Both the position numbers and the translations under genes were made by a program. A model generated the notes under the pieces. That model had not been told where the DNA came from and made no database searches. It saw nothing but the letters and a program-made list of their open reading frames with translations. DNA of 63,531 nt, the filler included, from Aduncisulcus paluster (Eukaryota), in the NCBI GenBank assembly GCA_024181965.1. It is 9 parts of 9 records of this genome, joined end to end, with 100 filler letters (N's around TTAATTAATTAA, not from the genome) between each part and the next. Parts side by side here need not be neighbours in the genome. Positions count along the whole stretch, not along the records: positions 57,873 to 60,830 come from BQXS01009745.1; 8 more parts are not named here. One strand, written 5' to 3'. Of this stretch, positions 1-63,531 are shown piece by piece. Numbering within the stretch: the first letter of the stretch is position 1; each line of letters begins with the position of its first letter.

Positions 1-707
1 TTATTAAATCGCCGAAATTGACCGTTTAATGTTTTATGGTTGTCCCTAAATGGAAGCGTGATGCATCGTTTATAATGATTAATGTGATAAAACTTGTACT
101 CGTAGTTTCCAGGGCTCGATAGAGGTGTTCCAAAGACGGATAGGTATGCTTTCTTCACATGGCATGCTGCATAAATAAATTTCTCGTCACTGAATCCGAA
201 TTGAGGTTGAATGTAGTCTTTGTATGTGGCTTTACAATACACAACGAGAGAATCCTGGATTGTATAATTCTGTGGTCTTAGTTCGACTGTCAGCTGATTC
301 CATTTCTTCAACGTTGATTTCACCAAGTGATATCAACAAGGCACTTTCAAAACAATGGTTATCGGCTCCGCTGGCAGAAACCATAAGCAAATCCAGCATG
401 TCGATGAATCCACTTTTTTCTACTATTTCGGGTGCTAGAGTTACGTGACTTCTCAGGGTATAACATTTCCGAGCGCCAATAAATTACTAAAGATTCATAA
501 AGTTGATATCAATCCAAACGGTGATCAAAAGAAAGGAAGAAAAAGTGAAAGTTAATAATCAATTTTTCTTGTTCATTCATGAAAGAATTAATCGTTAGAA
601 TAATATTAATCATTGTATTTACCTGACCATTTTATGGAATTTTATTTTCGTCTTTTTCGCCGGCGAAAACGATGAAAAATAGGAGTTTTGCTGTCACATA
701 AATAAAA

Positions 708-3441
708 TTAGAACACATTTTTACACCCAATACATGAACTAATCACCTCATCAACACAAGGAATCTTCCATCCACAGCCAAGTTGCGGCAATTCAGCAGA
801 AATGACCTTAACTTTACCATAAGCTCTTTGTAAAGTGTATCTTTCATCAGCATCTTTATCGGCTAACAAACCTCTACAAATATCCTTCATTTCATTCATA
901 ATTCTACAACAATCATCATGTAAATCATCTTTCTTCTCCTGAAAACTGGCAAAACAACTCAGAGATTCAAAATCGATCTTCGATCCAATATTTCCTGGCT
1001 CACAATGCTGACAATGTTTAGGTTGTTTCCCATTGTTGAATAAAATTACTAATGACAAACCCAATGAATTGCAGAGATGAATTGTGGGATCTTCTTCTTC
1101 CTCACCCAACGTCAAATCTCTAAATATATCCTGAGAAACAAGTGAAGTTGGCAAATGGTCATCATAATAATATCTAATATCCTCAACCTTTGGAATCCCC
1201 GTGCTCTTATACAACAAAGGAGTTTCATCAATTGAGTCAATTGTCAGAACAACTCTGCTCGTGTACTCTTCAAAACATTTTACAAGGAAATTCCGAGGAC
1301 GAATGATAGAAGAGTAAAATTTGAAAGCGTCAACATCGGATTGTGCATCCATCTGATGGCTAACTTCACCAATAAGTGAAGGTATTTTGGCNNNNNNNNN
1401 NNNNNNNNNNNTATCTAATATCCTCAACCTTTGGAATCCCTGTGCTCTTATACAACAAAGGAGTTTCATCAATTGAGTCAATTGTCAGAACAACTCTGCT
1501 CGTGTACTCTTCAAAACATTTTACAAGGAAATTCCGAGGACGAATGATAGAAGAGTAAAATTTGAAAGCGTCAACATCGGATTGTGCATCCATCTGATGG
1601 CTAACTTCACCAATAAGTGAAGGTATTTTGGCAACGCATTCTATCATTCCTGCAGCAATTGAGGCAACTTTCAAGGGATCCCATGTCGAATAAGGTACAT
1701 CGGTGTCAGCAGTATGATAATCTTCCTCTATTTCCTCCTCAGAATAAGAAATGCAATCAGAATCTTCCGCCATTTCCTCCAATAGTTCAGGGAATTCAGC
1801 TGTATAAGAGAGTATTGACTTTTGTTGACTCCATTTCTCAGCGAATTGAAGGACATTTCCACCATTACAGAATTCTGACATAATTCCACAAGTGTGAGAC
1901 ACACGATCAAACACAATATGCCAGGGTTTAGGACCAATATTATGATCATACAACAGTTTAGATAGCTCGAATAATCTAAACACACAGCTGGCAGTAAGAG
2001 AATGAAAGAAATGATCACAATTCAGGTTCTTATGAATACATCTTAAAACAAAATGCTCATCATAAACTTCACATAAAAATACTGGGCTATGCTTCCCTTG
2101 ATGAAGGATAGACACGGGATGTATTTTGGTTGATTTTTCAAGGAATAATAATGGAGATTCGTCAAACTTTTTCCGACATTGTGTTACAATGTCCCAATCA
2201 CCTTTCCACACTTGAGATGACCACCGTTTCTCAAAGAGAGGCCTGAGAGGAATTACAAGCTCAGATGCACTGGAAACCAGGCAAGCAAGGAGATTATACC
2301 AATACCTGTATGATATAGAGATTGCTTTGGATGAGCCTAATGTGATGACTCGGCGTTTCCAGGCATAAAAATATTCCTCAATCTCCGAAAATAAAAGCAT
2401 TGTGTAGTTTGGATCGACTGTACAAAAATGACCAAGAATCCCAAGCAGAGATGGAACATTCTCAATCGTTAAAGTTGGAACGAGAGATGTACTACTATTG
2501 CACGTAATTTCAGCTACCTTAAATATGCGCCGTAAATAGTGGGATTCTAAAAGTATGGAACATCTCTCAGAGTTGGTAGTCACACCATCAGAATTTAACA
2601 ACAGATCGTTGATGATTAAAAGAATATTTTGTAAAAAATGGTATTCATTAGTAGAAATAGCAAAATCTAACCATTTCTTCAAATAAAGATTATAGTCAGC
2701 GATAAATTTGGGACGAATCTTTGGGAGTTTCTTCACGACTAACACAAAAAAGGATATAATCTGGGAGAAAAGGCGAGAAAAATTTTCGGGATTCTTTTGA
2801 CATTCTTGTGTGAAATCGTGCAATTCTATTTCATTAAGCAAAACACTATCAAGAGTGTCAAAAAGAGGGAACAATTCATCTTCGAGTCTCTCCTTTTGAA
2901 ACCTTCTTTGACAAAACATATGACAGATTAACATGATTGAGGGGAAAATGTGACAGGAATCAACAAGATCCAGTGAAATAATATGTTTGAGAGTCGAAAT
3001 TAAGTTATGCCGACAAGAATTCCAAAAAGATAGAGCCGAATGCCTTGAAAATTTGAATTTCTCTGCATCAGTAAGGAATCGAAAAAGGTTATCAAGAGAC
3101 ATGGTTAAGGTCCGTGGATCTTTTGAAATCGCATCTTGCAAGGCAGCATTCTTATTCAGAATAGTGGCATGGCAGAAGTCAGAATCAGCAGCTGTAGAAA
3201 AGGCCTTTCCAAAATGTCTATCGGATTTTTGGCGAAACCTTGGATTATTAAATTTCTTGGGTGTTTTCGAATCTTGTTTTTTGATATCCTTTGAACTCGA
3301 ACTTTTCTGCCTTCTTCCAGTAGATCGAATTGGACTTATTGAAAGAGGCTTCCCAGATCCTGCAGACTTCTTCGAAGTACTTGAAGAGGTGTCGCGTTTT
3401 CGTAAAGCTCCAAACAAATCACTTTGAGACTTCATGTTCAA
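708..3441 (-). CDS. Protein kinase-fold protein, probable pseudokinase, with a helical N-terminal region; one gene interrupted by a 20-N gap and an artefactual 221-bp duplication
   Basis: ORFs 1366..3441 and 708..1481 overlap through the duplicate 1171-1391/1412-1632 and join as ...KVEDIR|YYYDDH. Kinase landmarks are in order but degenerate: HQGKHSPV, FVLR, IMSEFCNGG, SSIIRPRNFLV. Confidence 0.65.
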
Positions 3442-4393
3442 TAATAATAATAATTATAAATCGTATATTTCCACAACAAACCGAGAGAAAAACGCTTTTG
3501 GAACCTCGAGTGGAACACCCCAAATGGAATCCCCAAACAAAAATAATTCTAACTGTGTCATATATTCCACAGTTGAATAAACCGCCGCAATCAAACTATA
3601 ATAATATTCAAGCATGGAAAATGAATCCAATACTGGAGTCCAGATCCGGATTGAAAATCTTTCACATTATTCTCCAATACATATAAAAAATCACCCCGAT
3701 AGATTATAACGCCTACCAATTGTATGCACCAATATTAGATCAAAAATTGATTTCAACCTTATATGGCAAAGGAAACTGCAAGTCATCGTTTTCTTGGGAA
3801 TTTGGTTGCAATCTGTTTATTTAATTGGATAAATATCGCTTTAAATATCATCTAGATATGATTCTTTGTTTTTATGTTCTTTAATAACGTCTCCATTCAT
3901 GAATAGGATGTTTTGTCTCCTTATCACTTAATCTCAATTGAATATCATTTTTTCTGACGTAATTTTCAATGAAAGATTTGGAAATAACTTGAAAAATATC
4001 CTTCTTTACCCACCTTTTCTTCTATTTTCACTCTCTAACTGTATTTTTCAGTCTCTACGGATGAATGGTTTATTTCCAATTGTAGTATTGTTGTATATAT
4101 TATTGATGCCAAAATTAAAATTCCATTAAACCCTTTAATATTGAATATATTTATTCTTTCATGGATTAATACTCTATTCCCTTTCTCTCATTGATTGGAA
4201 ATAATAATTAATTTAAATTATTTCTATTATTCTTAAAGATGTAATTTAATTGACATATTTCAATCTCTACCTCCCTTTTCTCGATATTATTCCCCATTTC
4301 CGGCAATTGGAGATTGCTTGACTTTCATTTCCATTTCCCTTGCGTTTCACATCCAATCATCCATTCTTTCTTGCACATCTTCTTGATCTGCAA

Positions 4394-7300
4394 ATGAAAA
4401 GTATCGGAAAAACAGAAAATCATATCAATTCAACTTCAAAAAGGGGTTCAAAGAAAGGAAAAGAGAAAGAATGTTCCACAAAACCTGGATTAGATCCCAA
4501 AAGTTCAAAAAAGATCCCTGAATCAATTTTATTTGACTACACAGAAGGGAAAGATTGTTATTATTGTGCTCAATGTCATGCTAAGTTTTCTAGCATTAAC
4601 AAAATGCAAGCCCATGCAAAGATTGAAAACCATAAATCCTTTGCTTGCTCAAAACCAGGATGTTCTAGTTCTTTTGACCGGAAATGTAGTCTAACCCTTC
4701 ATATTAATTCTGTTCATGGATCTAAAAAACATGAATGCACCATTTGTGGGAAATATTTTACTCAAAAGGGTCATTTAACCAGGCACATCCGCTCAGTCCA
4801 TGAATCTAAAACTCAATATGGGTGTCCATTATGTGATTATTCAACTATTCATATCGGCAACCTCCATCGACATCACATTTCCAATCATACTCCTTTCTTT
4901 CCATATGTTTGTTCTATATGTGGTGAATCATTTGCTGTTGAAATTAATTTAGCCAGACACATCAAGAAATCACATCCCAAACTCTCATCTCTGACCCATA
5001 AAAAGCTATTTATTCCCAACAATCCCGAGAAATATGTTCCAGCCCCCCTTCTCCCCTTACTTTCCAATGCACCACTCTGCCCATGTTGTCTTTCTCCATC
5101 GTGTTGTGAAGAAGTCAGAGTGTGCACAAATTGCTGTGGTCGATTCCATTTCAGATGCTGTCTCCGAGATGGTTCCATGTTTGTCACCAACACTTGTAAT
5201 TCCTGCTCTTCGATGAGACAAATGGTCCAACTCCAGCCCTTTAATGCGTTATCAAGCCATATCCATGCACTCAGATGTTCTGAAGTCTCATCCAAACGTT
5301 CCACGTCCCATGTCTCTGGGTCTGGGTCTGATAGTTTCTTCCATCCTTGGAGTGAGTACAGTATCTCTGTTCCATCTTCAGCCACCGACACATTCTCATT
5401 TGGCGACAACAAGTATGATTCCACGAGTAATTGTAGTCACATATTCCTTGATTTCCAGCCTTCATCCGTTCCGTTACAAACAGTGTCCACATTCCCACAT
5501 CAGGGTCGAGAATTCACGTGTGTCCCCATGCTTCGTCCAGGGACAAAGAAGAACACGATTGTTTTCTCCCTCTTCCTCCCTGAGATCTCTGTTGATGCTG
5601 CCATCGCTTCCTTGAACCAGCGTTGTGTGAGAGTGAGTGAATTGGGTTTCAACAACACAATCTATCTCCCTCTTGATGCTAAGAGTAACAAATGGTTCAA
5701 GTCTGTCCGTCACAGTGACACTCCCTCGTGTGCTCTGATTGCTGTGGATTCCAGGGTTGCCATGTTCATTCAAAGACTGAGAGAAGAGCTGAGTGTGGGT
5801 GAGTTGGAGGAATATGCAAAGAAAAGTGAAGAGAATGTCCTTAAACCATGGTTGTATGAAGAGATCAAACTCAATGGAAAGAAAGGGAAAGGAACAATGG
5901 GGAAACCTGATCATCACGCTCCAGAAGTGTTCACTGTCGATTGTGTCTTCTCTGAACAACGCTTCACTCCTAGATCCTTCACCCTCCCTTCTGTCCCATC
6001 TGTCCATTCCCTCCAAAGAGCTTACTACGAGTGGAGAGTGTGTTGTGAAGTGTTCGGGAATATTCATATCATATCCTTACTCGCATTAGGATGTGTTCTT
6101 GTCCAGGTCTGTGTCAGAGAGTCTCAAGTGAGTGCAAGAGAAGTGGACAAGTACAAATCCATGACTCATGAAAGCCCACATAAGAGTTCACATAAGAGCT
6201 CACATAAGAGCTCACGCAAGAGACGAGAGTTAAGGCAAAAGCTCAAGGAAGGTGGAAGACAGATGTTGGATCCAATTCCACATGATTGTGTCTTCCCTGA
6301 GACAGAATCAGACCTTTCTCTCTTCCTCTCCTCCTCTTCTTCAGACAGATCAATGTTCAAATCTCTCTCACATGCGTATTCCTATCTTTCTCATCCTGCA
6401 ACTATTTTGGGAGAGGTTGTTCGAGGCATGTGGAAGGACTTTGTGCATGATGAGTGTGAGGCTGGAGTTTACACAGGCCGTGTCATGAAGGTTATGGTGG
6501 TTTCCTTGAGTAATGTTAGTGATACGACTCCCAAGGCATTCACTCTTGACTTTGGATGGAGATATTCCAACGAACGTAGACATGTAGTTGTTGAAAAGAA
6601 TGGTGATCATGGTCGTCAGAGAAGGATTCCTGTGAAAGATATCCATGAGCTCTCCAAACAACCCATTGATCCGGATGACTATTCCTCAGATCTTATCGAA
6701 CAAATCAGATCCTCACATTTAGCTGTCAAAGATATTCCTCTCTACACTGACCTGCACTCTGATTGCTCACATATCTCTGGTGGTGTGGACTCGGATATAT
6801 CTATTACTTCAGCCACAGTGCTCACTCGTGATGGCTACTACCGTCTCCATCCTGTCCAATCCCTGCTTGATGCTCCTCTCTTGCACCCAATCCATCCGAG
6901 GCCTGTCTATTTGTCCAGACCTTCGACACAGTACCTTGACTTCACGGCTGCTTCTGTCTTCTTCTCCATGCTCATGTCTCCTTATTGTCTCTGTTTCCAT
7001 CCCCACAGTGGTCAAAGGATGATAGAAACATTCGGAGTCAAATACTGGTATATCTCAAAGGATTATACTGCCCATAGAACATCCTCCTCTCCTTCTACTT
7101 CTACTTCTCCCTCTTNNNNNNNNNNNNNNNNNNNNCTTCACGGCTGCTTCTGTCTTCTTCTCCATGCTCATGTCTCCTTATTGTCTCTGTTTCCATCCCC
7201 ACAGTGGTCAAAGGATGATAGAAACATTCGGAGTCAAATACTGGTATATCTCAAAGGATTATACTGCCCATAGAACATCCTCCTCTCCTTCTACTTCTAC

Positions 7301-8156
7301 TTCTCCCTCTTCCTCTTCCTCTTCTACTTCCCCGATTGATTGGTCTGTCCCCTCAAAGGATTACTGCCTTGCTTCCACAAAGATCCCTCAAGAGGAGTGT
7401 GTGAAGACACGATTGCCTGAAGGATACAGAGGAGAAGTTCCGTCCTCTTCTTGTTCCCAGCGAGTGACTCTTCCAACACAAATGCTCAGCTCCAAGTGTT
7501 TGACCAACAAATGCAGGATATTCTGCAAGAACTATGTATCCTTACATGACCAGCATCCAGACCTTCCTTCAATCTCTCCTGACCAAGTTCTTCTCATTCC
7601 TAAGGTTCAACATACCAAACCAGACTATTTCTCTTCACATTACCATGCCATATGCAAGCATTGTGATCTTCTCCCAACATTCATAGGTTCTATTCCTCGT
7701 CACATGCGGACATACCACACAGACATGGAGTTCGAAGGTCCCATTCGTCTCAGAGATTTCATTCAACGAGGCTATGATAGAGCTGCGAGTGTGTATTCCT
7801 CCTTGTGGAAAGAACATGTTCTCACCCACCCTTTGCTCTCCCATGAACTTAAGACAGGGGGACCTCTTGTCCATTGTCCAACGACTCCTCTGAAGGATGT
7901 CCGAGAGATCATCCATCTCATGTGTTTCTGCCTTGCACACAGCTCCAAGTTGCTTGAGCTGAGTGAGAGAACCCAGAGGACATCAGAGGGAATGATCCTT
8001 GGGTGGGCTGGAGATGGACATTACGTTGGTCTGGACACACAGCTTGGAAGGAGATACGGGAGTGGATACATCACTGAAGAGGACTGGGGGAGAGTAGTGT
8101 GGAAGTTATGGAAGAAATGGACGATTGGAGAGGCACAGTGGGGGGAAGGAATATAA
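4394..8156 (+). CDS. C2H2 zinc-finger protein with a PHD-like finger; spans the gap at 7116-7135
   Basis: First ATG at 4394. Five tandem C2H2 fingers (e.g. CTICGKYFTQKGHLTRHIRSVH), then CPCC...CTNCCGRFHFRC...CNSC. ORFs 4340..7273 and 7164..8156 join through the duplicate 6940-7115/7136-7311. Confidence 0.85.
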
Positions 8157-8284
8157 GGAATTCAAGTCAATGTTTCGTTTTATTGAGTTGTTAGTTTCTT
8201 ATTTTCTTGCAAATAAGATTGAAAAAATTCCAAAAAAAAGTAATTTAAAAAGGAAAAAAGTAATTTAAAACAATTATTAGTTGT

Positions 8285-11200
8285 TTAGTAGAGACGTTCT
8301 TTGTTTTCAATGTAATCTAAACAAAATCCAAAAAGAGATAAATATTTTTCTTTTACCGATTCAAGATATTTTGGAGGTTTTAACTTAAATGTCTCGATTT
8401 GGTCAGTTATTTTCCTTACTTTGAGCACAAAGAACTCGATAGTTTGGTCAATTTCTTTTGTTGTTGGCCAATCCTGAATCAAAGAAATACAAGTTAACAA
8501 TAAAAATCCAATAAAAAGTATAATTTGCAAAAATTTTAAACAAAAACGAACTCTTTTAATTCGTTTTTCCTTTTTCAAAGTTAAAGAAACATTAATATTT
8601 TTAATATAAATGTCTTTCAATAAATTATCACCTAAAAGCTGATTGTTGATTTCTTTTTGTTGATTAAAGGATGAAATAAGATCCGATTGTTCCACTTTTA
8701 AAGTTTTAATTTCAGAATCTTGTCGATATTTTTCAGATCGAAGAGAATCAAGTTCAGTTCGAAGAGAATCAAGCTCTGATTCGTATTTTTGGGAAGAAAT
8801 AACTGAATTCTGAACAATTTTATCACGTTCAAGTGTCATGGCATCAAGTTTAAATGAAATATCCTGGATTTTACCTTCAGATAATGTCAATTCTTCCTCT
8901 TTTCTTTTACAAACATCGCCCAATGTGGTAAGTTCAGCCTCAATTTCTCGAGATTTCGAGTCAAGCATTGAAATTTCAGACAGAGTTTGTTGATATTTCT
9001 TCTCAAGATCAACTTTCTCAGAATGCAATGAGGCTTTGCTTGATCGTTCCAAAGATAGATTGTGAGAAAGAGTTGAGATAGATGTTGAGAGTTCATTGAC
9101 AGAAGCTTTAAGAGCATCATTTTCACATCTTAAAGAAGCAATTGTCTGTTCCATCTCCTCTTCTTTCTCTTTCCTCCTCTTTTCTTCTTCCTCTTTCTCT
9201 CTTTCTCTCTTCCTCTCTTCCTCTTCTTCTTCTTCAGCTACTTCTACTTCTTCTTCTTCAGCTACTTCTTCTTCTTCTTCTTCAGCTACTTCTACTTCTT
9301 TTTTAGATGAACTTGGATTTGGTGGTGAATTAGAAGGAGAAGGAGGGAATATCGTATGGAAAGTCGATAAAACAGATGATGGCGAGCCAGGAGTCATCGA
9401 AATATTATTATTATTCATCCCTTTCTCTCTTTCTTTCTCAGTTTCTATATTTGGAGTATGAGGGTTGTCAACTATCAAAGATGACGATTGAAGGGGACTT
9501 GAGGCAACCATTATTATTTCTGAAGTGGCTCCAATGTCAAGACTAGTGCCTATGGAAGAAGGGGAAGAAGGTTTCAAGCTTGACTGATCGTATTTATCTT
9601 NNNNNNNNNNNNNNNNNNNNGTTGATATTTCTTCTCAAGATCAACTTTCTCAGAATGCAATGAGGCTTTGCTTGATCGTTCCAAAGATAGATTGTGAGAA
9701 AGAGTTGAGATAGATGTTGAGAGTTCATTGACAGAAGCTTTAAGAGCATCATTTTCACATCTTAAAGAAGCAATTGTCTGTTCCATCTCCTCTTCTTTCT
9801 CTTTCCTCCTCTTTTCTTCTTCCTCTTTCTCTCTTTCTCTCTTCCTCTCTTCCTCTTCTTCTTCTTCTTCAGCTACTTCTACTTCTTCTTCTTCAGCTAC
9901 TTCTTCTTCTTCTTCAGCTACTTCTACTTCTTTTTTAGATGAACTTGGATTTGGTGGTGAATTAGAAGGAGAAGGAGGGAATATCGTATGGAAAGTCGAT
10001 AAAACAGATGATGGCGAGCCAGGAGTCATCGAAATATTATTATTATTCATCCCTTTCTCTCTTTCTTTCTCAGTTTCTATATTTGGAGTATGAGGGTTGT
10101 CAACTATCAAAGATGACGATTGAAGGGGACTTGAGGCAACCATTATTATTTCTGAAGTGGCTCCAATGTCAAGACTAGTGCCTATGGAAGAAGGGGAAGA
10201 AGGTTTCAAGCTTGACTGATCGTATTTATCTTGATCTTGATGGGTAGTTGTTTCGGTCTCTTGTTTTTCTGAAGAAGGAGAGACAAGAATAGCTGAGCCA
10301 TCAATCGGTGGGCTTTGAAGCGTAATATCATCAAATTCCTCCTCTTCCTCAGCCTCTATTCTCTCTCTTCTTTCCTCTGTTGTCAAAGAGAACGATAAAC
10401 CCTCTTCATCTTCACCCTCTTCATCGACTGCACAAGTAGAAGATATAGAACAGATTTCATCGTAGATATCTACGGGAATGTCCATCAAATGCCCATCAAC
10501 ATCAGGGATAGTAGACACATCAGTGGTAGAAAATATCTGATCATTCGCAATATAATATTGAGTAACAAGAATACTGTTTGTACTCTTGGATATTGGAGCC
10601 ATATCTCCTATATCATCTGTTGTTCCACCTCCACGTGTTGAAGAGTGACAAACCGAAATGTTCCAGCCATCATTATCGGTTGTAGACGGTATTCCGGTTG
10701 TAGACGGTATTCCGGTTGTGGCCGAGGGGAATTGGAACATGTTGATGTGTCTGATTACATAAAGACCGTCGGGCTGCATCACTACATGATCAGCACATTT
10801 ATCTGTGGTTTCACATGAGTCTAATACGTGGAATTGTCCCTGAGAATCCACTTCAATGCCAACAATAGAAGTGTCTTGCGTAACTTCATCCTGTCGCAGT
10901 ATCTTGGCCTCAAGATCGATGACTAATTGCACGGCTCCACATGGAATTCCAGTCGCTTCATCCCAAATTCCTATGGTGCATTTCTCTATTGTTGTTAAGC
11001 TTGGTGGAAACGTTTCATCGACGATTGCAGAAGAAGAAGAGGAAGAGGAAGAAGAGATAGTGGTTATGGAAGAAGGAGATGTTGATGATATCTCTGTTTT
11101 GCTTCCATGACGTAGATTATCTCCTTTCTTATTACTACTAACGTTACAACTCCTACCCTTTCCAAATGAGGAGATGCAAGCGAAGGTTGAATCATTTGGG

Positions 11201-13039
11201 ATGTCGGTGTGTATTTCCCTTGTTCCCATTCCATCCATAACAGTAACGCACACACAATGGCCTGATTTATGGTAGTACATGAAGCAATGAGGGGAGAGAA
11301 ACATAATAGGGTTACAAGCGAGAGAAGTGGAGGAGAGAAGGATCGTAAGAAGAGAAAATATCTCAGAAGCATCGTTGGAATCTGAATGGTCTTTTCTACA
11401 AGTAGAAGAGGAAGAGATGGGAACATGAGTTCTTCCATCAAGCATTGTACCACTGTTTCCAGCCCTGGGGGAAGTGGGAAGCATGGAGAAAGATAATGTC
11501 TCAGGTAAAGAAGAAGGGAGTGACTTGAGTTTCTTGAAGGAAGGGAAAGAAGAGAGACCACTTGGTTGAGGAGCAGGAGAGACCATTGTACGAAGAAGAA
11601 GAAGAAGAGGAAGAAGAAGAGGAAGAGGGGAGACGACAGGATCCTGGGGAGGTGCTTGAGACTGTCTTATCAGGATAAGATGGAACAATATCTTTAGGAT
11701 GTGATCCTGGATAGGCAGGCGTATGGGATGATGGTGAAAAGGCTGAATATAACGATTCTCTCATCTCTTGTCTTCGTTTGAGCTCCTGCATCCATCTTGA
11801 ACGACCGCTTGACCATAATGAATCAATTGGTTGAGAAACTTCAGGTTTTTTCTTCGATTGCTCTCGCTTAGATCCACTAAGATATGAATTAGGACTGAAA
11901 AAGTAATCAACGGAATCAACTTCGGTTGTGGTCTCAGACATTTGTTTTAAGCCACGAATTTTCATCGAACGTCTCTCAGATTTCCCGATTAATTTTAGAG
12001 CTTTCATAGAAAGAGCCAAAACAACAGCACAATCCCTTTCCAAACACCAAAGAGCAGCAAATTGACCACAGGGTGAGAAACAAACAGAGGTGGCTGCTAA
12101 AGAGAGGACTGGCATCGGAATGGAAAGAAGAGGAGAGCGAGACGGAGAACTGCTTGTGTAACCACTCCTTGGAGAGGCAGTACCTGAAGAAGAAGAGGAG
12201 GAAGAGGAGGAGTAACCGGTAATTGGGGAGATAAAATGATCAGGAGTCCGGACATAAGTTGTATTTGAATTCTTTGGCGTTTGATGTTTTTTTGATGTGC
12301 TCTGGTGTGGTGTCTGTGTGGAAGGAAAATGATCAATAAAGAAACACACAACATCAGTGGGATCTTCGGCCATGAAATGAGCGGCTATAAGATGTTGAGA
12401 AGGATGCATTTGAATTTGGTTCACCAAATGGCCTCTTGAAATTCCCCATAAACGTCGTCCATAAATATTAAAAATACTGAGGGTATCTCCATACTTTGAA
12501 TGAGGGGAGGTTCCAAGCCATATCTTATCGTTCTTGGAGAGAAGAATTGAAAAGATCGATGGTTTAGGTGAGGCTTTGGTGCCAGGGGTAAGGATTTGGG
12601 ATTTTTTGGAGCGATAAAGATTAATAGTATTCATTATTTCTCTTTTATGAAGGTCATACACATTAACACGGTTTCCACCACATTCTCCATATACTATACC
12701 GGGATTTCCATCGCATAGAGTTGGAGAAATGGCAAGAAGCGAGTAGAATCCCGTTAGACCTAGAGCCACGGGAATAACATCCCCAGATAACAAATTACAA
12801 ACATAGATTGAGTGGAGATGTTGGGTATTTTCCAAAGACAAAACAAAATAAGTGTTACACAGAGAAAATGAAACTCGAGTAACAGAACAAAATTGAGGGA
12901 AATGGAAGCATGTTTTGGATTTAGTGAGGGAATTATATAAAATAATTGATGATTTGATCTTGAAACAGGGAGTTAAAATGCGGAAATTTCCATCTAAAGA
13001 TGAATAACAAGAAAAAACAAAATGTTCGGCTGATTCCAT
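8285..13039 (-). CDS. Large protein: putative beta-propeller-like N-terminus, Ser/Glu-rich middle, coiled coil and C-terminal transmembrane segment; reconstructed across one frameshift and one gap
   Basis: ORF 11501..13102 (ATG 13039) switches into ORF 9574..11688 within a TCT run near 11595-11630. That ORF joins 8285..9577 through the duplicate at ~8989-9600/9621-10232. Hydrophobic stretch FLQIILFIGFLLLTCISLI near the end. Confidence 0.55.
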
Positions 13040-13339
13040 CGAAATAGAGGAAGCGAAAGTTTTCAAATTGGTAGTAATGGACTTAAATTTGTTAAAAATC
13101 AAAAAAGTTGATTTTGTAACAATTTGTGCACAAACTTAGAGAATTTTTAGTATTGATTTTAAATCTGCTGTTTTTGACAATTAACATTCTCAATTGCTAG
13201 GTTTTTAAGTTTTAATATGCTTCATTGATATAGAAATGCCATATTTGTAATTGTTTACTTTGCCGGAGTAGGGATAAATTTGATTTTATCTCTATTGTCT
13301 AACATTCTGCGTAAATTTTATATTTTTAAAGATATTTAA

Positions 13340-14050
13340 ATGGAAAATATCATTCAATGTATAAATGAGCTCAATAAGACCCACGAAATATTGATAAAAC
13401 GAAGAGAAGGAATTTCACTTCAGATGAAACTGGATCTTGAAGATATTGATGATAAAAAAAAGAAAATGGAATTTAAAAGACGTGAAATTAAGCAAATGAA
13501 TGAAGAACAAGCTAAAAGATGCGTATCTAACATTTTGTCAAGAGTTCAAGTTGATTATTTGCATGATTACCACTCAAAATTGAAACATAGGAAAGATATA
13601 CTTCTCAAAAAGGATCCACAAATCAAATTTGATTGTGCTCTTGATGAATTGAAGTTTGATGATCCATCCGAAGAGAAACTAATGAAAGTATGTGATCTTG
13701 AAGGTTCATTTTTGAGAAAAGGGCGAATAATAGGGGATAAAAAGGCTTCTTTTGAGGAAGATATGGATATATTTTGTGAACATAGAAGACTCTTTGAGCA
13801 GAATAGGATGATGCTGGAAGATAGATATTGTCAATTGCAAAGATATCGAGAGAAAAGGGACAAATTTCACAGATCTGGGTTCCATGATATCCCTATTGAA
13901 CAATATCAGTTGCGAATAGACAAACTATCTCAAGCATATGATCGAGCTAAAATGGCACTTCCAATCCTTCAGAAAAGGTTAGAACTTACGAAACGAGAAA
14001 GCGACCCGAACCCAATATCTCAAGATAATATCTATGAAAGTTTAGAGTAG
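13340..14050 (+). CDS. Hypothetical coiled-coil protein, 236 aa
   Basis: ATG-initiated ORF with AT-rich flanks and charged helical composition; no recognised motif. Confidence 0.7.
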   Translation: MENIIQCINELNKTHEILIKRREGISLQMKLDLEDIDDKKKKMEFKRREIKQMNEEQAKRCVSNILSRVQVDYLHDYHSKLKHRKDILLKKDPQIKFDCALDELKFDDPSEEKLMKVCDLEGSFLRKGRIIGDKKASFEEDMDIFCEHRRLFEQNRMMLEDRYCQLQRYREKRDKFHRSGFHDIPIEQYQLRIDKLSQAYDRAKMALPILQKRLELTKRESDPNPISQDNIYESLE

Positions 14051-14390
14051 GTAGAAGATGTTGGGTTTCTAAAAGATCTTGTTTTGATCTCTTTCCCTAT
14101 GTCATTGTATTCTTTTTTCAAAAGGATATTCCCAATAATATTATTAATTACCATGAACCTTACATTTAATAATTTTATCGGATATTGATGTGGCCCGGTT
14201 TTCGTGAGGAGAATCTTATCATTTTTTTCTCTGACATATCTCCCAGTTATTTCGAAGATTTAATAAATTGATTGATTTTACTTGTTTATGTTTTGTTTAT
14301 TCCATATTCAAATCAGATGTATTATTCCGATTCAAACAATTGGACAGGTTTTTCTCGTGGCACGTTGTTTTGGTCCAATATTGAACAAAA

Positions 14391-15615
14391 ATGGTACGAG
14401 TTCACCTTTATACTTGCCAAAAGCTACTGTTTTACTATCAAACAAAGGGAGTTGATGAATTTCCTGAAGATTTACTAAAAATAATCACAAAATATTGTAT
14501 GTCTTGATTTACATCTTTATTCTATTCCTGAAGCCAATATATTTATTCTTAAATTTGTTTTATTAATATTTTTGTTGATTTTAGTGATGGTTCCCTTCTA
14601 TATAAGTGCTTGTTCACAACTTGGTTTGGAAAAAGATGAAGAATTGATCAAGAAATTGTTAAAGAAGCAAGAAGAGAAGGCCGATAAAATAAGAGACAAA
14701 ATTAAATATGCAGAAAAGAATTATGGTGATTCTGAAGTGACAGATGCAAAACACAAACTTATCAAGTTATATATTGCTGCTACCGAGGGTGAGAAAGCTC
14801 AAGAAGTTGAAAAAGAAGTTAATCTTGAGAAAATGGCGACAAAATTGAGATTTGATGTGGCTATTTATCACGCCTCTATTGCTTTATGTACTCTTAATCT
14901 CTCTTCTCTTAAACATTTCATTTCTAAGGCTGAATTGTTAAAAGAACACATTGATTACCAACGTAAGAACAAATTAAGTCTCTTTAGAGGTCTTTTTGCT
15001 CTTATTACCCGTGACTTTTCTACTGCTGCTACCACTTTCCTTGAATGTCTTCCAACCTTCGATTCTGACGATGTTATTACTCACAAGGAGCTTGTTATGT
15101 ATGCTGTCATCTCTTCTCTTGTAGGGTTGGACCGTAAAGAATTAATTTCCAAATGTGCAAAGTGCAGTGATGTTTTGGCCATTCTTCCACGTATTCCGTT
15201 GCTTGAAACTATTCTCAACGGAATTGTTGAGTGTAAATATGATGGTATTCTTGGTAACCTTGTTAATTTGAGTGATTCTGTTATGAAATGGGATCCTCTC
15301 CTTGTGACGCATCGTTTTTACTTCTTTGACCATGTCAGATCAAGGGCTTTCTCCCAGTTTTTGTTTGCTTTCAGAACTGTCCGCATTGAAGTTATGGCTG
15401 GGGTGTTCACAATCACGGAGGATATGCTTGTTAGGGAGTTGATGAGACTGATTGTGTGTGGTCGTCTCGCCGCCAGAATCAATGAGACATCTGGATGTAT
15501 CGAAACAATTCGAATGTTGAAAAAGGGAATGCTTACACAAGAATTGATGGAAAAGGCAAGCGAACTGACAGAAAAGGTGGAAAGATTGGCAAAGGCTGTG
15601 GTATTGGAATGGTGA
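14391..15615 (+). CDS. RPN7: 26S proteasome regulatory subunit Rpn7 (PSMD6); exons 14391-14496 and 14585-15615
   Basis: Rpn7 motifs MVPFY, AEKNYGDSEV, DYQRKNKL..FRGL, RDF..AA..FLECLPTF and a PCI end (GRLAARINETSG). Removing the GTATGT...TAG intron 14497-14584 gives an in-frame N-terminus ...DLLKIITKYL-MVPFY. Confidence 0.93.
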
Positions 15616-17145
15616 TAGAAAGATATCCTGCAAAAAGTGGATTTCACTTCATTATGAAGTTAAAATAAACAATACTTTTAAATTGATAAATTTTATAGTG
15701 GATCCTTGCTATGTTTTTGTTCTGAGCTCCTGTTCCTTGCATCCAGTTTCCATGATGTGTTTTTCATTTCATATTAATTTTATAAAGATTCTTCAAAATG
15801 TAACTAAAGGCTTAATTCTTAGATTTTCCTGAAATTTCACTCGGAAAGATGAGATTCGTCTATTTGGATATATTCTTCTTAAATTGNNNNNNNNNNNNNN
15901 NNNNNNAAGTGGATTTCACTTCATTATGAAGTTAAAATAAACAATACTTTTAAATTGATAAATTTTATAGTGGATCCTTGCTATGTTTTTGTTCTGAGCT
16001 CCTGTTCCTTGCATCCAGTTTCCATGATGTGTTTTTCATTTCATATTAATTTTATAAAGATTCTTCAAAATGTAACTAAAGGCTTAATTCTTAGATTTTC
16101 CTGAAATTTCACTCGGAAAGATGAGATTCGTCTATTTGGATATATTCTTCTTAAATTGTCATTTAAAATCTTTTAATTTCACCTTTATTATCGAAACACT
16201 GAAGAAAAATGGTCTATTATTTTCTGGAGAAAGTTTTTGAAAGGTTTTCTCAACTAGATCAAATTATATTTGATTCTCATTGTAAATCTGCTTTCAAATG
16301 ATTTTTCATTTCATAAAATGGAGATTTCCTGTCAAGAATGTTTGTATTTTCCCCCTTTATTGTGGTCCCTGTTAATTTGCCAAATTAAATTTGGTGGTTT
16401 CAACCAATGATTTTTGAATCTATTCAATGAATTATCTTGAAATTTACTCCTTTTCTTGAAACTTACAGCGTATTTCTCCCATTGAACTGTGACAAATGAA
16501 CAACATTCATTGCCATACACCAAAAATAGAAATTCTAAAAATAGATTTGTATTTCTTGATTTGTTGGATAATGCCATAATATCTGATTGAAACTTCTCGT
16601 AATGTCATAATTTTGCATATTTTGTGATATTTGCTGTATTTTTATGGTCGGGTTGCTTTGATTCGCGATGGAAAGCTTATCTATCACAGAGCACAGAAAT
16701 GCCCATAATGCCACCATAGAGACAATTTTGGAATTGAAAAATGATAAGATGTGAAATGATATGTAAAAATATCAATTACATATCTAAAAATAGAAAATCT
16801 AAAAATAGATTATGACTTTCCAAATTGTTCTTGAATGTGTTCATTTATCATTTCTTTGGAATGAAAATGGAGGTATTTGATGAGTTTGAGATCATTGTTT
16901 CAGGGTTGGTTTATAAAACGAAAGTTAAATGATCCATCGAGCTTCATATATCCATATAATCGGCATTTTAATGTGAGAATATGTGGAATATTATATCGAG
17001 CTTTCATCGAAGTTTGTGCCAAATCATTTGCAAGAAAAGATAAAAGTTTTAATTTAAAACGATAGAAGCAAAACCATTGTAGAAAAATCTACTAAAATTT
17101 ATTCAGACTCATTTCCATCTGTTTTCTGGGAAAGACTTTTTCTTC

Positions 17146-18536
17146 TTATTTCTTTTTCAATCTCCTTGAAATTGAAGCTTCTGATATTTTAAAAAAGGCG
17201 TGAATATCGTGTAATAACAAAGTCTCTTCCTTTTTAAGTTCTTCAATTTCTTGGAGGAGTTTATCGTCGAATTCATCCTCTCCAAGTTCTTTCATAACAT
17301 AATCAACTTTCTTTTGTCTATCCTGATCAGGTTCTTGACTAAAAAACTTAATTCCACCAATCTCCATACTTTCTCCTTTCTCTGTTAATATTGTCTCATG
17401 TTCAATTTCTTCCTCAATTAAGATACCAGTGTCAACTACCCACAGGGTCTCGGCAATCTCAAAATGACCCCCATTCCGTAATTTCCGACTTTCATCAACT
17501 TTCCAATTTAGTTTACGATCATCCCTGGACATTGAAATTCCTTTCCTCTCTGTCGGACAGATACATTGGGCAATGGCATCCATCAACTCTGGCAATACGT
17601 GGATTAAAACACTCTCTTTCACACCAACATTAACAAGAGCGGTGTATATCGAGAACTGATCAAAAGCGAAGCGCTGTTTCTCTGCTGCCCGGGCCTCCCA
17701 TTTCCTCTTTTCCCGCTCATTCAGATCATCTTGCTCCTTTTTCGACAGAGGAGTGCGTCTGCGTAGACGTTGACCTCTCACACGAGCTCCCAAGGGTCCG
17801 CCTACTCCATTTGCTCCTTGTTGGTTTGACATTAACTGCATGATCATTCCAATAACGGCAGGATCAGTGATATTGCCACTGTTTAATAGCTCAAGAAGTT
17901 GAGGGGGAAGGTCAGGGAGACCACCAAATATTCGACTCTCAACGGGAGATTGGGGGACGGATAGAGGCTGAGAAGGCATCTCAGGCGGAGGCAACAAAGA
18001 GATGTGATGGTCAGCAGAAGAGCTTGAGGAAGAGGGAGATTCGGATGACGTCGTGCTGTTATCTCTAAGAAAATATGAGTCTATTGTATGATCACTCACT
18101 GTTGAAGGATGGGGAGACTGCACGGGTAATGTATCATCTCCAGGTGTGGCAACAGTGGAAGGATGAGAAGGAGAACTGGGAGTATGCTGGAATAAAGAGG
18201 CTGTGGATCCATCAGTAACAGTAACAGACTGCTGAATTCCAGCATTATGTTGTCCTAAAGTATTGATAAAGGTTGTCAAAGAACCAGAACCAGACCCAAA
18301 TGGCACAGTCTCTCTGGATGCAATCATAGGATTTCCTTCATGTACATCATGTTCCTTCTCTTCCTCTTCCTCGTCGTCGTATTCTTCCTCTTTTCGACGA
18401 GAATCATAATCTTCCTCTCTTCTTTCTTCTTCCTCTCTTCTTTCTTCCTCCTCTTCCTCTCCTTTCTCTTTCTGCTTCTCAGCACTTTCTTCAAGGTCCA
18501 TGGTCTTTCTTATCATATTTAACAATTTCAAGGCTT
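17146..18536 (-). CDS. Hypothetical protein, 3' part; 5' end cut by the contig edge
   Basis: Frame of about 460 codons open to the linker, with Glu- and Ser/Pro-rich tracts. Confidence 0.7.
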
Positions 18537-18636
18537 NNNNNNNNNNNNNNNNNNNNNNNNNNNNNNNNNNNNNNNNNNNNTTAATTAATTAANNNNNNNN
18601 NNNNNNNNNNNNNNNNNNNNNNNNNNNNNNNNNNNN
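18537..18636. other. Artificial contig linker (N44-TTAATTAATTAA-N44); the same linker occurs at 21602-21701, 23943-24042, 26783-26882, 29866-29965, 55410-55509, 57773-57872 and 60831-60930
   Basis: Identical 100-nt spacer with stops in all six frames; ORFs are truncated on both sides. Confidence 0.98.
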
Positions 18637-21601
18637 TGTATGAAGCTAAGGAAACAAAGAGGAAGAGGAAGTCTGCTCTGAAGAAGAAGCTACGTGAACT
18701 TCAGAGGAGGAAAGAACATCGGGCTTTGGCAAGAAAGGGAAGAAAAGAGGCTAAACTCAATGAGAAAAAGCTTCAACGTAAACGATCTGAGCTTCAGCGG
18801 ATCCAACAAAAGGAAGAAGCCCGTGCTCGAGCGGAAGTTCAATTAATCGATGACCATGAAGAACTGGTTGCCAAACCATCAACCAATGGAAAGAAAGAGA
18901 AGGGAGCAGATGAAAAGGACGAGGAAGAGTATGAATATTACGATGAAGAAGATGAAGAAATGGAAGAAGAAGGTGAAAAGAAGGGTTCGAAACAACATAT
19001 AAAGATTATAAAAGTCGAGAAAGATGATGGAACTATCGTAGAATATGAAGAGTATGAATATTCCATGGAGGATGAAGCAGGCAAGGTTTCTTCAAGAAGA
19101 AGAAGAGGAAGAGGAAGAGGAAGAAGAAGAGGAGGAAGATTGGTCTGATTATGACTATGAAGGAGAAGGAGACGAAGGACAAGATGCTTTGGAGGATGGA
19201 TTAACTCGTGCTGACATTGAAAAAGAACTTAGAGATATTGAAGCTGCCCCCAAATCCCCCCCTCTCCCTCCTCGCCCTTCGCCACCCCTTCCTGAGATTC
19301 CCTTCCTTCCACCCTTATCGCCATCCCCTTCTCCCCCGCCTCCGTCTCCTCCTCTCTCCCCTACACGCTCTCTCTCCCCCTCTGATTCCCTCAATTCCGC
19401 CGAATGTTTGGGCCCTATGTCTCCTCGTTCAGCGTCTGCTATCGTTGCTCGCCGAAAGTACCATCGTCGAACATCGTCACATGTGTGGGAAAGGCTGTAT
19501 AACTGCTCCAATCTGCACAAAAACCACGAACGAGAAGTAGAGGAGTACAGAAAGCGTGGTGTTGGTGTTGGTAAAGGTGAGTGGGGCAAACGTATGTCTC
19601 TGCGTCGGAGGAGGGAACGTTGGCTCGAGGACGGAGATAGTGATCCTGTTGAGCTGTTTGAGTCCTCGATGTGTCTGTATGACGATGAGAACCTTCAGAG
19701 ACACCGCAGGAAAGGAGTTGGTGTGTTGGATGGATCCATTGTTGGTGTGGGTACTCTCAAGCATAGCGGGAGTATTGTTGATGATCTAGGTAATCAAGGA
19801 ATTATGGGAGAGATCGAGAAGGAAGTTATGCTTCAGATGGAGAAGGATAGAAAGAAGCAGAGTATTATATCCAAGCAAGGATCCATGCATTCTTTACCCT
19901 CACAGAAGAGTTTTGTCTCGAATACAGATGATATCGCAAAGATTATCGATCGTAGGCCTGTGGGAAGTAGTGATGACAAGACCCCTTCGTTCATATCTTT
20001 TCCATTCTATAGCTGCAAAGGACTTCAGAGTGTTGCCATCAAGGAGGAACGTGGGAGAGGCCTTGAGGTGGAGTATCAAAGAGACTTTGGAAGGGGAGAT
20101 CGCCTCTGGGGGGACGTGGGAGAAGGACTGAGTGTTAGTCAAGTACAGGTTAAGGGTACTCCTCCAATGAAATGGAGAAAGACAAAGGATGGGAGGAGAA
20201 TATTGACACCTCAGGGTTCTTCTTCTTCCATTCATTTATCTACCCAAAGTGCTCGTGTTCTTGGAATGTCTTCACGCGGCAAACTAACTGAGTCTAAACG
20301 TGGATTGACATCTGTTGGAAGTTCTGGATCAATCATAGCATCCGCTTCCAATGCTATCTCAAACGGTGGGCGAAGAAGTGTTATTGGACGTCTGTGTGTA
20401 AGCGAAAGGAAGAAAAGGGCCGGGTATATCTATGAGTGTCGCATGAGAGATCATTTACAGAGAAAGATAGCCAAAAAGGAGAAGGCGAGGAGAGAGAAAG
20501 AAAAACGAAGGATGGAACAATGGAAACGACACGTTGACACTGTGTCCATTCGTGGTGATGCACATGGTGACACCGGTCTTAATCTGTTAGCTAGGGAACT
20601 CCCAGCCGTCACTCCAGCCGATACTCCCGATCTCACGCCCAGAACCGGTGTCACAAACACGACCTCATCTTATTCAGAGCCTCACACTGATCTTTCTCTC
20701 AGTGAGGAGGAAATACGTCGAAGTCATGGAAAGTCTTCAAGTTTGGGACGTGTGACGCCAACGCCTGATAATATCATGATAGCTCCTTCGTCCGAAACCG
20801 ATAATTCTGCCGAAGTTGTTGGTTTTGGACAGTCGGCTTCTCCCGGTAGCACTCATGTGCATTCCTCTGAAGGTGCCAATATCAGGGAATCTAGATCGTC
20901 TTCCGTGACTCCGTGTCCCATTATATCATATTCCGGCAAACCTCCTGGCAGAACGATCCCAAAGACAAAGACATCTACCCCCAAAGGTCAGAGTAATCGC
21001 CCTCGTGTACCACGGACTCATGTGCCCCCATCAGGCTCTTCCTCCGTTCCCACTGATTCTTCATCGTCAAGTGTGAAAGTGATTAAGCAAGTTTCCTATG
21101 TTCCCGAGTCAAGAAGTGTCTCTCGGGATTCTTCCAATGGATACGCTGCCCAGTATGCCGAGGAAAGAAGGAAGACCGGCACTGATATGTATTCTGGTGA
21201 AGAATATGAAGAATATGAAGAATATGAAGAAGAGGAGATTGTTGATGTCAAAGGAAGACCTGCAAATTCAGTTCACACAGCAGCAGGTTCATCCAAATTG
21301 GTGGAAGAACATGAAGATGAGGGGGAATATGAATACTATGACGAGGAAGAAGAGGAAGAAGAAGAAGGAAAAGGAGAGAAGGAAGGGAAAGGAGTGAAAA
21401 GTCAGCCTTTGTCAATGAAGGATCTACAGAGTGCTCCGAAGGATGTGAAAAGATCAAAGGGATACGCTGGAAGGCAGCAGGGTGGGCATAGAAATGCGGT
21501 TGGAACTGTGGCAAGAAGAGGTGCTAAAATGGCTGTTATCGACATTAAAAATGCTGTATCTGCGGTAGCAAATCCATTAGATGATTTATATGGCCTAACA
21601 A
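18637..21601 (+). CDS. Low-complexity (Glu/Lys/Ser/Pro-rich) hypothetical protein, internal fragment with a frameshift near 19090
   Basis: ORFs 18726..19148 and 19045..21657 overlap at the start of a GAA run; coding sequence fills the whole contig. Confidence 0.65.
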
Positions 21602-21701
21602 NNNNNNNNNNNNNNNNNNNNNNNNNNNNNNNNNNNNNNNNNNNNTTAATTAATTAANNNNNNNNNNNNNNNNNNNNNNNNNNNNNNNNNNNNNNNNNNN
21701 N

Positions 21702-22786
21702 TGTTGACGACTGGATATCTGCTCTTCCTCCTCTTCATCTTTTCTGCTTTCCTTACCTCCAGCTGCAGTTCTAGATATTCTTCTACTTCCATGTAGTTTC
21801 GATATGGATAATTGTATATCATCAGTGCCACCAGTACCATCTGTGTCATCAGTGCCATCGCATTTACCTTCGCATTTACCACCAGAAACATTTTTTAGCA
21901 CAACTTCTTTCTTTTCTTCTTTCCTTCTTTCTTTCCTTTCTTCATCTTCCTCTTCCTCTTCCTTTTCTTTCTTGATTATTATTTCTCCATCAACACATAT
22001 TGTCTTTTGTATGGTTTCTTTAACCTGTTCTTCAAGCTCTCGTTCTTCCTCTTTCTCTTGTTTGACCATCAATTCTTCAAGTTTAGCTGCCCTTTTCCGC
22101 TGCTTCAATGCTATGTTTTTCCTCAGTTTCTCAGAGAATAGTGGAGAAATCACTTGAGGAAAAGTAAGAAAATGATAATCGATACAACAAATTAAATGAA
22201 GATTATCGCATAAATGTTGCATGAATTGCTCGGTATGAATGCATGGACGGGCCTTGAGAGGAACATCTTGACGCGAAAATCGACGTTTTTGCTTGGGAAT
22301 TTGAAAGGCAAGTGGAGGAGTAGATTCTCGAGGTGTAGATATATCTTCGGAGGAAACTCCTTCTTTAGTGGGCTTATCGGCACCTTGGCTTTCGTCAAAT
22401 ATTTCTGGGAAAAGCTTTTTTTCGTTAAATTCACACGTACATAGAGAACAAGAAGTCTCTTTTTTAATAACGTCAATAATAATTGGATGGGTTGTCATTG
22501 TCCCTGAATCAATTACATAACCCATTAGGTAAGGAGAAGAAAATGATATATGTAAAAAATCTAGATCATCGTTTTCGGGAATGGACTTTTCACCGTAATC
22601 AAGATTATCTTTAACAACATATAAAAAGTCACTTAAATCTGGGGGCAATGATGTTATATCGAAAAATGGAAAGGCTTCTTTTTCAATTAAGCCTTTTGAA
22701 TATGGAATATAGGAGAGTTTGGATATAAGTATTAGAAAGATGAGTCAATCCATTTATAACATTGCTAAATACATACCTGCACTCAT
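21702..22786 (-). CDS. Hypothetical protein, 5' part; exon 1 22786-22777, intron 22776-22693
   Basis: ATGAGTGCAG|GTATGT...AAAG|GCTTAATT splices in frame with ORF 21650..22648; truncated at the linker. Confidence 0.7.
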
Positions 22787-23016
22787 TTTTTCCCGATGAG
22801 TGATAAAATTACCTATGAAGACCATTTATAACTGACTCAAAAACAAGAAAATATCTTCCGCTTCAAAAGGAGATTTTTTTAGTAAATATCAATAGGATAA
22901 ATAAAATTATATGAACTTAAAATGCAAATAACATCCTAGTCCGTATGCATTTAGTTTTGTATAACCATTTTGAAGTTTTCTGGTTCATGATAGGCCTGTT
23001 TGACAATATATATAAA

Positions 23017-23942
23017 ATGGTAACCTTGTTAAAAGGCGGAAACGTTGTTTTATATTCTCATGAACGTGGTAAAAATGAATTAGTTCCATGTTGTGATGTA
23101 TTAATTGAAGGTGGCAAGATTTCAGCTGTTGGTCCCGATCTTGATTTATCGAAGCATGGATTTGTAACTCCAATCGAGACTATTGATTGTTCTGGCAAAC
23201 TGATTACTCCAGGAGGAATCGATCCACACGTTCACTTAAATTATCCACAGGGAGGCTATCGTAATTTCAGCGCTGATAATTGGTACACTGGAACCTCAGC
23301 AGCTGTTGCCGGAGGAACAACGACTGTTATTGATTTTATTGAGGCCGATCGAGTTTCTTCTGAATCATACTCCTCAGCTCTTGATAAACGCAAGAAAGAG
23401 GCCGAAGAGGGTGCCGTTGCCGATTTTACCCTTCACATGACCATGAATATGACTGATCCCACGCATTTATCTGAGATTCCCGATATTATTTCCAAGGGAG
23501 TCCGTTCATTCAAGATATACCTTGCATACGATGGTATTCGTCTCACGTCAGCCCAGTTAATCCCTGCCTTAGAAGCCATTGCCAGACACAAAGGTATTGC
23601 CATTGTTCACGCAGAAACGCATGACATGATCATGTCAGAGCAACAAAAGGTCAAATCCAAAGGGTTATCCCATCCCAAACACCACTGTGGCTGCCACCCA
23701 GCCATTGGAGAAGAACTGGCCATCCATGCATTCGGTACAATTGCTCAGCACACGGATTGTGATGGTCACATTGTCCACATTAGCACTGATCGTGGCAGTA
23801 CCATTGCTCATGAGTATGGGTGCACGTGGGAAGTGTGTCTGCATCATCTCTTGCTGGATGAGTCCCGTTCTTCAGGTGAGGACGATTTCATTCGTTCCGC
23901 ATGCCACTCCATGTCTCCTCCTCTCCGCCCTCTGTCTGATGC
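23017..23942 (+). CDS. DPYS: Dihydropyrimidinase / D-hydantoinase (amidohydrolase superfamily), 5' part
   Basis: Motifs DVLIEGGKISAVG, PGGIDPHVHL, AAVAGGTTTVIDF, SFKIYLAY (carbamylated Lys position), VHAE, VHIS and MSPPLR; truncated by the linker. Confidence 0.88.
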
Positions 23943-24042
23943 NNNNNNNNNNNNNNNNNNNNNNNNNNNNNNNNNNNNNNNNNNNNTTAATTAATTAANN
24001 NNNNNNNNNNNNNNNNNNNNNNNNNNNNNNNNNNNNNNNNNN

Positions 24043-24546
24043 AAACACGAGAAGAAACACGAGAAGAAAGACAAAAAATAGTGAAGATGTTGTCATGCTC
24101 GGTGCTGCTTCAGAGTCATCTTGGGAGGATGGGGGTGGTGAAGGAAATGGGGGAGGAGCTTCTGGAGATACTATTGACAATGGGTGATAACGAAGGACAC
24201 GATGCACCAAAACATCAGGAGAACAACATCTCACATGGTCACAAAAAGGGCAGGATTTCGCATTCTTACATAAACATCCAGAAAGGGAGCGGGAATGGGG
24301 ATCGAAATCATAGCAAGGAGAAACGGAATTCAATGGATAAAAATGGTGTGGATATGAACATATCACCTGAGATTCTTTGTCATCAAAAATAAACAAAGGG
24401 GAATTCTGAAACGATAAACATGATAGATACAAAGAATCTTCTAGAGAACAAAATAATAACTTAGAGCCACAAGGTTCGACGAAACAATTGGGCATAAACA
24501 TTTTAGATACAAAATAATCGGGTCGATTTGTAGAGAAAATAGACAT
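24043..24546 (-). CDS. Hypothetical protein fragment; may have an upstream exon near 24657-24723
   Basis: Frame open to the linker. A GTATGT donor-like site lies upstream, but I could not assign its acceptor. Confidence 0.4.
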
Positions 24547-24960
24547 TCACGACGATCGGATTTCGAAAAAGGGAAAAAGAGCTTACACGACTAAATCCAG
24601 ATAAGAATAAACAAATGATCTTGTCAAGTGGGATATAGAAGAAAATAAAACATACTTTCGATCAAAGGGGTGCCTTGGATGTTTTCAAACTGGCGATAGA
24701 GAGGAGCGTCACATTTTGACATTCTTGTAGACTCTTGGCATGGCAGAAGATCCGATCTGGGGAATAAAATTAAATGAAAATGCATTTATTATCCGCAAAA
24801 ACAGTAAATAATTTATTAGTTAAGCCAAGGATAAAAAAAAAGATCATCAATCGGTAGGATATCGTTAAGATCACATAAATCCACTGCAACGAGCATGAAA
24901 TAATATATAGTTGTAATGATATCGCATTGAATGACAGCGAACATCATTGATATTGTCGTT

Positions 24961-25255
24961 GAATCACGAACGGACCCCTTTCTTGAAGAATTCATCCTTT
25001 CGCCGTTCCCAAATCCCGCCCGTCATTCCTTTCATCGTCCGAATACACTCAATAAGAGTCCGCTTCAGCCTTTCGTCACGCACACAGCGTAACCGCACAC
25101 ACACGCCACCGACAACACATTTGATCGTCCAAATCCGGTGCGAATGGCTGACATGGTCGTTGGATTGAATCGTAATAAACTTCGCCACATTCAAACAAAC
25201 GGGGATTGACGCGAATCTAGGCAGAACAAACACTAAGAACCCAATCATCATTTTG
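24961..25255 (-). ncRNA. Candidate structured non-coding RNA, family unassigned
   Basis: Locally GC-richer intergenic island with several long complementary segments; most mismatches in two of them are G-U pairs only on the minus strand. Confidence 0.35.
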
Positions 25256-25313
25256 AAGTTCAGAATTATAATGGCAATAAATAAATTAAATTAATATAAA
25301 AATATAATCATGA

Positions 25314-26782
25314 CTATTCTCTTCGATTTATCTTGAGAGATTGTTCCCCGAATCTCCGTTTCCCAGTGATTTCCTCGGAAGATATCAATCCACTGGTCCC
25401 AATATCTCCATCTCCTTGTGTAGAGCCATCGGATGTTTCCTTCTTTTTTCCCTCAGCCTCCTCAATGAGCCACTCTGGCACGTCCTTTCTTGCAAGAGCT
25501 CTCTCGACAAGAACAATATCTTCTCCGTGCATAGTTCCATCCCTTTCTTCCATTTTTGACAGTGTATTATTATGCCATCTTTCACAGGGAGGGCCCATGG
25601 AGAGAGATATGTTCGAATATAGTGAGTAATCAGGCAGGGAATTAACTGCAAGACTGAATATCGTACAAAATGAGATGGGATTGGTCGTGGTGGAAGAGGA
25701 GGAAGAGCCCGTTGAAGAAGGAAGTTCTTTTCCCTCAATATGATCCTTAACTTCTCCATTATCTTCCTCATCCTTATTGACCTTTAATTCAGATGGAGAA
25801 TCTCTCTCTATTTCACCAGATTCAACATCCTTTCCTCCCATCCCTGCTTCATCTCCAACCCATGATGTTGACCGAACATCCACACGACATAATGATCCAC
25901 AGGCTTGTAACAGAGAATGCTGTCTCTTGATTTCATTGAGCTGTTCTGTATGATCATCAACAATCGTTGAATCACCTGCAGTAACATTGATAGACTCTTC
26001 CTCTTTTTGGAGGACATCGTTCTGACCTTGGATTGACTCAAGCAACACCATATCGCTCTCTTTTGGGCCAATCTTGATCCCACCGCATCTGATTCTGATC
26101 CAGTCAATCGGCAATGGTGTCATTGTAAACTCTGAGGAACCACGGATGGATATACGACCAGAGGTGGATGACGCTGACAATTTCTGAGTGTTGATGGAGA
26201 AAGCTTGAAGCTCATTCACTAAATATCTGAGTTTGGACTCAATTGAGGCAGATAAGGCAATGTGCTGTTCCAGAGTACGAGTGAACACAAATACAAACAA
26301 GTATGTCCGAGCACAGGAAAAAAATGGGATTGGACGATATAAGAGATCAAAGGAAGGTAACGGAGGCCGTGGAAGACTGTAAGAACTAAGGAAAGAAGAA
26401 AACAAACAAGGGGATTGACCGTTCATTTCTTTTCTCTTTTCTTGACTCTCAACTTTTTCTTCTTCCTCTTCCTCTTTTGACAATGTTTGATGATTCATAC
26501 GAGTTTCAGATTTAATATGAACTCTAACACCTTCTTCTTCCTCCTTCACTCTAGACTCTGTTTTGATCACACGGGGGGTTTTATCTTCAACTTTATCTTC
26601 TCCTTCTCCTCCTTCCCCTTCCTCCCCTTCGCCATGTTTCTTGGTTGATAGTGTCATTTGTTCTTCAAACCTCTTTCTTTCTTCTTCTAACCGCAGCATT
26701 TCACAGAGAACATATCCACGTGCCCACTCTGAACGCATCACACACACAGACGAGGCAGTGGCGTTGAATGTGCTGTTCTGGG
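25314..26782 (-). CDS. PAP1: Poly(A) polymerase, 3' part (end of the central domain plus the RNA-binding domain)
   Basis: The frame from the contig edge reads QNSTFNATASSVCVMRSEWARG (cf. PAP QNSTYNVS.ST..VM.EEF.QG), then FF...TYL...IESKLRYLVNELQ and RKDVPEWL. Confidence 0.78.
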
Positions 26783-26882
26783 NNNNNNNNNNNNNNNNNN
26801 NNNNNNNNNNNNNNNNNNNNNNNNNNTTAATTAATTAANNNNNNNNNNNNNNNNNNNNNNNNNNNNNNNNNNNNNNNNNNNN

Positions 26883-27910
26883 AACTGATGCAGAAGTGGT
26901 GGAATGAAGGAAAAGAAGGGACGGAATGGAGAAAGAAGAGAGACCATGAGAGAGAAGAAAGAGATAAGAAGAGGAGAGAAAGAGAGAAAGTGTATGAAAG
27001 ACTGGATAATCTGGATGAAAAAACAAAGAAAGATGAAGAACGATTAGTCCATGATACCATTCATGAAATTCAGCATTCGTTCCTTGGTAATACAATTTCC
27101 AGCAAAGATCCCGCAAGCAAACAACTACAAGCTACCTCTCCTTCTTCCTCCTCCTCTTCCTCCTCCTCCTCTTCTTCTTCTTCTTCCTCCTCTTCCCCTG
27201 TTAAAAAGCCTATTGTTCACCAGCGAGAGTTTGACACTGCCCCTTGCTCAGAACCTCTTGAGACAAGGAGTCAACGAGTTGTTGATAAGAGACATTGTGA
27301 GGCAAGGAAAAGACAACGCAGATTGAGTGAGAAGATTAAACGAGAAGAAGAAGCGAAAAGGAGACCCATTGTTAGTGGAGAAAAGCTATTATCGTCTCAT
27401 GGCGGAAGGCTTCAGTTCACCTTTGATGATGTGTGGTCCCAGACTTCGAGTGTACCTTCCATTAAGAAGAAGAAGGTTTCTAGGGGGAAAGAGTGTTGGA
27501 AAGACCATAGCACAAGAGTTTCTCAATCATTGATTACGTCTTCATCGTCCCCCAAACTCGAGAATGGATTATCACGTAATCTATCAACAATGACACAGAG
27601 CAGCAGTACTTCCTCTTCTTCTTCAGGGGCATCTTCTGGTGTCATGTCTTCAACTTTCTCAAGAAAATCATCAATACCTATAATTAGCGCAGAAGCTGTG
27701 CAATATGCGCGTAAAAAATCCCAATCAAAGCTTGCTTCATCAACTCCGATTGAAAAATTTAGAAAAGAAGCTCTTGACCATCGTGAAGAAAGAAGAAGTG
27801 GCAAGTCGTCATATTCACACATTGAGAAGGTTAGGAGAGGTTATAAGGGTTATCAGGGCTATAGCCGTGAAGCACAAAAGAAAAATGTACTAATGGATGT
27901 AATTATGTAG
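26883..27910 (+). CDS. Hypothetical Ser/Lys-rich protein, 3' part
   Basis: About 340 open codons from the contig edge to TAG. Confidence 0.65.
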
Positions 27911-40268: not shown

Positions 40269-40472
40269 ATGGGAAATATTTTTTCTTCATGCGGAAATAC
40301 TGCAAGCAATGCCTCAGTTCCATCAATTCCTTCTACAAATACTCAGACCCCTTCAATTTCGATTGCCCCACAAAAGCAACAATGTGGCGTAAATTGTGTT
40401 GTAACTTGGGCGTCAATCGCTATTTTATTGGTTTCCGTTGTGGCTTTTATCCTTCTTTTTGCCATTTTCTGA
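40269..40472 (+). CDS. Small putative membrane protein, 67 aa
   Basis: MGNIFSSC N-terminus (myristoylation-like) and C-terminal hydrophobic helix WASIAILLVSVVAFILLFAIF. Confidence 0.45.
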   Translation: MGNIFSSCGNTASNASVPSIPSTNTQTPSISIAPQKQQCGVNCVVTWASIAILLVSVVAFILLFAIF

Positions 40473-40744
40473 GTTGTTGCTGTTAACAGCTCTTGAACGG
40501 TTTTTTGAAACCTTATTAAATTCTTTTCACATACTTTTTATAATATAACATTTAATTTATCCAATCCCTCAAAATTTCCTTCTTTCTTCATTCCATTTTC
40601 AAATCTAAGTGATATTTATTGTATTATGAGAGTAAAATGGATTCTGTCGTCGAGTCTTTAAAAAGTTTCAAACTTTGAACAAGTTGGAAGTTTGTTTATT
40701 ATTGACAAAAGAAAAAGAATAAATCTGAAATTTCTTTGTTGATG

Positions 40745-43700
40745 TTATTTCAGTTGAGCAATTTTTTCACGTAATTTCTCTGTTTCACTCTCAGAAAGAG
40801 ATTCCATGATTTTAGCGAATTTAGCTCCTTCTTTTTCCTTATAAAGGATACATAAATCAATGACGGCCTTCTCACCTTCTTTATCCAGTACTGCAAGTCC
40901 CTGCATTTCTCCGACTTCCTCTTCTCTTTCCCTTGCGAAGAACAATTTCAAACAGTTATGCACAAATGTATCAACATCTTCAACTTTTCCTTTCTTCATC
41001 AGTTCAATCAAGAATGTCAGCAACATACGGGCCTCAAGAATATCTCCTCTTGTTTCTGGGAGACGTCTGATACACTCAGCAATGACGTTTGATAGCTCCA
41101 AAGACTGTTCCTTGAAAAATCTAAGATCTGGCAAACAAACAGCGCATCTCAAGAGCATTGTCAAGACACAATCGGTCAGACGGCTACGCTCTGGCTCATA
41201 TTGTTCCTCGTGCTTCAATGAACGCACAATGAAGGGAATTATAACCTCCTTTTGAACCTCAGGCGTCAGAGCTTCAGGGTATCTTTCAGCGATGACTGAG
41301 ATACCAAAGGCCGCATTCCGCTGTGCCACTGTACACTCACAAAGCTTGAAGAGTTGTACACAAGAAGACAACAGAGGCGATACAAAGAGTTTGACAATGT
41401 CCTTCTCTCCAGATTTGGAGTCAGAATGCCCCTCAGGACGGATTGTAAGACGTTTCTTACTCTCTTCACTCAGTTCTCCAATGGCATATTCGCTCATCAT
41501 GGCTGTTCTTGTTGTAATGGCTGAGAATGGGGATTCGATATTACCGAGACACACCAAGACATCAATGGCAATGGAAATAAAGGCAGCTTTATGGCAAGGG
41601 AGGGGGTAGATTGGATGGACAGGACGCTCAACCCATTGTTGGAACATGGTTCCGAACGCTGCATTCATCTTGACCACAAATGGGAGACCAAGGACAGCAA
41701 TACACCCACCGAGAAGTGTCTGGACACATACAAGGATCTTCCTGATGGTTTCTCCTCTGAGTTGGATTCGCTGAATGGCATCGATCATGTCCTCGGCCTC
41801 GTCTCCGGCTTTATCGAGAATAGAATCCGAAATATCACTGTCGAATTTCTCAGGATTATACTCACCAACGAGAAGACCTTCCAAGAGGATGTGTTGGAGA
41901 GAAGGGGAAAGCTCTCCGAAATATTCCAATGGGGCACCAGCAATGTCACCTTGAATATCTTCAGCAAGCATTTGAGAGGCAATTTCAGTTTCAATGTACT
42001 CACCAAGGTTAGTAAAAATGTATTCGATCGGAGAAATGATAACTTCAACATGGTCCATGAACACAGGTGCGAATTGAGTTGCCTTAACACCCATAACAGC
42101 ACTAGACATGGCATCAATAAGTGTCATTAAAACATCAGTCTCGCCTTCAGTTTCCATGTTCCTTACGATCGTCTCAAGGCCATCTTTGACGACCATTGTG
42201 ACCAATTCCTCCTTTTGGTGGTCTGTAAGCTTTTCACTGCTCACGATAATGAACATCATCTTCCCGATAATGTCGGCAGAGTATTTTTTGGCATTGTCAG
42301 AGAAGACATTCTTAATACCGGAAATGGCAGCATTGAAAATATCCTTGAGGAAAGGAATGCAGGCCTGTGGAACAACAAGGAGGAAGACATCGATGGTCTT
42401 CAGAGCATCAGCTCTCTCCTCGAGCGATGTGTTGTTAACCTGGAACTGAACATTACCAAAGTCCAAGAACTCTTCTCCATCCTCTTCGATATCAACGGCC
42501 TTGGGAGCAGTGATGACATCATCAGATTTGGTGGCAACTTCAAGGAGAGGGGGAAGGAGAGTGGGAATCCCATCTGCAAAGTCTTCCTTCAGAACTCGAG
42601 CAACACTCTGAAGAGCATCCATGAGATCCCCGCAGGCCATATCATCTGCGTTCTTGGACAAGACAAACAATGAACGATACAAAAGGTTGATCACTCTTTT
42701 GGCATGCTTCATGAAGGGTTTCTTTCCAACACTCTCACCCATTGAAGCGGCACAATCAATGAGTTTTCCACGGATAGTACCGTGGTTTGTTTCCTCTTTG
42801 CCATCAGCTTTCTCAGCCTCGGCGGTGAACTTCTCAAGCATGTCAAGAATGGCAGGCATGAAACCATCATACAAGGGGATGAATTCTTCCTCCATGTATA
42901 CAGCGAAGGTAGCAAGAAGAATAACTCCACTCTTCATGGTGTCGCCACGACCTTGGATTTTGAGGACATCTTTAACTGAATTGATGACATAGTCGGCACA
43001 TTCGGAGACGAGCTCAGGGGCTCCATGGTCAAATACGGCAGCAATGGCTCCACAGCAGCGGGATTTCACTCTGGGAGAGTCAGATTTAGCTCCCATTTCA
43101 GCGATCATCTCAATAAGATGCTTTCCATATTTTGTGGCAAATGAGGGCTTAAAATCAATGCACAAACGAGCAATACAATTGGCAAAACACCATTGGACAC
43201 GAACATGGGGATCCTTGGCCAGATGGAGAAGATGTTTGAGAAATCCCTCCATAATCTTTTCGCTAACACCACCTCTTCCAATACCCTCGGCAGCCAGTGT
43301 GAGGAGAGAGCAAGCAATGTACCTAAATTTCCAATCGGGACTGGCAGATGCTTGTTTGACAATATCCATGATAACGGGGGTAACAATGGAAGAACCAAGG
43401 AATTGGCAGATACGATCGGTGGCATCCTGCACATCGACAGTGGCCTGAGTCGTGACGTAATCTCCGATTCGCTCAGCCTTACTCCAGACATCAATATCAT
43501 CCTTCATTTCATTGGCAAGGAAGAGAGCAGCAACGGGGAGGAGCTCAGAGGCAAGATGGGGGACTTCTCTCCTCATTGTGGACGTCAATTGCTCACAAAG
43601 AGTGGTCTCTGCTTGGAATGCATATGAACGGATGGAAGAAGGCATTGATGGGTTGGCAGCAATATCCTTCAAATTAGCATGCAAAAACTTAACATGAGGA

Positions 43701-44470
43701 GCCAAGAACATAGGTTTATACAAACATAAATCGATAAGAGATGTGAGGATGTTGGAAGCAGCTTGGGCCCCCTCTTCTTTGTGAGAGAGGAGCTTAAGAA
43801 TGGTTTTGAAGATGAGTTGAATGAGGGGAGTATATGTGGAACATTTGGAAGATATGGATGGAATCTTACACAAACAGTTCATAATCAGACCAAGATCCTT
43901 TGGAGAAGGGGCAATTTCAAGCAGACCGTGGAATTTCTCATATATCTTCTGAAGGAATTCTTCGTGATGGGATTTATCTTCCATATCAATAAGATGACCA
44001 GTACATTCCGTAAATAATTGAAGAGAAAGTTTCTTAATCTCCCACTTAGGAGAATCCAACCACGCAAAGAACTTCTTAACGATCTCGGGGAATGACACAC
44101 CAGTTTTATCACTTATACCAACAGCAATGTGGGTAATGTATGATCCAATGGCTTCAATTACTTTTTTTCTGACTTGAGGGACGGATTCTTTTTCCAAATG
44201 CCGTAATAACATCTCTTTAACATTTCTAGAAAGGGCTGGCTTGGTATTATCACGAATAAAAGATCCAGTATTTCCGTTGAGCAGTCTTCTAAGTAAAACA
44301 AGTGCAAGGGCTCGTAAATTGGGGTCTGAAAGCTCCAAAGCCTTTTCATAGAGAGATAACGCCTTCTCAATTTCATTATTACGGAGATTCATCTCAATTC
44401 CCAATACTGTTCCGTAATTGGGATGTTTAGGGTCATTTAAGGCCTCAAAGAATGATTTTACCTCTTCCAT
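40745..44470 (-). CDS. IPO5: Importin-5 / Kap121-like karyopherin beta (HEAT repeats)
   Basis: LRALALVLLRR, SPDWKFRY, LAKDPHVRVQW, SPRVKSRCC, YDGFMP, IRGKLIDC...VGKKPF and TSLEERADAL motifs; 1241 aa. Confidence 0.88.
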   Translation of the reverse strand: MEEVKSFFEALNDPKHPNYGTVLGIEMNLRNNEIEKALSLYEKALELSDPNLRALALVLLRRLLNGNTGSFIRDNTKPALSRNVKEMLLRHLEKESVPQVRKKVIEAIGSYITHIAVGISDKTGVSFPEIVKKFFAWLDSPKWEIKKLSLQLFTECTGHLIDMEDKSHHEEFLQKIYEKFHGLLEIAPSPKDLGLIMNCLCKIPSISSKCSTYTPLIQLIFKTILKLLSHKEEGAQAASNILTSLIDLCLYKPMFLAPHVKFLHANLKDIAANPSMPSSIRSYAFQAETTLCEQLTSTMRREVPHLASELLPVAALFLANEMKDDIDVWSKAERIGDYVTTQATVDVQDATDRICQFLGSSIVTPVIMDIVKQASASPDWKFRYIACSLLTLAAEGIGRGGVSEKIMEGFLKHLLHLAKDPHVRVQWCFANCIARLCIDFKPSFATKYGKHLIEMIAEMGAKSDSPRVKSRCCGAIAAVFDHGAPELVSECADYVINSVKDVLKIQGRGDTMKSGVILLATFAVYMEEEFIPLYDGFMPAILDMLEKFTAEAEKADGKEETNHGTIRGKLIDCAASMGESVGKKPFMKHAKRVINLLYRSLFVLSKNADDMACGDLMDALQSVARVLKEDFADGIPTLLPPLLEVATKSDDVITAPKAVDIEEDGEEFLDFGNVQFQVNNTSLEERADALKTIDVFLLVVPQACIPFLKDIFNAAISGIKNVFSDNAKKYSADIIGKMMFIIVSSEKLTDHQKEELVTMVVKDGLETIVRNMETEGETDVLMTLIDAMSSAVMGVKATQFAPVFMDHVEVIISPIEYIFTNLGEYIETEIASQMLAEDIQGDIAGAPLEYFGELSPSLQHILLEGLLVGEYNPEKFDSDISDSILDKAGDEAEDMIDAIQRIQLRGETIRKILVCVQTLLGGCIAVLGLPFVVKMNAAFGTMFQQWVERPVHPIYPLPCHKAAFISIAIDVLVCLGNIESPFSAITTRTAMMSEYAIGELSEESKKRLTIRPEGHSDSKSGEKDIVKLFVSPLLSSCVQLFKLCECTVAQRNAAFGISVIAERYPEALTPEVQKEVIIPFIVRSLKHEEQYEPERSRLTDCVLTMLLRCAVCLPDLRFFKEQSLELSNVIAECIRRLPETRGDILEARMLLTFLIELMKKGKVEDVDTFVHNCLKLFFAREREEEVGEMQGLAVLDKEGEKAVIDLCILYKEKEGAKFAKIMESLSESETEKLREKIAQLK

Positions 44471-44671
44471 TTAGAGAGAACCACCAACAAATGGAGATCG
44501 CCGAACGATCAATTCACTCACGATGAAGCTAAAAACATCCCCTCATGAAGGAATGCAAAATTTATATTTTCAATGAATCCTGTGCTGAATATTAATTTAT
44601 TATTTTCATGAAGTTGTTTTTCAAGGAACAATTTTTATTATTGATGGAATGGTCTTTTTCTGAGGAAAGGA

Positions 44672-47600
44672 ATGATGTCATCTGAAGATATCGAGAAAAA
44701 AATAGAAGATGAAACTGGTTGGAGGAGATACTTTGATCCAGCCAACAAAAGAAACTATTATTATAACTCCATATCCAAAGGGGCATCTGTCTGGCTTCCA
44801 CCAGGTGAATTTGTCACAAAAGCAAAAAAATATGGCTTAAAATTGAATGAAGAAGAAAAATCTTGCGTAATTTCATCTTCAGAAATGGCTGAACTTGCAG
44901 AAGCCTATCTACTCCAAAAGTATCATGATCCTACACCTCTGAACAGGATTTATGAGTGGAGAAAAGTCATTACACAATACAATTGTCAACCGTCATTGAA
45001 AGATGGGAAGGCTGATTTTTTGAATTGCGAGTCTAAACTGGATAAAGAAGAAAAATACTATTTGTTTCCTTCCAAACAAAAGAGAAGCCAAGAATATAAC
45101 AAATGGGATCAGGCAGCTTCTAAATTAGAGACATATAAGAAAAAGTTCATTGGACGTGCCAAGATCAAGTTTCATGAATTCTTAAAGAAATTTCTTACCT
45201 TTGTTCGTTATGATCCTGATGAGCGCAAATCATTTATCATCAAAGAGCACGTGGAACAAAAAGAATCATTTCTTCTTACCTTTTCATCAATTGAGCATCG
45301 ATCAAGCTCTTCTTGTACTTTGACAACCTCTGAAACGCCTGAGCTGAACGAATCCTATGAAAAACGGCTAAAATCGGCACTTCATACAGAATCTAACGAT
45401 AATATTGGCAAGTATCTATCCCCTTTCCACCCAGAATTCGTCCGTCAGCTTGAAGATGATTCTACCCTTCACCGTGCAGATTTCGTCACCCCTACGGTCG
45501 CTGCCCCTCTTTTGTCTCTTTACACGGCTTCAGATGTCCCCCATGGTGGAAAATTGACCTATCGTGAGTTTTTAAAGCACCCTTTATGCTCTGAGTGTAT
45601 TATGAAAATTATTGTTGAAGAAGTGAAGAAGTCTCCTCTGCANNNNNNNNNNNNNNNNNNNNTATCTATCCCCTTTCCACCCAGAATTCGTCCGTCAGCT
45701 TGAAGATGATTCTACCCTTCACCGTGCAGATTTCGTCACCCCTACGGTCGCTGCCCCTCTTTTGTCTCTTTACACGGCTTCAGATGTCCCCCATGGTGGA
45801 AAATTGACCTATCGTGAGTTTTTAAAGCACCCTTTATGCTCTGAGTGTATTATGAAAATTATTGTTGAAGAAGTGAAGAAGTCTCCTCTGCAAAAGCTTG
45901 ACGTTGGTTTGTACGATGAATCCGATGTTATCAAGAAGATTAAGGAAGAGATGGACACTGGTTGTGACCAATATCTCTCCTACACTGCATTCGCTTCTCC
46001 TGCAAATGCCCTTCCATCGAATCTCATCCCGTTTTGTATGGTTTTAGCTGAAACACTCAGAGAACCATGCGAACACACGACCTTGAACTTTTTGAAGAAG
46101 ATCCACCTTAAACTTGAGGGAGAAAGGGAGAATGCGAGAAAACTATGCTTAAATGTTTGTGAGAAAGTGTTGATTTCTATTTTTAGAAATCAAAAAGATT
46201 CTGAGAAAGAGATGGAATCATATTTGAAATTGAAGGAAGAAGCTGAGAAAGCCAAAGAACAACCAAAATCTGAAGAGTTGAAAGAAGATAAAGAAGAAGA
46301 GAAAGAAGAAGAGAAGAAAGAGGAGAAAGAAGATAAAGAGAAGGAGAAGAAGGAAGAGAGGAAGAGAAGGAAGAAGAGGAAGAAAAGGAAGAAGAGGAAG
46401 AAAAGGAAGAAGAGGAAGAAAAGGAAGAAGAGGAAGAAAAGGAAGAAGAGGAAGAAAAGGAAGAAGAGGAAGAAAAGGAAGAAGAGGAAGAAAAGGAAAC
46501 GGAGGGAAAGAAATTCATTGACGAAAAGAAAGAAGAGGAGAAGAAAGATGAAGTTTTTGATGAACAAAAGAAAGAGGAAGTGAAAGAAAAAGAAGAGGAA
46601 CAACAAGAAGAGAAAGAAGATCTCGCCATTCCTGAAATGTTCCCAATTCTGCCATATCCCTCATTTGTCCTTTTCCTGTGTTCTTTCCACCCTATTTCAA
46701 AACCTCTCTTTAGTTTCCTCAATTCCAAAGAAGTGGATCGTCTTTGGAAAGAAATTGAGAGAAAAGAGAAACTCCGTCAAGATCAACACAATTATGAGCG
46801 AGCCACAGATACTCTGAAAGAAAACCTGGCTGCATGGACAGGAATGCCAGCTGAAATTCTGAAGACTCGGATGGAAGAAGAAGAAAACGCTTGGAAACTC
46901 TCTGAAAAGAAGAGAGCCGAAGAAGAGGAGAAACAGCGTATCATCAAAGCATTGAGCGATCCTTTCTCACTTGAATTTGCCCTTCACGAGAAATCTGACC
47001 CTCTTTTGTTGTTGCATGAAAAACAGAAGAAAGAGGAAGAAGCACGTCAACAAGAAAAGGAAAAGTTACTCGCAAAAAGTCTTCGTAAATTGCGCAAAAA
47101 ACAAGCCACAATAATAACTGAGGCTGACGATTCGACCAACTCGATTGTTCCTGTAACCTCCGATGCTGATGTAACCTCCGATGTTGCTGATGTGTCTGAT
47201 GACATCGAGGTTTCTCTCCCGCCTCTTTCCTGTCTTTCTTCCCTTCAATCTTCCCTCCCTCAGCCTCTTCTGCTCCTTCTCTCCTGCTGCCGGACTGTGC
47301 TGTCCTCTGTGTCATGTGAGTGTGCAATCACTGGAAAAAGAAGATATAAGAGTAGGGAAGAAAGGATGGTCAAAGAGAAGAAGAGGAGAGAAGATTACGT
47401 TGCTTTACTATGTGAAATTGTATGTTCCTTATCTTTTCCGAAACCAATACCTGAGTCTGCCTCTGAATCTACTTCTGAGAAATTCAAGAAGGATTTGAGT
47501 GAATTACTGGTCAAACTGTATCCAAACCCTTCATCAACCCTCACTCGTCATCTTCGGGATTTCTTTGTGAAATCTTTGCGTCCAGTCATGCGGAAATATC

Positions 47601-47833
47601 CACAGAGTCGCGAACTTAAAGAAAACTCGGATGGTCTTGTTGACGCCGATTTGTGGTCCCTTGTTGTGGGGCCTATTGTTGTAGAACGTCTTATTAGAGC
47701 GTTTAGAATTGTTTCTCATTCGAACTCATCCCAAATATGGAAGGGTGAAGATGAGGAGGAGGATATGAAGGAAGAAAAATTGCCTAGAGTGGAGCATTGG
47801 GCCTACCAAATTGCTGAACGTTCAAATAAATAA
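44672..47833 (+). CDS. WW-domain protein with Glu/Lys-rich repeats; reconstructed across one gap and one frameshift
   Basis: N-terminal GWRRYFDPANKRNYYYNSISKGASVWLPP (WW). Duplicate 45413-45642/45663-45892. Frame switch near 46355 into EEEEK repeats that continue into ORF 46580..47833. Confidence 0.7.
46371..46499 (+). repeat. 15-bp tandem repeat (GAAGAGGAAGAAAAG)n, about 8-9 copies, coding EEEEK
   Basis: Directly visible minisatellite. Confidence 0.9.
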
Positions 47834-48045
47834 AAAAAATAATCGAATTTTGTTTTGAAAATTTGTTATTTCCCGGTTTTGGGGTGGATTGAGGGTTTTC
47901 TCTCTATTCTAAGTGATGAACTGGTTAAATAATAATATTATTATTTCAAACTGAATATTACCGCCTGAAATTGATAAAATGTGCCAAAATTGAACTTTTT
48001 TTACGATTAGTGGATATTTTCAATTGTAGAGCTCGATTTGTCGTC

Positions 48046-49930
48046 ATGTCGTATCATAGGTATGGTGGAAGTAGACCGCAGAGGCCACCAGAGAGATGTA
48101 TACAGATTCAAGATGCAGTTACTGGTGTTTCTCCCCCGCCTTTTTTAGGAAAGCAAACATACCATCCAAATAACCCATCATTATTGGTAAATGGTGTCAA
48201 AAAGCATTGTCATACTGATTTTGAAAAAGATAATTCATTTTATATATATTTTAACAAGCTTTCATTTGGTCCTTTCCCACATCCAATATCCATACAGTCA
48301 ATATTTTGGAGGCTCGCTACAACTCCGAAGCATGGTCAATATCCATATATATTTCATTTTTTATTCTATACTGATCCCCCTGGGAAGACATCCCTTGCTT
48401 ACGATGAAGATGCCACTGTAATCTATAAATTTCCTTTTCGTGTTCCAGTTCTCTCGACCGATTGGTTTATTTGTCCAATTAAGCTCGATAATGTCCGTAA
48501 AATTGAAATGATAGGCGAAAGGAACTGGAAAATAGCCCTCCAAGTTCACCAAGGACCTCCACCCATTCCCCCACCCCCTGTGGATGAGGAAGAGGAGCTG
48601 GCCTCACTTAATGACTGGGGTAGACAAGTATATAGGCAGATAGCCATTTCATGCATTAGAATTGTGAAGTCTCGGCGAAGAGAGTCCTGGTCTTCTTATG
48701 ATTATCTGAAAGACAAAGAGGAAGAGGAAGAGGAGGAAGAGAAAAAAAGGCATGAAGTTGAGTTGAAGAGAAAGGAAGAAAGATCGAAAAAAGTAGAACA
48801 AAGAAAAGAGGAAGAGGAAAAAAAGAGGAGAGAGTTTGAGGATGAAAGGAGAAAATTGGAAGAAAAAATACGAAAAGAAAAGGAAGAGGAGAATAGGAAA
48901 AGAATTGAAGAAACAATTAGGAAAGAACTTGAAGAAAAAGAGGAAAAGAAAAGAAAAGAAGAAGAGGAAAAAAAGAGAAAAGAAGAAGAGAAAAGAAGAG
49001 AAAAAGAAGAAGAGAGGAAGAAGAGAAGAAGAAGAAAGAAAACGAAAGGAAGAAGAAAAGAAAAGGAAGGAAGAAGAGATAAGAAGGAAGAAAGAAGAGG
49101 TCAGAAGGAGGAAAGAAGAGGAAAGAAGAAAAGAAGAATTGAAGAGACTGTCTTCTCTTGAAGGAACCTTAACATCAGTGAAAGAAAGGGAAGAAGAGAG
49201 AGCGAAAGAAGAGAAGAAGAAATCCAAAAAGTTCAAAGAAATATATAAAAGCATCTCTGAAATTGAAAAATCCATCTCCAAAATTAAAGAAATTGACAGA
49301 ATGAAAAGGAGAGATTACGATTTGCATATCTCTGAGTTGACTCACAGTCTCACATCGCTTCGAGGAGAGGTGTTTATAACTCAGAAAGAGGAAAGAAAGA
49401 AACATACATTGGAATTGCAAGCTCAACAAGAAATGTTTAGGAGAATATTACTGAAATGTGAAGATTCCATTGAGAATCAAAGAAAACTATTTATAGATTT
49501 TGAGAAAAAAGTGAAAAATCAAGAGGACTTGTTGCGTTCTCAAATGGAATTTTACAAACTTCAATCCGAAGAACTCCAAAGTGAAAAAGACAGAATCCTC
49601 TCCAAAATGAAGATATTTGAAGTGAAATGGGAATCGCAAAAGAAGACTGTCGATTCTATTGTCAAAATCCAAGAAGAACAGGCTTACAAAATCCAACGCC
49701 ATTCTCAACAATTCCACGAAAGAAAAAGTGTCGAAGAAATGCTTCATTCCCAAATTGCCATGTCCTCAGCTTCTACAAGGAAAAGAAGATATTTCTCACC
49801 AAGTTCCTACATTGGATCACAGTTGTTGTCTCCTGGGACAAGTCCATCCTATGTCAGTCCTGTCCAGTCGGATAATACTCCAAGATTACCCATAATTCCG
49901 AAAGATAAGAGTGAAAAGGAAAAGCGTTGA
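48046..49930 (+). CDS. Hypothetical protein: N-terminal beta-rich globular domain plus long charged coiled coil; frameshift near 49010-49050
   Basis: ORFs 47971..49161 (ATG 48046) and 48836..49930 overlap in a purine run. Confidence 0.7.
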
Positions 49931-50403
49931 TTGATTGTTAATCAATATTATTGCTTATTTCTATAGTTTTCTATATTATGTATATAGTATAGTACAGTAT
50001 CTCTATGGCTTTTGTTTATCCATCTCAAGAAAAAGGATATTTTCTCAATCCTTATGCAATTCACGTACTACGTTGAATGTGCCACATTACCAGTGGTAAT
50101 GGAGATCATGGAACCAATAGTCTCCTCAGAATTGACCACTCTATTGTAGTGACAGCCCTGAGGTAATCATCGATTTTTTGTGAAGTGTTCTATACTTGGA
50201 CTATAATTTAAAGCAATATTAATAGGCCTCGGGCAACGTGTTTTCTTGTTGAATGGGTACAGTCATTTACGATAATAAAATTGCGACAAATCAATTCTTA
50301 GGAACTATTTACAGCTAATTTGATATTAATTTCAGCCAATATCGGAATTTAGCACAGTTTCTAAGAAAGTTGGGTTTTCTTGCCAACATACAAAATTATA
50401 AGG

Positions 50404-51096
50404 ATGAGTGAAATTCCTATCGCACGAAAAGTGGCCCCTAGAACCAGAGAAGAGAGAAAAGCTAGTAAGGATAAGTATGTATAGCTAAATTTTGTTTATT
50501 GTTAGTTATCTCCGAAATTCATTGATATTTTTTTTAATAATGCCATGATTTTTATTTATTATCCAATTACTTTATTAATTTGAAACACCTTCCATCACTT
50601 TTTTTTCTTTATTAGAGAGTCTATCGAGAAACAGAGATTACAGGATCGCAGAGAAAAATACTATAAATATGAAGACTCGGGTTTAACTTGCGTCGATCCA
50701 AAATCAGCCATGTTTCAACCTGATTCGCAGAGATTTGTGTCTTCTGCTGCAGAGGATGAAAGGACACGTTCAATTGATAAAAGAAGAAGAGATGCCTCTC
50801 GTTGGGAGTTTAAACAAGATTTATCTCGCCAAAGAGAAGAAACAAGAAGGACACAAATGGAAAAGGAAAAAGATTTCGAAAAGAAACGAATGGATATGAA
50901 AAAGACAACTCTTGGAACCAAGAATCAATCTGGATGCTGTTATGACATCATTACTCACAAATATACAAAGGGAGATGCGGCTATTAGAGAACAACGTAAA
51001 GAAGATGCAGCTTGGCAGAGAGCCACTGATAGGCGTCAGTTCTTAGGTAAAATGAACAAAAGTTTTACTTTACAAGAACAATTCGGAGGTAAATGA
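50404..51096 (+). CDS. Hypothetical charged helical protein; exons 50404-50474 and 50616-51096
   Basis: Removing the GTATGT...pyrimidine tract...TAG intron 50475-50615 (141 nt) joins ATG 50404 in frame to ORF 50710..51096. Confidence 0.75.
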
Positions 51097-51723
51097 TGTG
51101 TTGATAGGAATGGCCTATCCGAATCACCATAATATATATATTTTTTTCTACTATTTGGCGAAGCAAATAACCCACATGAAAATGGCAATGCTGAGGGTGA
51201 TCAAATTAATGTTCATTGAGCAAGGCCACATCAAAGCTTTCCTATGGCAATAGCCACTCTTGAATAAATATTAGAAGGGAAGCGAAAGTGTAATTATGAG
51301 ATACGTGGAGCGGTATTTCCTCTTCCATGAAAAGTGTCTCCGGGGTTCCACAACAACCCCGACCAGATTCTGAATAATTCCTTTTTGCATCATGCACCAA
51401 ATGATTTGGAATTCCCGGAATTCCTTTCAAAGGAAGAGCCAAGTTGGCGAAGGGCCTTCGAATCGCTATTTTCCTGATAATACCACATTTATGTCCTCAT
51501 CAATATATATATTATTACAAGAAATTTCGAGAAGGTATGCATTCTCTTTTTCTATTATTTTTTGTTGGCTTATTTGTGACGGCCTAATTGTTTTCTCATA
51601 ATTTCGTTTTCCTTATTCGTAATTTAAATATTTATATCTTATATTTATTTTTTATTACATTATAGAATTATATCTGGCGATCTATATTCATTTCCTGAGC
51701 TTAAGAGGGTATTTTCTGGAGTT

Positions 51724-52530
51724 ATGCAAATTGTTGTCGAAGAAGCGACAGTTGACCTTGAAAACTTATTATTTCTTGATGAATATCGAAGATTTAAACT
51801 TCCTCAGGCGCCCCCGACGCGTTCTTTGAATCAAATTCGAACTCCAAAGAAAGAAGCCACAAGTTGCTTCTCTCTTGATCTCCCCGATCTCGATCTGAGT
51901 GGACAAAAAGGAATATCAATTTTACCAGACGTAGAGAAAAAAACCTCCGATTCTTCAGAGTATTCAGATAGTGATGAATCGAGTATCGTTCATTATGATC
52001 GGAATGGTCAACTTGCGAAAGATTCATCCGATGGATCGGAGAAAAGCGATGATCACGTTGCCAGTGAGGATTTCGGAAGTTTTGCTTCGGGTAATCCAAC
52101 GGATGGAGGCAGTTCTGGCGATGCTGAGGAGGATTCTGAAGGAAGTCGTGGATATGATGATCGTATGAGAGATTTAGAGGAAGTAGAAGAGACATTCGAT
52201 GCTACAATGCATATCGAACAACTCGATGCATCGTTAGCAGGCACTTCCTCGCCTGGAATTAAAAGTATGGACTCTCTCCTTGATGAAGGTGATCTTGAAG
52301 ATCTGAAATGGGGAAAGGGACGTAAAGAATGGGAAAAGAATCGGAAAGAGGTTAAAAAGAGTCTATTTGTTAAACCCGATTCAAAATATATTGCTGGTGA
52401 TACTCTTAATGCGCTTTTATTTGATTTGCATGTTGCTGTTGCTGATATTTTGAAAGAATCATTAGAACAAAAGGAAAGTAGGCTAAAACTTGGGGCTGGA
52501 ATGCTAAGAGATTTCGAAGAAAAGTGTTAA
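51724..52530 (+). CDS. Hypothetical acidic protein, 268 aa
   Basis: ATG ORF with AT-rich flanks. Confidence 0.7.
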   Translation: MQIVVEEATVDLENLLFLDEYRRFKLPQAPPTRSLNQIRTPKKEATSCFSLDLPDLDLSGQKGISILPDVEKKTSDSSEYSDSDESSIVHYDRNGQLAKDSSDGSEKSDDHVASEDFGSFASGNPTDGGSSGDAEEDSEGSRGYDDRMRDLEEVEETFDATMHIEQLDASLAGTSSPGIKSMDSLLDEGDLEDLKWGKGRKEWEKNRKEVKKSLFVKPDSKYIAGDTLNALLFDLHVAVADILKESLEQKESRLKLGAGMLRDFEEKC

Positions 52531-52789
52531 TATCATTTTTTCGATCATAATTATTTTTAATATGGAAGACTTGATGCGTATTACCCATATTTTTCTTGGC
52601 AAGTTGGGTGTCAGTTTGATTGACCTTTATTTATTCTAATAATATTGAATCTGAATAAAAATATCAATGATCTCTGTATTATGTCCTTAATTAATTCATT
52701 TTCAATATTTGATCCTTTGCCCACGAAGAAAAACGTTGTTTTGGCCTGTATTCATTCTGAAAACAAACAATTGTTTTTAAATATTTATT

Positions 52790-54667
52790 ATGATTGACAT
52801 TTATCGTGTCATCTTCCTTGTATTATCTATATTATCTTTTTGTTCATATGTTTTCCCATTTTCATCCTCGAATGATGACGAATACGTTGTTGATTGTGTG
52901 AATAATGAAGCCAATCTTGATAAAATTATATTTGAAGGAACTGTTGTAATTCCAACGGGGTGTGAACTCTCCTGTCCTATTATCAATGCCACTGAGCTTG
53001 TTCTCTCTGATGGTGCTTCTTTGACTCAATTAGATGATTCTTCAACGAATAATGATAATGATTTTTCTATTACTATTGTTGTTACGACCCTTACTTTGGG
53101 GATTTCAAGTTTAATTCAATGTGATGGAGAATTGCATGTTACAAGTGATTATATAACAGGATCAGGTGAATTGACCTCATCATTAGATTTTTATTTTATT
53201 GGTCAACCCGAAATGACGGTTGATACTCTCAGTATTGGGACCGGTAACAATTTGTATGGTGATATCAAATCCATTTCAGCCGAAGATTTAAATTTTACAG
53301 CAATTATAGGGATGGAAATGTCTGTTTTATCGTCAATTTCCGCCCAAGAACTCTCATTTAACTTTTTTATAAAAAATATACTAACATTTAACGATCTTTC
53401 GTGTCATTCCCTTGAAATTACATCTGAAAACTTTCTTATTGATATAACACTCAATGAAAAGGATGATCCTGCAGTCATTGCGTCAGAATTTACATTTTCA
53501 TTGTATGATTATGCTGTTACTCTCCATTCTGAAGAACTCTCTATCTCTGGCAGTGTTACTGGTGAAGGTGGTCCAGCGACTCTTTCAGCGGGTCAAAATG
53601 GGATCATATTTGACTCAAAAATCTCTGTGTATTGTGATGTTGTCATTAGTAAGATGGAAAGTGTGATATTTTACAAATCATTGACCATAACTCCCAATGA
53701 TCTTTCTTCCTCCACCCAAGCCGTTCTTTCGATAACAGACACTCATATCATTGAAATGGCCAATACGAGAGTCCTTGGATTGCCCTCAGGTCAAGGTCCA
53801 GGATGTCCCCTGAAGATTGGTGTTGGTGCCAGTCATGGTGGTAAAGGTGGGAAGCCTACCAACGTTGACGACAGTGCAATAAGAGATACATACGGGTCAC
53901 CACATGCGCCCGCATCTGGCAGTGGGGCTGGGTCGTTGGGAGGTGAAGGAGGTGGTTATGTCAAGTTCTCTGGTGACCCTGACCTTGATGATAGTTCCCT
54001 ATACCTCGGTGGAACTCTCTCTGTCGCTGGCGTGTGTGGAGTGTGCGATGGAGTCATGTGTGGAGGGGGTGGGAGTGGAGGTGGAGTGCTTTTCGATATT
54101 CCTATCATCACTGCTGCCTCAAAGAGTACAAGTGTTGATGCGTCGGGAGGGGATGGGGGTGCAGCCTCAAATTACTCCCAGAGTGGCGGTGGAGGTGCTG
54201 GCGGAGGGTACGTTGCTTTTTCGGAGAATGTGGTGACTGTTGGATCATTCATCATCGACGTGAGTGGAGGTGCTGGTTCTGGTCAAAACAAACAGGATAT
54301 TGGCTCTGAAGGTGAGCGAGGTGTGATATATAGTGGATCTTTGTGCAACGACTCCCTTGAAATGTATGATAGCACTTCATGCATCGACCCAAGTTCAAAG
54401 AAAGTGAAGAAACTGCCTGCTTGGGCGTGGATGATGATCATCATGGGTGGAGTACTCCTTGTCCTCATTATAATGTCTCTCATTTTATATATAAAACGAA
54501 ATAATGAGAAATATCTTGACTTGGTAGAGGAAGAGGGCGTGAATCTCAGTGTGAGTTATCTTCGAAGAGATAGAGAAAAGGCTCTAAATATCGATTATTC
54601 ACAATATAATGTCCATGGAAGAAGAGACAGTGAAATGAGTTTATTAAGTGATTCTTCTCTCCAGTAA
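52790..54667 (+). CDS. Type I membrane protein with a beta-strand-rich and Gly-rich ectodomain
   Basis: Signal peptide; GASHGGKGG...YGSP..P.SGSG / GGGGSGG motifs; transmembrane helix WAWMMIIMGGVLLVLIIMSLILYI followed by KR. Confidence 0.85.
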   Translation: MIDIYRVIFLVLSILSFCSYVFPFSSSNDDEYVVDCVNNEANLDKIIFEGTVVIPTGCELSCPIINATELVLSDGASLTQLDDSSTNNDNDFSITIVVTTLTLGISSLIQCDGELHVTSDYITGSGELTSSLDFYFIGQPEMTVDTLSIGTGNNLYGDIKSISAEDLNFTAIIGMEMSVLSSISAQELSFNFFIKNILTFNDLSCHSLEITSENFLIDITLNEKDDPAVIASEFTFSLYDYAVTLHSEELSISGSVTGEGGPATLSAGQNGIIFDSKISVYCDVVISKMESVIFYKSLTITPNDLSSSTQAVLSITDTHIIEMANTRVLGLPSGQGPGCPLKIGVGASHGGKGGKPTNVDDSAIRDTYGSPHAPASGSGAGSLGGEGGGYVKFSGDPDLDDSSLYLGGTLSVAGVCGVCDGVMCGGGGSGGGVLFDIPIITAASKSTSVDASGGDGGAASNYSQSGGGGAGGGYVAFSENVVTVGSFIIDVSGGAGSGQNKQDIGSEGERGVIYSGSLCNDSLEMYDSTSCIDPSSKKVKKLPAWAWMMIIMGGVLLVLIIMSLILYIKRNNEKYLDLVEEEGVNLSVSYLRRDREKALNIDYSQYNVHGRRDSEMSLLSDSSLQ

Positions 54668-55004
54668 TGTTGTGTGGCCAAACTAACTATAATGCGGTCC
54701 AATTTATTAATAAACAGATCATTGAGCGAATCAATCTATTTTTAGAATGTCCCTGAGAATGGTCACCACAGTTGTCCCATTCCTTATTATATATTCTTGT
54801 GAGCATATATGTGGTTGTATTTGCTCGCTTCTCTCTCCTCGCTTGCTGATATTTAGCTAAATTTTAGCTTTGTGACAGGCTTAGTAAAGCGCAGACAAAT
54901 TTATTTTGTTAGCAGGACTGATATTACAATGGTGTAGTAGAACTACGGCAAATTTATTGAATAAACAAAGAACACGAATAAGATCTAAAAATAGACAATG
55001 AGAA

Positions 55005-55194
55005 TGTTATATAAAATTATATAAAATAGTCCTTAAGGGCTATTACACTACTTTCTCCCACCTTTCCATATGTAAAAATAAGCGACGAAGGGAATCGAAC
55101 CCACGCAGCCAACATAGATAGTGGCACCCATGACCAATTGAGCTATAATGGTAATAATTTATAATTTTTGTTTTTTTATACGAATGGTATAACA
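55005..55194 (-). mobile_element. 3' LTR (190 bp) of an LTR retrotransposon whose interior runs off the contig end
   Basis: Termini TGTTATA...TATAACA (7-bp inverted repeat). On the minus strand it is preceded, 4 nt upstream, by a polypurine tract. Confidence 0.7.
55081..55152 (-). ncRNA. tRNA-like (pseudo-tRNA) Pol III unit inside the LTR
   Basis: A box TAGCTCAATTGG (T8=55145), B box GGTTCGATTCC (T54=55099), T5 run at 55078-55074; the acceptor stem does not pair. Confidence 0.7.
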
Positions 55195-55198
55195 TCGA

Positions 55199-55215
55199 TC
55201 TTCCCCCTCCTTCTT
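55199..55215 (-). promoter_or_regulatory. Polypurine tract (plus-strand primer site)
   Basis: AAGAAGGAGGGGGAAGA ends 4 nt before the LTR's TG. Confidence 0.7.
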
Positions 55216-55509
55216 GAAGAGAAATAAAAGTGAAGAGACAACCTTAACAGGCGAATTCAAAACCAACAGTCTAATATATATCTATGATATCCAATATTTC
55301 ACAATAATTGCTTCTTAATAACTTTTGAGAAATGCTCAGATTTTTCTCATCTAACAGAAGTAATAACATATAAAACACGAAGCTCCTTAGCTACAACCTT
55401 ATCAGTGTANNNNNNNNNNNNNNNNNNNNNNNNNNNNNNNNNNNNNNNNNNNNTTAATTAATTAANNNNNNNNNNNNNNNNNNNNNNNNNNNNNNNNNNN
55501 NNNNNNNNN

Positions 55510-57772
55510 CCTAAATATTTCCAATACAAGTGTGTCATCTCTTGTTGAAGCTGGAACTCTGTCAAACCTTGAGACGATCAAATTTCTTGATTGCCATGTT
55601 TCAGATCTCTCTCCATTGTACCATTTGTCGTCCCTCACATCTGTTCATGGAACTGGGAACAATATCTGTGTTGGTTCTGCAGAAACCATAGAAACGATCA
55701 AATTGAAGTTTGTCTCCCATGCCAGCCTTACGCTTGATCTTTGGACAACCTTAAGTACTGACCAAGCCTGTGAATGTTCCTCTGCTGACCTTGGAACGAC
55801 CCCTATCGCTGACAATCTTATATGCAGTGAAACGAAGCATTGGTCTAACACATGGTATGTTGTGTGTGCCAGTGATTCATTCACGTCATACACGTCTGCT
55901 GAGGACTTTACTTGTATCTCCCCTGCTAATGGGGATGGTACGTTTGGATGTACTGGAGGTTGTGAGTATGGTTATGAGTGTAGATATGATTCAACTTCAA
56001 ATTCAACATCGTGTCAGCAAGTAATAGTTGATGATATCCTGCACGATGTTATCTATAGTCTGTTTGGAGGATCCGACTTACATTGTGATACAACAGATCA
56101 AACATTCAGTGTTGCTTCCTTGAAAACTCTCATATCTGTAGAAGATGAAGATGGAAATGTCAGTCCAGAAATCAATACTAATTATCTTGAAGATTTAGTG
56201 AGTAATTTTTCTGGTATTGAACATGTTGGATTCATTACAAAAATGCAATTTTATAATCTTGATATCTCTGAAACGAAAGATCTTGAACCCCTATCAACAC
56301 TTTCTAATCTCAATTATCTCTTTCTGTATGACAGCATTCTTGCTGATTTGGTGGACCCGTTTGATTTGCCTGATTTCACAGGTCTTTCTTCCCTTGAAAC
56401 ATTATTTCTCCAAAATATGCCCTTAACTCTTCCTTCAGATCGGTATGTTCTTCCTTCTACAATTAAAGAATTGGGAATATATAATTCACCTACCGTTCAA
56501 GCTGGTTTTGATAAGAATGTTGGTTACGATTACTTGTCATCCCTTGAATATTTACAATTTGGAGGTGAGAATAATTTGATTACTTCCATTGAATCGTTAT
56601 CAGAGAATCAACTGTCCACTATCATCGGTTTTTACTTCGATGATTATCCCATTTATGATGGGTTTAATGATGTTATTTCTGAAATGACAAGTTTGATAAA
56701 TGTTCGTTTGGCTAATTGCAATCTGCTGACTATTCCTGATCTTTCAAATAGTGCTACTACTTTGACGTACCTTTCCATTTACTCCAATCCCGATATTACT
56801 TCCTTGGTTTCCTTAGCTGAAATGGGATTGTATTCGCTCCAAACTATAATTCTTTTCAGTTGTTCTATCTCTGATATATCCCCATTATATGACTTTCCTA
56901 GTCTTTCAGGTATTTCAATTATCAATAATAAGATCTGTTCTGGAACAAATTCAAGCTCAGATTTAATTGCCAAATTCACACAATCTTCTGTTAGGATTTT
57001 CACAGGATCACAGACCTGCGAATGTTCCTCTGATAGCACTGCAATTGGATACACCGATACCCCGATCACTGACAATATCGTGTGTAGTGAGACTGTACCT
57101 GGATCTGGTTCATGGCATTATGTGTGTTCCAGCCATAGTATTGCATCATACACATCTGTGGATACCTTCGAGTGTCTAGCTCCACTCAACACAGATGGTG
57201 AAACATATGGATGTTCTGGAGGGTGTGAGTATGGATATGAATGTAGATATGTTGATGAATTAACTCAATCCGCCTCTTCATGCTATCCTGTGATCGTCGA
57301 TGAGAACTTACATGCATATGTTGCTGATATGTTTGTGGATTCTGATGGAAATCCTGATTACACTCACAGAACAGATTCCACGCCTTCCCTTTTCAGTGTT
57401 GCTTCATTGAGAACCATTTCCTCCTCAACTCTGTCGAACGATGGTATTTCCCTTTCCAACTCTGATAGGTTTTCCTTGCTCGATGGAATTGAACATATTC
57501 GCTCTCTTACATCCATTTCGTTGCCATATCACAACTTTGTGAGTGCTAATCCATTGGGTTCTCTACATGGTCTTGAGTCCCTTTCCCTTGCCCATAACAT
57601 GTATGGTGCTCCTGAGGATGCTGGTGGGAATGCCATTGAAGGCTTTTCTGATCTGTCGTTCATCTGCTCCCTTCACTCACTCTCCACTCTGACCCTCTCT
57701 TCTGTCACTTCTGTGTCTGCTCTTCCCGACACTTCCGAGTGTGCTGATACGTACACCTCCTTGAGCTCTCTC
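55510..57772 (+). CDS. LRR surface protein with repeated Cys-rich modules, internal fragment
   Basis: LRRs (SDLSPLY.L.SL) alternate with two copies of a module C.CSS...DN..CSET...W..VC...GC.GGCEYGYECRY; open at both contig ends. Confidence 0.85.
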
Positions 57773-57872
57773 NNNNNNNNNNNNNNNNNNNNNNNNNNNN
57801 NNNNNNNNNNNNNNNNTTAATTAATTAANNNNNNNNNNNNNNNNNNNNNNNNNNNNNNNNNNNNNNNNNNNN

Positions 57873-58249
57873 CGTTGAATTTCGACATTTAGTATTTTGC
57901 AAATTGCATTAATTGAAATAAAGTTCTTTGCTGCAAGTTTTGCAATTTCCTTTCTAAACTCTCTTTTTTCGGCGGTTTCTTTGGAAGAACTAGTGCTGAT
58001 ACTTTCATGATGTGATTTTGATGTGATATGAGATACTATTGATCTGAAAGACGCATTTATAGATTTTTCGCATCTAATGCAATAGATTTTGTGATCAGAT
58101 TGTGTTATAAAATGTGACGTTATGTCGGATATGCCCATTTCAATTATCTTCTCTTTTGAAGTTTTCTCCTTACCGCAAAGCAATTTATATTTTCTCCAAA
58201 CCTTCATGCCTTCTCTATCAGTGCTATTGAAGACACGAGAATAATCCAT
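57873..58249 (-). mobile_element. Putative DNA transposase N-terminus (BED/CGGBP1-like zinc finger), truncated
   Basis: IYCIRCEKSIN...IVSHITSKSH followed by EFRKEIAKLAAKNFISINAI, an arrangement like hAT-related transposases; the catalytic domain is not in the window. Confidence 0.5.
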
Positions 58250-59015
58250 TTGTTTTCAAAAAAACAAATTTCAGAAGTGTCATGTGAGTCACAAAATTTT
58301 GTTTCAATTGTGAATGAATATATAGTCAAAACATAATTATTCGTTATAAATTTATTAATCCTATGACTGCTCTATTGATAACATGTATTAATGGGATAAT
58401 TCAAACGGATCAAAAAACATGGAAACACCTTGCAGTGAAGTATAACACCAGGCAGGGGGAAAACAGATAGTGTTAAGAAGTTCCAAACCCGAGTTCAACT
58501 TGAACTGGACTTGAAGTCCCGATGGGGGAACGTATCCAGGTGAGGTCGTCGCTAGAAGCGCTTGGCTTAGAAGGGCATATGATAAATGAGTTAAGACATT
58601 TATCGTAAGAGACTCTTACTAAGTTGTTTAGTACTAGGAGTGTAAGAAAGAAAATATATCAATGATAGATAACGATGGACAGATGTTGTTCGGTTTGATC
58701 AAGACTGCAGTCTTAGACTGACTTTACTTTAAAGACACAAATATAGGAAACCACAAATCATTACCAGAAAATGTTGGAGGGGACCATTAACAACCAAGAG
58801 AAAGGTTTGCCAAACAAAAAGAAACAAATAGAAACGAATTACACAAAATGGCAGACAAATTATCAATTAGCTCAGAGAGCAACAAAAACATCCAAATAAA
58901 AACACCTGTTCCCACATAATCATCGGGAATGTAAGGAAAGTCACACTAAAAATGGGAATACTAACATCATATGAATAGCAATAACATTGCAGATAATGTA
59001 GAACTGTTAACTTGG

Positions 59016-59197
59016 TGTTATGGCCCAAAGATATTATTTTGTACGATTAGCTTGTTATAGTCTAATCGTTAAGGCGTCACCTTGGTGATTGCCTGGTTGT
59101 GGGTTCAAACCCCACCTTGTGTAATTTTATGAAAGTCTGTAAGGAAGACTACAGCCTTGTCATAAGAATGACGTGACAAGTATTGAAGAGAGTAACA
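59016..59197 (+). mobile_element. Putative 5' LTR (182 bp) of the Ty3/gypsy element
   Basis: TGTTA...TAACA termini, ending 76 nt before the gag ATG; size and layout match the LTR at 55005-55194. The partner LTR is not in the window. Confidence 0.6.
59051..59122 (+). ncRNA. tRNA-like (pseudo-tRNA) Pol III unit inside the putative LTR
   Basis: D arm GTCT/AGGC (T8=59058), perfect T arm GTGGG-TTCAAAC-CCCAC (T54=59104), T4 at 59125-59128; no acceptor stem or canonical anticodon arm. Confidence 0.7.
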
Positions 59198-59273
59198 TAT
59201 TATAGTAAATTGTGCTCACCACAAGAATTTTATTTTCCAGGAATATTACAAAATAGCTATTTTAGTTTTATTT

Positions 59274-60830
59274 ATGGAAGTTAAGGTTGTTTTACCAAGA
59301 TTAGCCACCGTGGGACGGGAGGCTTGGAAAAAATTTAAGGAACAATTCCTCAGTTATCAAAAACGAGATGAAGATGCTGAAATAAGGACGTATATGACTG
59401 ATACAGTCTGGACGATCTATCAGGCTCGGACAGGTTTGGCAGATGGAGAGGATTCCGATGTCATTCTTGAGGAAATTGATAAATTATACGGCATTACGAA
59501 CAGATTGACTTGTGTATATGCCTTGGAAGAATTTAAACTGAAAGGAATTACCGAAAAGGAGATCTCTGAGTATGTAATTAACTACCAGCGAGTGATTCGC
59601 TCGGTTACTACGTCTGTGGAGCGCCCTAAGGACGAACAAATTCAGAAATTATTTTTAAAAGGAATTATTAATCCTCGTTTCCGGACTAGAGTCGCGACAG
59701 GATTATCGACTGTTACAGAACCCGAGTTCACCGATGTTATTCGTATTGTGTTCGAGGAAGGTTTGACGGTTGAAGAAGATATCCAGGATATGGCTGGTTA
59801 TGTTACTTCAACTGGAACTACGAAACGTAAGAAAAAATGTCCTGTTTGCGGGAAGATCGGACATGACGAGAGAGATTGTTGGATAAAACACCCTGAGTTG
59901 AAGAAGAAAAAACGCTCTAAAGGTTCAACGGCACCTCGAAGACCGAAGAAACCTCTGTCTGAAATACAATGTTATAAGTGCAGAGAAATGGGCCATTATG
60001 CGAATAATTGTCCAAATGAGAAAAAAGATAGAGAAGAAGGCTCTATTAAAGCACTGGTGGGTGATGGATTACCCACGTATGAGATTATGATCTTTAATGG
60101 AAAAGATCCAAAGAAGACGGTGAAAGCATTGATTGATTCTGGATCGAGCCATTCAGTAATCAGTGAGGAAGTGTTAAGCAGTATGGGAACGGAACTCCAG
60201 CTATTACCTTGTGATGTACTGTTTCATCTGGCTACTGGTGAACCTATTCGTTCAAAAATGCGTGCCAGGATGACAGTCAGGATAAAAGGAGCCATGGGAA
60301 AGTTTTTGCGTTTTACTACCTGGTTCTATGGGATTCCGATGACTAAAGCTGCCACTCCTGTATTACTTGGCCGAGACTTTATTGAAGAAACAGATTGGAA
60401 TCACCTTGCTATTAGAGATCCCGTTGGTTCAACAGTTATTAAAGATGTAGCAGAAGATGGTCTGTTTGAAGACGAAATTAAAAGAGAGGAGGATTCATTG
60501 GTGGAAGGAATTGATAACGAAGAAATAAGAAAGCTTTTGGAGGAGTATGAGGTAGCCATTAAAGATGTAGAATTGTGTCGAGCTCGTCCGTTTAGGATTG
60601 AGTTGAAGGAAAAAGATGTAGTTATTTCCGATGTACCTCGTCGCTTATCACCTAAACGACGTGAAATCTTAGAACAATTACTACAGGAATTATTGGACAA
60701 GAAGTTTATTCGAAGATCAAAATCTCCCTACGCATCTCCAATTGTTTTGGTTCCAAAGAAAAATGGATCGTTTCGACTATGTGTCGACTATCGTGTATTG
60801 AACGAACATATTGTTCCTATTCGTTACCCA
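59274..60830 (+). CDS. Ty3/gypsy retrotransposon Gag-Pol (gag, two CCHC knuckles, aspartic protease, start of RT), truncated
   Basis: CPVCGKIGHDERDC, CYKCREMGHYANNC, LIDSGS, LLGRDF and SPYASPIVLVPKKNGSFRLCVDYRVLN, all in one frame. Confidence 0.95.
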
Positions 60831-60930
60831 NNNNNNNNNNNNNNNNNNNNNNNNNNNNNNNNNNNNNNNNNNNNTTAATTAATTAANNNNNNNNNNNNNN
60901 NNNNNNNNNNNNNNNNNNNNNNNNNNNNNN

Positions 60931-63531
60931 CAATACAATCAGAATGCACAGAAGCAGCATCCATTCCTTCATCAACAACACATTGAGTTGTGGGGTAGTC
61001 AACAAGTGTATCGACACACGATGGGATAGAAGAGGCGGATTGTGAAGCATCGAGGGAGACACATGTCGGTGGAGCAGACGAAGACGAAGACGAAGACGAA
61101 GACGAAGAAGAGGAGGAGGAGGAGTTATAATCACGATAACTGAACAGGGCACACTCGACCTGATACTCATCACTCCACACTTCACGACACACAACATTGT
61201 CCGAGGGCGTCATGGAAGACAGAGCATCGGAACAGTGTGCACAATACGATGAATCTTGAGCAATCAAAGAATCACTGCTACCCACATTCACGGAGAGAGC
61301 TGGCGAAAGAGGGAACAGTGCAGCATACACAGTGTCGGACACATTGCACAGCTTGTTCTCACGCACGTCAAGCGAAGACAGACCAGAGATCGGGAACAAG
61401 AGCGAGATGTCCGTGAGACCATTCGAACGGATGGACAGGGTGGACAATGCAGGGAACATGCTGAGAGAACGCAAGGAAGTGTCACATAATCCAACAGAAT
61501 CCAGGATCAATGTCGTCAGAGAGGGCAGGGAGGACAATGTTGTCAGGGAGGAAGATAGTGTTGTGGATAAGGGGTTGCTGCTGAGGTTGAGCTCTGTTAA
61601 TGCATTCATGGAGGAGAGGGCAGAAATGTCTGAGATGTTGATAGTATCAAGATAGAGATTTGTCATTTTTGTCAATCCTGCAAGTGGGGAAATATCAGAA
61701 ATGCCGATGTTATATCCAAGGTTGAGATAGGATAATGATGTCAGAGAGTTCAAGGAAGAGATATCAGAGATATTATTATTATGAAGATATAAATTTGCTA
61801 ATTTCGACATCCCTGAGAGGAATGAAATATCTGAGAGAGTGTTTGAATTTAAATCTAAAGTAAGCAGCTCAAGTTTCTCAGAAAGAACAGAAATGTCTGA
61901 GATATTGTTTGTACCAAGGTACAAAATCGACAGCTTTGACATTCCAGATAGAGCAGAGATATCAGAAATAGCGTTTGATTGTAATCTAAGGTCAGTGAGA
62001 TTAGTGATGTTGACAAGAGGTGAAACATCTGAAATATTGTTTGAATAAAGATGGAGAGTCGTTAAATTTATCATTCCAGATAGAGCAGAGATATCCGAGA
62101 TGTTATTTTCATAGAGATACAGATATACTAATTCATCCATGTTTGACAAAGAATCAATGGAAATAATCTGATTATATCCAAGGTGTAAATATGTCAATTT
62201 CACCAAACTTTCCAATGAGCTCACATCAGATATTTGATTGTTGTACAAATGCAAATTGGTTAGATTCAACAATCCAGATAAATCCGAAATGTCAGATATT
62301 TGATTTGAATAAAGGTATAGAATATTCATATCATTCATTCCAGAGAGGGCAGAGATATCTGAGATATTGTTGTTGTAGAGATACAAATACTGTAAACTTA
62401 TCATGTTTATCAAAGAATCAATTGAAGCAATTTCATTGTATGCAAGATGCAAATATGTTAGCTTTGTTAGAGAATTCAAATAGGAGATATCTGATATGTT
62501 GTTCACCTGGAGTTCTAATCTCACCAATTCTTCCATTCCAGATAGAGCAGAGATATCCGAGATGTTATTGTAATGGATATACAACTCTGTCAATTGGAGT
62601 ATATTTGAGAGAGATGAAATCGATGATATTTGGTTATGTCCAAGATGAAGATATGTGAGATTGGAGATGTTGACAAGAGGTGAAACATCTGAGATACTGT
62701 TTGAATAAAGATATAGAGTCGTTAAGTTTATCATTCCNNNNNNNNNNNNNNNNNNNNCAAATAGGAGATATCTGATATGTTGTTCACCTGGAGTTCTAAT
62801 CTCACCAATTCTTCCATTCCAGATAGAGCAGAGATATCCGAGATGTTATTGTAATGGATATACAACTCTGTCAATTGGAGTATATTTGAGAGAGATGAAA
62901 TCGATGATATTTGGTTATGTCCAAGATGAAGATATGTGAGATTGGAGATGTTGACAAGAGGTGAAACATCTGAGATACTGTTTGAATAAAGATATAGAGT
63001 CGTTAAGTTTATCATTCCTGATAGAGCAGAGATATCCGAGATGTTATTTTCATAGAGATACAGATATACTAATTCATCCATGTTTGACAAAGAATCAATG
63101 GAAATAATCTGATTATATCCAAGGTGTAAATATGTCAATTTCACCAAACTTTCCAATGAGCTCACATCAGATATTTGATTGTTGTACAAATGCAAATTGG
63201 TTAGATTCAACAATCCAGATAAATCCGAAATGTCAGATATTTGATTTGAATAAAGGTATAGAATATTCATATCATTCATTCCAGAGAGGGCAGAGATATC
63301 TGAGATATTGTTGTTGTAGAGATACAAATACTGTAAACTTATCATGTTTATCAAAGAATCAATTGAAGCAATTTCATTGTATGCAAGATGCAAATATGTT
63401 AGCTTTGTTAGAGAATTCAAATAGGAGATATCTGATATGTTGTTCACCTGGAGTTCTAATCTCACCAATTCTTCCATTCCAGATAGAGCAGAGATATCCG
63501 AGATGTTATTGTAATGGATATACAACTCTGT
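60931..63531 (-). CDS. Internalin-like 22-aa LRR protein with a Cys-rich C-terminal cap, internal fragment
   Basis: Long run of LxxLxLxxNxISDISxL repeats; ORFs join through the duplicate 62477-62737/62758-63018. Confidence 0.92.

Follow-up and report, generated by a model that had tools for sequence, protein, structure and literature searches.

Is the 190-bp unit bounded by TGTTATA and TATAACA close to a contig end of Aduncisulcus paluster a long terminal repeat (LTR), and if so, why should an LTR hold the remains of a tRNA gene together with its internal promoter boxes? We approached these questions by computational analysis of the DNA in which the unit lies, 63,531 nucleotides in all and referred to below as the window. 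For A. paluster, a free-living fornicate metamonad, the sole genome sequence is a draft assembled with MaSuRCA from short reads; it comprises 25,863 contigs, the N50 is 4.6 kb, and the genome announcement comes without a transposon analysis (PMC9933649). The unit, called LTR2 here, is compared throughout with a 182-bp unit, LTR1, that lies 5' of a gag frame on another contig; the elements to which they would belong are called element 2 and element 1, respectively, and the features of both are collected in Table 1.

Table 1. Features of LTR2, LTR1 and adjoining sequence, numbered along the window.
Feature	Positions	Strand	Basis
Candidate 3' LTR (LTR2), 190-bp unit TGTTATA...TATAACA, 33% G+C	55005..55194	-	sequence reading
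Spacer TCGA, 4 nt, between LTR2 and purine tract	55195..55198	-	sequence reading
Candidate polypurine tract AAGAAGGAGGGGGAAGA, 17 nt	55199..55215	-	sequence reading
TATAAA words in LTR2 (positions 15 and 32)	55180..55175, 55163..55158	-	
tRNA-gene-derived module of LTR2, TTATAG...T5	55074..55148	-	promoter boxes, core alignment
A box of LTR2, TAGCTCAATTGG, tRNA positions 8-19; preceded by 49 nt of LTR2	55134..55145	-	
B box of LTR2, GGTTCGATTCC, tRNA positions 52-62, perfect 11/11	55091..55101	-	
T5 run of LTR2 (TTTTT), where a tRNA-gene terminator is expected; 69 nt to LTR end	55074..55078	-	
Element 2 interior, 3' end, up to contig end	55216..55409	-	frame scan
LTR1, 182-bp unit TGTTAT...TAACA, 5' of gag; comparison partner of LTR2	59016..59197	+	
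tRNA-derived module of LTR1, ends in T4	59055..59128	+	Rfam tRNA match
gag (CCHC knuckle), aspartic protease, start of reverse transcriptase (RT); Ty3/gypsy-type	59275..60830	+	domain and protein searches

The arrangement described in the original prediction is present on the minus strand exactly where it had been placed: a purine tract, then 4 nt, then the 190-bp unit. The two LTRs were also correctly said to lie on separate contigs, with separators (N runs and ttaattaattaa) at 55410-55509 and 57773-57872. LTR2 begins with TG and ends with CA, and its termini form a perfect inverted repeat of 7 bp (7/7; TGTTATA at 55194..55188, TATAACA at 55011..55005); LTR1 also has TG..CA ends, with termini that read TGTTA...TAACA. 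The sequence flanking LTR2 is TTCTC on the minus strand. On the other side, 194 nt of element 2's interior are present before the contig breaks; they consist of 20 open codons from the contig end, a stop, and then ~130 nt that are stopped in all frames.

Taken alone, the purine tract is weak evidence for an LTR, because purine runs are very common in the window: counting both strands, there are 80 of at least 17 nt and 218 of at least 12 nt. Only four runs of at least 12 nt, on either strand, lie within 6 nt of a TGTTA, and the run counts give a chance of ~1% that a purine run ends 6 nt or less from a given site. These figures bear on the alternative that the unit is not an LTR at all, but intergenic DNA with the decayed remnant of a tRNA pseudogene or of a SINE head, placed by accident between TGTTATA and TATAACA words and beside a purine run. 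Plentiful purine runs, an AT-rich sequence and a window without a second copy would all suit such an accident; yet a purine run so close to a given site is itself only ~1% likely, and the accident would have to coincide with a 7-bp terminal inverted repeat, TG..CA ends, the TGTTAT/TAACA termini and internal layout of LTR1, and a contig break in the supposed interior. We consider it highly improbable. The distance of 4 nt from purine tract to TG, the inverted repeat, the LTR1-like termini and the contig break in a mostly non-coding interior instead make a 3' LTR the best reading of 55005-55194, and we conclude that this unit is most likely the 3' LTR of an A. paluster LTR retrotransposon.

In the window, we found no second copy or solo LTR of either unit by blastn (word size 7) or by comparing the window with itself, and nhmmer profiles built from both alignments returned no further copy in the 63.5 kb. 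The LTR paired with LTR2 and the target-site duplication would lie beyond its contig. Exact strings of 28 nt from LTR2 and 30 nt from LTR1 are absent from a collection of bacterial and archaeal genomes, a result that has no bearing on the protist genome.

LTR1 is the unit that is tied to coding sequence. The reading frame behind it has no stop between 59196 and the contig end (545 codons) and contains a zf-CCHC domain, an Asp_protease_2 domain and the first RT motifs; the contig ends inside RT, ahead of where RNase H and integrase would follow. Searches with the gag-pol protein, in which the ~8000 candidates richest in shared words were scored, yielded 28 and 16 proteins at E ≤0.001; these relatives have RT-RNaseH-integrase domain sets and carry Ty3/gypsy names. 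Besides the window's own protein, the best matches are 27-30% identical over ~60% of the query. No Aduncisulcus paralogue was seen among the matches, the others being 24-58% identical over parts of the query. None of the six frames is free of stops across the ~760 bp upstream of LTR1 (58256-59015), nor was any feature recognised there; this stretch could be flank or an older degraded insertion.

The remainder of the window has some features of its own. Pure-purine runs of GAA/GAG type reach 165 nt within open frames (46335-46499, 48931-49042, 29700-29802 and many others), and some are alike between contigs (46365-46471 and 29700-29802, 85%); the long runs are low-complexity coding repeats rich in Glu, Lys, Arg and Gly, and polypurine tracts are poor LTR markers in this genome. 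Seven gaps of 20 N are present (1392-1411, 7116-7135, 9601-9620, 15887-15906, 33652-33671, 45643-45662 and 62738-62757). At six of the seven, the sequence before the gap is repeated right after it at 99-100% identity, as in 8989-9600 and 9621-10232 or in 45413-45642 and 45663-45892, which looks like unclosed scaffolding overlaps that artificially duplicate parts of reading frames. No adjacent duplicate was listed for the gap at 62738-62757; the matches to 62758-63531 (61995-62590, 62477-63135 and 63418-63531) do not abut it. Leucine-rich-repeat (LRR) proteins are encoded on neighbouring contigs at 60932-63531 (minus strand), with repeats within and between contigs: 62936-63531 and 61995-62590 are 98.7% identical, and a further LRR frame spans 55511-57772. 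These LRR repeats may reflect the recent expansion of a family, or else contigs that are allelic or duplicated. An RPN7-like frame at 14485-15612 is 100% identical to an NCBI protein of A. paluster, and the products of further long frames are likewise eukaryotic (Nup85, importin-like HEAT and LRR proteins).

Both LTRs contain a stretch that resembles a tRNA gene, to different degrees. The LTR1 module matches the Rfam tRNA model over model positions 8-63 with 22.5 bits, the family cut-off being 29; the E-value of 0.007 applies to 121 nt searched with 4227 families, and rescaled to the tRNA family alone over the whole window it becomes ~9e-4. The module has intact D and T arms, a shortened anticodon loop and no acceptor stem. 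For the LTR2 module, only 13 nt of the T loop were matched by the same model; its D, anticodon and T arms are degenerate, the T stem is mismatched, and here too the acceptor stem is missing. A scan of the window at Rfam gathering scores gave no match. From the box pattern, the Rfam scores and the null result of ARAGORN, we conclude that both modules are derived from, or resemble, tRNA genes while neither is one. In its middle, LTR2 holds a decayed module derived from a tRNA gene, which has lost the acceptor stem and most of its stem pairing and has kept the A and B boxes at tRNA spacing.

We rejected a functional tRNA gene as an explanation, given that ARAGORN finds no tRNA gene in the window and that neither module has an acceptor stem. 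Folding of the modules is no better than that of shuffled sequences (z = -1.0 and -0.4), and the same holds for the 69-nt 3' flanks of both LTRs (z = -1.5 and +0.7). Sequence derived from 5S rRNA was not detected in LTR1 or LTR2 by Rfam at E up to 10. A weak match to an rhtB-like hairpin was dismissed as a chance palindrome. In the 3' part of LTR2 there is a near-palindrome around CTTAAG (55025-55047, minus strand), and the 3' part of LTR1 holds a hairpin CTTGTCA...TGACAAG (59156-59180, plus strand).

Ty3-type elements insert next to tRNA genes, and the tRNA gene found there is an intact host gene outside the LTR. As in such insertions, a Ty3/gypsy-type element is here physically tied to a Pol III promoter; unlike in them, the tRNA-like stretch starts 49 nt inside LTR2, downstream of the purine tract, and is not a tRNA gene. 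With the purine tract on one side of the module and the terminal inverted repeat on the other, a tRNA gene that was merely beside the insertion is unlikely.

The closest precedent known to us is Helenus (Kojima 2024, Biology 13:119), a terminal-repeat retrotransposon in miniature (TRIM) with tRNA-like sequences in its LTRs that are not functional tRNAs (PMC10886601). Helenus has been described from Pucciniales, a few Agaricomycetes, six animal phyla and Selaginella, and is grouped with Cassandra and Ajax, both of which carry 5S sequence in the LTR, as 'TRIMp3' (PMC10886601). The resemblance to the A. paluster units is close: in both cases a tRNA-derived stretch lies inside the LTR, conservation is centred on boxes A and B, and there is no functional tRNA; the LTRs have TG..CA ends and are accompanied by a polypurine tract; and several families distinct in sequence occur in one genome (PMC10886601). 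In at least one Helenus consensus LTR, T4 runs closely follow the tRNA-like part, as LTR1 and LTR2 have T runs (PMC10886601, supplement). There are also differences. Helenus elements are non-autonomous and shorter than 1000 bp, with just a primer-binding site (PBS) plus a polypurine tract between two LTRs, whereas LTR1 precedes a gag-protease-RT frame of 545 codons; and in contrast to the fungi, animals and Selaginella from which Helenus is described, the host here is a metamonad (PMC10886601).

Cassandra resembles the A. paluster units in that a gene for a small RNA, including its internal Pol III promoter and its terminator, is embedded in both LTRs and conserved while the remainder of the LTR varies; the Cassandra module is, however, derived from 5S with a type 1 promoter, and the element is confined to plants and non-autonomous, whereas the module here is tRNA-derived with no 5S match (PMC10886601). 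A tRNA-derived SINE is the proposed source of the Helenus LTR module (PMC10886601), and the A. paluster modules are like the tRNA-derived heads of SINEs (SINE2), in which the A and B boxes are kept despite decay of the tRNA structure. Unlike SINE2, they have no LINE-type tail or A-rich end, and what adjoins them is LTR sequence, with TG..CA termini and a purine tract. Our literature search turned up neither a protist nor an autonomous element with such LTRs, and the passages of other Helenus papers that we consulted do not describe one. Autonomous examples that are unpublished or went unremarked may nonetheless exist, as Kojima notes that 'not a few' LTRs in Repbase hold tRNA-like parts (PMC10886601). 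The tRNA-in-LTR design itself is already known from the small Helenus elements of fungi and animals (PMC10886601); in A. paluster it occurs in a protist and is apparently tied to a protein-coding element.

The promoter boxes occur more often than expected by chance. A pattern of an A box, 28-50 nt and a B box has two matches in the 63.5-kb window, one in each LTR, and a mean of 0.01 in 200 dinucleotide shuffles, the A-box part of this generic type-2 promoter pattern having been loosened after LTR1 had been seen. The B box defined a priori, GGTTCRANNCC, has two matches by itself while 0.59 are expected, and two or more occur in 10.5% of shuffles. With up to one mismatch, GTGGGTTCNANNCCC is matched twice in the window (0.12 expected; two or more in 1 of 100 shuffles), and TTATAGNNNAATNG also has two matches, 0.20 being expected. 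The exact B box of LTR2, GGTTCGATTCC, occurs only once in the 63.5 kb, namely in LTR2 itself.

The comparison of the two LTRs speaks to where the module came from. The original prediction held that LTR1 has the same tRNA-in-LTR architecture, with little else shared, and in this respect it is borne out. The A box starts 42 nt into LTR1 and 49 nt into LTR2; in LTR1 the A-box T is at 59058 and T54 at 59104, and the spacing from T8 to T54 is 46 nt in both units. A T run follows, T5 in LTR2, and from its end to the LTR end there are 69 nt in each, the 8-bp length difference between the LTRs being located in the 5' part and the T run. Over their whole length, the local alignment of LTR1 and LTR2 is no better than that of shuffled sequences, 393 of 1000 of which reach the observed score. 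The 86-nt cores, however, align without a gap and are identical at 41 of 86 positions; random 86-mers of the window have a mean of 22.1 identities (sd 4.0), with a fraction of 4e-5 reaching 41 or more. Identity is higher in the module (39/74) than in the 3' flank (23/69; p = 0.015), and the cores also agree at positions that are not universal in tRNAs, namely TTA before T8 and GTG at T-stem positions 49-51. Within the core, the a-priori boxes (tRNA positions 8-19 and 52-62) have 15 of 23 identical positions as compared to 26 of 63 elsewhere (one-sided Fisher p = 0.042, from a single pair).

The universal nucleotides that form boxes A and B are common to any two tRNA-derived sequences, and two different tRNA genes share about as much identity as 41/86. 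The boxes common to both LTRs thus need not reflect selection inside the LTR, and the enrichment of identity in them, with p = 0.042 from two units, is marginal. The same position, the same orientation and the shared non-universal positions do speak for a single ancient capture that was passed on to both families, and against two separate ones, and we infer that the module was probably already present in the LTR of the common ancestor of the two LTR families. Of the original claim that the boxes are a selected family-level feature and not the product of chance insertion beside a tRNA gene, the second half is supported, such an insertion being unlikely, while it is not established that they were kept by selection.

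This raises the alternative that the module is a neutral passenger: a tRNA gene, pseudogene or tRNA-derived SINE, captured once or once per family, that is simply decaying, so that the boxes only look conserved. Much of what we observe would fit. The similarity of the cores lies mostly at universal tRNA positions, the enrichment in the boxes has the p value of only 0.042, and decay is evident in the destroyed acceptor stems, the shortened anticodon loop of LTR1 and the mismatched T stem of LTR2; Kojima likewise proposes that Helenus arose when a SINE inserted into an LTR (PMC10886601). A passenger is harder to reconcile with the identical position and orientation of the module between flanks of near-random similarity (69 nt in both; 23/69), which indicate one old capture and long retention. 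In LTR2, moreover, the stems have decayed, yet the B box is perfect at 11 of 11 positions and the A box fits the consensus, and agreement extends to the non-universal TTA before T8 and GTG at 49-51. We regard neutral decay as unlikely, while giving it appreciable weight.

We lean, by a modest degree, towards the view that the decayed tRNA module in this A. paluster 3' LTR has been retained as a type-2 Pol III promoter or TFIIIC site, in a manner like that of Helenus and Cassandra. In such a mechanism, TFIIIC would bind the B and A boxes and TFIIIB would be positioned upstream; each LTR would then act as a small tDNA and give rise to an RNA of ~85-95 nt that ends at the T run. In addition, or as an alternative, occupancy by TFIIIC could create a nucleosome-free chromatin boundary and keep the Pol II promoter of the element accessible. 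A Pol III transcript that began upstream of the A box would run into T4 (LTR1) or T5 (LTR2) ~10 nt past the T arm, and beyond the module, ten more runs of at least four T are found in the first 1.7 kb of element 1. Because of the T4 or T5 directly behind it and these ten further T runs, the module cannot serve as the promoter for a coding element's genomic RNA. Kojima sees the length of such elements as limited by Pol III and holds that a Pol II promoter is what their autonomous counterparts 'must use'; according to the same paper, Pol III transcription from the LTR is unproven for Helenus itself (PMC10886601).

One could also imagine that the module works within the genomic RNA, as a tRNA mimic that binds reverse transcriptase or nucleocapsid, that aids priming or packaging, or that primes the element itself. 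It has the same sense as gag, and Pol II transcripts would hence include it provided that U3, R or U5 spans it, and there is no canonical TGG-type primer-binding site after LTR1 (59198-59225, plus strand). The complementarity between the module and the sequence after LTR1 is, however, short and imperfect (at best 12-14 nt at 83-86%, 45 nt past the LTR end), the modules fold no better than shuffles, the stems of LTR2 are poor, and in Helenus, too, Kojima found module and PBS not to be complementary (PMC10886601). Shuffle-like folding together with unconvincing complementarity leaves a role as mimic or self-primer not supported, and we believe that it has very little chance of being correct. As for the sequence just past LTR1, a stretch TTATAGT... 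there is a same-strand repeat of how the tRNA-like module begins (59045-59061 and 59190-59206, 13/17). By eye its reverse complement resembles the 5' half of a tRNA, but the Rfam tRNA model has no match in 59185-59275 on either strand.

If the module is indeed retained as a Pol III promoter or TFIIIC site, the question follows of what kind of element carries it. For LTR1 the answer is a coding one; for LTR2 it may be different. Element 2 might be a short non-autonomous TRIM of Helenus type, moved in trans by an element like that at 59016-60830 with which it has the termini TGTTAT...TAACA in common. Such an element would account for there being only 20 open codons at the contig end and then a non-coding stretch of ~130 nt up to the purine tract, as well as for LTR termini shared with LTR1 while the remainder differs, a pattern described for pairs of TRIMs and autonomous elements (PMC10886601). 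On the other hand, the pol frame of an autonomous element may likewise stop 130 nt before the purine tract, and the interior is seen for just 194 nt up to the contig end. We consider a TRIM less likely than not. We tentatively propose, with more doubt than confidence, that there is a lineage of autonomous Ty3/gypsy-type elements in fornicate metamonads with a working Pol III unit of A box, B box and terminator in every LTR, kept across the divergence of LTR families.

LTR-embedded small-RNA genes (Cassandra, Helenus and Ajax) have so far been described only in miniature non-coding elements of plants, fungi and animals, where the module is taken to be the Pol III promoter from which the short element is transcribed as a whole. 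LTRs of this type can inflate or confuse the annotation of tRNAs and SINEs in protist genomes. If the proposed lineage exists, Pol III-promoter LTRs would not be confined to miniature non-autonomous elements, and the module would serve its element in a way other than by producing genomic RNA, for instance as a tDNA-like chromatin boundary or as a source of small regulatory RNA. Retention of the module on a coding Ty3/gypsy-type element would thus call for another role than that assigned to it until now, and this class of LTRs would gain in host range as well as in the functions ascribed to it.

Follow-up and report, generated by a model that had tools for sequence, protein, structure and literature searches.

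A degenerate tRNA-like block in the probable 5′ LTR of a coding Ty3/gypsy retrotransposon from Aduncisulcus paluster

The analysed window is a stretch of 63,531 nucleotides from the free-living fornicate flagellate Aduncisulcus paluster, made up of short contigs joined by linkers, and the element described here occupies the contig at positions 57873–60830 (Table 1). The upstream flank, in which no ORF of 80 amino acids or longer was found (58434–59015), is followed by a repeated terminal unit containing a tRNA-like block, by a short leader and by a coding frame. The start ATG is read directly from the sequence at 59274, with 76 nt between it and the end of a TAACA motif at 59197; the frame begins 24–76 nt past the repeated unit, depending on which 3′ limit of the unit is chosen. 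The frame encodes two CCHC knuckles (codons 189–202 and 233–246) and a DSG protease site (codons 288–290), with RT starting at about codon 493, and Pfam places both zf-CCHC (27.5 bits) and Asp_protease_2 (30.5 bits) over their cut-offs. As the contig stops inside RT at 60830, only about the first 27 residues of that domain lie in the window, and integrase, 3′ LTR and PPT are out of view. An earlier, sequence-only reading of this DNA had marked sequence features along the contig, all of which could be read directly from the sequence where it put them; the uninterrupted gag-protease-RT frame that it described is indeed open throughout 59274–60830, although RT merely begins before the contig end.

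Table 1. Positions of the features discussed, counted along the whole window.
Feature	Position	Strand	Basis
Further tRNA-like unit, 190 bp, located on a different contig; may be a related solo unit	55005..55194	-	Motif order
Host flank upstream of the element, single-copy by depth	58434..59015	.	X1 contig depth
Repeated 5′ terminal unit, probable 5′ LTR, 235 bp, TGT...ACA	59016..59250	+	X1/X2 contigs
Same unit with alternative 3′ end at 59197, TGTTA...TAACA, 182 bp	59016..59197	+	Two 5-mers
Degenerate tRNA-like core: D arm, loopless anticodon stem, long variable stretch, perfect T arm	59058..59115	+	Rfam RF00005
A-box-like string TAGTCTAATCG, weak	59058..59068	+	Read from sequence
B box GGTTCAAACCC, good	59102..59112	+	GGTTCRANNCC match
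T4 run, possible Pol III stop, 10 nt past the T arm	59125..59128	+	Read from sequence
Leader from the probable LTR end to the ATG; PBS expected here or from 59198	59251..59273	+	Read from sequence
gag-protease-RT open frame, 519 codons, ended by the contig end	59274..60830	+	Pfam and sister copy

The protein encoded by this frame is identical to database protein P0083, from a contig of 2958 bp, and shares 514 of 519 residues (99%) with a sister copy, P0103, encoded on a 14.4-kb contig, in which the frame reaches 782 codons and the domain order RT (RVT_1, 493–652) to RNase H (RT_RNaseH_2, from 716) can be seen. The alignment starts at the same Met and covers the first 519 residues, so the 5′ end of the P0103 frame is equally whole. 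An integrase zinc domain is seen only in P0104, a paralogue with the same species label that is 75% identical to P0103 residues 500–782. No close full-length protein was found: the long relatives, which carry RVT_1, RT_RNaseH and rve, include a best match of only 24–30% identity. These relatives, with the CCHC knuckles and the aspartic protease, bear out the assignment of the coding part to Ty3/gypsy. Among proteins of similar length the window's own protein alone is close (next best, 27% identical), and a search of viral contigs gave 12 pattern matches and no confirmed relative. Metagenome contigs yielded four loci (L001–L004) and prokaryote genome contigs one (L005), all of them distant, partial gag/knuckle matches of 28–69% identity over 26–162 residues.

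The limits of the terminal unit were examined by comparing the window with contigs from two public runs, X1 and X2 (that X2 is an RNA run is a guess only; 30-letter loose-end consensus sequences were compared with the window by eye only). X1 depth steps from 1342 in the flank contig (58404–59044), a value that a diverged single paralogue contig also shows (1345) and that is about a quarter of the depth of the next contig, to 5596 in the contig at 59046–59192; X1 internal contigs identical to the window have depths of 3559–4235. Flank, unit and internal depths thus stand at roughly 1 : 4 : 3, an excess of the unit over the coding part of the kind expected of LTRs, with the warning attached to these data that contig depth is no copy number. 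The excess is some 1.3- to 1.6-fold, not twofold, and the leader depth (8643 at 59266), which exceeds both that of the unit and that of gag (~5000), is unpredicted by a simple LTR model. The 5′ boundary at about 59016 is set by the depth step between 59044 and 59046 and by X2 record 12, which carries 59016–59240 with two differences behind 445 nt of unlike upstream sequence. In this contig the tRNA-like block is thus preceded by other upstream DNA, so it moves together with the element, and the earlier placement of it inside the repeated unit, not in host DNA, held on that ground and on its depth of about four times that of the flank.

At the 3′ side the sequence-only reading had paired TGTTA (59016–59020) with TAACA (59193–59197) to give a 182-bp unit; its 5′ start is upheld by the contigs, but its 3′ end at 59197 is probably wrong. 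No record parts from the window right behind 59197, whereas two X1 records match to 59250 and then diverge into two sequences that resemble neither the window nor, for the most part, one another, much as 3′ or solo LTR junctions would. We infer from this that the unit ends at 59250. The matches of three records begin or end at 59230, 59245 and 59296, which makes this region a subfamily mosaic; X2 has a coverage gap at 59241–59373, and the X2 contig that spans the unit begins within the unlike upstream sequence. Within the window there is no second copy of the unit, blastn of 58500–60830 returning itself and three short chance matches. Set against an LTR are that no copy of the unit lies downstream of integrase in view, that a TGG-type PBS is missing, and that the ratio of unit to coding depth is below 2.

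The unit might instead be no LTR at all: a separate short repeat (tRNA-derived and SINE-like, or a solo LTR of another family) lying directly upstream of a 5′-truncated or rearranged gag-pol copy, or else an unrepeated 5′ leader. This is unlikely in our estimation. The PBS missing between unit and ATG, the depth ratio and the several break points at 59230–59296 would all fit it, as would a similar unit that stands alone at 55194–55005 (see below). On the other hand, X2 record 12 has the unit in other genomic surroundings, still joined to the same leader as far as 59240, and the shared Met and aligned first 519 residues of P0103 argue against truncation of the frame. A poly-A or LINE-type tail is absent after the T run, and Ty3/gypsy elements need LTRs, the unit being the only repeated sequence at this element's 5′ end.

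The block's T arm (GTGGG/TTCAAAC/CCCAC, 59099–59115) is perfect and holds a good match to GGTTCRANNCC, the textbook B-box consensus; the A-box string reads TAGTC, lacking the C of TRGCY and the GG, so that the A box originally proposed is weak. The distance from T8 (59058) to T54 (59104) is 46 nt, a spacing reached because a longer variable region compensates for the absent anticodon loop. The 7-mers at the acceptor positions, CTTGTTA (59051–57) and CTTGTGT (59116–22), are near-direct repeats and not complements, and there is hence no acceptor stem. Spacing, T run and missing acceptor stem are accordingly as the sequence-only reading had them, all being legible at 59058–59128 and 59051–59122.

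Rfam RF00005 aligns the core to model positions 8–63, without the anticodon loop, at 22.5 bits (gathering score 29). The E-value is 0.069 in a 1.2-kb search and 3.7 across the window and the whole library, where 21 matches reach E ≤ 10 and this is the sole one to the tRNA family, in the company of junk matches with comparable scores; restricted to the tRNA family, arithmetic on the library-wide value (~3.7/4227) gives a window-wide expectation of about 0.001. ARAGORN reports no tRNA gene in the window, and the calls obtained on allowing introns or lowering thresholds to 80–90% were rejected for absurd introns or a two-base anticodon. The pattern TAGT-N(28–40)-GGTTCRANNCC matches once (expected 0.03; a match in 3 of 100 shuffles), while GGTTCRANNCC alone matches twice in the window (expected 0.64; at least two in 14 of 100 shuffles). 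The block therefore lacks what marks a tRNA gene (acceptor stem, anticodon loop, an Rfam score at gathering level, an ARAGORN call), and of a SINE it has the tRNA-like head part with no tail after it.

How far might this be chance, a GGTTCAAACC hairpin and a TAGT having come to lie at tRNA spacing in an otherwise ordinary short LTR or 5′ end? The sub-gathering score, the library-wide E of 3.7 in a single 63.5-kb window and the ARAGORN result even at relaxed thresholds, with acceptor stem and anticodon loop both missing, speak for it; moreover, with so large a scan behind the finding, one should expect rare chance matches. We nevertheless think coincidence decidedly improbable, given the tRNA-family expectation and the motif-pair expectation quoted above, the alignment of D arm, 5-bp anticodon stem and perfect T arm in the correct order, and the documented presence of tRNA-derived pieces in LTRs (Kojima, 2024; PMC10886601). 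Judged on sequence, the tRNA likeness is real yet below threshold.

A second tRNA-like unit, on another contig and on the minus strand (55194–55005), reads TGTTAT, 49 nt, TAGCTCAATTGG, a T8–T54 distance of 46, GGTTCGATTCC, T5 and, at its far end, TAACA. It shares this order of parts with the unit at 59016, and the remainder does not align. No gag-pol adjoins it. It is missing from the Rfam matches with E ≤ 10, ARAGORN is also negative, and BLASTN finds no link between it and 59016–59273; the gapless identity of the two cores is 39/78, and one unrelated window reaches 40/78. An nhmmer profile built from the two sequences found no third member in the window (next best E, 10–17). As a candidate solo LTR it was rejected, inspection by eye revealing neither a 4-bp nor a 5-bp target-site duplication, whether TGTTA/TAACA or other CA ends were taken as its limits.

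This second unit bears on whether the block works as a Pol III module that selection maintains in LTRs of a coding Ty3/gypsy lineage. Such a module could recruit TFIIIC through its B box and yield a tRNA-like RNA of ~80 nt, or act as a TFIIIC-bound boundary that shields a Pol II promoter, and non-coding derivatives of the element would then be Helenus-type TRIMs. The near-consensus B box, the canonical spacing and the T4 run 10 nt past the T arm are consistent with this, as is the recurrence at 55194–55005 of TGTTAT, A box, 46-nt spacing, B box and T run, with TAACA ~190 bp on. The excess of leader over gag depth would likewise leave room for non-coding derivatives sharing the end. The 147-nt X1 contig at 59046–59192, which holds the core, has no differences from the window among ~4 copies; yet only ~1.2 variant sites are expected there (from a rate hand-counted in gag), and the copies are too alike to reveal selection or conservation of the boxes. 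The A box matches poorly, the T run behind the block is just four long, and the likeness to 55194–55005 consists of post hoc motifs, with negative BLASTN and Rfam searches, an unrelated window that scores as high and no target-site duplication. Selection for a module is, to our mind, distinctly unlikely, and very doubtful indeed is the version in which every LTR of an autonomous coding lineage would house a working TFIIIC/Pol III module, with boxes, spacing and T run conserved between two diverged families (59016–59250 and 55194–55005) amid otherwise drifted LTR sequence. If that version were true, the element would stand as the missing autonomous counterpart, and progenitor type, of Helenus-like TRIMp3, with two polymerases served by one retrotransposon end.

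Ty3 and Dictyostelium DGLT-A reportedly integrate next to tRNA genes, and here too a Ty3/gypsy element physically adjoins a putative Pol III promoter; in those cases, however, the tRNA gene is intact host DNA outside the LTR, whereas here a broken block lies inside the repeated unit, which another copy has behind other upstream sequence. As the block is within that unit and is not a tRNA gene, the idea of a host tRNA gene that served as integration target was rejected.

The explanation that we favour, at roughly an even call, is that 59016 to ~59250 is the 5′ LTR of a young, low-copy Ty3/gypsy element and that a captured tRNA or SINE relic rides in it as a U3 passenger. In terms of known architectures this would probably be a Helenus-like LTR on a coding element. 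A relic of 58–72 nt, from a tRNA or a tRNA-derived SINE, would begin ~42 nt into the repeat and would have been captured once, either by insertion into the LTR or by template switching of reverse transcriptase onto a packaged tRNA; the CTTGT direct repeats that flank the block would fit the template-switching route. Since the capture, the block would have been copied along with the element. A comparable route has been put forward for Helenus, which Kojima proposes to have arisen through SINE insertion into an LTR, and which lends support to origin by capture (PMC10886601).

Under this passenger reading the block is unable to make a tRNA, as it has neither acceptor stem nor anticodon loop. On the coding strand of 59016–60830, T runs of length four or longer occur 12 times, counting the one at 59125–59128, so the several-kb coding RNA must presumably be a Pol II product. 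Because a near-consensus B box has been kept, putative TFIIIC binding and a Pol III product of ~80 nt ending at the T4 run are possible, and the block, as a passenger in U3, may have at most a modulating role.

The leader offers little on priming. A classical PBS is not seen, with no TGG anywhere in 59198–59273, and by RNAduplex the leader pairs with neither the LTR nor the tRNA-like block better than shuffled sequences do. A tRNA-like RNA serving the element as primer, or Tf1-style self-priming, was rejected, since RNAduplex energies at least as favourable arose in 281, 115 and 184 of 300 shuffles. The longest exact complement, 9 nt at 59247–59255 with 59035–59043, is AT-rich and was judged to be chance. 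Read-through copying of a primer tRNA was also discarded as the origin of the block: it would leave an antisense tRNA behind U5, and the block is in sense orientation near the unit's 5′ end.

LTRs holding small-RNA fragments are known only from miniature non-coding elements, namely Cassandra, Helenus and Ajax. The sequence-only reading had transposed two of these names: it is Helenus that is tRNA-derived and Ajax that is 5S-derived (PMC10886601). Of known elements, Helenus TRIMs come closest to the present one. There Helenus (TRIMp3; Kojima, 2024) is described as comprising non-coding elements of 311–1263 bp with LTRs of 120 to ~320 bp, most of which have an A box of the form ‘TRGCY ... YGG’. 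The present unit resembles Helenus in being a short, here probable, LTR with a sense-oriented, non-functional tRNA-like sequence and a GGTTC B box, and in that the tRNA-like part is not complementary to a PBS (here, to the leader); it differs in that a gag-pol frame of at least 782 codons (counted in the sister copy) follows, Helenus being without coding sequence in that text (PMC10886601). Its A box, moreover, is not of the TRGCY/YGG form, and one putative LTR is known here, from the 5′ end alone. With Cassandra and Ajax the unit shares the putative arrangement of a small-RNA gene fragment with internal Pol III promoter in the LTR, but theirs is 5S-derived with a type 1 promoter and both are non-autonomous (PMC10886601). 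A point of difference is Kojima's view that the autonomous partners, which ‘must use’ Pol II, probably do not have LTR sequence in common with TRIMp3. In favour of the explanation preferred here is his remark that ‘not a few’ Repbase LTRs contain part of a tRNA; the supplementary tables list Repbase LTRs with tRNA-like parts, among which there could be coding elements (PMC10886601).

A further likeness is with tRNA-derived SINEs (SINE2), whose tRNA-related head likewise keeps A and B boxes but has lost the cloverleaf. Here, in contrast, there is no LINE-derived body or A-rich tail, and the block lies 42 nt inside a unit that starts with TGT and is followed by a gag-pol frame.

What the evidence supports so far is anatomy, drawn from a single 5′ end, a handful of nearly identical copies and a sub-threshold tRNA match. 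Among the best 10 of the 31 literature matches listed, none was a work on LTR elements in Fornicata, and the element adds a described LTR retrotransposon family to this group, whose mobile elements are hardly studied. A coding element with a tRNA-like block in its LTR would show one way in which TRIMs may originate, by loss of the coding part after the block had been acquired. It would also offer a natural test of what a TFIIIC site inside an LTR does to Pol II transcription or silencing.

All features listed at the 5' end of the element by the sequence-only reading are in place. A 182-bp unit runs from TGTTA at 59016 to the TAACA that ends at 59197, 76 nt short of the ATG at 59274, and contains TAGTCTAATCG at 59058, a T stem of five perfect base pairs with the loop TTCAAAC (59099-59115), a T8-to-T54 distance of 46 nt and a TTTT run at 59125-59128; an acceptor stem is absent, the 7-mers in acceptor positions (CTTGTTA and CTTGTGT) being near-direct repeats. 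The frame behind it (59274-60830) is open and encodes two CCHC knuckles and a DSG aspartic protease (Pfam), the element being truncated within RT at 60830. Relatives of the frame (82 proteins with E ≤ 0.001 among 7993 candidates scored) include long ones of only 24-30% identity, with RVT_1, RT_RNaseH and rve. The sister-copy protein P0103 (782 aa, on a 14.4-kb contig; NCBI label 'retrovirus-like pol polyprotein, partial [Aduncisulcus paluster]') is identical to the window protein at 514/519 residues (99%) and continues in the same frame into RVT_1 (residues 493-652) and then RNase H (from residue 716), and a 75%-identical paralogue under the same species label (P0104) reaches an integrase zinc domain. 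These domains identify the coding part as Ty3/gypsy-type and, as far as the predicted proteins can tell, it is likely to be complete.

The window chains 16 short contigs, joined by 20-N gaps or by linkers of 44 N, TTAATTAATTAA and 44 N, so that gene order and adjacency across the linkers are artificial; since the element sits on a stand-alone contig, the adjoining contigs are uninformative about it. The database entry for the window's own protein, P0083, comes from a contig of this same length (2958 bp). [quoted passage not shown] The window's last two contigs have near-identical repeat blocks in common, with the same 141-163-aa reading at 62167 and 63108.

Coordinates of the candidate LTR, the second unit and their surroundings in the window
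Feature	Position	Strand	Description
Better-candidate LTR	59016-59250		235 bp, TGT...ACA; from X1 record departures
Second unit, stand-alone	55005-55194	minus	190 bp, TGTTAT...TAACA
Stand-alone contig bearing the element	57873-60830		2958 bp
ORF, 128 codons	57872-58255	minus	C-x2-C ... H-x5-H motif (read by eye); without Pfam match
Leucine-rich-repeat ORF, long, intron-free	55511-57772	plus	NNISDIS... units; Pfam LRR_4
Leucine-rich-repeat ORFs, long, intron-free	60932-62737 and 62758-63531	both minus	NNISDIS... units
Artificial linkers, examples	57773-57872 and 60831-60930		44N-TTAATTAATTAA-44N

We compared the element's contig with contigs of two public sequencing runs, X1 and X2 (one sample). 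In X1, the upstream-flank contig (58404-59044) has a depth of 1342 and one diverged paralogue contig 1345; the next long contig (59046-59192), which spans the entire tRNA-like block and does not differ from the window, has a depth of 5596, and internal contigs that likewise equal the window range over 3559-4235, a flank : unit : internal ratio of about 1 : 4 : 3 (with the caveat that contig depth is not copy number). A 670-nt contig of X2 begins with 445 nt unlike the window and then follows 59016-59240, with two differences. The depth step and the X2 contig together set the start of the unit to within two bases of 59016, with the block included, and the unlike upstream sequence places the unit in one further context at least. 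The final eight letters of that upstream sequence are those of the window's 59014-59021, which leaves the precise first base uncertain, unless 6 nt are duplicated in that copy. As far as the X1 depths and the X2 contig reach, the block therefore belongs to the repeated unit rather than lying outside it, and so withstands the refuting condition set in the sequence-only reading. The 147-nt contig that holds it shows 0 variants, where the rate counted by hand in gag predicts about 1.2, the copies being too alike for a test of box conservation. Farther upstream, 57873-58433 has about three times the depth of the adjoining flank, and after 58433 both runs continue into sequence unlike the window, so this stretch is itself repeated or polymorphic.

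The 3' limit of 59197 is probably wrong: among all seven X1 records that fit partly, none leaves the window there. Two depart after 59250, and the sequences they continue into do not resemble the window and mostly differ from one another (agreement 0.67). The outer edge of a 3' LTR or a solo LTR should give this pattern, which makes 59016-59250 a better candidate than the 182 bp. One record matches the window only from 59230, behind unlike sequence; of two others, both diverged relatives, one begins to match at 59245 and the other ceases to match after 59296. Several subfamilies, or derivatives with a common end, seem to exist. The leader reaches a depth of 8643 at 59266, above that of the unit, and on reading the sequence we found no TGG-type PBS anywhere in 59198-59273. 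Complementarity of the leader to the unit or to the tRNA-like block was not above chance (the energies were reached by 281, 115 and 184 of 300 shuffles), its longest exact complement being an AT-rich 9-mer. The extra break points, the leader depth and the missing PBS and complementarity count against a tidy LTR picture. That the unit is not the LTR of this element we consider rather unlikely, and we take the unit as reasonably probable to be an LTR. An AGTAAA at 59205-59210 (plus strand), 30 nt before the end of the X2 contig at 59240, resembles the AGTRAA poly-A signal described for Giardia, and could mark the R/U5 border if X2 is RNA.

The Rfam tRNA model aligns 59058-59115 to its positions 8-63. 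The match takes in the D arm, an anticodon stem of 5 bp that two bases close where a loop would be, an extended variable stretch and finally the T arm; at 22.5 bits it falls short of the gathering score (29), and a 1.2-kb search gave it E = 0.069. Searching the whole window with the whole library gave E = 3.7 for this match, one of 21 with E ≤ 10 and the sole one to the tRNA family; for the tRNA model alone, arithmetic (3.7 over 4227 families) gives about 0.001 in this window. The B-box consensus is matched twice in the window (0.64 expected), and TAGT at tRNA distance from a B box once (0.03 expected). The A box is weak (TAGTC where TRGCY is expected, the GG absent), and the D loop may resemble that of class II tRNAs. 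ARAGORN found no tRNA at default settings; its calls at relaxed settings were absurd and were rejected. A chance likeness to tRNA would accord with the score below gathering and the negative ARAGORN result, but it sits poorly with the low expectation for the tRNA model alone and with the rare motif pair; we judge it improbable, and true derivation of the block from a tRNA likely. In the predicted fold of the unit, the anticodon-stem remnant and adjoining bases (59073-59095, plus strand) form a 9-bp hairpin, GGCGTCAC-CTTG-GTGATTGCC.

The block is in sense orientation and starts 42 nt into the unit, in a part that is presumably U3. In the standard scheme of reverse transcription, copying of a primer tRNA leaves antisense sequence behind U5, and the sense orientation rules out the block as an artefact of that kind. 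Two origins would be compatible with this orientation and with the flanking CTTGT repeats, namely insertion of a SINE or tRNA into the LTR, or template switching to a packaged tRNA. We put at about even the chance that the block is a captured, decayed tRNA piece that a coding Ty3/gypsy element carries in its LTR; to judge from sequence, the B box of this piece may still bind TFIIIC. The earlier interpretation is supported in part: this reading is retained at that strength, and a selected Pol III/TFIIIC module, which the B box would favour, is judged improbable. Runs of four or more Ts occur 12 times on the coding strand between 59016 and 60830, the first one past the block starting at 59125, so a Pol III RNA would measure about 80 nt at most and the long RNA would need Pol II. 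Kojima (PMC10886601, section 4.2) argues likewise, for Pol II, regarding the partners of Helenus.

The window's sole other B-box match (55091-55101, minus strand) lies on another contig, in the second unit, where TGTTAT is followed by 49 nt, a textbook A box TAGCTCAATTGG, the B box GGTTCGATTCC, a T5 run and TAACA 190 bp from the start. Its T8-T54 distance is 46 nt, as in the element's unit, and the acceptor stem is absent. These likenesses, in motifs chosen after inspection of both units, hint weakly at a related family whose boxes are conserved. The second unit may be a solo copy akin to the element's end, or else a tRNA pseudogene or SINE with no relation to it. BLASTN found no link between the two units, Rfam and ARAGORN left the second uncalled, no target-site duplication was found at it, and a two-sequence profile of both found no third member in the window. 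Their gapless core identity is 39/78, and an unrelated T-rich window reaches 40/78; 3 of 122,716 windows have a core identity of at least 39, the second unit itself included.

The closest described elements are those of Helenus, TRIMs with short LTRs that hold tRNA-like sequence, Ajax and Cassandra being 5S-derived (PMC10886601); by that account the sequence-only reading had swapped the names Helenus and Ajax. The likeness is confined to LTR anatomy: Helenus is miniature and non-coding, and the element, being neither, fails one defining Helenus feature. According to Kojima, 'not a few' Repbase LTRs hold part of a tRNA, with TRIMs alone named, and the supplementary tables might include coding elements (PMC10886601). 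Among the papers listed by our full-text literature search, we noted none on an LTR element that encodes proteins and bears a tRNA-like Pol III block inside the LTR. If the unit is indeed an LTR, the element would have an unusual anatomy, a variant on the known tRNA-bearing LTRs, though with a tRNA match below threshold and any function of the block hypothetical.
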